Source: a virus (taxonomy: Duplodnaviria > Caudoviricetes). Taken from it: a stretch of 53,384 bases of DNA. The position numbers were made by a program, and so were the translations under genes. Where the stretch lies: the IMG/VR virus record IMGVR_UViG_3300030104_001707, positions 1-53,384 of that record; one strand, written 5' to 3'. A model generated the notes under the pieces. That model saw nothing but the letters and a program-made list of their open reading frames with translations, was not told the DNA's origin and did not search any database. Shown in pieces: positions 1 to 53,384 of the stretch (position 1 is the first letter of the stretch; each line of letters starts with the position of its first letter).

Positions 1-32
1 TTTTTTTGGCTCGGCAGATATGGGGTTTTGAT
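1..32. repeat. Terminal overlap identical to 53353-53384 (circular assembly junction)
   Basis: tttttttggctcggcagatatggggttttgat occurs at both ends; minus-strand gene orientation continues across the junction. Confidence 0.9.
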
Positions 33-96
33 AGGAACGCAGTGACATGATAGATGATAGGTCGCGTAGCGACACCATGATAGAAATTTTGATAGG
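30..96. repeat. TGATAG repeat cluster with GNA-triloop mini-hairpins (copy 1)
   Basis: Several TGATAG copies; GTCGC-GTA-GCGAC hairpin at 61-74 followed by ACCATGATAGA; related element at ~2335-2379. Confidence 0.6.
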
Positions 97-123
97 ATTT
101 ATCTAAAATTTTATCTATATTTT

Positions 124-162
124 AAATAAAAAATGGCTGAACCAAAAAATGATCCAGCCATT
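124..162 (-). terminator. Putative intrinsic terminator after ORF 168-374
   Basis: aatggctg/cagccatt inverted repeat followed by a T-rich tract on the minus strand. Confidence 0.6.
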
Positions 163-167
163 CTAAT

Positions 168-374
168 TTAACTAAGTTTTATTTTGTTTTCTATTGTCTG
201 ATGTTGTTTAACTATATCTTCAAAAGGTAGACTTTCACAAATTTTTACAAGGCGATTTATCTGGCTGTCCGATAAATCCAATAGCGGTAAATGGTCTTTA
301 TCATTTCCACTATCTTTAACAATTTGTGATAAACCAGAGCGAATGTTTTGTAATCTTTGTTTTGAAATGTCCAT
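168..374 (-). CDS. Hypothetical early protein (68 aa)
   Basis: ATG with upstream AAGGGAG; terminator downstream. Confidence 0.65.
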   Translation of the reverse strand: MDISKQRLQNIRSGLSQIVKDSGNDKDHLPLLDLSDSQINRLVKICESLPFEDIVKQHQTIENKIKLS

Positions 375-477
375 GGGACAAGCTCCCTTCTTAGAGCGTT
401 TGTGAATAAATACTTTTATATATAAAACGATTGAACTGCTAAAGTTATTGCATTTAATTTATTTTTTTTCACCTCCT

Positions 478-564
478 TTAGTCGCATAATTTGTTGAGAA
501 TATAAATAAACAATCCATAAATAAATAAAGCCAATGCAAGGAAAACAATTTTTTCAAGTAGCAT
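478..564 (-). CDS. Small single-TM peptide MLLEKIVFLALALFIYGLFIYILNKLCD (28 aa; not in ORF track)
   Basis: Translated by hand; GAAGGGA upstream of ATG; overlaps the stop of the upstream gene. Confidence 0.45.
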   Translation of the reverse strand: MLLEKIVFLALALFIYGLFIYILNKLCD

Positions 565-1285
565 GTGTTGTCCCTTCTATGTTCACAATAAATTTAGATA
601 TTGACGGATCAATAGCATTGCCTACGGATTTATATTTTAATCCTACTATTTTATTTTTATGAAGTAAATTATCAATGTCGGATGCATCACCATCAACAAC
701 TTGTTTCCCCATAAAATGAGATGGGATACCGCCATAAAATACAACTGACATCGGAACATCAGTTTTTAATGCTTTACGCACTGACTGTTGATATTTTGGC
801 GCATTGGAATAGGAAAACATCAGTTCATAGTTGTCTGGCGTTTTGCCTAGTCGTTTTGCTATTTTGGTATAATCATAAAAATTAATATTAGGAAAAGATT
901 GTGGAATTGATCCATTGGTTTTTAATTCCCATTGAATATCGGAAATAGTATTTAAACGAACGTATGCTTTAACATTTTGTTTTTTGCATAGTTTTTCAAA
1001 ATTATGTAATTCATTTTTCAATTGAATTATAAAGTTTTCTTTATCATTTAAATAGAAATCAGTTTTGTTAATTCTGGCCTTTTTAACTGATTTAAAAACT
1101 TTAGCCATACCAGAGCCATTTAAACAAGGTGCTTTGCATTCTGCTATATCTTGCATAGGGCAGATTGAGGTATTAGTTGGATTTAATGACATTGAAGCCA
1201 TACGGATCTTGATCTCTGTTTTATTGGTCGCGTTTTGTGTTTTCTTAATCTTTGTGTTGCTGTTACTTGTGTCTAAAAGTTTCAT
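554..1285 (-). CDS. Phage gp88-like protein with Cys triad
   Basis: Motifs CP..x..CxxxCL, VRLNTISDI, FYDYTK, DGDASD, VGLKYK typical of the gp88 family; ATG at 1285 preferred over the track start at 1324. Confidence 0.75.
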   Translation of the reverse strand: MKLLDTSNSNTKIKKTQNATNKTEIKIRMASMSLNPTNTSICPMQDIAECKAPCLNGSGMAKVFKSVKKARINKTDFYLNDKENFIIQLKNELHNFEKLCKKQNVKAYVRLNTISDIQWELKTNGSIPQSFPNINFYDYTKIAKRLGKTPDNYELMFSYSNAPKYQQSVRKALKTDVPMSVVFYGGIPSHFMGKQVVDGDASDIDNLLHKNKIVGLKYKSVGNAIDPSISKFIVNIEGTTHAT

Positions 1286-1357
1286 GGTTTTAATCCTATA
1301 AGTTAAAGAAAAGAATAGGGCCAAGTTTCTCAGGCTCGGCCCTTGTTAGAGTTTACA

Positions 1358-1816
1358 CTAGGAAGCTAATCTTATTTTGTGTCCCTTGTCTAAAACTTTG
1401 TTTCTCAATTCACGACTAAATATTTCAGTTTGTTTAAAGTTTAACGTCAAAACTTTTTTAATTTTGTTAGCTTGTCTTAATCTTGAACGAGTACGGTTAT
1501 ATTGCTTCATTTTCTCGACTGTAACTGAAGCCGTTTTTAACTGCTGTTTCATATCAAGATAATTGAAGAAATTACCATTTAAGAAATCAAACAATTTTAA
1601 AAAGATATTCCGTTTCAAATCGGCCCGTGCTAAATACCCAAAACCGTTATTTGTTACGAATGATCCACAACCCTCATTGGAATAATAGCTATTAATTATA
1701 CAGTCGTATTTACGAACATGGAATAAATACGCATGGTTCCAAAAAACTACTGCTTTGTTTTCCCAATTGTTTTTGTGATGCTGTTTAACGTTTGATCCGA
1801 AAATATAATTACACAT
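1358..1816 (-). CDS. Hypothetical early protein (152 aa)
   Basis: ATG with AGGAAAAGG upstream; co-oriented with neighbours. Confidence 0.65.
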   Translation of the reverse strand: MCNYIFGSNVKQHHKNNWENKAVVFWNHAYLFHVRKYDCIINSYYSNEGCGSFVTNNGFGYLARADLKRNIFLKLFDFLNGNFFNYLDMKQQLKTASVTVEKMKQYNRTRSRLRQANKIKKVLTLNFKQTEIFSRELRNKVLDKGHKIRLAS

Positions 1817-1876
1817 TTTATTTTTCCTTTTTCCTAGTGTTGGGCCAGAACGGAATTGCTCTGGCCCGATTAATAG

Positions 1877-2197
1877 TTATTCTGATATTGCCTTGATTTT
1901 GCTGATGATCTGTCTACTGCAACTCTTGATAACGCTATCAAGATTTAAATGTAACTTTCTATCGCCTATGCATAAACCCTCCTCTGTTGTCTGATTGATT
2001 AAAATATAGTTTCTGTTATTCCATGCAAAATGAGTTTCTTCACAATCCTTCCATTCTGGATTAGCGATTAATTCAAAATCCCCCTCCCCTAAATGAGCAA
2101 GAAGTGCGGTAATTTTTTTGGCGTAGTTGTCGGCATCCACTTTTGAATTAAATTTTGGAAACTCAATGGTAAAATCATTTTTGCTTGTGTGTGACAT
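1877..2197 (-). CDS. Hypothetical protein, first gene of the leftward arm (106 aa)
   Basis: ATG with AGGAAAGGTG upstream. Confidence 0.7.
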   Translation of the reverse strand: MSHTSKNDFTIEFPKFNSKVDADNYAKKITALLAHLGEGDFELIANPEWKDCEETHFAWNNRNYILINQTTEEGLCIGDRKLHLNLDSVIKSCSRQIISKIKAISE

Positions 2198-2309
2198 TTT
2201 TACAACACCTTTCCTAGTGGTTTCGTTCTCTTATTCTAACATATAAAAATCATAAAAAATAAAGGTTTAATTATAGAAATAATACACGCATCACATATAA
2301 GATACACTA

Positions 2310-2330
2310 TGCAAATGAGAACCCTTCGCA
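2310..2330. promoter_or_regulatory. Fur-family-like operator TGCAAATGAGAACCCTTCGCA
   Basis: Imperfect palindrome resembling the proteobacterial Fur box (AATGAGAATCATT core); mismatches in the right half. Confidence 0.3.
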
Positions 2331-2334
2331 AAAA

Positions 2335-2379
2335 TGATAGGATATATGATAGGTGCGCAGCACACCATGATAGATTTTG
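2335..2379. repeat. TGATAG repeat cluster with GNA-triloop mini-hairpin (copy 2)
   Basis: tgataggatatatgataggtgcgcagcacaccatgatagattttg; stem GTGC-GCA-GCAC. Confidence 0.6.
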
Positions 2380-2426
2380 TTCACGTTTTGTTCTCATTAT
2401 GTTCTCTATTAGAACGAAATAGGAAC
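2379..2426. promoter_or_regulatory. Cluster of alphaproteobacterial-type LexA (SOS) boxes
   Basis: GTTC-N7-GTTC-N7-GTTC (2379-2404) and GAAC-N7-GAAC (2412-2426), all with exact 7-nt spacers. Confidence 0.75.
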
Positions 2427-2459
2427 ATATGGGGTACACAAATTTATTTGAGAGGGGAT

Positions 2460-2477
2460 ATGCAAAATCCGTGCCAA
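2460..2477 (-). promoter_or_regulatory. Sigma54 (RpoN) -24/-12 promoter
   Basis: Minus strand TTGGCACGGATTTTGCAT = TGGCACG-N4-TTGCA, exact GG-N10-GC. Confidence 0.75.
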
Positions 2478-2520
2478 TATAATTGATGCCAACTAGTATC
2501 ATATGAGCGATACCTAGGTG

Positions 2521-2538
2521 ATGCAAGAATCATGCCAA
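2521..2538 (-). promoter_or_regulatory. Second sigma54 (RpoN) -24/-12 promoter
   Basis: Minus strand TTGGCATGATTCTTGCAT, exact GG-N10-GC. Confidence 0.72.
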
Positions 2539-2643
2539 GATTCCTCAACAATAATAGATTAATTTGAATGACATTTAGTTAAAATTGTATCTACTTGGGG
2601 TATGCGGTAGCCACGGCAGCGCTATACGTTATATATACATGAC

Positions 2644-2673
2644 CATATAAAATTCTAGAAAATAGGTTGTCAA
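2644..2673 (-). promoter_or_regulatory. Possible leftward sigma70 promoter
   Basis: TTGACA-N18-TATATG on the minus strand. Confidence 0.35.
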
Positions 2674-2754
2674 CCCCTTGATAATAAATAATAATATATT
2701 TAGTACGAAAATCGGGGATATGGGTAATATCTGTACTAATATATAAAAAATAAC

Positions 2755-2783
2755 TTGACAAACGACATAATATATGCTATAAT
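2755..2783 (+). promoter_or_regulatory. Consensus sigma70 promoter for the morphogenesis arm
   Basis: TTGACA-N17-TATAAT with TG extended -10. Confidence 0.8.
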
Positions 2784-2931
2784 CTATTTCTTAGTCGAGC
2801 ATCAGCGAGACTATATACAGAGTATAATAATATATACTGTTAATTAGTATGTAAACAGGTATAATATCCGTACTATTTAATATAATACCGTATATATGTA
2901 AATATTATTTGTAAATATATGTATTTTTTAC

Positions 2932-2961
2932 TTGACAAGTGTTATGTACTTATGTTATAAT
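2932..2961 (+). promoter_or_regulatory. Second sigma70 promoter for the morphogenesis arm
   Basis: TTGACA-N18-TATAAT with TG extended -10. Confidence 0.72.
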
Positions 2962-3103
2962 ACAATTCTCGTAAAAACTGCGTATATATGATCTTTATCT
3001 TGAGGGGTATGGGTTATTATACGGCCTTCTAGGGTCCAGTGATTGCATTATAAGGGGTTGTAGGTTAGCAGTTACCTCCCCCTTAATTTTTTGAGGTGTA
3101 ATT

Positions 3104-3382
3104 ATGGCAGAAAAGAACTCTTGGGATAGTTTAAGTAAAAAAGAAAAAGAAGAATTTGGTGATAAAGCTACCTATGAAGCATTTCTTAGAGCTTTAGGAA
3201 CAATGAAATCAGAAAGTGAAGAACAAAGAAGTATGGGTGTAACTCCTGTACCAAAACCTAAACTACCAAAACCTAAACCCAAGAAAAAAGGTATAAATAT
3301 AAAAGAAGGTGGACTTGTACTAAAAGTAACAAAGAAAGGTCCATTATATAAAGGTAAGAAAAGTGGCAACAAGAAGACGTAA
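3104..3382 (+). CDS. Small Lys/Pro-rich protein with IKEGG motif
   Basis: GAGGT RBS; PKPKLPKPKPKKK tract. Confidence 0.75.
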   Translation: MAEKNSWDSLSKKEKEEFGDKATYEAFLRALGTMKSESEEQRSMGVTPVPKPKLPKPKPKKKGINIKEGGLVLKVTKKGPLYKGKKSGNKKT

Positions 3383-3596
3383 TTACCGCAAAGAGTATGA
3401 CGAGTATCATGCCAAGCCAGAACAGAAGAAGCGCAGAGCATCTCGTAATACAGCAAATAAAAGACTAAAACCACCTAAAGGAAAAGAAGTACATCATAAG
3501 AATGGGAATCCTAGAGATAATAGGCGTAGCAATCTAGCTGTAATCTCCAAAACTAAGAATAGGCGAATACAGCCTAAGAGAAAACCTAGAAGATGA
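3363..3596 (+). CDS. Small HNH endonuclease, terminase-associated position
   Basis: EVHHKNGNPRDNRRSNLAVISKTKN HNH motif; upstream of the terminase genes. Confidence 0.8.
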   Translation: MATRRRNYRKEYDEYHAKPEQKKRRASRNTANKRLKPPKGKEVHHKNGNPRDNRRSNLAVISKTKNRRIQPKRKPRR

Positions 3597-3599
3597 GAA

Positions 3600-3755
3600 A
3601 TGGAAATAGTGGAATTAGCGTCAAGCACATGGCCCATAGCTTTGGGAGTCATTACTTTAATTATAGTATTAGCTAAAATGCACTCGGATATCGAGATTAT
3701 TAAGGAAAAGGTTCGTACCCTTTTCGATTTATGGAACTCTAAAAAGGATAAATAG
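3600..3755 (+). CDS. Small membrane protein MEIVELASSTWPIALGVITLIIVLAKMHSDIEIIKEKVRTLFDLWNSKKDK (51 aa; not in ORF track)
   Basis: Translated by hand; fills the gap between the HNH gene and 3758; one TM segment plus a short helix. Confidence 0.7.
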   Translation: MEIVELASSTWPIALGVITLIIVLAKMHSDIEIIKEKVRTLFDLWNSKKDK

Positions 3756-3757
3756 TT

Positions 3758-4570
3758 ATGGCATCTAATATACAAGCAGAAATAAATAAAAGAAATAAAG
3801 GAATTTCAGACAAACTTTGGAGTTGGTTTAGTACATATATTGATAAAGTGTCTTCAGGGGGTGCAACGCGAAGAGGTAAGCCAATTTCAACCACAAAAGC
3901 TAAAGAGTTAGTAAAGAAAAGTGTAGAGAAAACAGGCTCATTAACTGATGCAAAGAAAGATCTTAAAGCAACAATAGATCCTGTTATAGAAGATTTTAAT
4001 GCGTCTGTAAAAGGAGCTAAAGCTACGGTAGCTGATAAAAAAGCTGGTAAAGAAAAATTTGTTGGCAAAATGAAAAAATCTGTTAAAGATGCAAGAAAAA
4101 AATCAGCGGAAAAAGGAATAGAAGATCTTAATAAAACTGTAACAGGAGCTAAATCTGCTGTAGCAAAAAGAAAAGATGTTGCAAAACTTGATGATGATGC
4201 AATAAAAGCAAAAAGAAGAGCAGATGCGAGAAAAGCATCAAAAAGTCAACCTGACGGTCCTAGTTCTGCACCTAAAGCATCAAAGAAAAAAGAAGGTAAA
4301 TCTGTAAAAGAGTCTTTAAAAGATCAAATTTTTAAACAGGATGTACGCAAATACGGCCCACTTACTGTAGATTCTACAGATAGAGGTATGAGTAAATTTA
4401 TGGGTACTGATGAAGAAATAGCTGAACAAGAGATGGAAGAAGAAATGAACCTCCGCAAGGGCGGTACTGCCAGAAGAAAAGCCTTTGGCAAGGGTGGTAT
4501 GTATAAAGCACCAAAGAAAACATACGGTATGAGAAAAGGCGGTTTTACTCGCAGAGGTGCATCTAGGTGA
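3758..4570 (+). CDS. Lys-rich basic protein with three C-terminal xxKGG motifs
   Basis: 270 aa ORF; LRKGG, FGKGG, MRKGG near the C-terminus. Confidence 0.8.
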   Translation: MASNIQAEINKRNKGISDKLWSWFSTYIDKVSSGGATRRGKPISTTKAKELVKKSVEKTGSLTDAKKDLKATIDPVIEDFNASVKGAKATVADKKAGKEKFVGKMKKSVKDARKKSAEKGIEDLNKTVTGAKSAVAKRKDVAKLDDDAIKAKRRADARKASKSQPDGPSSAPKASKKKEGKSVKESLKDQIFKQDVRKYGPLTVDSTDRGMSKFMGTDEEIAEQEMEEEMNLRKGGTARRKAFGKGGMYKAPKKTYGMRKGGFTRRGASR

Positions 4571-4950
4571 AATTATCTTTAACTGAAAAAGAAAGCAAGT
4601 TCCTAGACGCTTTATTTGGCGATGCTAACGGACACTTTCGTACTGCAATGGACATAGCAGGGTATTCTAAAAGCGAGTATCCTGCAAGAATAATTAAACG
4701 GCTTAAGGAGGAAATTGTAGAAAGAGCAGAATATGTTCTGGCTGCAAATGCTCCAAAGGCCGTTATGTCTATGGTAGATATAATAGATGATCCCAGTGCA
4801 TTAGGAAACAGAGAGAAACTGGCAGCATCTAAAGAAGTGCTGGACAGAGTAGGGCTGGTCCGTACTGAAAAGATAGAACACAAAGGCACTCCGTCTGCCG
4901 TAGTGGTTCTACCGCCTCTTAACAAAGACGAAGATGAAGACGAGGAATAA
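4567..4950 (+). CDS. Putative terminase small subunit
   Basis: LTEKESKFLDALFG..A...AGYS HTH-like N-terminus, LDRVGLVRTEK, VVVLPP; directly upstream of TerL. Confidence 0.7.
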   Translation: MKLSLTEKESKFLDALFGDANGHFRTAMDIAGYSKSEYPARIIKRLKEEIVERAEYVLAANAPKAVMSMVDIIDDPSALGNREKLAASKEVLDRVGLVRTEKIEHKGTPSAVVVLPPLNKDEDEDEE

Positions 4951-6748
4951 AACCAAACCGATACCAGCAGTAGGCACATTGCCGTATGGGTATGACAAGG
5001 CTGAAAGAGGACAGGATAAATCATGTTATTATCCTGATAAATTTGTACTCACTAAATTAGACGAAGCAATAGTACAAATAAGAGATGGCAGACAGCCAGT
5101 AAGAAAGGTTGCAGGATGGCTAGAGAATGAAACCGATCGTAGGCTATCCGCAACGAGACTTCATAAACTTGCGTGGACTAAAGAGGAGCTTGAGTCGCGT
5201 AGAGAAGAGCGAGAAGCCAACCTCACCAAACAGCAAAAACAGGTCAGTAGGCTCAAAAATACTGTTAAGCAGACAACAATCAAAGCTGAACAGGCAAAGC
5301 GAAGACTCAAGAAAGCACTTAATAAACCTGATCGTGTAGAGAAAGAGAATATAGAGTTTCCTGTAGAAGAGACAGAAGTAAAACAGGAAATTGCTTTTAA
5401 GCCGAATCCAGGTCCACAGACAGAGTTTCTATCTGCTGGAGAACGAGAAGTATTTTATGGTGGAGCAAGAGGTGGAGGTAAAACCTATAGTCTCTTAATT
5501 GCACCATTAAGGTTTGCACATAAGCCTACACACAGAGCATTATTATTGCGTAGGTCAATGCCAGAACTTAGGGATGTTATCTTTCAGACACAACAGATAT
5601 ACCCAAAGGCATTTAAAGGTGCAAAGTTTAAGACACAGGAAAACACTTGGCACTTTCCAAGTGGAGCTAGAATAGAGTTTGGATATGCAGAGAATTTACA
5701 AGATGCCCTCAGATATCAAGGTCAATCCTATACATGGATCGGTGTGGACGAGCTTCCGCAATATCCTAACGCAGATATATGGCATTTTCTACGGTCATCG
5801 TTAAGAACTGTAGATACAAGCATACCTCTTCAGATGAGGGCAACAGGAAACCCAGGAAACGTAGGATCGGCTTGGGTTAAGAAGATGTTTATAGATCCTG
5901 CACCGCAAGGCAAAAGATTTGTAGAAGAAGTCCGTTTTACTGCGAACGGTGAAGAAATAATATCTGGTATTAGCCGTAAGTTTATAGCAGCGTCAGTATG
6001 GGATAATCCGTACTTGACACAAGACCATAGTTATGTATCAATGTTGGGGTCACTTCCTGAAGCAAAACGCCAACAGTTTTTATATGGGAATTGGGATGTT
6101 GTCGAGGATGGAGCGTTTCCAGAATTTGATAAAGAAGTTCACGTTGTCGAATCTTTTAAGATTCCTTCAGGATGGACAAAAGTCAGATCTTGCGATTTTG
6201 GCTATTCTAGTCATTCTGCTGTGCTTTGGGGAGCTATTGATTATGATGATGTACTATGGATTTATAGGGAGTTATATGTTAATCAACTGACAGCAGACAA
6301 ATTAGCATGGGCTATACTGGATGCAGAAGAAGATGACGGTAAGATATATGATGCAGTACTAGACTCCTCATGTTGGGCAAAGCGAGGAGATGTAGGTCCA
6401 TCCATAGCAGAGACACTAAACAGAGAAGGATGCAGGTTCAGACCTTCTGACAGATCTCCAGGATCTAGGGTTGCTGGTAAAATAGAAATGCATAAAAGAC
6501 TGCAAATAGATGAAGAAACAGAAGAACCAAAATTAATAATACTAAGTAACTGCCGTAACTTAATTAGTCAGTTACCTGCATTACCTTTAGATAAACGAAA
6601 TCCAGAAGACGTAGATACAAAGTCTGAGGATCACTTGTACGATGCATTAAGATATATGGTAATGTCAAGACCAATGAATAAATTTTCAGCATGGGAACAT
6701 ATTCCAAAACAACGCTGGAAACCTTCAGATAATATGTTTGGATATTAA
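4934..6748 (+). CDS. terL: Terminase large subunit with an N-terminal ~150 aa extra domain
   Basis: Walker A YGGARGGGKT, Walker B IGVDE, ATGNPG coupling motif, nuclease DFGY and EDHLYDALRY. Confidence 0.95.
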   Translation: MKTRNKTKPIPAVGTLPYGYDKAERGQDKSCYYPDKFVLTKLDEAIVQIRDGRQPVRKVAGWLENETDRRLSATRLHKLAWTKEELESRREEREANLTKQQKQVSRLKNTVKQTTIKAEQAKRRLKKALNKPDRVEKENIEFPVEETEVKQEIAFKPNPGPQTEFLSAGEREVFYGGARGGGKTYSLLIAPLRFAHKPTHRALLLRRSMPELRDVIFQTQQIYPKAFKGAKFKTQENTWHFPSGARIEFGYAENLQDALRYQGQSYTWIGVDELPQYPNADIWHFLRSSLRTVDTSIPLQMRATGNPGNVGSAWVKKMFIDPAPQGKRFVEEVRFTANGEEIISGISRKFIAASVWDNPYLTQDHSYVSMLGSLPEAKRQQFLYGNWDVVEDGAFPEFDKEVHVVESFKIPSGWTKVRSCDFGYSSHSAVLWGAIDYDDVLWIYRELYVNQLTADKLAWAILDAEEDDGKIYDAVLDSSCWAKRGDVGPSIAETLNREGCRFRPSDRSPGSRVAGKIEMHKRLQIDEETEEPKLIILSNCRNLISQLPALPLDKRNPEDVDTKSEDHLYDALRYMVMSRPMNKFSAWEHIPKQRWKPSDNMFGY

Positions 6749-8938
6749 ATGAGTGATGATTTTTTAGATACTGATGAAAATACAGCACTGGAAGACTCGC
6801 CTCAAACAAGCGAGTTTGATGATCTTATAGGATATATTGATAAAAAATATACATCAGCTAAGTCTTCTAGATATAATGATGAGACACGATGGCTACAGTC
6901 GTACAGAAACTATAGAGGTATCTATGGTCCTGATGTAAAATTTACTGATGCTGAAAAGTCTCGCGTATTTATTAAAGTAACTAAAACAAAAGTACTGGCT
7001 GCGTACAGTCAGTTATGTGATGTACTGTTTAGCCAAAACAGGTTTCCTATAGGCATTGAGCCAACTACACTGCCTGAAGGTGTGGTAGATACTGCACATA
7101 TAGATCCAAAAGAACCAGCAGATATACCAGATGAACCTGAAATGCCAGATCTGCCTCTAGTATACGGTTTTCCTGGTGACGGTAACGAGTTAAATGCAGG
7201 AGATACTGCTGATACACTACTGGCTAAATTAGGACCATTGGAAAACAAACTAAAAGATATAGAAAATTTAAAAGAAGGTCCAGGAGAAACACAGTCTTCT
7301 GTTACATTTCAACCTGCTATGGTTGCAGCTAAGAAGATGGAAAAGAAGATTAGAGATCAGCTAGAAGAATCTGCTGCAACTAAACATCTTAGGTTTGCTG
7401 CATTTGAGTCGGTGCTGTTTGGTACTGGTATTATGAAGGGGCCGTTTGCTTTTAACAAAGAGTATCCTAACTGGAATGATGAAGGTGAATACGATCCAGC
7501 GGTCAAAACAATACCAAAAGTGGAATATACATCTATCTGGAACTTTTATCCTGATCCTGATGCAATAAATATGGAAGACGCTATGTATATTATTGAGCGT
7601 CACCGTATGACCCGATCTCAGATAAGAGCGTTAAAGAAACGTCCATTCTTTAGAGTAAAAGCTATAGAACGAGCCGTAGAAGAGGGTGAAAGCTATACAA
7701 GAGAATGGTGGGAAGATGATATTGAGTCTGACAGCTATGGCATAGATTCAGATGCTGGAGATCCAACAACAGGAATTGATCGTTTCGAAGTAATAGAGTT
7801 CTGGGGTACAGTAGATACAGAAATAGCTAAAGAAGCAGGTATAAAACTTCCTAAAGAACTTAAAAAACTAGAGGAGATACAAATAAACTGTTGGGTGTGC
7901 AATGATGAAATACTACGACTAGTAATAAATCCATTTACACCTAAACGTATTCCGTACTGCTCCGCACCGTATGAGATTAATCCATACAGTTTCTTTGGTA
8001 TAGGTCTTGCAGAAAATATGGACGATACTCAAACACTTATGAATGGTTTTATGAGACTTGCAGTAGATAATGCTGTACTCTCTGGTAATTTACTTATAGA
8101 AGTAGACGAATCAAATCTAGTTCCTGGACAGGACTTGACAGTATATCCAGGAAAGATTTTCAGGAGACAAGGTGGCGCACCTGGGCAAGCAATATTTGGA
8201 ACTAAGTTTCCAAATGTGTCAAGTGAAAATATGCAGTTATTTGATAAAGCCAGAGTGTTAGCTGATGAGTCCACTGGATTACCCTCATATTCATACGGTC
8301 AGACAGGGGTTCAGGGAACAGGACGAACTGCATCAGGGATATCAATGCTAATGGGAGCTGCCACCAGTTCTATTCGTACTGTTATTAAGAATATAGATGA
8401 TTATTTATTACGGCCTTTGGGGGAGGCTTTGTTTGCATTTAATATGCAGTTTGACTTTGATCCTTCTATAAAAGGAGACTTGGAAGTAAGGGCTAGAGGT
8501 ACTGAGAGCTTTATGAAGAATGAGGTTAGATCACAACGTCTGATTACATTCTTACAAATTGCAAGTAATCCAGTACTCGCACCTTTTGCCAAGTTTCCTT
8601 ATATTATGCGAGAGATCGGCAGAACTATGGATCTGGACGTTGATAAGATTACAAACAATCCAGAAGAAGCTATGCGTCAGGCAGTATTAATGCAACAAAT
8701 GCAACAGCAGATGCAACCAGAAGGTCCACCAGCAGGAGCAAATCCAAATGATCCTACAGGTGGAGGAGGAGGTAACATAGGTGTGGGTACTGCTCCAGGA
8801 CCAGGACAACAAGGTTTTCCAACTGGAGGTGGAGCTAATGCTGGACAGCGTAGACCTGCACCCCAACAAGGAGTAGCTAATGCACCCCAAACTCGCCAAG
8901 GCCCTGCTGCCACTGGTCAACCAACAAGACTTCAATGA
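6749..8938 (+). CDS. Portal (head-tail connector) protein
   Basis: Position after TerL; KTKVLAAYSQL, LFGTGIMKGP, RTASGISMLMGAA motifs; Q/P/G-rich tail. Confidence 0.9.
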   Translation: MSDDFLDTDENTALEDSPQTSEFDDLIGYIDKKYTSAKSSRYNDETRWLQSYRNYRGIYGPDVKFTDAEKSRVFIKVTKTKVLAAYSQLCDVLFSQNRFPIGIEPTTLPEGVVDTAHIDPKEPADIPDEPEMPDLPLVYGFPGDGNELNAGDTADTLLAKLGPLENKLKDIENLKEGPGETQSSVTFQPAMVAAKKMEKKIRDQLEESAATKHLRFAAFESVLFGTGIMKGPFAFNKEYPNWNDEGEYDPAVKTIPKVEYTSIWNFYPDPDAINMEDAMYIIERHRMTRSQIRALKKRPFFRVKAIERAVEEGESYTREWWEDDIESDSYGIDSDAGDPTTGIDRFEVIEFWGTVDTEIAKEAGIKLPKELKKLEEIQINCWVCNDEILRLVINPFTPKRIPYCSAPYEINPYSFFGIGLAENMDDTQTLMNGFMRLAVDNAVLSGNLLIEVDESNLVPGQDLTVYPGKIFRRQGGAPGQAIFGTKFPNVSSENMQLFDKARVLADESTGLPSYSYGQTGVQGTGRTASGISMLMGAATSSIRTVIKNIDDYLLRPLGEALFAFNMQFDFDPSIKGDLEVRARGTESFMKNEVRSQRLITFLQIASNPVLAPFAKFPYIMREIGRTMDLDVDKITNNPEEAMRQAVLMQQMQQQMQPEGPPAGANPNDPTGGGGGNIGVGTAPGPGQQGFPTGGGANAGQRRPAPQQGVANAPQTRQGPAATGQPTRLQ

Positions 8939-9107
8939 GTTATTTCAGGAGTATATAGATCTTAAAATAGAACAGACAGTTAGAGAGTTTGAACAAAGCG
9001 AGGTAGACAGTAATATGTGGAAGGCTCAAGGTAAACTACATATCTTGAGAAAGATACGAGACATAAAGACTGAAGTTAGGTCTACAGCAGAAAGAAATTG
9101 GAAATAG
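8880..9107 (+). CDS. Small post-portal helical protein (75 aa)
   Basis: Strong AAGGAG RBS inside the portal gene; KAQGKLHILRKIRDIK pattern typical of the gene after the portal. Confidence 0.75.
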   Translation: MHPKLAKALLPLVNQQDFNELFQEYIDLKIEQTVREFEQSEVDSNMWKAQGKLHILRKIRDIKTEVRSTAERNWK

Positions 9108-9109
9108 CT

Positions 9110-11335
9110 ATGAAAAACAATCCACCAGTAGGTTCAACACCAGAAGAAGTAGCAGACGATATACCTGCAATGATTTCTGAAGGTGAATTTGTAATACCAG
9201 CAGATGTTGTAAGATATGTTGGTTTAGATAAGATTCGTGCTATGATGCATGAGGCAAAGATGGGTCTTCAGTGCATGGAAGATGAAGGTCTTATAGTGGA
9301 TGTAGATGAAGAGGGAAGACCAGAAGAACCCCAAAAAGAATCTAAAGGTGAAGTGGCTATACTTGACGTAGTTCAAATTGAAAAGGCAGAACCAATGACA
9401 AAATCATTAAAAGAGGGTGGTATAGTTTCACCTATACTTAATCCAGAGGAGGAAGTTAAAATGAATAGAGGTGGAATGATAACTCAAGAAATAGGACCAG
9501 ACGGTGCTATGCGGATTATTGGAATGCAAGAGGGTGGAATGCCTATGCAGATGGAACAAATGATGGGCGAAATGCCACAGGAAGCTCCTGTTTCTGAATT
9601 TGCAGAAGAGATGCCTCCTGAACAAACAGAACCAATGCCAGAGGCTCCTATGATGAATGCTCCAGTAGCTCAAGTAATTAATGGTGTGCCTCATCTTATG
9701 ACTTATCTACAGGAAGATGAAATAATAGCTCTACAAAAAGAAGGTAGAGGAGTAGATGAAAACGGTGAGCAAATACTAAGTCCAGAAGGTATTCCAGTGT
9801 TTTGGGGTGCAGGTGAAGGATCGGGTGTAAATGATCCTGATGACGCACCTTCAGGTGAAATGGGTGGTGGAGTAGGTGGGCAAGCAGGTACAGGTACAGG
9901 GCAAGGTCCATCAGGTCCAGGAACAGGTACAGGGCAAGGTGATCCAGGTCAAGACGGTCATCCAGGAGATGATGTAGGCGGTATGGAAATAGAAGAAATG
10001 CAAAAAGAAATGACTGAGGCTGATAAAAAAGAATTAGATCCAGAAGCAGACGATAGAAAATTTGTAAAAGGCGTTGGATTTATTGAAAAATACATAGCTT
10101 CTCGCAATCAACCAAATCCGCTACAAGGAAAACCACAATATGCTGTAGCTACTGCTGCTGGTGGAGGATTAATGAGAACACCTGTTTATCTTCAACAGGG
10201 TGGTAGTATGATGGATGAGGAAGACAATAGAAGATTTGAAGGAGAAGATGAAGGTGGTTCAATTGAGTTTGATTCGCAGAGTCTTCCAGCAGATGAACAA
10301 AGCCGTTTGGAAGCAGAAGCTCCATCTGGTGCTTTTGATCCTGAAGGTCTTCAGCAAATGGGTTACGAAGTCGATACAACAGGGTCCGTACCTGTGGTGA
10401 CATCTACGGAGCCACCCTCTGAACCTAATATTGCTTCACAGGAAGAAGTTAGAGAAAGACTGCCTGACTTATTTAATTCACAAACAGGAGAAAGGTTAGG
10501 AATTGTTTATGGTCCTGAAGGAGGATATCGTGCAGAGCAGATACTTGGTGAAAATCCTGAGATAAGTGATGCATCTTTAGATTACTTGCGTCAAAATAGA
10601 GATGTATTTTTAGATGCTAAAAATCGTATACAAGGTGGTGAGAATGTTACCTATGATGCTGTAGCTCAACAGCATTTTGATCTTTTTGGTAGACATGAAG
10701 ACAGAAAAGGTATGGACGGTTTAATGAGTATGCCAGGAGCATTTGAAACTTCTGAAGAACCTACTGAAGAAACTATTGGAGATATGGTAGGAGATATAGC
10801 AGGAGGTATAATGAGTCCTGACACTCCTGAAGTTGAGGATGACGTTTCTCAAATTGGAAAACCTATAATTGCAGAAACCGATCCTGAACTTAATACTGAT
10901 GCGTTTCATCATCTTGATGCTACTAGGCAAACTGAGATAGAGAAAAAAGTCCGACGAGATAACAAGCGTCAGTATCAGCCTGGTCGAGAACCTACAGATG
11001 ACAAAGGAAGACCTTTATATGCACCTGCTGATACTATAGGTGATTTTGACAGAAGAGATGTAGAACTAGCTGCTAGATCTTTAAATAAAGCAAAAGGAGA
11101 TCGTGAACAGTTTAATTTAGATATAACTGATTTTTTTGAAGAAAAAGAAGATGGGTCATTCGATGTAATACCAAATGACTACGGTATTGGATTTCAAAAA
11201 CCTACTAAAGAAAGTAGAAAAAATAAAACACCAGTTAAACTTGCAGGTTCTTTAAATAAAGAAGGTATACCTGTATCTAGAGCATTAGCAAGTAGTATAA
11301 TAAATTCTCAACTAGCTTTAATAGACGAAACATAA
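9110..11335 (+). CDS. Large acidic multi-module virion-associated protein
   Basis: DDIPAMISEGEFVIPADVVRYVG N-domain, several xxxGG motifs, Gly/Pro-rich linker; between portal and scaffold. Confidence 0.8.
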   Translation: MKNNPPVGSTPEEVADDIPAMISEGEFVIPADVVRYVGLDKIRAMMHEAKMGLQCMEDEGLIVDVDEEGRPEEPQKESKGEVAILDVVQIEKAEPMTKSLKEGGIVSPILNPEEEVKMNRGGMITQEIGPDGAMRIIGMQEGGMPMQMEQMMGEMPQEAPVSEFAEEMPPEQTEPMPEAPMMNAPVAQVINGVPHLMTYLQEDEIIALQKEGRGVDENGEQILSPEGIPVFWGAGEGSGVNDPDDAPSGEMGGGVGGQAGTGTGQGPSGPGTGTGQGDPGQDGHPGDDVGGMEIEEMQKEMTEADKKELDPEADDRKFVKGVGFIEKYIASRNQPNPLQGKPQYAVATAAGGGLMRTPVYLQQGGSMMDEEDNRRFEGEDEGGSIEFDSQSLPADEQSRLEAEAPSGAFDPEGLQQMGYEVDTTGSVPVVTSTEPPSEPNIASQEEVRERLPDLFNSQTGERLGIVYGPEGGYRAEQILGENPEISDASLDYLRQNRDVFLDAKNRIQGGENVTYDAVAQQHFDLFGRHEDRKGMDGLMSMPGAFETSEEPTEETIGDMVGDIAGGIMSPDTPEVEDDVSQIGKPIIAETDPELNTDAFHHLDATRQTEIEKKVRRDNKRQYQPGREPTDDKGRPLYAPADTIGDFDRRDVELAARSLNKAKGDREQFNLDITDFFEEKEDGSFDVIPNDYGIGFQKPTKESRKNKTPVKLAGSLNKEGIPVSRALASSIINSQLALIDET

Positions 11336-11419
11336 TAATTAAAAGACTTTTTAATCGGCTACCTGTTACCCTCTACAATAAGGTAGAGCCACTAATAGCC
11401 CCAGAGAAGGAGTAAAACA

Positions 11420-12253
11420 ATGGAAACAACAGCACAAGTACAACCAAATAAATCAACTACGATGCGATATCGTAAAAATACAGTAGAAGAAGATGAACAG
11501 GAAATTCAAGAATTGGAAAAAGCTAGAGCAGGAGAAGAAGAAGAGGTAGAAAAAGAACCTGATCATCCTGAAGAAAAAACTTTTAAGAAAAGATATGGAG
11601 ATCTTAGAAGGCATCTTCAAAAGAAAGAGGATGAACATCGAAAAGAGTTAATGACAGTTAGGGAGCAAATTTCAAGTTTAACAAAAACACAGGTAAGACT
11701 TCCTAAAACAGATGAAGAAATAGATGATTGGGCTAATAAATATCCTGATGTTGCTAAAGTAGTAGAAACTATTGCTACAAAGAAAGCAAGGGAAAATTCA
11801 AAACAAATAGAAGAAAAGTTAGCATACTTATCTGAAAAAGAACAAAGAGTTAATCGTAAAGAAGCAGAAACAGAATTAGGAAAACGTCATCCAGACTACG
11901 ATGACTTACGTTCTAATCCTAGTTTTCACGAATGGGCTGAAAGACAGCCTAAAATGATACAACAGGCACTTTACGACAATGAAGATGATTTTGAAGCTGC
12001 ATCAAAAGCAATAGATCTATTTAAATTAGAAAGAGAAAGAGATAGTGTAGATAGATCTTCACCTAAAGAAGCAGCTAAATCAGTTAGTACTCGTCGCAGA
12101 ACGAGTGAACCAAATGACCAGCCAAAAACAAAATGGTCTGAATCCAGAGTAAGAAAGTTATCTGACAAACAATGGGATCGTTTTCAAGAAGAAATAGAAG
12201 ACGCTATGCGTTCAGGAAATTTTGATTATGATGAAAGTGGTGCTGCTAGATAA
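11420..12253 (+). CDS. Capsid scaffolding protein
   Basis: Acidic coiled coil, EEKTFKKRYGDLRRH, C-terminal EIEDAMRSGNFDYD; upstream of MCP; AAGGAG RBS. Confidence 0.85.
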   Translation: METTAQVQPNKSTTMRYRKNTVEEDEQEIQELEKARAGEEEEVEKEPDHPEEKTFKKRYGDLRRHLQKKEDEHRKELMTVREQISSLTKTQVRLPKTDEEIDDWANKYPDVAKVVETIATKKARENSKQIEEKLAYLSEKEQRVNRKEAETELGKRHPDYDDLRSNPSFHEWAERQPKMIQQALYDNEDDFEAASKAIDLFKLERERDSVDRSSPKEAAKSVSTRRRTSEPNDQPKTKWSESRVRKLSDKQWDRFQEEIEDAMRSGNFDYDESGAAR

Positions 12254-12261
12254 CTTTTTAC

Positions 12262-12290
12262 TTGACAAGCATTTAGGTATGTGATATAAT
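12262..12290 (+). promoter_or_regulatory. Consensus sigma70 promoter for the capsid operon
   Basis: TTGACA-N17-TATAAT with TGTG just upstream of -10. Confidence 0.85.
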
Positions 12291-12459
12291 ATACTTAAAT
12301 GTTTCTTAGAGTTTTCTTACCTCTTTTAGTAAGACTACTAAGCAAACTCTTTCAATAACTCGATAAGTCTAAGGTACACCGTTTGGAGTTGGCCCCCGCA
12401 AGGATACCCAACAAAGAATGCCCCTGAACTTATATTAGCCAATATATAGGAGAAAATCA

Positions 12460-13524
12460 ATGGCTTTTAAGACTGCTGCTGGTTATGGAAACCTACCTAA
12501 TGGCAACTTTTCACCTGTAATTTACAGTAAAAAGGTTCAGTCGGCTTTCCGTAAAACTAGCATCGTTGAAGATATTACTAATAGTGATTACTTTGGCGAT
12601 ATTTCTAACTTTGGTGATACTGTCCGTATTATCAAAGAACCAGAAATCACCGTTAGCGAGTATGCTCGTGGAACTCAAGTAACTCCACAAGATCTCGATG
12701 ATGAAGATTTCACACTAGTTGTCGATAAGGCAAACTACTTTGCTTTTAAAATTGATGACATTGAAGAAGCACATTCTCATGTGAACTTTGAGTCTATGGC
12801 TACTGATCGTGCAGGTTATCGCCTGAAAGATCAATTTGACATGGATGTTCTAGGTTACTTGTCAGGCTTCCAACAAGCAACTATAGGTTCTGTAGCTGCT
12901 ACTGCTGGAACGGCTGCTAGTAAGTCTGGTACTGACCCAATCAGCACAGTTGCTGCTACAGGTCTACTAGCTTCTATGTTAATCTCTCGCGCAAGTTTTG
13001 TGTCGGGTGGTGCAACAACAGACTCAATTGCAACACATCCAGACGGATCTACTGGTGAAGCAACTCCACTAGAAGTACTAAACCGTATGGCTCGTTTGCT
13101 AGATCAGCAAAATGTTGACAGGGATAACCGATGGGTTGTCGTTGATCCAGTATTCGCTGAACAGCTAAACGATGAGAACTCTAAACTATTGAGTAATGAT
13201 TTCACTTCTAATGATAAAGACATTCTTCGGAATGGACGAATCATAAGTGGAATGGTTCGTGGTTTCAGAGTTTATATGTCTAACAATTTACCTTCCATAG
13301 GTAATGGTCCAGGATCAGTTGATACTAACGGTTCCAGTTCAAACTATGGAGCGATTGTTGCAGGACATGACTCTGCTGTTGCTACGGCTTCTCAAATCGA
13401 GAAGGTAGAGTCTTATCGTGACAATGACAGCTTTGCTGACATCGTTCGCGGTATGCATTTATATGGTCGCAAGATCCTTCGTCCTGAAGCTCTTGTTCGC
13501 GCCCATTATAACATAGCTGGTTAA
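12460..13524 (+). CDS. Major capsid protein (HK97 fold)
   Basis: NLPNGNFSPVIYSKKV, GDTVRIIKEP, FADIVRGMHLYGRKILRPEAL; AGGAG RBS. Confidence 0.93.
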   Translation: MAFKTAAGYGNLPNGNFSPVIYSKKVQSAFRKTSIVEDITNSDYFGDISNFGDTVRIIKEPEITVSEYARGTQVTPQDLDDEDFTLVVDKANYFAFKIDDIEEAHSHVNFESMATDRAGYRLKDQFDMDVLGYLSGFQQATIGSVAATAGTAASKSGTDPISTVAATGLLASMLISRASFVSGGATTDSIATHPDGSTGEATPLEVLNRMARLLDQQNVDRDNRWVVVDPVFAEQLNDENSKLLSNDFTSNDKDILRNGRIISGMVRGFRVYMSNNLPSIGNGPGSVDTNGSSSNYGAIVAGHDSAVATASQIEKVESYRDNDSFADIVRGMHLYGRKILRPEALVRAHYNIAG

Positions 13525-13536
13525 GGGAGATAAATC

Positions 13537-14061
13537 ATGGCTACTTATGATATGACAAGCTCCTCTACTACAGGTGTAGGAGCCAGTACTATTGCAGCCC
13601 TTCCAGGGGTAAGCATGAACCATAGTATGTATAATGTCGAGGCATATCTTGATATTGATGACTTGGTTGCAAAAGGATATTCTGGTGCAAACGGTGATAT
13701 CTTTCAACTTCTTGAAATTCCAGCAGGTACTCTTGTAATTAATGCTGGTGCAGAAGTAATGAAAGCATTCACTTCAAGTTGCACTCTAGATATGGACTTT
13801 GCAGCAGGTGACGATATCGTTGATGGTGCTGATATTACATCAACAGGTTTCTGTGCCGCTGGTACAAACGGTCAAACCAATACTGTTGTAGGTTCTGCCG
13901 CTTCAACTTACACTCAATTTGTTTCTACTACAGATACAATTGACTGTTTGATTGCTGGAGCAGCACCTGCCACAGGTAGGTTGCGTGTATATGCTACGCT
14001 TATTAATTGTAATGAGTCTGGAGCAGAAGCCACTGCTGCCGCAAGGGATGCATTGGCATAA
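13537..14061 (+). CDS. Minor capsid/decoration protein
   Basis: Directly after MCP and before the terminator; beta-rich Ala/Gly/Thr composition. Confidence 0.65.
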   Translation: MATYDMTSSSTTGVGASTIAALPGVSMNHSMYNVEAYLDIDDLVAKGYSGANGDIFQLLEIPAGTLVINAGAEVMKAFTSSCTLDMDFAAGDDIVDGADITSTGFCAAGTNGQTNTVVGSAASTYTQFVSTTDTIDCLIAGAAPATGRLRVYATLINCNESGAEATAAARDALA

Positions 14062-14069
14062 TAGGTTTT

Positions 14070-14100
14070 GGGGTAGTTCATTAGTTTGGGCTACCCCTTT
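14070..14100 (+). terminator. Intrinsic terminator after the capsid genes
   Basis: ggggtagttca...tgggctacccc stem followed by ttt and a T-rich tract. Confidence 0.75.
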
Positions 14101-14120
14101 ATCTTAATTTTGGATATGAT

Positions 14121-14837
14121 ATGGCTACAACCTTTATTACATTAGTTAATGATACGTTGAGGCGGTTAAATGAAGTGGAACTTACTTCCACAGATTTTTC
14201 TACGGCTTCAGGTTTTCGCGCTCAAGTTAAAGACGCAGTTAATGCCTCGCTACAAGAAGTATCCCAAAAAGAATTTGAATTTCCTTTTAATTTTACCTCT
14301 GCTTCCCTTACCTTAACAGCAGGTACGGCTGAGTACTCACTCGCCTCTGATTTTAAAATAGCAGATTGGGATAGTTTTCGCATTGCTAAAGATGATGATA
14401 TAAACGCAGATGCAAAACTATTACGACTAATAAACTACGATACATTTTTAGGTAGATTTTATGAAAGGGATGGTAATGCAACATCTTCTGATTACACTGT
14501 TCCTGTTTATGTCTACAGAACACTTTCAAACAAAGCAGGGTTTACACCAATACCTGATAAAGCGTATACAGTAAATTATAATTACTTTGCGTTTTCAACT
14601 GATCTTTCAGCATCTACAGATACAATGTCTGTTCCTGATCAATTTAAACACGTTGTTATAGATGGAGCATTGTACCATACCTATATGTTTCGTGATAACG
14701 CTCAACAGGCAGCAATTACAAAACAAAAATTTGAAGAAGGAGTAGAGCGTATGCGTACCCTTCTTGTTAATAGATTTACAGATGTTAGGGATACAAGAGT
14801 GGGGAGATTAATAGCAGTACCACATGGTTCGTTCTAA
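14121..14837 (+). CDS. Tail adaptor / tail tubular protein A-like
   Basis: TFITLVNDTLRRLNEV N-terminus, PIPDKAYTV, VPDQFKHVVIDGA. Confidence 0.8.
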   Translation: MATTFITLVNDTLRRLNEVELTSTDFSTASGFRAQVKDAVNASLQEVSQKEFEFPFNFTSASLTLTAGTAEYSLASDFKIADWDSFRIAKDDDINADAKLLRLINYDTFLGRFYERDGNATSSDYTVPVYVYRTLSNKAGFTPIPDKAYTVNYNYFAFSTDLSASTDTMSVPDQFKHVVIDGALYHTYMFRDNAQQAAITKQKFEEGVERMRTLLVNRFTDVRDTRVGRLIAVPHGSF

Positions 14838-16942
14838 TGACAGATGCATTAAAAGACGTTACAGTACTTTCCAGAGGAGGATTGTTTACTAATGAAGATG
14901 CTTTAGCATTAGCAGGTTCTAATCCAGGTGCTGCACTTCGTATGTTAAATATGGAGATATCTCAATTTGGTGGATATAGAAGAATTAGCGGATATACTTC
15001 ATATGACTCTACTTATGGGACTGTTTCGGGTATTGGAGAAGTTGTGGGATTATGGATACTTGATGGTACTCCATATGCCTGTAGACGCAATGATGGCGAT
15101 TATACTGGATCTTTAGGAGCTAATCCTTTTACTACTAGTAGTGGCAGTGCAACTATAACCGTAGCTCATACTAGTCATGGATTAGCAGTAAGCGACAGAG
15201 TTATTTTTTCTGGTTCGTCTGCTGTAAACGGAATAACGCCAAACGATGTAGAAATGACAGTTGCTTCTGTTGTTGATGCTAATAGTTACACAGTTGCATT
15301 TACGTCTAATGCTAGTGGTTCAGGTAGTGGTGGTGGTAGCTCAGTAACATTTAAATATTTTGATGTATCTGCTGCTAAAACGCATTCTTTAGGTGCAAAC
15401 CCTTTTGTTGTTACTGATGAAAGTGCAACAATAACAGTAACACATACTGCTCATGGTCTGTCTGTAGGTAACTATGTTACATTTTCAGGTAGCTCTGCTG
15501 TAGGAGGTATAACTCCAAACTCAGTAGAAATGAAAATAGTAACTGTAGCTGATGCTAATACTTATACAGTTACTTTTACTTCTGCAGCAACAAGCGGTGC
15601 TACAGGAGGTGGCAGTTCAGTAACTGCTAAGTATAGTCAGTATTATACAATTTGGAAATACAATACAAGTGGCTGGACTAGGGTACATTCTTTTAGATCT
15701 TCTATAGAAATACCAAAAGTAAGGCATACATTAAATTCCTTTACAGGTACTGAAGCAGTTATAATTTGTGATGGGGTTAATACTCCAGCAAAGTATTCTG
15801 GAAGTACTTTTAGTAGCCATACTACAGGAGATGATGCTAATCCTCTAGGGGCTGCTTTTAGTACAGATTTTAAGAATCACCAGTTTTATGCAGGATTTCC
15901 AACAACAGCATTAGGACCAAATAAATTACTTTATAGTGAACCAAATACAGATAATAGATTTAGATCTGCTAGTGGTTCTGGAACTATTAATGTTGGTTTT
16001 AATATAACAGGTCTTGCAAAGTTTAGAGATGCTTTATATGTTTTTGGTAAAGATAAAATAAAAAAATTAACAGGTTCTTCTGCATCAGATTTTGCTCTTG
16101 CAGAAGTAACAGATAATATCGGATGTATTGCGACAGACAGTATTATTGAATTAGGTGGTGATGTATTATTTCTAGCATCAGATGGTATTCGTCCTATTCA
16201 AGGTACTGCTAGAATTGGTGACGTAGAGCTTGAAACGGTATCTAAACCAGTACAACAATTACTACAAGCATTACCTAGTACTCACGATTTAAGTAATATG
16301 TCTTCGGTTGTTATTAGAAATAAATCACAGTTTCGTTATTTCTTTCCTAAGACAACGACTTCAGCTGCTGATACAGCAGGAATAATAGGAGGTCTTAGAT
16401 TTGCAGACAGAAGAATTGGTTGGGAGTTTGGAGAATTATTAGGTATAAGAGCATTTGTAGCAACAAGTGGATTAATAGATAATGTTGAGTATGTTCTTCA
16501 TGGTGACGCAAGTGGTGAAGTATTTAAGCAGGAAAGTGGAAGTACATTTAATACTGCTGATGTTGTTTCTGTTTACGCAACGCCTTTTTTATATTTCGAT
16601 TCTACCGAAAAACGCAAAATATATCAGCATATTTCATTATTTACCAGACCAGAAGGATCGTCTACAATTAACTTAGGTATAGCCTATGATTGGGATGATC
16701 CTAATGTTCCAGATCCAAGTACATACTCATTAACAACAGCAGGAGCATTAGCAAGATATACGACAACAGGATCTACTTATGATTCTACTTTTACCTTTGA
16801 CGGTTCTTCTAGTCCAGTATTAGAATCAAATATTCAGGGATCGGGTAGGGCGATCTCATTAGTTATAACATCAACAGGAACCCAATCTCCCTACAGTATT
16901 AGTGGGTTTTCTATAACTTATCAGGATGCAGGATACAGATAA
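14837..16942 (+). CDS. Tail nozzle / tail tubular protein B-like with a duplicated 83-aa insert
   Basis: GGYRRISGY, NIGCIATDSIIELGGDVLFLASDGIRP; position after the adaptor. Confidence 0.8.
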   Translation: MTDALKDVTVLSRGGLFTNEDALALAGSNPGAALRMLNMEISQFGGYRRISGYTSYDSTYGTVSGIGEVVGLWILDGTPYACRRNDGDYTGSLGANPFTTSSGSATITVAHTSHGLAVSDRVIFSGSSAVNGITPNDVEMTVASVVDANSYTVAFTSNASGSGSGGGSSVTFKYFDVSAAKTHSLGANPFVVTDESATITVTHTAHGLSVGNYVTFSGSSAVGGITPNSVEMKIVTVADANTYTVTFTSAATSGATGGGSSVTAKYSQYYTIWKYNTSGWTRVHSFRSSIEIPKVRHTLNSFTGTEAVIICDGVNTPAKYSGSTFSSHTTGDDANPLGAAFSTDFKNHQFYAGFPTTALGPNKLLYSEPNTDNRFRSASGSGTINVGFNITGLAKFRDALYVFGKDKIKKLTGSSASDFALAEVTDNIGCIATDSIIELGGDVLFLASDGIRPIQGTARIGDVELETVSKPVQQLLQALPSTHDLSNMSSVVIRNKSQFRYFFPKTTTSAADTAGIIGGLRFADRRIGWEFGELLGIRAFVATSGLIDNVEYVLHGDASGEVFKQESGSTFNTADVVSVYATPFLYFDSTEKRKIYQHISLFTRPEGSSTINLGIAYDWDDPNVPDPSTYSLTTAGALARYTTTGSTYDSTFTFDGSSSPVLESNIQGSGRAISLVITSTGTQSPYSISGFSITYQDAGYR
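15110..15634 (+). repeat. Two 83-aa tandem domains (15110-15358, 15386-15634)
   Basis: SLGANPF...ITVxHTxHGLxV...GGGSSVTxKY twice, same length. Confidence 0.9.
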
Positions 16943-19680
16943 TGGCAGGATACACCAGACAATCAACAGCACAAATAGTTAGTGGTGAGGTTATTTCCGC
17001 AGCACCACTTAATGCAGAATTAAACCAAGTACTAGCAGCCTTTAACGAATCTACAGGTCACTCACATGACGGTACGGCAGCAGAAGGACCGCCTATAGAT
17101 CGTATAGGAGATGCTGATCAGAATAACAAGATACTTGTAGATACTTCTAATAATCATTTAGAATTTTATACAGAAGTTAGTTCTTCTTCTGTTCAACAAG
17201 TTCGTATCCAAGATGGATCTATTCTGCCTATAACAGATAATGATATAGATTTAGGTGGTGCATCAAATGAATTTAAAGATTTGTATTTAGATGGTACTGC
17301 ACATATAGATACACTTGACATTGACGAAAATGCTACTATCGCTGGTACATTAGCTGTTACTGGTGCGCTTACTGGATCTAGTACAGTCCAAGGAACTACA
17401 ATAACTGCCACAACTGCATTTGTTCCAGATGCTTCTGACGGTGCTGCGCTAGGTACAACCTCCTTAGAATTTAGTGATCTTTATCTTGCTGATGGTGCTG
17501 TAATTGGTTTAGGTGATGATCAGGATGTTACATTAACTCATGTAGCAGATACTGGTATCTTATTAAATAGTACAAATAAAATACAGTTTAATGATGCTTC
17601 TCAGTTTATTCAAGGTTCTAGTGCTACTGTACTATCTTTAGGTGCAACAGATGAAATAGATCTTACTGCAACTGCAATAGATATAAACGGTACTGTAGAT
17701 ATGAGCAGTACACTAGCAGTAACAGGTGCAGTTACAGCAGATGCTGGAGTATCTATAGACAATATTACAATAGATGGAACAGAAATAGATTTATCATCTG
17801 GAGATCTTACTGTAGATGTTGCAGGAGATATTATACTCGATGCAGGTGGTGATGAGGTTATATTTAAAGATGGAAGTACTAATGTTGGTCATGTTAGTAT
17901 GGACAGTGATAACCTGACAATTAAATCACTTGTAAGCGATAAAGATATAATCTTTCAAGGTAATGACGGTGGATCAGGCATTACTGCATTAACACTGGAT
18001 ATGTCAGGTGCAGGTGCAGCTACATTTAATTCTTCCGTTACTGCTACTGCACTTAGCGTAGGTGACGGTAATATAACTAATGTAGGCGATATTGCTCTTG
18101 ATTCTATATCTGCTGATAATACTGATATTAATGTAGCAGTAACAGATAACTCAGCAACTGCATTTACAATTAAACAAGGATCAGATGCTTATCTTATTGT
18201 TGATACCGCTGACAGCAGTGAGTCAGTATCTATCGGTACAGGCATATCTGGTACTGCTGTAACAATAGGACATGGTACTTCTGAGGTAACTATAGGTGAC
18301 AACTTAACTGTCTCAGGTAATCTTACAGTTAATGGAACACAGACAGTAGTAGATACTGTTACAATGAATGCAGCCAATGCAATCGTATTTGAAGGTGCTA
18401 CTGCTGATGCACATGAAACTACATTATCCATTGTTGATCCTACAGCCGATCATACACAATACTTAATTAACCAGGGTGGTTATATTCCTGTATTAGATAC
18501 TGTAACTACTACTGCAATTAGTGCTACTCCTGCTGAATTAAATATTATGGACGGTGTTACTGCTTCTACAGCAGAACTAAACATAATGGATGGAGTAACA
18601 GCTACAACTACTGAACTAAACTTAATGGATGGTGGCAGTACAGTAGGAACAACAGCAATCGCAGATGGTGATGGATTAATTATCAACGATGCTGGTACAA
18701 TGCGACAAGCTACTGTACAGACTTTAGCTGCCTATTTAGATGATGAAATAACTGCAATGCCAAACTTGGTTTCTACTGGTGCATTAAATAGTGGCAGTAT
18801 TAGTTCAGGGTTCGGTGCGATTGATAATGGATCATCTAATATTACTACAACAGGAACAATATCTTTTGGATCAATTACTGATGGCACTATAACAGCAACA
18901 GCATTTGTTGATGAAGATGATATGACTTCTAACAGTGCTACACTTATTCCTACTCAACAGTCTGTTAAAGCATATGTAGATTCTAATAAAAACGTATCAG
19001 GTTTGAATGCTACAGGTGCAGAATTAAATACTGTAGCAGATGCTTCAGCTATTAGTATAGATACCAGTACTGCTATAGCTAATAATGATGCTATATTAAT
19101 GTATGACAATAGTGCTACAGCTATGAAGTACTTTGATGTAGACCTACTGGATACTTACTATGCAAGCAGCACTCAGACATTATCAAATAAAACCTTGACA
19201 GCACCCAAAATAGTTGATGGGGGTTTTATTGCTGATGCTAATGGTAATGAAGCTGTAGTATTACAGACTGCTAGTTCTGCTGTAAATGCTGTAGAAATAA
19301 CTAACTCAGCAACAGGAGCATCTGTAGTTGTCGGAGCTATGGGTGATGACTCTAATATTGATATAGACATTACACCAAAAGGTACTGGTGAAGTTAATAT
19401 AGCAGCAGGTAACTTAAACTATGCAGGTACAGCAGTTACGTCTACAGGTGCAGAATTAAATATCCTAGATGGTGTTACATCTACTACTGCTGAATTAAAT
19501 AAGCTGGATGGATATAACGGAACTGTAACAGAATTAAATTATCTTAAAGATCTGTATGATACTGGTGTTACCAATACAGAATTTGATTACTTGGATGGTG
19601 TAACAAGTAATGTTCAAACGCAATTAAACGCAACAGCGTCAACAGGCAAGGCCATCGCTATGTCGATGGTTTTTGGTTAA
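16942..19680 (+). CDS. Tail fibre protein
   Basis: MAGYTRQS...GHSHDGT anchor, TxELNI(M/L)DGVT repeats, SATLIPTQQSVKAYVD, C-terminal GKAIAMSMVFG. Confidence 0.85.
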   Translation: MAGYTRQSTAQIVSGEVISAAPLNAELNQVLAAFNESTGHSHDGTAAEGPPIDRIGDADQNNKILVDTSNNHLEFYTEVSSSSVQQVRIQDGSILPITDNDIDLGGASNEFKDLYLDGTAHIDTLDIDENATIAGTLAVTGALTGSSTVQGTTITATTAFVPDASDGAALGTTSLEFSDLYLADGAVIGLGDDQDVTLTHVADTGILLNSTNKIQFNDASQFIQGSSATVLSLGATDEIDLTATAIDINGTVDMSSTLAVTGAVTADAGVSIDNITIDGTEIDLSSGDLTVDVAGDIILDAGGDEVIFKDGSTNVGHVSMDSDNLTIKSLVSDKDIIFQGNDGGSGITALTLDMSGAGAATFNSSVTATALSVGDGNITNVGDIALDSISADNTDINVAVTDNSATAFTIKQGSDAYLIVDTADSSESVSIGTGISGTAVTIGHGTSEVTIGDNLTVSGNLTVNGTQTVVDTVTMNAANAIVFEGATADAHETTLSIVDPTADHTQYLINQGGYIPVLDTVTTTAISATPAELNIMDGVTASTAELNIMDGVTATTTELNLMDGGSTVGTTAIADGDGLIINDAGTMRQATVQTLAAYLDDEITAMPNLVSTGALNSGSISSGFGAIDNGSSNITTTGTISFGSITDGTITATAFVDEDDMTSNSATLIPTQQSVKAYVDSNKNVSGLNATGAELNTVADASAISIDTSTAIANNDAILMYDNSATAMKYFDVDLLDTYYASSTQTLSNKTLTAPKIVDGGFIADANGNEAVVLQTASSAVNAVEITNSATGASVVVGAMGDDSNIDIDITPKGTGEVNIAAGNLNYAGTAVTSTGAELNILDGVTSTTAELNKLDGYNGTVTELNYLKDLYDTGVTNTEFDYLDGVTSNVQTQLNATASTGKAIAMSMVFG

Positions 19681-19697
19681 TAGAAAGGATATAGAAA

Positions 19698-20072
19698 ATG
19701 GCAGCACCTAATATTGTCAATGTCGCTACTATTACGGCAAAGACAGATACAGCTTTACTCACAGGAACTTCAGCAACAGCAGCGTTAAGCAACGCAGCAT
19801 CTTCTGGTAAGGTTCTAAAAGTAAATAGCTTAGTAATATCTAACGTAGATGCTTCAGCAGCAGCAACAATAACAATAGGTATATACCCACAAGATGATAT
19901 AGCAGGTACAGCAGTTGTGTATGCAAATGCAGTGTCTGTAGCACCTAACTCATTTTTAGTGGCAATAGATAAAAATGTTGGAATGTACTTAGAAGAAGAT
20001 ACATCTATTGGTGTTACTGCTAGTGTAGCTAACGATTTGACCTACACGATTACATACGAAGAACTATCGTAA
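19698..20072 (+). CDS. Tail fibre-associated small beta protein
   Basis: MAAPNIVNV...YLEE...TYEELS; follows the fibre gene. Confidence 0.7.
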   Translation: MAAPNIVNVATITAKTDTALLTGTSATAALSNAASSGKVLKVNSLVISNVDASAAATITIGIYPQDDIAGTAVVYANAVSVAPNSFLVAIDKNVGMYLEEDTSIGVTASVANDLTYTITYEELS

Positions 20073-20081
20073 GGAACTTAG

Positions 20082-21515
20082 ATGAAGTCTGTTGGTAACA
20101 TAGCTTCTGACTCAGAGGTGGTAAAAACTGCATCTGGTGCTATTGTAGCTGGTAAGCCAGTTGTAGTTAATAGTGCTGGTACTGTGAGTGAGGTAAGTGC
20201 TACTGCTCAATCACTTGGATCTGAAACAGAGTTTACTACTACTGCTGCAAACTATGTTCATGTAGTATATGACAGCAATAGTAACAGAAGTGTACTTATC
20301 TATAGAAATGGCACTAACTCAAAAGGTGAGGCTCGTGTAGGCACAGTATCAGGAACCAGTATATCTTATGGCACTGCTGTAGAGTTTGAACAGGGTAACA
20401 CAGAGTTTATAGGAGCTACATTTGATTCTAACTCTAACAAAGTAGTTATTGCGTATAGAGATGCTGGTAACAGTAACTATGGCACGGCTATCGTTGGAAC
20501 AGTAGATCCAAGTGATAACAGCATAAGTTTTGGAACTGCTGCTGTGTTTGAATCTGCTCATGCTTGGATTATTGACGCAACATTTGACAGCAGCAATAAT
20601 AAAGTTGTTATTGTATATACTGATGCAGATAATAGTAACTATGGAACGGCTATAGTTGGAACTGTATCGGGAACAGATATAACTTTTGGAACTGCTGTAG
20701 TATTTAAAAGTGCTGCTACGTATTATGCCGTTGCTACATTTGATACAACAAATAATAAAGTAGTTGTTTGTTATGATAGTAGTAATGGATATGGAATTGT
20801 TGGAACTGTTAGCGGTACGTCTATAAGTTTTGGATCAGAAACATCTTTTGATAGTGGAGGGCATACAGATTTAGATGTTGCATATGACAGCACTAGCGGA
20901 AAAGTTTTAGTAGTTGGTGCGAGTGGTAGCGATAGTAGCAGAGGAGAAGCAGTTGTAGGAACAGTATCAGGAACATCTATAAGTTTTGGTACTCTAGTTT
21001 CCTACGAAGCAGGAACATCAACATATAATCGAGTTGTATTTGATACTAACGTAAATAAAGCTGTTGTAACTTTTAGAGATCAAGGCGATTCTAACAAAGG
21101 TAAGTTTATTCTTGGTACAATATCAGGAACAGATGTTTCGTTTTCTGGTTTAACTGTGTTCAATGATGCTAACACAACCTACAATGGAACAGATTTTGAT
21201 AGTACAAGCAATAGAGTTGTTATAGGTTATAAAGATGATGGTGACGGTGATGATGGCACTGTAAGAGTGTTACAGAATGCAATACCAACAAACCTAACCA
21301 CAGAAAACTTTATAGGCTTTGCAAAAGATGCTGTTGCAGATGGTGCAGTAGCTACTTTGCATAGCGCAAATAGTATTAGCAGAAATCAATCGTCTTTAAC
21401 GGCTGGTCAAACATATTTTGTGCAAGAAAATGGTACTATAGGCACAACGGCTGACAGTACATCAGTAACGGCTGGAACTGCTATTTCAGCTACAGAATTA
21501 ATTGTGAAAGGATAG
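20082..21515 (+). CDS. Repeat protein 1 (propeller-like insert in a split frame domain)
   Basis: ~46-48 aa repeats FDSxxNKVVIxYxDxxNSNYGTAIVGTVSGTxISFG; shared N- and C-terminal frame. Confidence 0.85.
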   Translation: MKSVGNIASDSEVVKTASGAIVAGKPVVVNSAGTVSEVSATAQSLGSETEFTTTAANYVHVVYDSNSNRSVLIYRNGTNSKGEARVGTVSGTSISYGTAVEFEQGNTEFIGATFDSNSNKVVIAYRDAGNSNYGTAIVGTVDPSDNSISFGTAAVFESAHAWIIDATFDSSNNKVVIVYTDADNSNYGTAIVGTVSGTDITFGTAVVFKSAATYYAVATFDTTNNKVVVCYDSSNGYGIVGTVSGTSISFGSETSFDSGGHTDLDVAYDSTSGKVLVVGASGSDSSRGEAVVGTVSGTSISFGTLVSYEAGTSTYNRVVFDTNVNKAVVTFRDQGDSNKGKFILGTISGTDVSFSGLTVFNDANTTYNGTDFDSTSNRVVIGYKDDGDGDDGTVRVLQNAIPTNLTTENFIGFAKDAVADGAVATLHSANSISRNQSSLTAGQTYFVQENGTIGTTADSTSVTAGTAISATELIVKG

Positions 21516-21522
21516 AAAAACA

Positions 21523-21786
21523 ATGTCAAAAACAATAGTAGAAAACTCAACTAAAATATCAAAGTATTTATTTGCTGACGATAAAGCAGTCAGCATGGCT
21601 TCTGATAAAATTACTGTAGGCAGTGATCCTGTAGATTTTCATATAGGTGATCTTAACAGTGGCAATGCAACGCTACATAGCGATGTATCCAATGCCCCTT
21701 CAGATTGGTATGGTAACAAATATAAGTTCGATGGAAGCAGTTGGTCTGCAAACTCTGACTTTGTTGATCCAAGAGATGAGGACTAA
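21523..21786 (+). CDS. Small tail-assembly-like protein (87 aa)
   Basis: APSDWYGNKYKFDGSSWSAN C-terminal motif seen in tail-fibre-adjacent proteins. Confidence 0.65.
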   Translation: MSKTIVENSTKISKYLFADDKAVSMASDKITVGSDPVDFHIGDLNSGNATLHSDVSNAPSDWYGNKYKFDGSSWSANSDFVDPRDED

Positions 21787-21794
21787 TCTAACTT

Positions 21795-24410
21795 ATGCGT
21801 ATTGTCGGTAACGATCCAGAATTATCAAGACAATTAATGGCTACTGCCAGTGGTGCAATATCCGCTGCTGGTAAGCCGTTGGTTGTCAATACTGATGGTA
21901 CGGTTAGCGTTATTTCAAACTCACCAGACGTACTAAGTGATCAAAGTTCAGCAATATATTCTGGTGATTTCCAAATGGCAGCAGCAGTATACGATGAAGG
22001 TCAAGATAAAGTTTTATTTGTATATAGTGGTGCAAGTAATTATGGATATGCTGTTGTTGGCACTGTATCAGGAAATAGTATTAGCTTTGGTACTCCTACA
22101 GCTTTTATAAGTTCTGCTGCAGGTTATGTAGCTGCTACATATGACCCTGATAATGCCAAAACTGCTATATTTTGGAGTGACACTGGTGATTCAAACAAAC
22201 AAAAAGCTGTAGTAGCTACTATATCAGGAACTTCAGTTTCATTTGGAACCGTTGCTATATTTTCAGACGTTGCTAGTGGTGTTCCTACCAAAGACTCAAC
22301 ATATGACACTTCTGAAAACAAATTTATTGTTGTTTTTTCAAAAGGAACCTTTCCTTCTGCTAGAACAATGGAAGCGTTGGCAGCAACTATATCAGGAACA
22401 GATATTTCATTTGGTTCTGAAACAGAAATTGGTTCTTCAACAACAGCAGAAATAGGTGTTGCATATGATGCAAACGCAGATAAAAGTTTAGTAATATACA
22501 GAGATCCAAGCACTAACTATGTAAAGAGCAGAGTTTTGTCTTTGTCTGGAACTACAGTTAGTGCTGGTACAGAAACAACTCTTTATGGTGCTGCTGGTGA
22601 CAAACTTGGAATAACGTATGATTCAACGGCTCAAAAACTAGTTGCATTTTATAGACACGATTCAGGAACTACTCATACTAAGTTTATAGTAGCTACTATA
22701 AGCGGTACATCAGTAAGCTATGGGACTCCAGTAGACACTGGCATAGATTTTAATGGTACACCTCGTAATAACAGTATCCATCATAATGTTGCTGCTAATA
22801 AAATAGTTTTTATTGGAAGAGATGGTGGAAACTCCTTTATCATAAAATACGTTATAGCAACAGTTTCTGGAACTAGTATTACTATAGACAATACTGTAAC
22901 TATTTATGATGACTCAAACGACTCATATTTATCTTGTAATGTTTATGATCCTGACCAAGAAAAATCCATTTTATTTTATGCTGATGGAACAGCAGGTGCA
23001 TTTAAAAACCCTGTTGTAAGAGTTTTAACTGTAGGTGCAGGAGAAAACCTCACCACAGAAAACTACATAGGTACATCAGCGTACCCAGCAGCAGACGGTG
23101 CTAAAGTTCTTGTAAATACTCAAGGTGCAGTAGACGATAACCAGAGTGGACTGACAGCAGGGCAGACCTACTATGTGGATGTGAATGGTGATTTAGTGTT
23201 GACCACTAATGCCACTGCCTCTGTAGGAACAGAATCTGTGTTTGAAACAGGTTCTTCTTCAGTTACTAAAGTAGCATTTGATAGTAACTCAAATAGAATA
23301 CTCGCTGTATATTCTGATGAGGGCGATAGTGATAAAGGTAAAGCTGTAGTTGGAACAGTTGCTAGTGATGGCACTATAAGTTATGGCACTCCTGTTGTTT
23401 TTAATGATGCAGCCACTAAAGAATACTTTGGTATTAATGTAGTGTTTGATAGTAATGTAAATAAGTTTGCTATCTTTTATGCAGATGGTGGTGGTTCTGG
23501 GGGAGCAGGTAGAGCAAGGGTTGCAACAGTAGATCCAAGCGACAATAGTGTTACATTTGGCACAGAAGCAACATTTGAGTCGGGTGATGTAGCTTATATA
23601 AGTGCAACATTCGATAGCTCTGCTAATAAAATAATTATAGCATACATGGATGATAGTAATAGTGATAATGGAACAGCAATTGTAGGAACTATATCAGGTA
23701 CTGATATTACATTTGGCAGTGCGTCTGTATTTGAAGGTGCTAGTACTTTTCATGTAAGCGCAACATACGATAGCACAAATAATAAAACGTTAATATCATT
23801 TAGAGATGTTGGTGATTCTAGTAAAGGTAAAAGTCGTGTAGCGACTGTATCGGGAACTAGCTTATCATTTGGAACAGTACAAACATTTAGCAGCGTTGGA
23901 ATTACTAATTATATTAACAGTGTATTTGATCCTGATAGTGGAAAAGTAATAATAACGTATGAGGAAAATGCTGTTACAGATAGCAAGGGCAGAGCCAAGG
24001 TAGCAACAATATCAGGAACAGATGTAAGTTTTGGAAGTGTTGCAACTACTAACGATGCTTCTACTTATACCTCTGCACCAACATACGACACACTTAACAA
24101 TAAAGTTATTGTTATTTTTAGAGATAACAGTAATGATAACTACACCACTGCTGTTGAAGGTACAGTATCTGGAACTAGCATAAGTTTTGGAAGTGAAACA
24201 GTGATATATTCTGGTTATGGTGCTTATGCTGATGCTACATTTGACAGTAATGTTAATAAAGGAGTGGTTGTTTATAGTGGTCAGGCAGACAGTGGTAGAG
24301 GTGCTTCAGCTACTTTTACAGCAGCACAAGATTTGTCAGGTTCATTATCACACAATGTCGTAACAGCAGGAACTGCACTGTCTGCTACTAAGTTATTGGT
24401 GAAAGGGTAA
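21795..24410 (+). CDS. Repeat protein 2 (two propeller-like inserts)
   Basis: Same frame segments as 20082 and 24413 with two blocks of repeats. Confidence 0.85.
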   Translation: MRIVGNDPELSRQLMATASGAISAAGKPLVVNTDGTVSVISNSPDVLSDQSSAIYSGDFQMAAAVYDEGQDKVLFVYSGASNYGYAVVGTVSGNSISFGTPTAFISSAAGYVAATYDPDNAKTAIFWSDTGDSNKQKAVVATISGTSVSFGTVAIFSDVASGVPTKDSTYDTSENKFIVVFSKGTFPSARTMEALAATISGTDISFGSETEIGSSTTAEIGVAYDANADKSLVIYRDPSTNYVKSRVLSLSGTTVSAGTETTLYGAAGDKLGITYDSTAQKLVAFYRHDSGTTHTKFIVATISGTSVSYGTPVDTGIDFNGTPRNNSIHHNVAANKIVFIGRDGGNSFIIKYVIATVSGTSITIDNTVTIYDDSNDSYLSCNVYDPDQEKSILFYADGTAGAFKNPVVRVLTVGAGENLTTENYIGTSAYPAADGAKVLVNTQGAVDDNQSGLTAGQTYYVDVNGDLVLTTNATASVGTESVFETGSSSVTKVAFDSNSNRILAVYSDEGDSDKGKAVVGTVASDGTISYGTPVVFNDAATKEYFGINVVFDSNVNKFAIFYADGGGSGGAGRARVATVDPSDNSVTFGTEATFESGDVAYISATFDSSANKIIIAYMDDSNSDNGTAIVGTISGTDITFGSASVFEGASTFHVSATYDSTNNKTLISFRDVGDSSKGKSRVATVSGTSLSFGTVQTFSSVGITNYINSVFDPDSGKVIITYEENAVTDSKGRAKVATISGTDVSFGSVATTNDASTYTSAPTYDTLNNKVIVIFRDNSNDNYTTAVEGTVSGTSISFGSETVIYSGYGAYADATFDSNVNKGVVVYSGQADSGRGASATFTAAQDLSGSLSHNVVTAGTALSATKLLVKG

Positions 24411-24412
24411 AG

Positions 24413-25897
24413 ATGCGTACAGTACCACCAACAGAAAAAGGTAAATACAAAGCGTTTGCATCTGGTGCTATAACTAATGGTAAGCCTGTAATTGTTAATG
24501 CTGATGGTACTGTTAGCATTACAACTTCTTCTTCTTCTGTTACACAAAGTTTAGGTTCAGAGACAACCTTTACTGCTAATTCTGCTGAACACGTTTCTAC
24601 TGTTTTTGATTCTAATGCAGGAAAAACAGTCATAGCGTGGAACGATAATGCTAGTCAAGGTACAGCAAGAGTTGGAACAGTATCTGGCACTAGTATTAGT
24701 TATGGTACAGCAGTTGTATTTGAAAACGCAAATTCAAAAGATATTACTATGGCATTTGATAGCAATTCAAATAAGGTAGTTATTTCTTATAGAGATTACG
24801 GTAACTCTCAATATGGTACAGCGATTGTTGGTACAGTTAGCGGTACTGATATTAGTTTTGGATCTCCTGTTGTGTATGAAAGTGCTAGTGCTGCAGATTC
24901 TTCTATAGCGTTTGATAGTAGCAATAATAAAGTTGTTATAGTTTATTATGATGAAGGTAACAGTAATTATGGAAAAGCTATTGTAGGAACGGTAAGTGGA
25001 ACGTCAATTAGTTTTGGTTCTGCTGCTACATACGAATCAGGCGGTAAAGCGCAGTATAATGATGTTGTGTTTGATAGCAGTAATAATAGAATGGTGATTG
25101 TGTATAGAGATGTTTCTAACTCTAATCAAGGCACTGTTATAATAGGTACAGTATCTGGCACTAGTATTAGTTACGGTACTGCTGTTGTGTTTGATAGTGG
25201 AAATACACAAGAGATAGAAGTAGCTTTTGATAGCAATTCAAATAGAGTAGTTATTGTTTATCGAGATGGCAATAATTCAAATTATGGGACAGCCATTGTT
25301 GGCGCAGTAGACACTAGTGATAACAGTATTAGTTTTGGAACTCCTGTTGTGTATCATGCTGGAACAATAGGTGCAAATTTAGGTAATGCTATTGCATTTG
25401 ATAACAACGTTAATAAAGTAGTTGTAGCATTTGTAGATGGTAGTGATTCTAATCATGGAAAATTTGTAGTAGGAACTGTAGACTCCTCTGACAATAGTAT
25501 TAGTTTTACGAGTGCTACTGATTTTAATAGTGCTAGTACAACTTTGTATGCAAAAGCTATGAGTGTTGATACAACTAATAATAGGGTTGTACTTGGATAT
25601 AGAGATGATGGTAACTCTACTTATGGAACCGCTATTGTTCTTCAAGTAGCTGGTACTGCTACTGCATATAACCTCACCACAGAAAACTACATAGGTATAG
25701 CATCAGGTGGTACTTATGCAGATGGACAGAGCGTAACTGTAGATACAATAGGCACAGTAAATGCTGATCAGTCTAGCTTAACAGCAGGGCAACAGTATTT
25801 TGTGCAAGGAGATGGTACACTTGGATTAACAGCAGACAGCACAAGTGTCGTAGCAGGTACTGCCATATCTGCAACAGAATTAATAGTAAAGGAATGA
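24413..25897 (+). CDS. Repeat protein 3 (paralog of 20082)
   Basis: ASGAITNGKPVIVNADGTVS...NLTTENYIG...AGTAISATELIVKE. Confidence 0.85.
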   Translation: MRTVPPTEKGKYKAFASGAITNGKPVIVNADGTVSITTSSSSVTQSLGSETTFTANSAEHVSTVFDSNAGKTVIAWNDNASQGTARVGTVSGTSISYGTAVVFENANSKDITMAFDSNSNKVVISYRDYGNSQYGTAIVGTVSGTDISFGSPVVYESASAADSSIAFDSSNNKVVIVYYDEGNSNYGKAIVGTVSGTSISFGSAATYESGGKAQYNDVVFDSSNNRMVIVYRDVSNSNQGTVIIGTVSGTSISYGTAVVFDSGNTQEIEVAFDSNSNRVVIVYRDGNNSNYGTAIVGAVDTSDNSISFGTPVVYHAGTIGANLGNAIAFDNNVNKVVVAFVDGSDSNHGKFVVGTVDSSDNSISFTSATDFNSASTTLYAKAMSVDTTNNRVVLGYRDDGNSTYGTAIVLQVAGTATAYNLTTENYIGIASGGTYADGQSVTVDTIGTVNADQSSLTAGQQYFVQGDGTLGLTADSTSVVAGTAISATELIVKE

Positions 25898-25900
25898 TTT

Positions 25901-26140
25901 ATGGAAGCAATATCACCAGTAATTTTCTGGAACGTAGTACTAACGCTGGTGATTGCACCTGCAATATGGATGTTCAGAAATCTTATGGCAGAGGTTAAGC
26001 GCATAGATATATTGTTAAATAGAACAAGAGAAGACTACTCTACTAAACATGAATTGCGTGAAGATATGAAAATGGTATCAGACGCATTATATAGATTAGA
26101 GGATAAATTAGATAAAGTATTAGAAAGAGGAGGAAAGTAA
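25901..26140 (+). CDS. Small TM plus coiled-coil protein
   Basis: N-terminal TM (FWNVVLTLVIAPAIWMF), ILLNRTREDY, RLEDKLDKVL. Confidence 0.75.
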   Translation: MEAISPVIFWNVVLTLVIAPAIWMFRNLMAEVKRIDILLNRTREDYSTKHELREDMKMVSDALYRLEDKLDKVLERGGK

Positions 26141-26141
26141 G

Positions 26142-27296
26142 ATGGCTGAAGAACCAAAACAATTAAATGATAACGAAGCATTAAGTTATTTACAAAATCC
26201 AAATAACTCTGATTTAATAACTCATTTTGAGGGTTTATCGCCAGAGCAAAAAGCATCCTCTGGTGGAAATCTTATAGATTTTGCAAAAATTCATTATGAT
26301 CTTGCAGGTAGAGCCGAAAATAGACAAATTGAAGCACCAGTAGAAACTCAAACATTTAGTTTATCTGCTGAAGATAGAAGTAGTCTTATTGATGATATAA
26401 AAAGTAATATACCTGCATCTTCAGTAGATCGGAGTGTTAGTATTAGCCAAACAGGGCCAGAAATAGATTATGGTCGTATTCAAGGTTTTGTAGGTGTTCC
26501 TGAAATTAGAGATGAAGAAGGTAATATCACTCAACAGGCAACAGGTATATACGCCCAACAGCCACAATTACCTCCAGGATTAATGGCATCACAAGAAGCT
26601 ACTCAACAGGCAATAGGTCAGGCAGCAGTTGATCCAGACACAGGAGAAGTAATACAACCTGCAACACTATTTGAAGGTCAGTCTGCATTAGGTGCTGGTC
26701 AGGCACAGTTAGAAACACAGTTAGGAGCAGGTCAGGCAGGACTTATGGCAGGACAACAGGTACTAGGTGCAGGACAAGAAACAATGGGTCAGGCAATAGG
26801 TGTTCCAGATGAACAACAACCTCAAACATTGTTTGGTGGTCAGAGGACATTAGGTCAGGGTCAGGCAGGTATTCAAACAGGAGTTACTGGATTAGGTAAA
26901 GATTTAAGTAGTTTAACAGGAAATATCAGTGATTTTGAAAAAATGCAAAGAGCATATCAAACTAGGGCTGAAGGACAAAGAGCGCAAGGTAGAGAAATTG
27001 GTATGACTACTAGAGATCAGTTAGAAGATCAGTTAAGAACTGTAGGATCTCAAACTAATAGAATTGCTGAACAACAGGCACAACAAAGACGATTAGGTAT
27101 GATGGGTCCACCACCACAAGCACAACAGCCCCCAGTTATGCCACAAGCACAACAGGCCACTCAGGCAGCACAAATAGCAGGACAAAACCTTAGAAGTTTT
27201 GCTCCTCAAGGTGGTGGTATGATGGGTCCAACTGGTCCTGTTGCGGTAGATCCTAGAGATCAAGTCGGTTTTGGACCTACTAGAAGTCCAGTTTAA
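26142..27296 (+). CDS. Gln/Gly-rich putative internal virion protein
   Basis: LGAGQ repeats; GGAGG RBS; position after the tail genes. Confidence 0.75.
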   Translation: MAEEPKQLNDNEALSYLQNPNNSDLITHFEGLSPEQKASSGGNLIDFAKIHYDLAGRAENRQIEAPVETQTFSLSAEDRSSLIDDIKSNIPASSVDRSVSISQTGPEIDYGRIQGFVGVPEIRDEEGNITQQATGIYAQQPQLPPGLMASQEATQQAIGQAAVDPDTGEVIQPATLFEGQSALGAGQAQLETQLGAGQAGLMAGQQVLGAGQETMGQAIGVPDEQQPQTLFGGQRTLGQGQAGIQTGVTGLGKDLSSLTGNISDFEKMQRAYQTRAEGQRAQGREIGMTTRDQLEDQLRTVGSQTNRIAEQQAQQRRLGMMGPPPQAQQPPVMPQAQQATQAAQIAGQNLRSFAPQGGGMMGPTGPVAVDPRDQVGFGPTRSPV

Positions 27297-27308
27297 TAGG
27301 AGAACAAG

Positions 27309-29321
27309 ATGGCTACTCCAGGAACTACAAGAATACGAGGAGGATCATATGAAATATTTGATCCTACTTATGGTGACGATGGTGAATTTCGTAGAATGTC
27401 TCTTAAAGAGATTCAGGATGCAGGAATAACTTTACCTGAAAACTTTGGAGGGTTTGGAGAAACTCCCCAAGGAAAGGTAAGAAGTATAGATCCAAATACA
27501 GGTTTGTATGTATTTACAGATCCTCCACCTGATCCTAATGCTCCTCCACCACCTAAAACACCAGAGCAGATAGCACAGGAACAGTTTGATCAGTCTATTT
27601 CATCTTACTTAGATCCTCAAGGCAATATTCGTGAAGACTTAATGGGTGGTGATTTCAACCTTAATGCACAACAGTTAAGAGATTTAAATGCTCAAGGCAA
27701 TACTGCACAGTTAGATGCTGCCCTTGAAAACTTAAAAGGCAGACAGACAGCTAGAGATACTGGATTTTTAGGTGCATTTGATGATCCAACTAAAGTACAG
27801 GCATTCTTAGGAGCGCAGGGTACTAAAGCAGGTAATGTAGATGCTTATGGTCAATTAACTGCTCAAGGCCAACAGGAACAGATGGCAGTTAATCCTCAAT
27901 TAGTACAAGGAACATTTGATCAACAGGCTTACTTGGATGCAAATCCAGATGTTGCACAAGCCATCCAAAGAGGAGACTTTACATCTGCTCAACAACATTA
28001 TGATACTTTTGGCAAGTTTGAGGGAAGAGGCGAACCTAAAAAAGGCGGTACTGAATTTAAACCTATACTGCAAACTGTTCAACCTGAAGAATTAATGGAC
28101 CCTGCTAGATATCAGGTAGATCCTAGAGGTATTGTAGCTCCTACTTCAACAGTTCAAAATGTGCAGACAGGTGTAGCTCAACCTAAAGTAGATGCTAGAA
28201 CAACTGTAGCTGCAACATCTTTACCTCAAGTACAGGAACAAGAGATAACAGCAGCTAGACAAGCTGATCTAAGAGATTTAGTATCTGCACAGGAAGAACA
28301 GGTAGCAGTAGAGTCTACAGTACAGGGTCAGATTGCTAGTCTTACTTCTCAGTTTGATGGTGGTGAGATACCATCATGGGCTGCACCATCAATACGATTA
28401 GCAGAACAAAGGTTAGCTGCACGAGGTATGGGTGCATCAAGTATGGCAGGAGCATCTATAGTACAGGCTGCTATGGAAGCTGCTACTCCTATAGCTGCTG
28501 CTGATGCTCAGACGTTTGCTAGATTTCAACAAGCTAATTTAAATAACAGACAACAAGCAGAAGTTTTAAATGCACAACAAACCTTACAATTAGATTTAGC
28601 TAATTTAAATAATCAGCAACAGGCAAACGTATTAAACTCACAGCAAAGAGTACAGGCTATATTTAATGATCAGGCAGCAGTAAACTCATCCAGACAGTTT
28701 AACGCGAAGAACGAACAGCAGAATGATCAGTTCTTTGCATCTATGTTTAATGAGACAAGTAAGTTTAATGCACAACAGCAGAATGCAATATCACAGTTTA
28801 ACGCTGGTCAAGAAAACACTATGTCTCAGTTTAATGCTACACTAGAAAATCAAAGAGAGCAGTTTAATACTAAGAATAGTATTCTCATAGATCAGTCTAA
28901 TACTGTATGGCGTAGACAGATAAACACACAAAACACTGCTCTACAGAATGCAGCCAATCAGATGAATGTTATGAATAGATTTAACATGAGCCAGACTGCA
29001 TTAAACAATCGTTGGCAACAGTTTAGAGACAACGAGTTTTGGGCTAGAACAACAGCTAGAGATAATGACCAGTATGCTAAGAAGGTTGCGTATGCATCAT
29101 TTATATATAATAAAAATGCTGACAATGCTTTTGCAAGTAAGGTTGGTGCTTTAGCTTTTGATGTTGTATCTGGTTTAGGTCAAGAGTTTGGCGGTGATTT
29201 AGTAGATGGTGTTAGGGATTTCTTTGGTGGTACTAGTGATCCAATAATTGATACCGATCCTTTTGGTTTCGCACAGGATTTTGGTGGTGTAGGTGGTGGA
29301 AACGAATTAGATTTAGTTTAA
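27309..29321 (+). CDS. Putative internal virion (ejection) protein with NLNNxQQA/QFNA repeats
   Basis: PSWA, ARGMGASSMAG, PIAAADA and Q/N-rich helical repeats. Confidence 0.8.
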   Translation: MATPGTTRIRGGSYEIFDPTYGDDGEFRRMSLKEIQDAGITLPENFGGFGETPQGKVRSIDPNTGLYVFTDPPPDPNAPPPPKTPEQIAQEQFDQSISSYLDPQGNIREDLMGGDFNLNAQQLRDLNAQGNTAQLDAALENLKGRQTARDTGFLGAFDDPTKVQAFLGAQGTKAGNVDAYGQLTAQGQQEQMAVNPQLVQGTFDQQAYLDANPDVAQAIQRGDFTSAQQHYDTFGKFEGRGEPKKGGTEFKPILQTVQPEELMDPARYQVDPRGIVAPTSTVQNVQTGVAQPKVDARTTVAATSLPQVQEQEITAARQADLRDLVSAQEEQVAVESTVQGQIASLTSQFDGGEIPSWAAPSIRLAEQRLAARGMGASSMAGASIVQAAMEAATPIAAADAQTFARFQQANLNNRQQAEVLNAQQTLQLDLANLNNQQQANVLNSQQRVQAIFNDQAAVNSSRQFNAKNEQQNDQFFASMFNETSKFNAQQQNAISQFNAGQENTMSQFNATLENQREQFNTKNSILIDQSNTVWRRQINTQNTALQNAANQMNVMNRFNMSQTALNNRWQQFRDNEFWARTTARDNDQYAKKVAYASFIYNKNADNAFASKVGALAFDVVSGLGQEFGGDLVDGVRDFFGGTSDPIIDTDPFGFAQDFGGVGGGNELDLV

Positions 29322-29335
29322 TTAGGAGACAATAG

Positions 29336-29656
29336 ATGGTAGCTGATCCGACAAGTATGGCAGTAACTCTAGGCTTTAAAGCACTAGGTAAAATATTTGG
29401 CAGTAAAGGTCAAAAAAAAACTACACCAGAGGATATGGCTAAAGCTGGAATAGCTCAAGAGGGTTATAGAACACCTGCCAAAATATCCATAAGTAAACCA
29501 GATACAGGTAGATTAGCTAAATCTGATGCCAGTGCAGAAATGTATGATTACTATAGAATGGTTGCAACAGCTAAACTCGTAGCAGATAGACTAGATCCAG
29601 AAAAAGGTACGCAAGTGGGTGAGTACGGTGCTATTAAGCAGGGTTCGATAACGTAG
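29336..29656 (+). CDS. Hypothetical virion-module protein (106 aa)
   Basis: AGGAG RBS; in operon. Confidence 0.7.
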   Translation: MVADPTSMAVTLGFKALGKIFGSKGQKKTTPEDMAKAGIAQEGYRTPAKISISKPDTGRLAKSDASAEMYDYYRMVATAKLVADRLDPEKGTQVGEYGAIKQGSIT

Positions 29657-29669
29657 GAGGTAGTAGAAT

Positions 29670-30158
29670 ATGTTAAATGAATTTTTAGGGGATGGGCCTA
29701 TTCCAGGATCTTCTTTTGTTGAAGAAGTTGGTACTGCTAAATGGCAGAAACCTCCGAAAATATCCTTACCTACTGAAGCTTTTCAACATTTTATAGATGT
29801 ATTGGCTAAAGAAGATAACTATGAAAAAATAGTATTTTGTATGGATGAAGGATTACCTATAGAAGGTATTACTAATACTATAGTTAATAACATGACTGCT
29901 AGTGGTCTTATTAGTTATGACGTAGCTCTTTTAATAACGCCCGAAATAGGTAGAGTACTTGAAGCTGTAGCTAAAAAAGCAGAAATAGATTATGTTATGG
30001 CTATTCCTCGTAAGGTAGATACTAGCTTTGTTGAAGCCCAGATTAAAAAGATTGAAGAAGAAGAGGGTCTTGCTCCATCCGATTCAGAAGAAGAACCTGA
30101 AAAGGAAGAGGTAGAAGATAAGGAAGAACCAAAGCGTAAAGGTTTGATGGGAGCGTAG
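29670..30158 (+). CDS. Conserved hypothetical virion-module protein
   Basis: DGPIPGSS...WQKPP, DVALLITP, C-terminal KGLM; AGGAGG RBS. Confidence 0.8.
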   Translation: MLNEFLGDGPIPGSSFVEEVGTAKWQKPPKISLPTEAFQHFIDVLAKEDNYEKIVFCMDEGLPIEGITNTIVNNMTASGLISYDVALLITPEIGRVLEAVAKKAEIDYVMAIPRKVDTSFVEAQIKKIEEEEGLAPSDSEEEPEKEEVEDKEEPKRKGLMGA

Positions 30159-30159
30159 T

Positions 30160-31548
30160 ATGTCATTTTTCAAAAGGGCGGTAGTAGGAGCATTAGAGCG
30201 TAGAGAAGAAGTAAGAGATGCTAATCAACTTAAATACGAAGCAGATGTAACTGCTGGTATAACTAAATTAAACGAAGCTGAGAAAGAAATGAAGAAGAAC
30301 AATTTAATTGTTCGTAATAGAAAAAAATTAATAACTCCTATAGGTATGAATGTATTTAACGAAACAGGTTATAAATTTAGTGAGCCAGTGCTTTTAAATG
30401 TGCTTATGTCATCTAAAGGTGATGCGGATCTGGCAACAGATACTTTAGTTAGAATGGCAAAAAGTAGAACTCCTGATACCACAACTACGGTAACAGACGG
30501 TATGGAAGGATTTACTCAAGAATCAGCCTCTACAAGAGATTTAAGCGATATGTCTGGAGATACAACTAGAGCATTGCAGGATGCATCTAGTATGATCAGC
30601 ACTACAAGTACTCAGTTACCATCGCAACAAAAAGCATTAATTACCACAAAAGAAAATGAAAGAACACAAAGGTATGGTGGTGGTTTTGCTGGTAATATCT
30701 TGAATACTTTACTTGGGGGAGTATCTGGGCCTTCTGTACGAGAGGCGGTAAAAGAAAGATATTCTTCTATGTTTAGAACACCTGAAGAAGGTGAACAGGC
30801 ATATACTGATGCTATGAATTATATGGAAGAAGTAAGGGATAAAGGAGAGGCATCGACTGTTCCTGACTTACCTCCCAATATGTTAGCAGACATTCAAAGA
30901 GAAACTCGTAAAGCTAAAAAATATGAAACATTTGAAAAAAATCTTGTAACAGAAGTTCCTAGACAATTAAATGATTTAAAAAATCTAATTATAAATAAAA
31001 ATCCTGATCGATTACAACAACTAGCAGCAATGGTTAATAAGTCTTCCCTAAGTAACAGTGACTTAGCAGGTTTACCTGAAACCATACAAAGACAAGTAAA
31101 AGAATTTATGAAAATAAAAGAGGAAACTATAAGGGGTTCTACATCTATTTTTAATAATACAAATGTAAATAGTGCAGTTTCTGCAACACAACAATTTTTA
31201 AATACTCCAATAGGTGCAGATGGAAAAACACAACTGGATATTTTTCAGGAAAGAATGATTGGAGGTACAAACAAACGGTCTTCAAAACCTATAACAAGTA
31301 AACCAAATGCTAAAAAGATAAAGTCTTCTGTTCCTACTGTAGATTTATCTGAAGGAACTAAACTATCTTTTGAACAACTTATGAACTTAGCAAATACAGA
31401 TGACAGAGAAGCATTTATAAAAAAATACAGAAAACAAGCAAAAACAATAAGAGATCCTAATAGTAATACTTTAGCTCATCTTTACGTTATAGAAGGAAAC
31501 AGGTATGTTGTTTCTTCTAATTTTGATACCATTAGAAAAATAAAGTAA
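30160..31548 (+). CDS. Putative internal virion protein (462 aa)
   Basis: Long helical ORF in the ejection-protein position. Confidence 0.7.
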   Translation: MSFFKRAVVGALERREEVRDANQLKYEADVTAGITKLNEAEKEMKKNNLIVRNRKKLITPIGMNVFNETGYKFSEPVLLNVLMSSKGDADLATDTLVRMAKSRTPDTTTTVTDGMEGFTQESASTRDLSDMSGDTTRALQDASSMISTTSTQLPSQQKALITTKENERTQRYGGGFAGNILNTLLGGVSGPSVREAVKERYSSMFRTPEEGEQAYTDAMNYMEEVRDKGEASTVPDLPPNMLADIQRETRKAKKYETFEKNLVTEVPRQLNDLKNLIINKNPDRLQQLAAMVNKSSLSNSDLAGLPETIQRQVKEFMKIKEETIRGSTSIFNNTNVNSAVSATQQFLNTPIGADGKTQLDIFQERMIGGTNKRSSKPITSKPNAKKIKSSVPTVDLSEGTKLSFEQLMNLANTDDREAFIKKYRKQAKTIRDPNSNTLAHLYVIEGNRYVVSSNFDTIRKIK

Positions 31549-31567
31549 TTAAAGAAAGCATATACAC

Positions 31568-34500
31568 ATGAAAAATTCTATGGATAATCTTAGCTATGAA
31601 AAACTTTTAGAAAACAAAGAGTTTTTAAATAATACTCGTAATGTATTATACGATAGTTTTGGCGAAGACCATGTTCTAAGTACGGATGAAGAAATTTTAG
31701 ACGCTTTTTATGAAAATTTTAGAGAGGTAGATACTAACACGGTTGATGCATATCAACTTTGGAGTGCTACAAATGGTGATCTTAACGATACTCAAAAAGA
31801 CGAATTAAGACAATCATACGAAGTATATCGCGCATTACCTAGTTTTTGGGAAGATGATTCTGCTTCTAATGTTCAGGCATTTTGGGATTATGCCTCTGCT
31901 ATTTTTACTGATCCTGCCACATATTTAGGAATAGCTACTGGTGGTATTGCTAGTGTTGCAACAAAAGCATCTGCATATGGTGCGATAAGAGCAGGTCTAC
32001 AAACATCCTTACAAGCAGGTCGTAAAGCTACTCTTAACTCTGCTATGGCAGGTGTTGCTACAGATACCGTAGCTAGTGTTTTAACAGATGCAGAAATACA
32101 AGGCGTAGAACGAAGAATAAATTATAGAGAAGATGGCTATGATTTTTCTCAAGCAGGATTAGCTGCTGCCGCTGCTATTGTTCCTGGAGCAGCTATAGGT
32201 CTTACAGGTAGAGCGTTAAAAGGTTTAAGTAAATCTGATACTATGATGCAAAATGTAGCAGAAGGTAAAAGAATTTATTTAGAAAATTCAGAAGCAGGTA
32301 AAGCATTTCTTGATGGTAAAGTAGTTGAGGGTAGTTTTGTTCAAGTTAATGATAAAAACATATTAAAAGGTGATGCAGTAGACCGTATGGCTTATGTAGA
32401 TAGTATTAATACAGATAAAAATACCTATACTGTTAATGTAGGTTTTGATGAGTTAGGTGATGCTATAACTAAAGAAGTAAATATGGATAAAGTAAAATTA
32501 GTTGATCCTTTTGATACTAAAGTTACTAGAAAAATAGAAAGACAAATTCAAGGTGCTGCTAAAATATATAACACTGAAAGAGCGCAATTAGGTTATAAAG
32601 ATTTTCAAAAAGAAATGAAAGAGGTTTTGGAAGCAAGAGGAGTTACTAAAAAACAATTAGAAGAGTTAGATGAAGGCGTTGAATTTGTCTTATCAGAATC
32701 CGCAGTAAAAAAAGTACATGGAGCATTTTTAGATATTATGCAGGATTCTGGTATATCTTATAATCCTAATAAAGCAATATCCGTTATGGTAGAAGATGTC
32801 CTTGCTAGTAACCCTAAAGGATTTGGTACAGATGATTTTGTAAGAATACTGGATTCTCATGGTGTTAGTAACATAGAGATGTTAGGCGTAATGATGGGTG
32901 AAACATTATCAAAAGCCTATAGAGGTACAGTATATAAGTCTGCATCTACATTAGGTAAATTAAGTGGATTAAGTAAAAAAGCAAGAAAACTAGCTATAGA
33001 AAAAGAGTTAGATGTAACTTTTGGAGGAAACTTTCAAAAACTTACAGGTGGAATGCGTACAGAAGCTCAGTTTAGAGGTATAAAAGACGGTAGGCAATAT
33101 GCCGAAGAGGTATTAGGAACAACTGAACTTAGTAAAGAAACAGAAGCATACTACACTGCTTTACTTGCAGAACGAAACAATATAGATAAGATGGTTAAAT
33201 TATATGGTCCTATTGCACACAGAGGAGATCAATGGAACAGAATGATCCGTTTAGGTATGATTGCTCAACCAGCCACAACTTGTCGTAATATTATGGGTGG
33301 TTTAATTAGATCTCCAATGGATTGTACTACAAGAACTTTTGATAATATATTAACAGTGGCTATGTCAAAAATTACAGGAACTACTATTCGTCCAGTTAAT
33401 CTTTCTGATGGATTTGAACATTTAACTTCTTTGTTATCTCCTCAAGAATATAATGAAATGGCTAAGTTAATAATGTCTAAAAAACCTTTAGCTGCTGACT
33501 TAATAAAAGGCCCAGAAGGTTACTTGCAAACCGCTAAAATAGCTCAGACTATGAATGGAGATAAAGGTGGATTTGTAAATAAAGTATTAGGATATGGATT
33601 TGATCCTCTAGAACGTGGTCTAATTCATGCAAACGTACTAAATAGTGTGCAAGATAAGTATATGAAGTCTCAATCTTTTATTGTAGGATTAAGGCAGTCT
33701 ATGTCAAGAGAAAATTTAGATCTTGATGATTTTATAAGAAATGGTAAAATACAAGATATTGATGATCGTTTTATAGCTGACGGTATGCAATGGGCTTTTG
33801 AATATAACTACCAAGCTAACATACGAGGCGATACAGCTTTAACTAGATTTGCTGTAGAAACAATAAACAAGCTATCTAATGTTCCTTATATAGGATCTGC
33901 ACTAGCACCGTTTCCTAAGTTTATGATAAATAGTATGAAATTTATGTACGAACATTCTATTGTAGGTTTACCTGAATCTATAGCAAAAATGAAAAGAGGG
34001 TTTGGAAAAGAAGGTAATCAGTTTTTACAACAAGAAGGAATAAAAGCTCTTAGTAGACAAGCAAGTGGAGCATCTTTATTATTGATGGCATATGCTATAA
34101 GAACATCTGAACTTGGTGGTGAGCTTTGGCATGATCTTATAGATGATACAGGTAATGCACAAGATATAGGCACTTGGTATCCTTTAGCTCCTGCTTTGTG
34201 GTTTGCTGATGGTATAGTTCAATTTGGCGAACAACTAGACGGAAAAAGCGATATGGGAGATTTTAAAGAGGCTTGGCTTTTAGACACTATGAAAGCATTA
34301 GGTGGTCCTTCCAGTAGATCTGGAATATGGAAAGAAATTGATAAAAATTTTCTAGAAGGGATTATATCTGGAGATGCTAACAGTAAAGAAGAGTTACTAA
34401 ATGGTATGGGTAGAGCTATGGGAACTATACTAGGTGCTTTAGCTACACCATTAAAGCTAGGTTCTGAAGTACTTGCAGAAACGAATGCTTTTGGATTTGA

Positions 34501-35257
34501 TGATATGGCTAGAGTACTACATGATGCTAGAAGTAGTCAGGGATTTAAATCTAATTTTTTAGATGCAATTTTTAAAAATGTTCCTTATGGATATTCGATG
34601 TTAAAAAGTCCTTATAGTGGGGTAAGAAGACAAAAAAATGGTACATTTATATTTGAAGAAAATGTAGAGTATTCCAAAGATATAAAAACAGGACAAACAA
34701 CTGTGCCAAGAACTAGATATTCTGTTCTTAATCCAGAGCCTTTAACTAATGTTTCTCCTTTAGGAAAACAAGTTTCTGGTGCATTTAGAAAAAGAAAAAG
34801 AAACTACATAGAAAAAGAATTTGAAAGACTAGGACTTGCAGAGTGGAGATTATTTAAGAGAACTAACATTCCTGATTACGATAGAGAACTAGCAATGTTG
34901 ACAGGTAACTTTGCAGAAAGAATATTACAGGATGCTATAGTGTCTAAAAAATATTTAGATTATAATGATTCAGGTAAAAGAGATATGATTAAAAGCGTAT
35001 TAAATGATGCAAAAGGTTACGTTGCTAAAGAATTTAATTCTCTTTTTCATTTAGGATTGCTAGGATCATTAGATAAATTACCTAAAACCCCTAGAAATAG
35101 CGGTGTAAGGTGGATGCAAGAAAATGGCTATCTTCCTCAATATGAAAATGAAAGAGCAGAATATATAAGTAACTTTGAACTTACGAAAGATGAAACTGCT
35201 TTACTAGTAGAATTAACTAAAATATATAAATCTAAAAAAGCTAAGAGTAATTTATAA
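31568..35257 (+). CDS. Large internal virion protein (1229 aa; T7 gp16-like position)
   Basis: Largest ORF; DPATYLG hydrophobic segment, PFPKFMINSMKFMYEHS; last structural gene. Confidence 0.75.
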   Translation: MKNSMDNLSYEKLLENKEFLNNTRNVLYDSFGEDHVLSTDEEILDAFYENFREVDTNTVDAYQLWSATNGDLNDTQKDELRQSYEVYRALPSFWEDDSASNVQAFWDYASAIFTDPATYLGIATGGIASVATKASAYGAIRAGLQTSLQAGRKATLNSAMAGVATDTVASVLTDAEIQGVERRINYREDGYDFSQAGLAAAAAIVPGAAIGLTGRALKGLSKSDTMMQNVAEGKRIYLENSEAGKAFLDGKVVEGSFVQVNDKNILKGDAVDRMAYVDSINTDKNTYTVNVGFDELGDAITKEVNMDKVKLVDPFDTKVTRKIERQIQGAAKIYNTERAQLGYKDFQKEMKEVLEARGVTKKQLEELDEGVEFVLSESAVKKVHGAFLDIMQDSGISYNPNKAISVMVEDVLASNPKGFGTDDFVRILDSHGVSNIEMLGVMMGETLSKAYRGTVYKSASTLGKLSGLSKKARKLAIEKELDVTFGGNFQKLTGGMRTEAQFRGIKDGRQYAEEVLGTTELSKETEAYYTALLAERNNIDKMVKLYGPIAHRGDQWNRMIRLGMIAQPATTCRNIMGGLIRSPMDCTTRTFDNILTVAMSKITGTTIRPVNLSDGFEHLTSLLSPQEYNEMAKLIMSKKPLAADLIKGPEGYLQTAKIAQTMNGDKGGFVNKVLGYGFDPLERGLIHANVLNSVQDKYMKSQSFIVGLRQSMSRENLDLDDFIRNGKIQDIDDRFIADGMQWAFEYNYQANIRGDTALTRFAVETINKLSNVPYIGSALAPFPKFMINSMKFMYEHSIVGLPESIAKMKRGFGKEGNQFLQQEGIKALSRQASGASLLLMAYAIRTSELGGELWHDLIDDTGNAQDIGTWYPLAPALWFADGIVQFGEQLDGKSDMGDFKEAWLLDTMKALGGPSSRSGIWKEIDKNFLEGIISGDANSKEELLNGMGRAMGTILGALATPLKLGSEVLAETNAFGFDDMARVLHDARSSQGFKSNFLDAIFKNVPYGYSMLKSPYSGVRRQKNGTFIFEENVEYSKDIKTGQTTVPRTRYSVLNPEPLTNVSPLGKQVSGAFRKRKRNYIEKEFERLGLAEWRLFKRTNIPDYDRELAMLTGNFAERILQDAIVSKKYLDYNDSGKRDMIKSVLNDAKGYVAKEFNSLFHLGLLGSLDKLPKTPRNSGVRWMQENGYLPQYENERAEYISNFELTKDETALLVELTKIYKSKKAKSNL

Positions 35258-35580
35258 TGCAATCACTGGACAGTATATCACTGGACCTAACCAATGCCCT
35301 AGTACCCCTCATCGCTATCTTCCTCAGTCTAGGGCTTGGTTTTTTTATAAAAGACCTACTAACAAACTTTATTACTGGTATTAGATTTAAATTTGATGGC
35401 AGTTTTAATGAAGGAGATAAATGCATTGTTGATGGAGACAGGGCAGTGCTAGTTAAAGTAGGAATATATGAGAGCGTATTTGCCATAACTAATGGTAGAG
35501 GCCATGTCTGGAGATATGTTCCTAATGAAAGAATTAAGTTTCTAAAAATAGAAAAGATAATAGAGGAGCCTAAAGAATGA
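35257..35580 (+). CDS. Truncated MscS-family mechanosensitive channel-like protein
   Basis: LGLGFFIKDLLTNFITGI (TM3a/b-like), FNEGDKCIVDG and VPNERI (MscS beta domain). Confidence 0.7.
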   Translation: MQSLDSISLDLTNALVPLIAIFLSLGLGFFIKDLLTNFITGIRFKFDGSFNEGDKCIVDGDRAVLVKVGIYESVFAITNGRGHVWRYVPNERIKFLKIEKIIEEPKE

Positions 35581-36038
35581 TTACAATACTAGGATCATTA
35601 ATAGGTTTTGCAGGATCTGCATTGCCTAAAGTATTTGATATGGTAGATGATTGGCAAGATCGTAAACATGAATTATCTATGATGGATCGCCAGATAGAAG
35701 CATCCAAACTTTCTCATACTCAAAAAATAGAAGCACTTAATATAGAAGCAGACATAAGTGAAAGCAAAGCTCTATATCAGCATGATCGCTCTATGAAATC
35801 TACAGGTTTTATGGCAGGACTAAGAGCCAGTGTTAGACCAGTTATAACGTATTTATTTTTTACATTATTTGCAGTAATAAAAGGAACAGCTTTATATGGT
35901 TTAATCTATACGGATGGTATTGTGTGGGAATTGGCTATACAGACATTGTGGGATGAAGAAACACAAGGCATATTCGCTGCTATTATCTCATTCTGGTTTG
36001 GAAGCCGCGCACTCCAAAGATCTAGGAGCAGTTCGTAA
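35577..36038 (+). CDS. Holin-like membrane protein
   Basis: LRASVRPVITY, two C-terminal TMs, IISFWFGSR, as in 3-TM holin-like phage proteins. Confidence 0.65.
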   Translation: MITILGSLIGFAGSALPKVFDMVDDWQDRKHELSMMDRQIEASKLSHTQKIEALNIEADISESKALYQHDRSMKSTGFMAGLRASVRPVITYLFFTLFAVIKGTALYGLIYTDGIVWELAIQTLWDEETQGIFAAIISFWFGSRALQRSRSSS

Positions 36039-36316
36039 TGTCTATAAAAAAAGGCAGTGAAACATTTTCTGGGTACAACAAACCAAAAAGAACCCCGAAT
36101 CATCCGAAGAAATCCCATGCCGTATTAGCTAGAGAAGGTGGTAAGGAGAAGTTAATACGTTTTGGACAACAGGGTGTTAAAACTGCTGGTAAAAAAAAGA
36201 AAGGTGAGTCAAAAAAACAAACAGCTAGAAGAAAATCCTTTAAGGCTAGACATGGCAAGAATATTGCAAAAGGTAAAATGTCAGCTGCTTATTGGGCTAA
36301 TAGAGTTAAATGGTAG
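36038..36316 (+). CDS. Conserved basic phage protein (92 aa)
   Basis: KLIRFGQQG, RRKSFKARH, SAAYWANRVKW. Confidence 0.8.
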   Translation: MSIKKGSETFSGYNKPKRTPNHPKKSHAVLAREGGKEKLIRFGQQGVKTAGKKKKGESKKQTARRKSFKARHGKNIAKGKMSAAYWANRVKW

Positions 36317-36319
36317 ACT

Positions 36320-36592
36320 GTGGGCTACTACAGAAGATATTATATGCAAGAGGAAACTGAAATGAACGCTATATTAGATAATCTAGGAGGTTGCGGTAAA
36401 GAAAGTATACTTTTAAAAGAAAGGACTAATAATATGGCTGAAGACATGAACGAGTATTTTGATACATATCATAGTGGATCTAAATGCGACAGTTGTATAG
36501 AATGCAATTGTGATCCTTGTGTGTGTAAATGCAGTTGTCATAAAAGTCCATTTGACAAAACAGAAATATTTAAAAATAAAGGAGAACAATAA
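36320..36592 (+). CDS. Small protein with a metallothionein-like Cys cluster (start uncertain)
   Basis: CDSCIECNCDPCVCKCSCH. Confidence 0.55.
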   Translation: MGYYRRYYMQEETEMNAILDNLGGCGKESILLKERTNNMAEDMNEYFDTYHSGSKCDSCIECNCDPCVCKCSCHKSPFDKTEIFKNKGEQ

Positions 36593-36750
36593 TGCCTAAA
36601 TATACAAAAAAAGGTACTAAAATGTACGCAAAAGGTGGAGCTATGGCTAAGAAAAAGGGTACAAAGATGTACGCTAAAGGTGGTGCTATGGCTAAGAAAA
36701 GACCAATGAAGATGATGGCTAGAAAAGGTGGAACAGCTAGACGTAGATAA
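36592..36750 (+). CDS. 52-aa basic peptide MPKYTKKGTKMYAKGGAMAKKKGTKMYAKGGAMAKKRPMKMMARKGGTARRR (not in ORF track)
   Basis: Translated by hand; AAGGAG RBS; TAATG coupling at both ends; internal duplication. Confidence 0.85.
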   Translation: MPKYTKKGTKMYAKGGAMAKKKGTKMYAKGGAMAKKRPMKMMARKGGTARRR

Positions 36751-37427
36751 TGTCTTATTTAATAAGTAACATTCCACACTTTAGTTGTTGGGTGAGAAGG
36801 GAGTTCACTTGTAACCATCAAGATTATCACGGTGACTTCCTTCACGCTATGGTTTTTGCAGTAAACACAATACCTGACAGGTCTTTAAGTTTTCAGATTG
36901 TATTTACTGGTTGTGAAATTGACAGGGAAGATGGACCTGAAGAAAATATTCACGGAGGAGCTATGTGGGCAAGAATGCCAATACAGGCTCTGGTAGCAGA
37001 TATACCGTTTGAGGATTGGCCTGATCCTATGGAAGACCACATATGTCAGCCTTGGGATTGTGAATCTAGACATCATAGCGTAATAGTGATGGATAGAGTT
37101 AGTTCATCACCTTGGTTATGTAAGATAGATGGTGAGTTTTATACTGGTAAATATATGTTTACTGTAGACTATACTGACCATGATATTGCTGATGATCCTG
37201 CACAACACAAACAGTCTCATGTTATCCAGTTAATGGATGCAGGAAAATGGACAGGTAATATAGTAGCACTTCCTAATAATAGAGTTAGAGCAACTAGTCC
37301 TGCCTTGTGGAGAACAGGAGATGGTGTACCAGATTTTACTCCTTCTCAGTGGACACACTCAGCAGAGTCGCATCAATCTTACCTAGATCCTTCTGTAACC
37401 TTTAACAATCTTTACTCAGATAAATAA
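36750..37427 (+). CDS. Conserved marine-phage hypothetical protein (225 aa)
   Basis: SYLISNIP, HGGAMWARMPI, QPWDC, YMFTVDY, HKQSHV, ALPNNRVR motifs. Confidence 0.75.
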   Translation: MSYLISNIPHFSCWVRREFTCNHQDYHGDFLHAMVFAVNTIPDRSLSFQIVFTGCEIDREDGPEENIHGGAMWARMPIQALVADIPFEDWPDPMEDHICQPWDCESRHHSVIVMDRVSSSPWLCKIDGEFYTGKYMFTVDYTDHDIADDPAQHKQSHVIQLMDAGKWTGNIVALPNNRVRATSPALWRTGDGVPDFTPSQWTHSAESHQSYLDPSVTFNNLYSDK

Positions 37428-37428
37428 A

Positions 37429-37755
37429 ATGCTAGATATAACTCAAGAAGCAAAAGAATATCTTTGTAGTATTACAAAAGAAAATAATAGAGAGTATATA
37501 GCTTTTGGAGTAAAGGGTGGAGGATGTTCAGGATTTTCATACATATGGGATTTTTCTGATGGTCCTCTTAAAGAAGATGAGCTAATAGATTTAGGTGAAG
37601 GAATATCACTTGTTGTTGATGGGATGAGCGTTATGTACACACTAGGAAGTAAAATAGATTACGTTAAAGAGTTAGGCGGTACATATTTAAAAGTATTAAA
37701 CCCTATGGCAGACAGCCAATGCGGTTGTGGAGAATCTTTTTCAGTTAGGATGTAA
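37429..37755 (+). CDS. iscA: A-type Fe-S cluster carrier (IscA/SufA/HesB family)
   Basis: GVKGGGCSGFSY, GSKIDY, NP and CGCGESF signature with all three Cys. Confidence 0.93.
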   Translation: MLDITQEAKEYLCSITKENNREYIAFGVKGGGCSGFSYIWDFSDGPLKEDELIDLGEGISLVVDGMSVMYTLGSKIDYVKELGGTYLKVLNPMADSQCGCGESFSVRM

Positions 37756-37758
37756 TTA

Positions 37759-37887
37759 ATGTCTTTGTATAAAAATATAAATAAAAGAAAGAAACAGGGA
37801 ATATCTCGTAGTAAAGCAAAAAGTACAATAAGCCCTAAAGCATATGCAAATATGAAAAAGGGGTTTCCAAAAAAGAAAAAAAAATAA
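37759..37887 (+). CDS. 42-aa basic peptide MSLYKNINKRKKQGISRSKAKSTISPKAYANMKKGFPKKKK (not in ORF track)
   Basis: Translated by hand; fills the gap between iscA and lysozyme. Confidence 0.7.
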   Translation: MSLYKNINKRKKQGISRSKAKSTISPKAYANMKKGFPKKKKK

Positions 37888-37901
37888 AGGTGTAATTAAA
37901 C

Positions 37902-38348
37902 GTGAGAAGAATGACTGATGAAGGGTTAGACCTTATTAAATTTTATGAAGGGTATTCCTCTTCTGCATACCTCTGCCCTGCCCAACATTGGACAATAGGC
38001 TATGGAGCTATTTGGGGAATGGATAATAAGAGAGTAACAGAGGATCATCCTGATATCAATGAAGATCAGGCAGACTATTTGTTAAGAAGAGATGTTAAGA
38101 AGTCGGAGATGGCAGTTCTCAGACATATAAGAGTTCCACTAGAGGATGGGCAGTTTAATGCCTTATGTTCATTTGTATTTAATTTAGGCAGTGGTGCGCT
38201 ACAAAGCAGTACATTAAGACGTAAAATTAATAAAGGAAATTACATTGGTGCATCTAATGAATTTAAGCGTTGGATATGGGCTGGAGGCAGAAAATTAAAA
38301 GGATTAATAAGAAGAAGGGAACATGAACGCTTGATGTTTCTTGGATGA
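37902..38348 (+). CDS. Endolysin, GH24 phage lysozyme
   Basis: IKFYEG...YLCPA..WTIGYG, QFNALCSFVFNLG, GLIRRREHE. Confidence 0.92.
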   Translation: MRRMTDEGLDLIKFYEGYSSSAYLCPAQHWTIGYGAIWGMDNKRVTEDHPDINEDQADYLLRRDVKKSEMAVLRHIRVPLEDGQFNALCSFVFNLGSGALQSSTLRRKINKGNYIGASNEFKRWIWAGGRKLKGLIRRREHERLMFLG

Positions 38349-38392
38349 GTTTAGCGATAACGCATAGACATTGGTATCCACCCTAGTAAAGG

Positions 38393-38674
38393 CTACTGTG
38401 TATTAGTAATAAATATCCTGAATAAACTTGTAGCAATAGTAGCTAGAGCAAAACTGTTTATTACCATTAATGCTCTGTCATTCCAAAGCATCCCTACAAT
38501 CATCCACCCTGCAATCCCTACGAAATGGAAATAAAGATTAACAGGGTAGATGTTGTTGGACGTAAGTAACATACCAACCATAAGAACTACACTAGAGAAC
38601 CACTTGATATACCAATCAAGGGTATACAGGGGGGTTTTGGTTACAATACTAGTTCCGTTGTGGTTGTCACTCAT
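38393..38674 (-). CDS. Small 3-TM membrane protein
   Basis: DWYIKW, IYPVNLYF, GW..VGMLWNDRAL; three hydrophobic segments. Confidence 0.75.
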   Translation of the reverse strand: MSDNHNGTSIVTKTPLYTLDWYIKWFSSVVLMVGMLLTSNNIYPVNLYFHFVGIAGWMIVGMLWNDRALMVINSFALATIATSLFRIFITNTQ

Positions 38675-38682
38675 GTTCTAAT

Positions 38683-38811
38683 TTATTCTTTACTCTTTTT
38701 TTCAGTCTTTGTTTTAGTCGGTTCACTACCAAAATCTACTATAGGATCAAAAGGCCACTCTTTAGCCCATTGAGCTTTATTTTTTTTCATTATATCAATT
38801 ACTGACTCCAT
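38683..38811 (-). CDS. 42-aa hypothetical peptide MESVIDIMKKNKAQWAKEWPFDP... (not in ORF track)
   Basis: Translated by hand; AGGAGG RBS. Confidence 0.6.
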   Translation of the reverse strand: MESVIDIMKKNKAQWAKEWPFDPIVDFGSEPTKTKTEKKSKE

Positions 38812-38946
38812 TTTTACCTCCTTTCTAAAAAAATGACCTCTGAGGATGCGCGAGAAATGCCCTCAAAGACCTCTTAATATAGGTATAGCCCAAAAAATAC
38901 CTACTTGCTCTGTATAAGGCTTAAAACGCTATATACAGGATTTTGC

Positions 38947-39327
38947 CTATTTTGAGTCATTTTTATTGCTAAAAGTAGTATCTGTTACCTCTCCAGTAGT
39001 TCCAGCATCCACCATACATAAAGAATTTATATCTTTAGGCATTATTACATTAGCAGACCATGTTCCTGTCTTTTTATTAAGATGAATTATAGTAACATGA
39101 CCTCTTTCTGATACACCTCTGAATACAATTCTTTCTTTATGTATACCTTCAATTATCCCAGCTGCTATCGGAAGAGGCTTACAAGTTATAGAACTTTTAG
39201 GTTGTGACCAAGCTATTGAGATATTCATACAAATTACAAATATAAGTATAAATATACAAGCAACAAAATAAGTATTACTAAAAATATCAAATTTAATTTT
39301 TTGTATAAGTTCTTTTATTAAATTCAT
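38947..39327 (-). CDS. Membrane-anchored or exported protein with a Cys pair
   Basis: N-terminal hydrophobic segment; C...GTWS...CMVDAG pattern; AGGAGG RBS. Confidence 0.7.
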   Translation of the reverse strand: MNLIKELIQKIKFDIFSNTYFVACIFILIFVICMNISIAWSQPKSSITCKPLPIAAGIIEGIHKERIVFRGVSERGHVTIIHLNKKTGTWSANVIMPKDINSLCMVDAGTTGEVTDTTFSNKNDSK

Positions 39328-39337
39328 TTTTACCTCC

Positions 39338-39784
39338 TTAATTTAAAAATATTCTTCGTTGATGTGCTTCTATATAATCTATTGCTCTTTTTAAAAAACT
39401 TGTATCATCGTCAAACCCACCCAATGCTCTATTGCATTTGTGACAGAGCCAACCTCTAAACGTATCTGTATCGTGACAATGATCTATAACCCATGATCCA
39501 TTTTTGGTGTTGCCTTTACCTTTAACAGCTTCAGCATCACCATTACAAATAGGACAGATATAACCTTCTTTAGGCATACCATATTCTTCTCTTAATCTGT
39601 CTCTTACTTTTTTCATTTCATTGTTGCAACTACGGCATTCTGCTCTTAGAAAGTTAGCACCAGAATGTCTGCCAAATTTAGATAAGGGAAGGTAAGTATC
39701 ACACTTAGTACAAACCTTACCTTCACCTGCACCTAAATCTTCATTTTCAAAAAGATTTTCCTCTTCAAAAAAATCAAGCTGCAT
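39338..39784 (-). CDS. Endonuclease VII-like (His-Me finger) nuclease
   Basis: CPIC, IDHCHDTDTFRGWLCHKCNRALG; extra N-terminal CxxC pairs. Confidence 0.88.
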   Translation of the reverse strand: MQLDFFEEENLFENEDLGAGEGKVCTKCDTYLPLSKFGRHSGANFLRAECRSCNNEMKKVRDRLREEYGMPKEGYICPICNGDAEAVKGKGNTKNGSWVIDHCHDTDTFRGWLCHKCNRALGGFDDDTSFLKRAIDYIEAHQRRIFLN

Positions 39785-39971
39785 TTTTCTTTATCCTTTT
39801 CAAGTGTATAAAGTACGCCTTGTTAAAACCACGTTCCCATTCTTTATATCTTGATGTACCATAAGAATAGGGATTTGTCAGATTTTCTACAAATCCTATC
39901 ATCCCTTCCTTATGTATTTTCTTTAGAGGATAAAAATCTCCACTATATACTCGTCTTTTCTTATACGCCAC
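39774..39971 (-). CDS. Small protein, possibly ribosome-modulation-factor-like fold
   Basis: NPY...RYKEWERGF pattern. Confidence 0.55.
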   Translation of the reverse strand: MAYKKRRVYSGDFYPLKKIHKEGMIGFVENLTNPYSYGTSRYKEWERGFNKAYFIHLKRIKKNAA

Positions 39972-41667
39972 AAACTCCTCCTGAATTTGTTATCTCACAA
40001 ATGTCATGTGTTTCAACGTGTTCATCAAACTCTTCACCTAACTTATCTACCGCTTCAGAATATGGCACTGTAGACAAAGGCTGACCACCTCTACTACCAT
40101 CAGGATAACAAGTAAATCCTCTTAATCTGTGAGCGTAGGATGCTAGGGTATTTGCAAAATTCTTAACTGTATCAGGGTTATTAAACTTTGTACCCCAAGC
40201 AGGTAAGTTAATAGTGGAACTGATGGACATATCAACATAGTCTTGAACATCTGCCTGAAATTTAATTCTTCTTTCGTAATCTTCTGCAAGATCCAATGCT
40301 GATTCAATACTCTCTGGATCAACACCATACAAATCAATTAATTCTTGAGCAGCACTGTCTATAACATATTGATACTTCCACCTAGTTCCACCAGTTAAGT
40401 ATCTCCGCTTGTATGCAACGGCAAAGATTGGTTCTATACCAGAAGAACTACCAGCAAGTATACTAATAGAGCCAGTTGGAGCAATAGCACGGTTCGCCAC
40501 TGGCCTAGATACGGATAACTCGTCTGCAAATCTTTTAGAAACGTCATCACTAATCCCTTTGTATACCGATAACCATCGGTGAAGATCGGTACTAACTTCA
40601 TATTTTTCTCCTCTTTTAATAAGCCACTCATGCATTCCCATAAGCCCAAGACCTAATCTTCTGTTCTTTTGCCTTACAGCATAAACTTTCGGATAAGGTA
40701 ATTCGGCTCTCAAGGTTCCGCATATTAAAAATTTAGTGGCTAAGTCTACTACATGGGCCAACTCTGATATCGACTCAATACGGCCCAAATTGATACTCCC
40801 CAAATTGCAAACATCACTGTCGTCAGCACTACATACCTCAGTACAGGCATTGCGTAAAGTTTCATCCTCATTCTCCATAAAATTAAAACTGAATCCTGGT
40901 TCTGCTGTTCGTAATGCCTGTTCAATATTCTTAACAAATATATCACCAACAGATCCAGTATTCCAATACTCTAACAACCAATTAGTATCATAATTAACAC
41001 TAATATTAGTCATATCTAAAGGAGCGCGAAAGTTAAAATCTTGCTCCTTAATTTGCTTAAAATTAAAACCAGTATTACCTACTGGCATTGTATCCCAATC
41101 CTTTGCTGTAAGGAAGTTGGGGATATCGTTGTGCTTCCAATGTAACGAAGCGTACATAGCAGATCTACGAGATCCACCCTGCATTACATTAGCACCTATG
41201 CTATTAATCATTTGCATCTTGGGGATTGGGCCAGAAGCAAGACCACCAGATCCTCCTAAAGTTCTACCTGACTCTCGATATACTGAATAGTCAATACCTA
41301 TACCTCCCCCTGTCATTAAACAGGATTCAGCTTTCCAACTGAGATTAGCCCAATCCTCTCTTGTATCCTCTTCAGCAGACAGTAGAAAACAATTATTATA
41401 AAAGCGTTTGTCTCTACCTGCATAGTATAAGTATCTGCCTCCAGGAACAAATTTTAGATCAGTTATATATTCTGCAAGTTGACTTCGTTCCTCTTTTCTC
41501 ATTAAGGCTTCTTCACCTGAACGATAGTTGCCACATACATCCTCAACTAAAACTTTAGCAAGTTGTTCCCAACTATCGCATCCAGTGTGTGCATATTTTA
41601 AATTAAATATATCTTCAGAAAACTTTGATCTGAACATAGGGTTCATGTTTGATTTAAATCTAGTCAT
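39961..41667 (-). CDS. nrdJ: Class II (adenosylcobalamin-dependent) ribonucleotide reductase
   Basis: PGGRYL, NNCF, RNACTE, CNLGSIN, IAPTGSIS, C-terminal Cys pair; no NrdB beta subunit in the genome. Confidence 0.85.
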   Translation of the reverse strand: MTRFKSNMNPMFRSKFSEDIFNLKYAHTGCDSWEQLAKVLVEDVCGNYRSGEEALMRKEERSQLAEYITDLKFVPGGRYLYYAGRDKRFYNNCFLLSAEEDTREDWANLSWKAESCLMTGGGIGIDYSVYRESGRTLGGSGGLASGPIPKMQMINSIGANVMQGGSRRSAMYASLHWKHNDIPNFLTAKDWDTMPVGNTGFNFKQIKEQDFNFRAPLDMTNISVNYDTNWLLEYWNTGSVGDIFVKNIEQALRTAEPGFSFNFMENEDETLRNACTEVCSADDSDVCNLGSINLGRIESISELAHVVDLATKFLICGTLRAELPYPKVYAVRQKNRRLGLGLMGMHEWLIKRGEKYEVSTDLHRWLSVYKGISDDVSKRFADELSVSRPVANRAIAPTGSISILAGSSSGIEPIFAVAYKRRYLTGGTRWKYQYVIDSAAQELIDLYGVDPESIESALDLAEDYERRIKFQADVQDYVDMSISSTINLPAWGTKFNNPDTVKNFANTLASYAHRLRGFTCYPDGSRGGQPLSTVPYSEAVDKLGEEFDEHVETHDICEITNSGGVCGV

Positions 41668-41833
41668 GTATATCTGCCTTCACTATAGAAATGTCTACAC
41701 CTTCAAAGTGATCTTCAAGAACCTCTTTGACATCATCAGGAAGAGTTTGAAGAAGACCATCTGCCCCATCTACAGGAACTATATGATGATCTTCTTCTAC
41801 CCTAACTTTTACTAATAAAATAAAACTATGCAT
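41660..41833 (-). CDS. 57-aa acidic protein MHSFILLVKVRVEEDHHIVPVDG... (not in ORF track)
   Basis: Translated by hand; TAATG coupling upstream; overlaps the RNR start. Confidence 0.7.
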   Translation of the reverse strand: MHSFILLVKVRVEEDHHIVPVDGADGLLQTLPDDVKEVLEDHFEGVDISIVKADIHD

Positions 41834-42069
41834 TAAAACCGAAATGTTCTACTACGCCATAAAGTAGTTGGTGTTAAACCATGACCTGATTTAGCTTCAG
41901 ATAATGATTTAAATGCATCAGATAAATTTTTACTAGCTTCTTCATATACTACCTTTGCAGATTCATATGCATCTTGAGCTTCATATACATCACCGTATTT
42001 AAGACGTTGCAGTTCATCTTGTTTTATTTTAATTTCATCTTCAAGAGTTTTAATCATTTCACTATCCAT
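41833..42069 (-). CDS. Coiled-coil hypothetical protein (78 aa)
   Basis: AAGGAG RBS; heptad pattern. Confidence 0.75.
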   Translation of the reverse strand: MDSEMIKTLEDEIKIKQDELQRLKYGDVYEAQDAYESAKVVYEEASKNLSDAFKSLSEAKSGHGLTPTTLWRSRTFRF

Positions 42070-42526
42070 CGTTTACTCCTTTCTCTATTAAGTCAGACAG
42101 ATCTGGTGGTAAGTGACCAGCAGGTTTTACAATCTTTCCATCATTTCTCACAGTTCCTTTTTCTAACTTTTCCATGTTATTACCGTGTACTCTTAGAAAA
42201 GCCTCATCTAAATACTTTAATTCTTTGTATCTCGATGCAAAACCAAATACAACATAGAGAACATCACATAACTCTTTCATCACCTTCTCTGGATTTATTT
42301 CATCGTCAGGTGAATGCATAGCATCTAGTTCTTCTATTAGTTCTTGATACTCCTCTGTCATGTTATTGACACAAAGCTGTAATCTTTTTTCGTTGTGTTC
42401 ATCTTTAATTTTTAAACTGTGACCTCTACTTTGAAATGGAACTTTATCATATATTGCTCTCATTGTCAAGGCATTTGTTACAGAATCTTGCCATTCATTT
42501 AAACATTCTTTATAATTAATCTGCAT
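42062..42526 (-). CDS. MazG-like / PRA-PH nucleotide pyrophosphohydrolase
   Basis: EEYQE...KELCDVLYV, VHGNNMEK, RNDGKIVKP. Confidence 0.85.
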   Translation of the reverse strand: MQINYKECLNEWQDSVTNALTMRAIYDKVPFQSRGHSLKIKDEHNEKRLQLCVNNMTEEYQELIEELDAMHSPDDEINPEKVMKELCDVLYVVFGFASRYKELKYLDEAFLRVHGNNMEKLEKGTVRNDGKIVKPAGHLPPDLSDLIEKGVNDG

Positions 42527-42836
42527 TAAATTTCCTCCCTCTTAATCTGTCTAACTCTTCCTGTGAATCTAATTCTTTAAATTCAGGTATATATACTTCA
42601 TCTATTAATTTATCTAAATACCATTTGGCTTTTTGTAAATCTTCTATAGGTTTACCTTTGTAATCAAAACGCCAGAGATACTTCATTATGTTTCCTTTTA
42701 AATAATGTTTAAAGTTATCTCCTGTAGTTGCTTTAATTGCATCTATACACTCTACACCATGTTGATTGTAATGCGGTGGATGATTTACCATGTCTTCAAT
42801 CGTAATGGTTTCCTCACCCATAGTTAATGTTACCAT
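42516..42836 (-). CDS. DUF3310-family (T7 gp1.7-like nucleotide kinase) protein
   Basis: DMVNHPPHY, ECIDAI, GNIMKYLWR, EDLQKAKWYL. Confidence 0.88.
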   Translation of the reverse strand: MVTLTMGEETITIEDMVNHPPHYNQHGVECIDAIKATTGDNFKHYLKGNIMKYLWRFDYKGKPIEDLQKAKWYLDKLIDEVYIPEFKELDSQEELDRLRGRKFNAD

Positions 42837-42858
42837 TATATAAATCCTCTTTTATCAA

Positions 42859-43161
42859 TTAATGTTTGGTTTGTGGTTTAAAATTTACATAAATTACGTT
42901 CTTTAACTTTTTTTTATCCTCCTCTGGTAGTTCTATGTCTTCTTTTTCATATCTTTTTTGTGCATCCTCAATAACACTTTTTACTAGTAGTAATAAAGAA
43001 TCACCGATATCGTTTATAACATGATGACGATCAGTATCATATACATCTTCAGTAGCAAAATCACCACAAGATATGTTAATACCTTCTCCATCATGTGTAA
43101 TAAATAAGCCAAACGTACAGTCAGGCACATTTATCATATGAGTTATTTCGCTTTTTGACAT
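42859..43161 (-). CDS. Hypothetical protein (100 aa)
   Basis: C-terminal NVIYVNF...KH motif; in operon. Confidence 0.7.
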   Translation of the reverse strand: MSKSEITHMINVPDCTFGLFITHDGEGINISCGDFATEDVYDTDRHHVINDIGDSLLLLVKSVIEDAQKRYEKEDIELPEEDKKKLKNVIYVNFKPQTKH

Positions 43162-43490
43162 GACATCTCCAAAAAATCTTTTGCGTAAACAACTGCTAGT
43201 GGTTCTTTGCGATTTGCTTTGATGATCACTAACGGCTTAGTTCCTTTAGTCATATGACTTTCAGCTTGAGATATAATGTCATATACAGCAAACTTTGCTC
43301 TTGACTTACACTCTACAGCCCAAGGCCATTTCTTTCTAGCAAGTGGGGATAAACTAATATCTGGACCGTTTACTCCCATCGGTGTAGATTTAATATCATC
43401 CTGTTCCACACCTTTTAGTCGAGATAAAAGTAAATCCCTCACCCACTGTTGTAGTAGTCTCCCTTTGTTTTTAGCTGACGCTGGTTTCAT
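43143..43490 (-). CDS. Holliday junction resolvase-like PD-(D/E)xK nuclease
   Basis: SAKNKGRLLQQWV, STPMGVNGPDI, VECK; start taken at MKPASAK. Confidence 0.8.
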   Translation of the reverse strand: MKPASAKNKGRLLQQWVRDLLLSRLKGVEQDDIKSTPMGVNGPDISLSPLARKKWPWAVECKSRAKFAVYDIISQAESHMTKGTKPLVIIKANRKEPLAVVYAKDFLEMSCQKAK

Positions 43491-44340
43491 ATCGCCTAGC
43501 CATTTGAGTATAGTATTCATAGTTTCCTGCTTTTGATACAGGGTTTTTAGCGTACTTTAAATCCTTCCAACAAGAAAACTTATAGTCACAAAACGTACAA
43601 GGCATCTGTAATTTTCTGTTACCAGTAGTGCGCTTATAGTATGTTTCTACAGCATCGTCATATAGTCTTTCAAAGTGAGCATCCTCAGTGGTCTTGGATA
43701 CCTGCAATGCTTTCTGCTCAATCAAGTCTATATAGTAATCCTCATCTTCTGGATCAGCTTCTATAACTTTGATCTCCCCTGTACCTTTGTTTACTACAAT
43801 CCATCCACCAGCTTTTACACCTTCAGCCCTAGCATATCCAAACAACTGACAGCAATAACCAAAGTCATCCTGTTTCTTTAGTTGCTCGTAGGATGCAAAG
43901 CGTTTGTCATATGACCAAGAACTAGCACTCTTAATATCCCAAACACTTTTATCACCTAACTGTATAACTAAGTCAAGTTCCCCATATAAATCTCCTGCCT
44001 TAGTAGATAACTTAACTTTCTTATTCATATCAGTTATCTCTATTCCTGCTGACAAAAGAAGGGCAACAGCTAAAACTTCAGTCATATCACCGTAAGCCAT
44101 CATGATCTTAAAGTGATTTGGCTTGTCTGCCTCTTTCCATCCTAACTTTGATGCCTGTAATTGACACATAGGTTTGCCAATCTGAGACATGGATGGAAGT
44201 CCATTACTGCTACCTAACTTTTTATAATTAAACCTTGACAGCTTCTCATTAAACATCTGACTAGCTGTAAAAATTATACTTTTAGGTATCTCTGGACCTC
44301 CAGACAGAAACAAGTCTAGCTTTGTTTGAAGATTATTCAT
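43471..44340 (-). CDS. PD-(D/E)xK exonuclease, Cas4/RecB-like
   Basis: GELDL, WDIKSAS, QLFGY; N-terminal Cys plus C-terminal CTFCDYKFSC. Confidence 0.85.
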   Translation of the reverse strand: MNNLQTKLDLFLSGGPEIPKSIIFTASQMFNEKLSRFNYKKLGSSNGLPSMSQIGKPMCQLQASKLGWKEADKPNHFKIMMAYGDMTEVLAVALLLSAGIEITDMNKKVKLSTKAGDLYGELDLVIQLGDKSVWDIKSASSWSYDKRFASYEQLKKQDDFGYCCQLFGYARAEGVKAGGWIVVNKGTGEIKVIEADPEDEDYYIDLIEQKALQVSKTTEDAHFERLYDDAVETYYKRTTGNRKLQMPCTFCDYKFSCWKDLKYAKNPVSKAGNYEYYTQMARRYETSVS

Positions 44341-45139
44341 CGTCTACTGATTCTATAAATTCAGCACCAACACTGCCGTTACCTATATTCTCTCTCATTC
44401 TTTCGGTAACATCTTCATTCTCTTTTTGTATAACCTGTTGAAATGTAAGCAAATTTGCTTCATCATCTTTAGATACTTTAATTTTATTATCAACTATAGG
44501 TTTGTAATTAAGAACGAACCACTGATTAGATCCTCGCTTCTCAACTTTAAAGTCTATGCCAAGCTCATAGTTAAAGTGCTTTAGCTTTTGCTTTTCAAGT
44601 TCACCAACAACTTTACCTATTTCGTAAAAATTAGATGGGCCAAGACGCATACGGAATGGTATTGGATCAAACTCTACTGGCTCTGATCCAGGTTTTACTG
44701 CATCATTCATTCTAATCATGCCAAACAAATGTCTATACAATTTTGTTCGACTAGCTTTTGCATATGCTACAGGATCTGAAGCCTTGAGTTTTTCTTTTTG
44801 TCTGGATGGCATCCAGCCACATTTATTTCCACCAAACCAATCAATAGCTTTGTCAGCAAATCTGATAAAGTGCTGAGACATATTTGCATATTCCTCTGCA
44901 TCACTGTCAAATACAGAAGTCTGCATGGTTGTTGCAAAGACACGAACAGCAACGTCCTTGCCAAACACAGGGCCATGATCAGGATGCTCAAGTCTTATTG
45001 ATGGTACTGGTACACTAGCCATCTCTTCACCAAAGAATGCATCTCTATTTATTGATGCTCTAGGTATTTGTGGGCCAGTGTCTTCTGGCACTACGAAAAG
45101 ATTCGTAGATTGATTAAAGTCTAATTCAACTAACGACAT
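44333..45139 (-). CDS. Putative single-stranded DNA-binding protein
   Basis: Between polymerase and exonuclease, own promoter, acidic C-terminus; GGNKCG motif. Confidence 0.6.
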   Translation of the reverse strand: MSLVELDFNQSTNLFVVPEDTGPQIPRASINRDAFFGEEMASVPVPSIRLEHPDHGPVFGKDVAVRVFATTMQTSVFDSDAEEYANMSQHFIRFADKAIDWFGGNKCGWMPSRQKEKLKASDPVAYAKASRTKLYRHLFGMIRMNDAVKPGSEPVEFDPIPFRMRLGPSNFYEIGKVVGELEKQKLKHFNYELGIDFKVEKRGSNQWFVLNYKPIVDNKIKVSKDDEANLLTFQQVIQKENEDVTERMRENIGNGSVGAEFIESVDDE

Positions 45140-45165
45140 TTTTTTCTCCTTTCAAATGTATAATG

Positions 45166-45194
45166 CTTATAACACATTAATTTTGATTTGTCAA
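45166..45194 (-). promoter_or_regulatory. Sigma70 promoter upstream of the SSB gene
   Basis: TTGACA-N17-TATAAG with TGTG extension. Confidence 0.7.
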
Positions 45195-47269
45195 GCACAA
45201 TCTTCTTGTTCCATCCAATTTTTTCCAATCGACATTTCGACATCAAGAGGAATAAATTTTTCTAAACCAAATCTTTTTTCTGCTTCATCTTGCGCTTTAA
45301 TTAAACAAATAGGAGCTATCTGCTTTACTTCCTCAATCTCATCTGGATGACAATCTACTATAACAGAATCGTGTACCGTGTTGATAACTAAGCTATTTAG
45401 TCCACGTTCCTTTAGCTGTTTATGTAGTAGTATGACACCAAGAGGAACGATCTCAGCAGTGGCTACAGACTGAACTGGATAGTTTACGATTTGAGTTTTA
45501 GAAGATGCGTTACCCTGTTTAGTACGATAGACATTCGGAAATGCAAACTGTCTACCTGTAGCAGTTGTAACAACCTCATTCTCAATCGCTTCAGACTGTA
45601 AAATTTTGTGCCAGTTGAACACTCCTGCATACTTTCCAAAGAACTCCTGAAAGTATACTCGTTGTGCAAATGTACCCTGCGATCCTCCGTATAGAGGTCT
45701 GAAAGTAGATGCTTTGGCAGCACCACGTTCTGTTGGTTCTCCATTATCTGTAAGAACCTTTGCCGTATATGCATGGACATCGAAGCCCTCCCTTACTTCT
45801 TGTTTTATTCTCTCATCCTTGGCAAGGATACCTGCAACCCTAAACTCTAATTGAGAATAATCTACTTCAAGTAATTCCCCACCTTCAAACCTACTGACAA
45901 ACGCCTTGCGAACAGGGAACAGTTTACCTTTAGGCATATTTTGTAGGTTGGGATTACTACTGCTAAGTCTACCTGTAGCTGTTATACATTGGTTAAAGTT
46001 AGCGTGAAGTATAGTATCACCTTCTCGTATACCTTTTTTAATACCTTCAATAAACGAACTACGATATGTATCTATAGCAGACAATCGTATCAAAGAGTTA
46101 AGAAACTTCTTGACTTCTGGATTTTTTTGCGTCTTTTCCAAATCAACAAGAGTATTCTTATCAGTCTTAAAACCTCCTGCTGATGCTAATGCAACAATCG
46201 GGGTCACTTGAAGTCCTGCCCTTTCTGGCAACTCTTTGTATTCAAAACCTGTACCGTTACAGTGATCACACTTAGTCATATTTTTAAACTTAGTGCCATC
46301 CTTTTTAATCTTATAGTATCCACCTCTGCCAAAACAGTGTGAACATTTCATTGCCTGAGTTTTATATGCAGGAGTAAAGCAGTCCTCTACGCATTTAACA
46401 AAACCTGAGTCCATCATCTTTGGTCTGCGCTTTGGTTTACCTCTAGCATCTACTCCTATGTTCATGTATTCACGCCAAGATTTTTTATTATTTAACTTGT
46501 ATGAATAAATAACCTGAGACAGTTGCTCTGGACTACTTAGATTGATTGGTGTATCTCCTACAAGTTTTTTAACTGTAGTATTTAAATAGTGTTGCAACTC
46601 TCCTTGTTCTATCTCATACTCTTGGTCAACCTTGTTAAGAACATCTATATCAATAGCCATACCTGCTCTCTCTATGTCAGTAAGCACATCACAGAACTCA
46701 CACATAAGATCACGAATAGCTACGAGTGAGTGGTTTGAGGCTTTACTAAACCTCTCTTGTTGCTTCTGAAATACTTCAGCAGTTGCAAGAACATCATTAG
46801 TTAAATAAGTTTCTTGATCAAACAAAGACATATCACTGTAGTTCAAACCTTTGTTGAGTGTATCTCCAAGAGAACTTTCTTTACGAGTAACTTTATATTT
46901 CTCAGCTAGACCATCTAACGAAAGTTTATTTCGTAAGCCTTTGCTAAGTACATACTCATTAATCATAGTATCAATAATCTTAACATCACATTCTATTCCT
47001 ACCTCACGCAACCAAGCTACATCAAACTTAGCATTATGGGCTACGATATACTTAGCACCTTTTATCTCCTCTTCAAAATCATCGAGATCAAAATTATTAG
47101 ATGATTTGTTTTTTATTTGTACAGTTAAACCACCTATTTTAGATCCATCCAAGTTTCTTTTTAAGTAACCTATGGCTACTAACTCGTTGTATTTATTATA
47201 TGGTGAAGGATCTTTTCTATCTCCCTTCAAATCAACTTCCAAGTCTACAACTAATACATAATCTTCCAT
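45191..47269 (-). CDS. polA: Family A DNA polymerase with DnaJ-like zinc-finger insertion
   Basis: Exo motifs DLEV and HNAKFD; TGRLSS, DYSQLEFR, KASTFRPLYG, NYPVQ, VHDS; CSHCFGRG and CDHCNGTG. Confidence 0.96.
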   Translation of the reverse strand: MEDYVLVVDLEVDLKGDRKDPSPYNKYNELVAIGYLKRNLDGSKIGGLTVQIKNKSSNNFDLDDFEEEIKGAKYIVAHNAKFDVAWLREVGIECDVKIIDTMINEYVLSKGLRNKLSLDGLAEKYKVTRKESSLGDTLNKGLNYSDMSLFDQETYLTNDVLATAEVFQKQQERFSKASNHSLVAIRDLMCEFCDVLTDIERAGMAIDIDVLNKVDQEYEIEQGELQHYLNTTVKKLVGDTPINLSSPEQLSQVIYSYKLNNKKSWREYMNIGVDARGKPKRRPKMMDSGFVKCVEDCFTPAYKTQAMKCSHCFGRGGYYKIKKDGTKFKNMTKCDHCNGTGFEYKELPERAGLQVTPIVALASAGGFKTDKNTLVDLEKTQKNPEVKKFLNSLIRLSAIDTYRSSFIEGIKKGIREGDTILHANFNQCITATGRLSSSNPNLQNMPKGKLFPVRKAFVSRFEGGELLEVDYSQLEFRVAGILAKDERIKQEVREGFDVHAYTAKVLTDNGEPTERGAAKASTFRPLYGGSQGTFAQRVYFQEFFGKYAGVFNWHKILQSEAIENEVVTTATGRQFAFPNVYRTKQGNASSKTQIVNYPVQSVATAEIVPLGVILLHKQLKERGLNSLVINTVHDSVIVDCHPDEIEEVKQIAPICLIKAQDEAEKRFGLEKFIPLDVEMSIGKNWMEQEDCA

Positions 47270-47275
47270 GTCACC

Positions 47276-47683
47276 TCACTTATAAAATATATGATCACCA
47301 ATTTGTCTTACTTTTACTTTGTACTTAGCCCACCAAGGATCTACCTTCACACTATGATAATGTGTAGCACCTTTTACGGTATCTGTCAAGCCATAATATA
47401 CTTTTTCTGCAACTTCTAATGAATTTAGCCATGCTATTTCATCTTTAGGCTTGTCACTAAGACCGTCACAGTACCAGCTAAACTGACAGCGATCCTTAAT
47501 AGGATAATTAACAGACCAAGAATATGTTGGCCCTTGAAACACAACCTCGCACACAGTATTAGGATATTTTTCTGATTTTACTCGTTCTAATACTACCTGA
47601 CTTACTGCTATCTGACCCTCAATAGGCTGATTACGAGATTCAAAATAAATATTTAATGCTAAACAAGTTATTGCTTCAATCAT
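47276..47683 (-). CDS. SleB/CwlJ-like cell wall hydrolase
   Basis: CLALNIYFESR, CQFSWYCDG, GATHYH, IGDHIFY. Confidence 0.9.
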   Translation of the reverse strand: MIEAITCLALNIYFESRNQPIEGQIAVSQVVLERVKSEKYPNTVCEVVFQGPTYSWSVNYPIKDRCQFSWYCDGLSDKPKDEIAWLNSLEVAEKVYYGLTDTVKGATHYHSVKVDPWWAKYKVKVRQIGDHIFYK

Positions 47684-47897
47684 TATTTTTATTCCCTAAG
47701 TTTACATCTCTACAAAAGTTATTTTGTAATTTATTTATCATTTTGTTTTTATACTCTTCAGGATACCAATCAGGTCTAAAATCACACATATAATCTAGCT
47801 GTTGCATTTTTTCAACATAATTTTTTTCAGCGTAAGATAATTTATGACCTTCAGATTCTAATTTTTTTAAATCTAAATAAACTTCATCTAAAATCAT
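47676..47897 (-). CDS. Hypothetical protein (73 aa)
   Basis: Overlap-coupled in operon. Confidence 0.6.
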   Translation of the reverse strand: MILDEVYLDLKKLESEGHKLSYAEKNYVEKMQQLDYMCDFRPDWYPEEYKNKMINKLQNNFCRDVNLGNKNND

Positions 47898-48121
47898 TGA
47901 CCTACCCTTTCAATATTGATATTCCAATCTTTAGCTACAAAATTACCTCTGACTTTAGCACTCTTACCTAGTCTATATATTTGTTTATAATCTAAACCAT
48001 GCATAGATGCAAGTATTTTAGCAGTTTCTATATTCCAATTAGGATTACTCTTAGCAGAATACCAGATAAACTCCAGTATACTGTTATTGTATAATTGTCT
48101 TTGAAGCTCTCTTTTATTCAT
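47894..48121 (-). CDS. Hypothetical protein (75 aa)
   Basis: First gene after the promoter at 48165-48193; AGGA RBS. Confidence 0.65.
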   Translation of the reverse strand: MNKRELQRQLYNNSILEFIWYSAKSNPNWNIETAKILASMHGLDYKQIYRLGKSAKVRGNFVAKDWNINIERVGQ

Positions 48122-48164
48122 AAGTAATCCTAATAAGGTTGTATCCCCCCGAAGGGGAATACTT

Positions 48165-48193
48165 TATATATCACATATTTATCAAGTTGTCAA
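48165..48193 (-). promoter_or_regulatory. Sigma70 promoter upstream of the polA operon
   Basis: TTGACA-N17-TATATA; spacer ends TATGTGA as in the capsid promoter; cUUCGg hairpin at 48141-48162 follows. Confidence 0.65.
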
Positions 48194-48320
48194 GTGTTTT
48201 TTCATCTTCATCTGGAATATTTTTAAATGGGTCTGCTTTCCAGCAGTCACACTCAAGACACATTACATCAGGATCAGGATGAACACAACTCTTCATATCA
48301 ATAAAATCACTAGTCAACAT
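48171..48320 (-). CDS. 49-aa Cys-rich peptide MLTSDFIDMKSCVHPDPDVMCLECDCWK... (not in ORF track)
   Basis: Translated by hand; GAGG upstream; overlaps the helicase stop. Confidence 0.5.
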   Translation of the reverse strand: MLTSDFIDMKSCVHPDPDVMCLECDCWKADPFKNIPDEDEKTLDNLINM

Positions 48321-49518
48321 ATCTAGATACCTCTGGTTCTATGACAGTGGTGCAGGTTCCATGCTTACCTCCTAGCTTATTCTTGCTAACGTAGATATGC
48401 CTGAGTTTATTATCCTCACCACTATCTTCTTGCTCCTTGCCAATGCCGACAATAAGATCAGCTTCAGCTGCCTTACCCACACGGCTACCTGCCATCTGAG
48501 TAAACCTAAGAACAGTTCTGCCATCTGCTTCTGCATTTGCCTGAGACACTCCTATAACTGCACAAACATGTTTCTTGGATAATGTTCTGGCAGACCTGTA
48601 TATCTCACCTAGTCTGATGTCATCTCTGGCATAGTTTCCACCAATCTGCATCTTATCTAGCTGATCAATACCTACAATGTCAGGCTTGTGCTTGGCAATC
48701 AACTGGTCAAGTTCTTCCATTGAGGGAACTTCATCAGTATTAAGAAACACACACTGATTACGGTATACATCCCACAAGTTATGTGCTTTCACTGTGTCAG
48801 CAGTTATCTGTGCATCAGTCATACCTGTAAAAGAACTTACTGCTCTCAGTGCAGTCCTCTCAACAGGTTCCTCATTACCTAGTATCATTACCTTCGCACC
48901 TTGGGCCATGAAACCTTTCGGAGCAAACAGCGTAGATATAAGAAAGGCTGTTTTACCAGTTTCAACCAAAGCAAAGATAGCAGAGAAGGTCGAGGGGCCG
49001 ATTCCTGGACAGATATCCCTAAGTCCTTTGAGGTTCCATTTGTATTTGGAAACATCTCTAGTAGAGTGGAGTAAAGATGCAACGTCATGTTTAATCTCCT
49101 GTATTGTTTCTCTTGGCATAAAGTTTTCCTGATAACGATCAATTAAATCAGTAACTTTATTCAGATCATTAACCTTGTTATCCATCATGGCAATGCCAAG
49201 ATCAGCTAACTGTCTGCCAAAGTATGCTTTGAATTGATCCTTCAAAACATCTTGTGCTACATCCTCACCAATATCTTTTGGTAAAGATCGGACTAACATC
49301 ATCATAGATTTCTTCTGGCTGGTAGTCATTGTTCTAAACTCACTGAACAATACCTGTTCTACTTCAGCAGGGGTCAAGTCTCTGCCATACCTAGCATGAC
49401 CTAACTCAATGCTACGCCATATCTTTTTAGCTTCATTCTCAAAGAAATCTATTGCTATAAGATGTCTGTTTTGCTCATAAAATCTATGAGATAAAAATAG
49501 TCCTAGTAAATCATTCAT
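48310..49518 (-). CDS. DnaB-like (SF4) replicative helicase
   Basis: Walker A ALVETGKT, GNEE, IDQLDK, SQA, KAAEADLIVGIG, KNKLGG. Confidence 0.92.
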   Translation of the reverse strand: MNDLLGLFLSHRFYEQNRHLIAIDFFENEAKKIWRSIELGHARYGRDLTPAEVEQVLFSEFRTMTTSQKKSMMMLVRSLPKDIGEDVAQDVLKDQFKAYFGRQLADLGIAMMDNKVNDLNKVTDLIDRYQENFMPRETIQEIKHDVASLLHSTRDVSKYKWNLKGLRDICPGIGPSTFSAIFALVETGKTAFLISTLFAPKGFMAQGAKVMILGNEEPVERTALRAVSSFTGMTDAQITADTVKAHNLWDVYRNQCVFLNTDEVPSMEELDQLIAKHKPDIVGIDQLDKMQIGGNYARDDIRLGEIYRSARTLSKKHVCAVIGVSQANAEADGRTVLRFTQMAGSRVGKAAEADLIVGIGKEQEDSGEDNKLRHIYVSKNKLGGKHGTCTTVIEPEVSRYVD

Positions 49519-49519
49519 A

Positions 49520-49600
49520 TTATTCTCCTGCTAACAACATTAAAAAAACTGCACCAAAACATATACCAATGATATGCCAGTTATCAAGTATCTCCATCAT
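49520..49600 (-). CDS. 26-aa hydrophobic peptide MMEILDNWHIIGICFGAVFLMLLAGE (not in ORF track)
   Basis: Translated by hand; AGGA upstream; stop adjacent to the helicase start. Confidence 0.4.
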   Translation of the reverse strand: MMEILDNWHIIGICFGAVFLMLLAGE

Positions 49601-49751
49601 TTTTCCTACCTGGTCTAATAATGTGTAGAGTTACGTTACCTGCTTCACTCTCATACCATTGAGGGTTCCAAGGTTGAGGACAGGTATGATACCATTCAAA
49701 CAGTCTTGCCATGTCAGCATCCCATCTTAAAGGTTTATCTTTATCAGTCAT
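49584..49751 (-). CDS. 55-aa hypothetical protein MTDKDKPLRWDADMARLFEWYHTCP... (not in ORF track)
   Basis: Translated by hand; AAGGAG RBS; overlaps the primase stop. Confidence 0.65.
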   Translation of the reverse strand: MTDKDKPLRWDADMARLFEWYHTCPQPWNPQWYESEAGNVTLHIIRPGRKNDGDT

Positions 49752-50508
49752 TTAATACTCCTTTCGGGTTTTCTTTTGGATCTACTTCTAATAATTTTAC
49801 ATTTGCCCTAGTAAACTGTGCTATCCTATTCTTCATACGAATAGCTTTAGATGACGCATCTTTATCAAGACACACTATAACATAGGGATACTTTATCACA
49901 ATGTCAAGTACCTCATTAGATAAATTTGTACCCAACAATGCTAAACCTATACCGTGTTGCGAAACTGCAACAGCAGATGCAGAATCCTCAACGACATAAC
50001 AAGTTTCTCCTTCACCACAAATAAAAGGCAAACCTGAGTTAGAATATCTATGCCATTTAGCACCATACTTAGATAACGATCTGCCTACAGCATCAATAAT
50101 CTTAGGCGTTATGGTTGGCAGACTTCCTTCATTTATTTTAACGTCAAAGATTGGAAACACTGCCCTGTCAAGTTTTACATCGTGATACAGTTGAACTTTA
50201 TCTGTATTAATATTATTTTCATTACAGTATCTTGTCATCTTCTTAGGCAGATATACAGAGAAGTGATCTGGTATTTTGAACTCCTGTTTTTTCTGACTCG
50301 GCAGTATGATAGATTTTTCTCTGATGTACCTGCTAGAAGACAGCATCCTTTTCTTTCCAGACACATTGCATCCAGCTTTATAACAGTTATACAAAACTAT
50401 GCCATCAGTTCTGGTTGCAGTAAATGTTTTAACACCACCACAACTAGGACAATTAATCCTAATCTTCTGATACTCCATTAGATCGTCAAACTCTGGTAAA
50501 TCAAACAT
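49744..50508 (-). CDS. DNA primase (Zn-binding + TOPRIM)
   Basis: CPSC...NCYKAGC, VGR, VVEDSASA, LLGT, CLDKDA. Confidence 0.9.
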   Translation of the reverse strand: MFDLPEFDDLMEYQKIRINCPSCGGVKTFTATRTDGIVLYNCYKAGCNVSGKKRMLSSSRYIREKSIILPSQKKQEFKIPDHFSVYLPKKMTRYCNENNINTDKVQLYHDVKLDRAVFPIFDVKINEGSLPTITPKIIDAVGRSLSKYGAKWHRYSNSGLPFICGEGETCYVVEDSASAVAVSQHGIGLALLGTNLSNEVLDIVIKYPYVIVCLDKDASSKAIRMKNRIAQFTRANVKLLEVDPKENPKGVLND

Positions 50509-50509
50509 A

Positions 50510-50713
50510 TCAAGAATCCAATAGTTGTCGTTTGTTTTGTCTCTTCAAAAGGTTCTTACGTCTTTTATCTTCAATCACTCGCTTATGAAATAGATTGTCA
50601 TTCAAAGCTATCGCCATAGGATTCCTCTTCCTTGAGGCTCTCAAAATCTTCGATGATCTCAGCATTTTCCCTTTCCTCTTCTTGTTTGATGTCATTATAA
50701 GTATCCTCAACAT
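50510..50713 (-). CDS. Small basic protein
   Basis: RNPMAIAL...FHKRVIEDKR; start uncertain. Confidence 0.55.
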   Translation of the reverse strand: MLRILIMTSNKKRKGKMLRSSKILRASRKRNPMAIALNDNLFHKRVIEDKRRKNLLKRQNKRQLLDS

Positions 50714-50765
50714 AGTCTCTCAGTATTTCTTCAATATCCTGAGAGGTTCTTTTACGCTGTATCAC

Positions 50766-51041
50766 CTAATCCTCTCCCTGAATATTACTGTTCCAACGCT
50801 TTTCCAAAGACTGAAATATTAAAGCGTATCTTTGCTCCTCACTTATACCAGTAATATCATTCAGTCTGTCGAATAAAATCAATATAAGTGTATCAACAAG
50901 AGCTTTAACTCCCTCATCAGTCCATCCTTCATCATAATCCTCGCTCCAGCCATCAAAAACTCCAACGTTAATTGCTTTGCTAAAATCATTCCAGGATGGC
51001 TTGGCATCTAATTTGTTCAAATAACTTCTCCATTTATACAT
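50766..51041 (-). CDS. Hypothetical protein (91 aa)
   Basis: AAGGGA RBS; in operon. Confidence 0.65.
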   Translation of the reverse strand: MYKWRSYLNKLDAKPSWNDFSKAINVGVFDGWSEDYDEGWTDEGVKALVDTLILILFDRLNDITGISEEQRYALIFQSLEKRWNSNIQGED

Positions 51042-51053
51042 AATTTTTCCCTT

Positions 51054-51902
51054 CTATGCAACTAACTTTAAAAACTCTGGATGTTCTATCCATTTGGCTA
51101 CATCTTCATTACGCTTGAACTGACGCTCCAGTGTATTATCATTGGCAGTCTGGCGAAACCCAAAGCGGTCATCATGTGTAGCATACTGAGTGAATGCAGA
51201 GTATACAGACCAAGCATTTGCACCTCGTATCTCAAACTCACTTAGCACAGAGTTAAGCATATTCTTTGATGCTCTCTTTGGTAGCATAGTTTCAAGCGCA
51301 TCTTTTAAACGTACCACAGATATAGGTGTTTGTGCAAGTTTCTGACACCATTGAGTGTGATCAATAAAACGATCATAGATACCTTCCATCTCATATGTGA
51401 TACGGTTCATATCAAAGTGTCTGGTATTCTTCTTTCTTATTTTATTGTAGTCACCAGATACCATACCGTTAGTGCAGAAGAAATCAATAGCACCACTAAT
51501 CACATTATTAGATGTAAGACCATCGACACCATGCCAAGCATACAATGTCAGAGCAGTATCAGTCTTATGCTTATTTGTCTCAATGGTAGCACGATGATTA
51601 TTGAATGTTACTTTCTCCAATGCCCATGCACCATTACGAGATATTCTAGTGTCGATCTCTACATCATTATCTTTGTCATAGAAATCCTCATCATCGAATC
51701 TCAACTCCTTACTCCATGCCTCTCGTATTGGGCCAAAGAAATCTGGATGACTGACACCACCAAAGTCTTTACCGACTACACCAATAGCCTCATCAGTATC
51801 AGTGCGAATAACATACTTACGTTCTGGAAATCTTTCCAGTGGAGCATATGCTATATCAAAGTCTGCTTGTCCAAAGTCATTCATGTCTACAGTATTAATC
51901 AT
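51054..51902 (-). CDS. DUF932-like phage protein
   Basis: VIRTDT..IGVVG, HGVDGLTS, FCTNGMV, AWSVYSAFTQYATH. Confidence 0.8.
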   Translation of the reverse strand: MINTVDMNDFGQADFDIAYAPLERFPERKYVIRTDTDEAIGVVGKDFGGVSHPDFFGPIREAWSKELRFDDEDFYDKDNDVEIDTRISRNGAWALEKVTFNNHRATIETNKHKTDTALTLYAWHGVDGLTSNNVISGAIDFFCTNGMVSGDYNKIRKKNTRHFDMNRITYEMEGIYDRFIDHTQWCQKLAQTPISVVRLKDALETMLPKRASKNMLNSVLSEFEIRGANAWSVYSAFTQYATHDDRFGFRQTANDNTLERQFKRNEDVAKWIEHPEFLKLVA

Positions 51903-51942
51903 AGTATTTATCCTCTCTTCCTAATATGTGGACCCATAAGCA

Positions 51943-52539
51943 TTAGTACTTAGGGTATTCATTGTTTATATCATAGCGTAAAGCATTACGCAATATCTTT
52001 TTTTCTTTTTTTGTACCAATAAAATAAACGTAACGATGTTTAGCACTACGATTAATTCTATTAGTTCTGTCTCCTAGATGATGTCTACTGTGTTTACCAT
52101 CCTTACCAGCCATGTCAGTACGCTTTTTAGTCGTACCAGTAAAGAGCCAGTTGGTAGCTTGATACACTATACCTGCATGATCTTGGGCAGTGTCGGCATA
52201 CGATACAACTACTTTAGGAGTGGGCAACATCTTGAGTGAGCGAGAAACTAAGAACGATGCTTCGTTTGGCAGATTATCTCTGAGTACCAATCTGTTTAGT
52301 TCGATAACATCTGATCTATGTTCCTCACCACAAATACCCTTGCATAAAGACGGTGATGCTGGACTGCCATAAGATACCATGCCCACCATTTCATCGTGAC
52401 GATACAGGCCATAAGCATAGCTAATACTAGGCATACGTTTAGCATAGTGGATATTGAGTATCCAGTGTTTAGTTTCAGAATGTAGACATGGACGTATTTC
52501 GTATTCGCTTTGCATTTGGTTATTCCATCCGATAAACAT
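51943..52539 (-). CDS. Mom-family (Mu Mom-like, GNAT) DNA adenine modification protein
   Basis: IHY, IELNRL, EASFLVSRSL, VVSYAD...HAGIVYQATNW.FTG, KHRYVYF; AAGGAG RBS. Confidence 0.82.
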   Translation of the reverse strand: MFIGWNNQMQSEYEIRPCLHSETKHWILNIHYAKRMPSISYAYGLYRHDEMVGMVSYGSPASPSLCKGICGEEHRSDVIELNRLVLRDNLPNEASFLVSRSLKMLPTPKVVVSYADTAQDHAGIVYQATNWLFTGTTKKRTDMAGKDGKHSRHHLGDRTNRINRSAKHRYVYFIGTKKEKKILRNALRYDINNEYPKY

Positions 52540-52550
52540 TTGATTACTCC

Positions 52551-52775
52551 TTATACTAAGATGTCCAAGTTAGTACCACGATTAGTATCTACTGGTGGTG
52601 GTGGTCTAGTAGGTACTAGGTTGTCTACCTTTTTAGCAGATGGGTAGTGATGTTCTTCCACATGTTTAATGTGTGGTGTAGACTTCCAAGGTACATAGAT
52701 GTCTCTACCTATAAAGTCCTGCACCAGTATGTGATATACACTGTCAATGCTCATTAATAACTCCTTTATATCCAA
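52551..52775 (-). CDS. Hypothetical protein (74 aa; start uncertain)
   Basis: Fills the gap between two genes; C-terminal RGTNLDILV. Confidence 0.55.
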   Translation of the reverse strand: MDIKELLMSIDSVYHILVQDFIGRDIYVPWKSTPHIKHVEEHHYPSAKKVDNLVPTRPPPPVDTNRGTNLDILV

Positions 52776-53254
52776 TCTGGTTGTGGTCTATTTGTCCAAT
52801 TAAGTATGTGTGCCTTATCTGATTTGTAGTATGCACGATAAGCATCTACATAGTCAAGTCTTTTATGCTCATCAGGCATACATTGTGGTGGTGTAGTATG
52901 TAGTCTGTAGTCCTCATCAAAGTCATCATAGAACATAAAGTCTGCAATGTTCTTGAGTATGGCAGTAGACTTGTGATTTTTACCATATCTGTATTTATAC
53001 TCAGCACCTATATGAAGACCGTGTAGTAATGCCCATGACATATTAGCATCATTCTCTCTGACCCATACAGTCATAGGATGGTTCTTGTACGCTGGTTTAT
53101 AAATACGATTAGTAATATCCTCATCAGGAAAACACCATTCATGTATGGCGGTACTACACATTTGAGCAGTCTCCAACACCATTTTAACAACGTGTTTATC
53201 ACACAGTTGTTCGGCAGATTTGAACGGACAACGATCAATAAAGAATATGTTCAT
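52766..53254 (-). CDS. Pyrimidine-dimer DNA glycosylase (DenV-like) family protein
   Basis: MNIF...DKHVVKMVLETAQM, NHPMTVW, EYKYRYGKNHKS, PQCMPD, AYRAYY. Confidence 0.75.
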   Translation of the reverse strand: MNIFFIDRCPFKSAEQLCDKHVVKMVLETAQMCSTAIHEWCFPDEDITNRIYKPAYKNHPMTVWVRENDANMSWALLHGLHIGAEYKYRYGKNHKSTAILKNIADFMFYDDFDEDYRLHTTPPQCMPDEHKRLDYVDAYRAYYKSDKAHILNWTNRPQPDWI

Positions 53255-53329
53255 TAATTTTCTCCAAAAGTTTCTAATTAATTTCTATAAATAATAACAC
53301 AAATAATACATACTGTAAATAGTTTTTAT

Positions 53330-53371
53330 ATTTTTTTTGGCTCGGCAGATATTTTTTTTGGCTCGGCAGAT
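53330..53371. repeat. 21-bp tandem duplication attttttttggctcggcagat x2
   Basis: Exact copies at 53330-53350 and 53351-53371. Confidence 0.8.
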
Positions 53372-53384
53372 ATGGGGTTTTGAT

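Follow-up and report, generated by a model that had tools for sequence, protein, structure and literature searches.

Bacterial sigma-54 (RpoN) promoters of the -24/-12 type, such as glnAp2 and pspA, follow the consensus TGGCAC-N5-TTGCW. Phage genes can be placed under host LexA, as described for tum of coliphage 186, for rstA of CTXphi and for GIL01 with gp7. Phased operator arrays are bound by small proteins of phages or plasmids (P2 Cox, 186 Apl, the heptads of the omega repressor), and the morons of lambdoid phages are units of promoter, gene and terminator inserted between conserved genes. In Alphaproteobacteria, the LexA operator is a direct repeat, GTTC-N7-GTTC, as described for Caulobacter in the relevant parts of PMC9578287, PMC3323433 and a 2025 bioRxiv preprint. 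The locus analyzed here resembles each of these systems in part and departs from each of them. It is found in a stretch of 53,384 nt (here called the window), in a variable 731-bp cassette (1842..2572) with which the minus-strand early arm of an HMO-2011-type marine podophage begins. The relatives are phages of Alphaproteobacteria, with SAR116, Roseobacter and SAR11 as the hosts of related isolates. Read on the minus strand, the cassette consists of two sigma-54 boxes, a mirror array of LexA-type half-sites, a CTATCAT-hairpin module, a leader, the gene P0002 and a strong hairpin. We favor, tentatively, the reading that the cassette could well be a moron-like accessory element with the cluster of boxes and array as its regulatory head, and that it would recruit sigma-54 RNA polymerase and an alphaproteobacterial LexA from the host.

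The two sigma-54 type -24/-12 boxes are on the minus strand. P2 (2521..2538, TTGGCATGATTCTTGCAT) is an exact match to TGGCAY-N5-TTGCW with a predicted transcription start near 2510, and P1 (2460..2477, TTGGCACGGATTTTGCAT) fits the full, extended consensus with a predicted start near 2449. They are 61 nt apart, and the only letters they have in common are those of the consensus positions. As in glnAp2 and pspA, GG and GC are spaced by 10 nt within TGGCAC-N5-TTGCW, and both boxes are intergenic and directed at a gene, P0002, whose start codon is 250-310 nt downstream on the same strand; the open reading frames that overlap the boxes look non-coding. By pattern count, P1 and P2 are the only exact matches in the whole 53-kb window, while shuffled sequences had a mean of 0.24 per window and only 1 of 100 shuffles reached two. 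When one mismatch was allowed, the window had 8 matches; shuffled sequences averaged 3.76, and 6 of 100 had at least 8, so that it is the exact pair alone that stands out. Unlike bacterial sigma-54 promoters, these boxes belong to a phage without an activator gene (PF00158 was absent from the window in a six-frame search), no upstream activator site was recognized, the boxes come as two tandem copies and the nearest relative does not have them. Of 401 genomes sampled from a single phylum (taxon names not shown; the tally includes the unpublished genome G358), 356 had PF04552, and one SAR11 genome, LD12, is given without an annotated rpoN in an excerpt of PMC12113158. Tandem sigma-54 pairs occur in over 120 viral stretches. 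When 550 sites from 120 viral loci with such pairs were pooled, T preceded TGGCA in 63%, G followed TGGCAY in 69% and A or T followed TTGC in 90%; these positions, which the search left unconstrained, reproduce the sigma-54 consensus. At the 120 loci, the 119 kb that are no more than 300 nt away from a sigma-54 box had no GTTC-N7-GTTC, as against 30 in the remaining 958 kb.

The LexA-type array (2379..2437, no strand) is a six-site mirror array in an 11-bp phase, with three TGTTC, two GAAC(G/A) and one GTAC. Five tetramers are in phase, as GTTC-N7-GTTC-N7-GTTC at 2379-2404 and GAAC-N7-GAAC at 2412-2426, and the sixth, GTAC, is at 2434-2437; downstream of P1, the whole extends from +12 to +70. 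Three LexA-type boxes of the alphaproteobacterial kind (2379-2393, 2390-2404 and 2412-2426), with TGTTC/GAACA half-sites, can be read in it. The window has five occurrences of GTTC-N7-GTTC, three of them within the array, compared with a shuffle mean of 1.08 (1 of 100 shuffles reached five). The likeness to the alphaproteobacterial operator extends from tetramer and spacing to the fifth base, which is the same as in the boxes upstream of lexA in 10 of 30 lexA loci; a small AT-rich genome (G037) has the box GTTCTCTATTTGTTC, with a TGTTC/GAACA half-site, 64 nt upstream of a lexA-like gene. A position weight matrix (PWM) built from 11 lexA-promoter boxes, mostly of GC-rich genomes, gave the window boxes modest scores of 10.0-12.4, while the training sites scored 17-27 and the shuffle maxima had a mean of 14.4. 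Four of the top 11 hits in the window are inside the cluster, and it is this clustering alone that is significant. The array differs from the known operator in having six mirrored half-sites in place of one or two boxes over a promoter, in a position relative to the sigma-54 boxes that is not fixed, and in being specific to phages. The mirror LexA-type array appears to be new to the literature. In SAR11, lexA, recA and umuDC are present and rise during pelagiphage infection, according to the portion of PMC12753301 that deals with them. An earlier, sequence-only reading of this DNA was exact in the sequences and coordinates of the sigma-54 and GTTC/GAAC boxes, named the motifs correctly, aimed the sigma-54 boxes at the minus-strand (early/replication) arm as we do, and identified the GTTC boxes with the alphaproteobacterial direct repeat, a match that includes the fifth base of real lexA-promoter boxes.

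The same array architecture recurs in other viral sequences (L047-L051, L053-L055, L057 and L198-L201). A pattern of five sites hit 11 viral stretches, while the reversed control pattern gave no viral hit. In 596 Gb of genome contigs, the five-site pattern had five hits, of which four look different and one, a cyanobacterial stretch (L183), is of similar flavor; the array is essentially absent from bacterial genomes. About eight other lineages of marine podophages have it between their diverging gene arms, and it is at the divergence point in G403, G404, G405, L200 and the window. The array-bearing phages range from 34 to 51% GC, and the proteins that they have in common with the window are only the portal, a 92-aa PHROG 7595 protein, probably structural, and in some of them a Pyr_excise-like protein. 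A LexA DNA-binding domain was absent from five array-bearing records and from the window, so that a conserved factor of the host is the simpler candidate for the array binder. The window has the 15-mer GAACAAAACGTGAAC in common with L053/L055 and L199. The distant relative L053/L055, whose early arm is laid out in the same way, has both elements: the array and two exact sigma-54 boxes stand ahead of the first early gene, and in L053 the boxes point at that gene from 120-160 nt ahead of it, with the array 100-300 nt upstream of the boxes, whereas in the window it is downstream. Sigma-54 boxes accompany the array in only 2 of about 8 array lineages. Its return at the arm junction in several lineages makes the mirror array a concrete and testable DNA element with which to look for the factor, of host or phage, that sets early versus late expression.

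The closest relative, L005, has about 346 bp in place of the 731-bp cassette. The flanking proteins are 93-99% identical (TerS 99.2%, TerL 98%, a 152-aa neighbor 95%), and yet L005 is without sigma-54 boxes, array and P0002 gene; for the array, none was found in the 12.1 kb around the junction. At the position aligned to P1, L005 reads TTGACAC...CTAGT, so that GG and TTGC are lost. Five complete HMO-2011-type genomes had neither the sigma-54 pair nor the GTTC triple, and only two isolated sigma-54 hits in total. By contrast with L005, an independent TARA scaffold (L190) carries the cassette at 99.98% identity. The 270-aa late-arm protein, used as a query for more close relatives, returned the L005 contig only, and neither the region nor the L053 control region had a BLAST match among isolated phages. 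The cluster is dispensable in a near-identical relative, and it is an optional add-on and not the master switch of the phage early genes. The sequence-only reading had taken it for a switchboard in front of the early genes, which the comparison with L005 and the five complete genomes does not support.

Presence in one genome and absence from a near-identical one, between conserved flanks, is what is seen for lambdoid morons, and the cassette also resembles them in its small orphan gene, promoter-like sites of its own and a trailing hairpin. It departs from them in that the putative promoters are of the sigma-54 type, the hairpin has no U tract and the insertion is at the head of the early arm. 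The cargo, P0002 (1877..2197, minus strand), encodes 106 aa and has six homologs in marine metagenomes, with 63-88% identity and a conserved start. No Pfam or PHROG hit was obtained. In scans meant to compare the DNA upstream of P0002 homologs, none came from the viral sequences, and the metagenomes gave only the identical TARA scaffold. The AlphaFold model of P0002 had a pLDDT of 66 and a pTM of 0.54; Foldseek gave no hit in the PDB at E <= 0.001, and the best Atlas score was 0.86. P0002 was considered as the array binder and rejected: it has no homolog near other arrays, is neutral to acidic by inspection of its sequence and has no Pfam, PHROG or fold match. Directly 3' of its stop codon, a strong stem-loop (1843..1870, minus strand) marks the 3' edge of the cassette, with -20.6 kcal/mol and a z-score of -6.8 (0 of 200 shuffles as stable).

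According to our preferred reading of a host-controlled accessory cassette, P1 and P2 would bind host sigma-54 RNA polymerase as closed complexes, which would need a host enhancer-binding ATPase to fire, and the array would be bound by host LexA, which in Alphaproteobacteria recognizes the GTTC-N7-GTTC direct repeat. Host physiology would then feed into P0002, and into read-through to the early operon, through an input relieved by SOS, a response that phage infection itself can trigger. The binding proteins and the start of transcription at the boxes are what we infer from the motifs. Such a reliance on the SOS repressor of the host, in place of a repressor of the phage or in addition to one, would be like that of 186 tum, CTXphi rstA and GIL01/gp7; however, 186, CTXphi and GIL01 are temperate or in a carrier state with one or two operators, while the window is probably a lytic podophage with a mirror array and sigma-54 boxes. 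It counts against this reading that known SOS operators have one or two boxes, while the mirror arrays have from 6 to more than 10 half-sites. The modest PWM scores, the shifting place of the array relative to the boxes, the small share of array lineages with sigma-54 boxes and the lack of GTTC-N7-GTTC near the boxes of the 120 viral loci count against it as well. A bolder proposal, speculative and on the unlikely side, is that mirror arrays of alpha-type LexA half-sites would be an undescribed, SOS-sensing bidirectional operator at the divergence of early and late arms, common to lytic podophages of the ocean's dominant Alphaproteobacteria; in the window phage and L053/L055 it would be connected to tandem sigma-54 promoters, and the reading of an early accessory gene would require both cleavage of host LexA and an active enhancer-binding protein of the host. 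Podophages of the HMO-2011 type and their relatives count among the most abundant marine viruses, and our literature search turned up no paper on promoters, sigma-54 sites or LexA sites of the HMO-2011-type group. If host LexA and sigma-54 polymerase do bind, these phages would read the stress and nutrient state of the host through swappable regulatory cassettes, with a bearing on infection dynamics in populations of SAR11, SAR116 and Roseobacter.

Another protein, either a phage regulator or a different host factor, may use the array as a bidirectional operator at the arm divergence and control both arms, the sigma-54 boxes being an independent addition. We regard this as possible, if doubtful. 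The array is comparable to the sites of P2 Cox, 186 Apl and the omega heptads, with several short sites one helical turn apart, direct and inverted, between divergent promoters; its 3+3 symmetry and strict 11-bp phase, its position at the divergence in the genomes named above, the modest PWM scores and the up to 10 or more extra GAACA repeats, irregularly spaced, in L050, L053 and L199 speak for such an operator. So does a small basic protein encoded beside the array and common to L051/L057 and L053/L055, but it has no homolog in the window, and no small DNA-binding protein common to the array-bearing phages, nor any phage protein near the arrays common to all lineages, was found; P0002 likewise has no homolog near other arrays. 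Moreover, alpha-type LexA boxes have exactly this half-site and this spacing, and L005 manages without the array. Could the array rather serve, at the arm junction, as an origin of replication or as a recognition site for packaging (pac/cos)? Mirror iteron arrays are typical of bidirectional origins, six loci have the array 150-200 bp upstream of a PHROG 2538 TerS, the PHROG matched by the TerS-like protein of the window, and in 6 of the 11 pattern loci the array is within 600 nt of a contig end. Those ends are at no fixed position relative to the array, however, and an essential origin would not be missing from near-identical L005, within its sequenced part. Because the L005 TerS is 99.2% identical and the array is nevertheless absent, a packaging site was rejected as the main reading, and we judge the origin or packaging explanation improbable.

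As for the sigma-54 boxes, they may be unproductive, acting as decoys, roadblocks or DNA handles that park or titrate host sigma-54 holoenzyme, which we hold to be unlikely. The abundance of viral tandem pairs is consistent with this idea: many of them are arrays at 26-29-nt spacing or mirror pairs, too dense to be independent promoters, and some are at contig ends; the dense arrays of those phages may act as decoys too. The window also has no activator gene or recognizable enhancer. Against a decoy, there are only two sites here, in the normal geometry of tandem promoters, 61 nt apart and both directed at a gene, and the L053 boxes are directed at the first early gene as well. Far less probable is the sequence-only proposal of an AND gate over all early transcription (a sigma-54 activator, SOS relief and iron) with dormancy in a phage without repressor and integrase. 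In its favor, the sigma-54 pair and the LexA-type boxes do exist and point towards the early arm, and its statement on repressor and integrase is borne out by six-frame searches of the window, in which PF00589, PF00239, PF00717, PF01381 and PF01726 were absent. Enrichment over shuffles, on the other hand, held for the exact sigma-54 pair and GTTC-N7-GTTC only. The Fur-like box does not rise above chance: within 2295-2350, the best match has 12 of 19 positions of an E. coli-type Fur consensus, a score equaled or exceeded at 153 window positions, and the Fur-like 21-mer is self-complementary at 12 of 21 positions, which 1438 of 53364 window 21-mers equal or exceed. An AND gate is not inferable because no activator site or gene was found and the array is placed differently in the window and in L053; conserved CTATCAT modules, moreover, also precede downstream early operons and could serve those independently. 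Dormancy fares no better, as a missing integrase is normal in HMO-2011-type subgroups IV-X, which the passages of PMC9038755 devoted to them describe as without integrase and probably obligately lytic. That all these motifs are chance matches without function is scarcely credible. AT-rich intergenic DNA is rich in short repeats, and single LexA boxes are not significant by PWM, but the two adjacent exact sigma-54 boxes, the 11 viral stretches against none for the control and the joint return of array and boxes in L053/L055 argue for a non-random cluster that recurs in other phages.

Further signals surround the cluster. Rfam gave nothing above the gathering score at positions 1-3300, and no tRNA gene was found in the phage. 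A lambda-like terminated plus-strand leader before 3104 was rejected, its fold being no better than shuffles (z-score -0.84). Within the cassette, CTATCAT direct repeats around a short GC palindrome (2334..2373, minus strand) form a lineage-conserved module, which is kept in L005 even though array and boxes are absent there; it looks like a promoter or operator, and a leader of roughly 135 nt separates it from P0002. A pattern scan for CTATCAT gave mostly random hits, the relevant ones being the L005 and L006 contigs only, and for the idea that a virion RNA polymerase reads the hairpin modules, the 1229-aa ORF had no PHROG or PDB sequence hit. A second CTATCAT/GC-hairpin module (47..83, minus strand) follows the terminator at 164-130, ahead of the next early operon. 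These modules, or a sigma-70-like site at 2855-2827, may be the real early promoters.

The window, 53,384 bp long and about 37% GC, is an IMG/VR virus record that is complete, with end repeats due to circular assembly, and its terminase and portal genes share 66-71% DNA identity with podophages of HMO-2011 type that infect SAR116, Roseobacter and SAR11. The rightward arm begins at 3104, ends near 38.3 kb and carries the TerS-like, TerL, portal and structural genes; the leftward arm runs from 2197 down through position 1, continues from 53254 to 38393, and includes GP88, one Pyr_excise-like and one Mom-like protein, DUF932 and a large ORF of replication type, which matches the DNA polymerase A of L055, a distant relative. 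Arm directions and gene content thus place the motif cluster in the control region between the diverging arms (2198-3103), where the leftward early/replication arm begins. ORFs across 2236-2526 encode low-complexity hydrophobic strings and look non-coding. In line with the absence of a phage repressor and integrase noted in the sequence-only reading, a six-frame domain search of the window found no tyrosine or serine recombinase and no S24 peptidase or HTH_3 domain, and neither a LexA DNA-binding domain nor a domain of sigma-54 activators.

The sigma-54 and LexA-type motif calls of that reading were borne out: every motif sequence it quoted was found in its place. Chance is far from accounting for the cluster. 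The two minus-strand sigma-54 boxes, P1 (2477-2460) and P2 (2538-2521), hold the only two exact matches to TGGCAY-N5-TTGCW in the window (2476-2461 and 2537-2522), both in the control region, versus a shuffle mean of 0.24, and two were reached in 1 of 100 shuffles. With one mismatch allowed, the 8 matches in the window are not unusual (reached by 6 of 100 shuffles). P1 and P2 have the consensus positions alone in common, and their spacers and flanks differ. Viral contigs commonly hold tandem pairs at a distance of 35-60 nt (more than 120 stretches among the matches listed), and in 550 sites pooled from 120 such loci the positions left free by the search pattern match the known sigma-54 consensus (T before TGGCA in 63%, G after TGGCAY in 69%, A/T after TTGC in 90%), which argues that the motif class is really a sigma-54 site.

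The GTTC boxes are a single mirror array, with GTTC at 2379, 2390 and 2401, GAAC at 2412 and 2423 and GTAC at 2434, all spaced 11 bp; GTTC-N7-GTTC occurs 5 times in the window, 3 of these within the cluster, with a shuffle mean of 1.08. The Fur-like palindrome, from which an iron input had been proposed, is indistinguishable from background: it agrees with an E. coli-type consensus at 12 of 19 positions, a score that 153 positions in the window equal, and of the 53364 21-mers 1438 are equally palindromic, leaving the iron input unsupported.

The closest relative of the window is a single contig (behind L005, L186 and L311), with protein identities of 99.2% in TerS, 98% in TerL and portal, 95% in a 152-aa neighbour and 93.6% in GP88. 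Positions 2573-3115 are 95% identical in its DNA, and in place of 1842-2572 it has about 346 bp that keep the CTATCAT module described below and contain neither array, sigma-54 box nor P0002, the orphan 106-aa gene at 1877-2197 (minus strand); at the aligned P1 position it reads TTGACAC...CTAGT. Window 1731-6197 recurs at 99.98% identity in an independently assembled TARA scaffold, which shows that the cassette at 1842-2572 did not arise through misassembly. Five complete HMO-2011-type genomes (HMO-2011, CRP-1, HTVC033P, HTVC104P and a spring-water genome) held no sigma-54 box pair and no GTTC-N7-GTTC-N7-GWWC; the sigma-54 pattern gave 2 isolated matches versus 1 control match, and TGTTC-N6-TGTTC gave 3 versus 3. 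An exact sigma-54 box was found in none of 42 GP88-bearing loci, five of which had isolated GTTC-N7-GTTC (one or two boxes), and an in-phase chain of at least four tetramers was seen in none. Judged by these comparisons, the motif cluster is dispensable and is a swappable cassette, not a conserved switchboard of the early genes. The proposed AND gate for early transcription as a whole, and the dormant state it would allow, find no support, nor does conservation across HMO-2011-type genomes. The first late-arm gene (3104-3382, plus strand) is also variable, its match in L005 covering 20 residues only at 65% identity where L005 has a different 131-aa ORF, so that small swappable genes lie at both arm heads.

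By its six marine-metagenome homologs (63-88% identity, MSHTSKN conserved at the start), P0002 is a real small gene; it belongs to no family and has neither a confident fold match nor a useful Atlas neighbour. The stem-loop after its stop codon, inside the variable segment, is very stable (-20.6 kcal/mol, z-score -6.8). The cassette unites sites that resemble promoters and operators with a gene and a hairpin, all of them missing from a near-identical genome; this is moron-like anatomy.

The five-site array pattern was found in 11 stretches of viral contigs, and its reversed control in none. In genome contigs totalling 596 Gb it had 5 matches, of which 4 look different and one, cyanobacterial (L183), is similar in flavour. 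Nine of the 11 viral stretches resemble the window array, with TTGTTC/GAACAA units in 3+3 or 3+2+GTAC order and often an adjoining G run; L052 and L056 were rejected, as they look like chance matches in coding or tandem-repeat DNA. A stricter 2+2 pattern added four carriers, L198, L199, L200 and L201. L198, L200 and L201 are HMO-2011-type relatives (TerS 46-48% identity; TerL 49% and portal 59% in L200), and their array is adjoined by GGATAG repeats and a GGGGTACTACG...TATATACA element; this GC-rich element, GGGG(TA)..CG...TATATACA, is conserved also at window 2598-2645 and in L005 (about 5070-5120). As in the window, the array lies at or beside the arm divergence point in L200 and in the near-complete genomes G403, G404 and G405. 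Array-bearing phages range in GC from 0.34 to 0.51 and have in common with the window only the portal, a small PHROG 7595 protein and, in some, a Pyr_excise-like protein. The latter (PHROG 624, annotated as DNA-binding protein; window 52766-53254, minus strand) shows 40-44% identity in L048, L053, L055, G403 and G404, and is also present in L005, which has no array.

The combination of array and sigma-54 boxes also exists in a distant relative, L053/L055, where the array is followed by a GCAACAGTGTGACAA-type repeat block and by two exact sigma-54 boxes, 38 nt apart, that point at the first early gene. Its early arm (small basic protein, GP88, Pyr_excise-like, primase-helicase, Thy1, PolA, SSB, RNR) parallels that of the window, and its PolA is closest to HMO-2011-type pelagiphages (about 40% identity). 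The order differs, the array lying upstream of the boxes at an enhancer-like distance in L053/L055 and downstream, at +12 to +70, in the window. In the other array lineages, neither the surroundings of the array nor the near-complete genomes held an exact sigma-54 box, and around the 120 sigma-54 loci, among the matches listed, LexA-type boxes numbered 0 in 119 kb at up to 300 nt from a sigma-54 box versus 30 in 958 kb. On these counts, the link is specific to this lineage and not general. Repeat blocks of GCAACAGTGTGACAA / GCAACAgTGTTGC type stand beside the array in two lineages (L053 640-890, L051 2500-2655), which also share a small basic protein of about 70 aa (MAKFKK...).

The most likely mechanism, which we put forward tentatively, is that host sigma-54 polymerase and host LexA would be recruited to the accessory early gene P0002. 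PMC9578287, PMC3323433 and a 2025 bioRxiv preprint give GTTC-N7-GTTC direct repeats as the alphaproteobacterial LexA site, and PMC12753301 describes a complete SOS set in SAR11, induced in pelagiphage infection. Of 30 lexA loci, taken from 91 genomes sampled in a single phylum, 10 had GAAC-N7-GAAC upstream of lexA (form GGAACAC-N4-5-RGAACA), 11 had CTGT-N8-ACAG and 9 had neither motif; one of 10 further lexA-like loci, from a genome that is small and AT-rich, is preceded by GTTCTCTATTTGTTC at 64 nt. The wide GC range of the array-bearing phages and the few proteins they share with the window also speak for host LexA, as does the finding that no LexA DNA-binding domain was encoded in five array-bearing records or the window. 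The TGTTC/GAACA half-site is common to the lexA-upstream boxes and the array units, and this counts against binding of the array by a protein other than LexA, a main rival that we consider less likely. This rival draws on a matrix built from 11 real boxes upstream of lexA, on which the window boxes score 10.0-12.4, below the training sites (17-27) and below the mean best shuffle match (14.4), so that the proposed LexA boxes are notable for their clustering (the cluster holds 4 of the 11 highest-scoring window matches) and not for their individual scores. It is also favoured by the six-site mirror order, which to our knowledge is absent from SOS operators, and by the at least 10 half-sites each in L050, L053 and L199.

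A further departure from recruitment of host sigma-54 polymerase, improbable in our judgement, is that the sigma-54 sites are non-productive. Among the matches listed, many viral clusters are denser (26-29 nt spacing, too close for separate promoters) or mirrored, and some are at contig ends, and their purpose may thus be other than simple promotion. In six viral contigs of about 11 kb (L062, L071, L079, L157, L163, L174), tandem boxes lie less than 200 nt from one end; L071, L079, L157 and L174 have inward-pointing boxes at both ends, which suggests inverted terminal repeats bearing sigma-54 sites. The literature listings and passages searched yielded no publication that treats promoters, sigma-54 sites or LexA sites of HMO-2011-type phages.

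Two other elements could be the real early promoter. The CTATCAT module (2373-2334 and 83-47, minus strand) consists of direct repeats that enclose a GC stem of 5 bp and a loop of 3-4 nt, and is located after terminators and ahead of early genes. Its core, a GTCGC-N3-4-GCGAC hairpin between the repeats, is altered and still palindromic in the copy adjoining the array. The module occurs once in the L005 contig and three times in the L006 contig, with copies at L311 7248-7277 and at L321 287-360 and 1318-1347. The 5-bp stem and 3-nt loop recall the hairpin promoters used by N4 virion RNA polymerase; no polymerase candidate for these modules was found. At the assembly junction (53334-53384 and 1-32), adjoining the second module, about 22 nt (TTTTTTTTGGCTCGGCAGATAT) are duplicated in tandem. 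The other candidate is a sigma-70-like site, TTTACA-17-TATTAT (2855-2827, minus strand), within a conserved segment. If either is the early promoter, the sigma-54 boxes and array would be add-ons for P0002. At the head of the late arm, two promoters at 2755-2783 and 2932-2961 (plus strand) match the sigma-70 consensus perfectly (TTGACA, spacer of 17-18 nt, TATAAT, TG extension) and lie within a segment 95% identical in L005.
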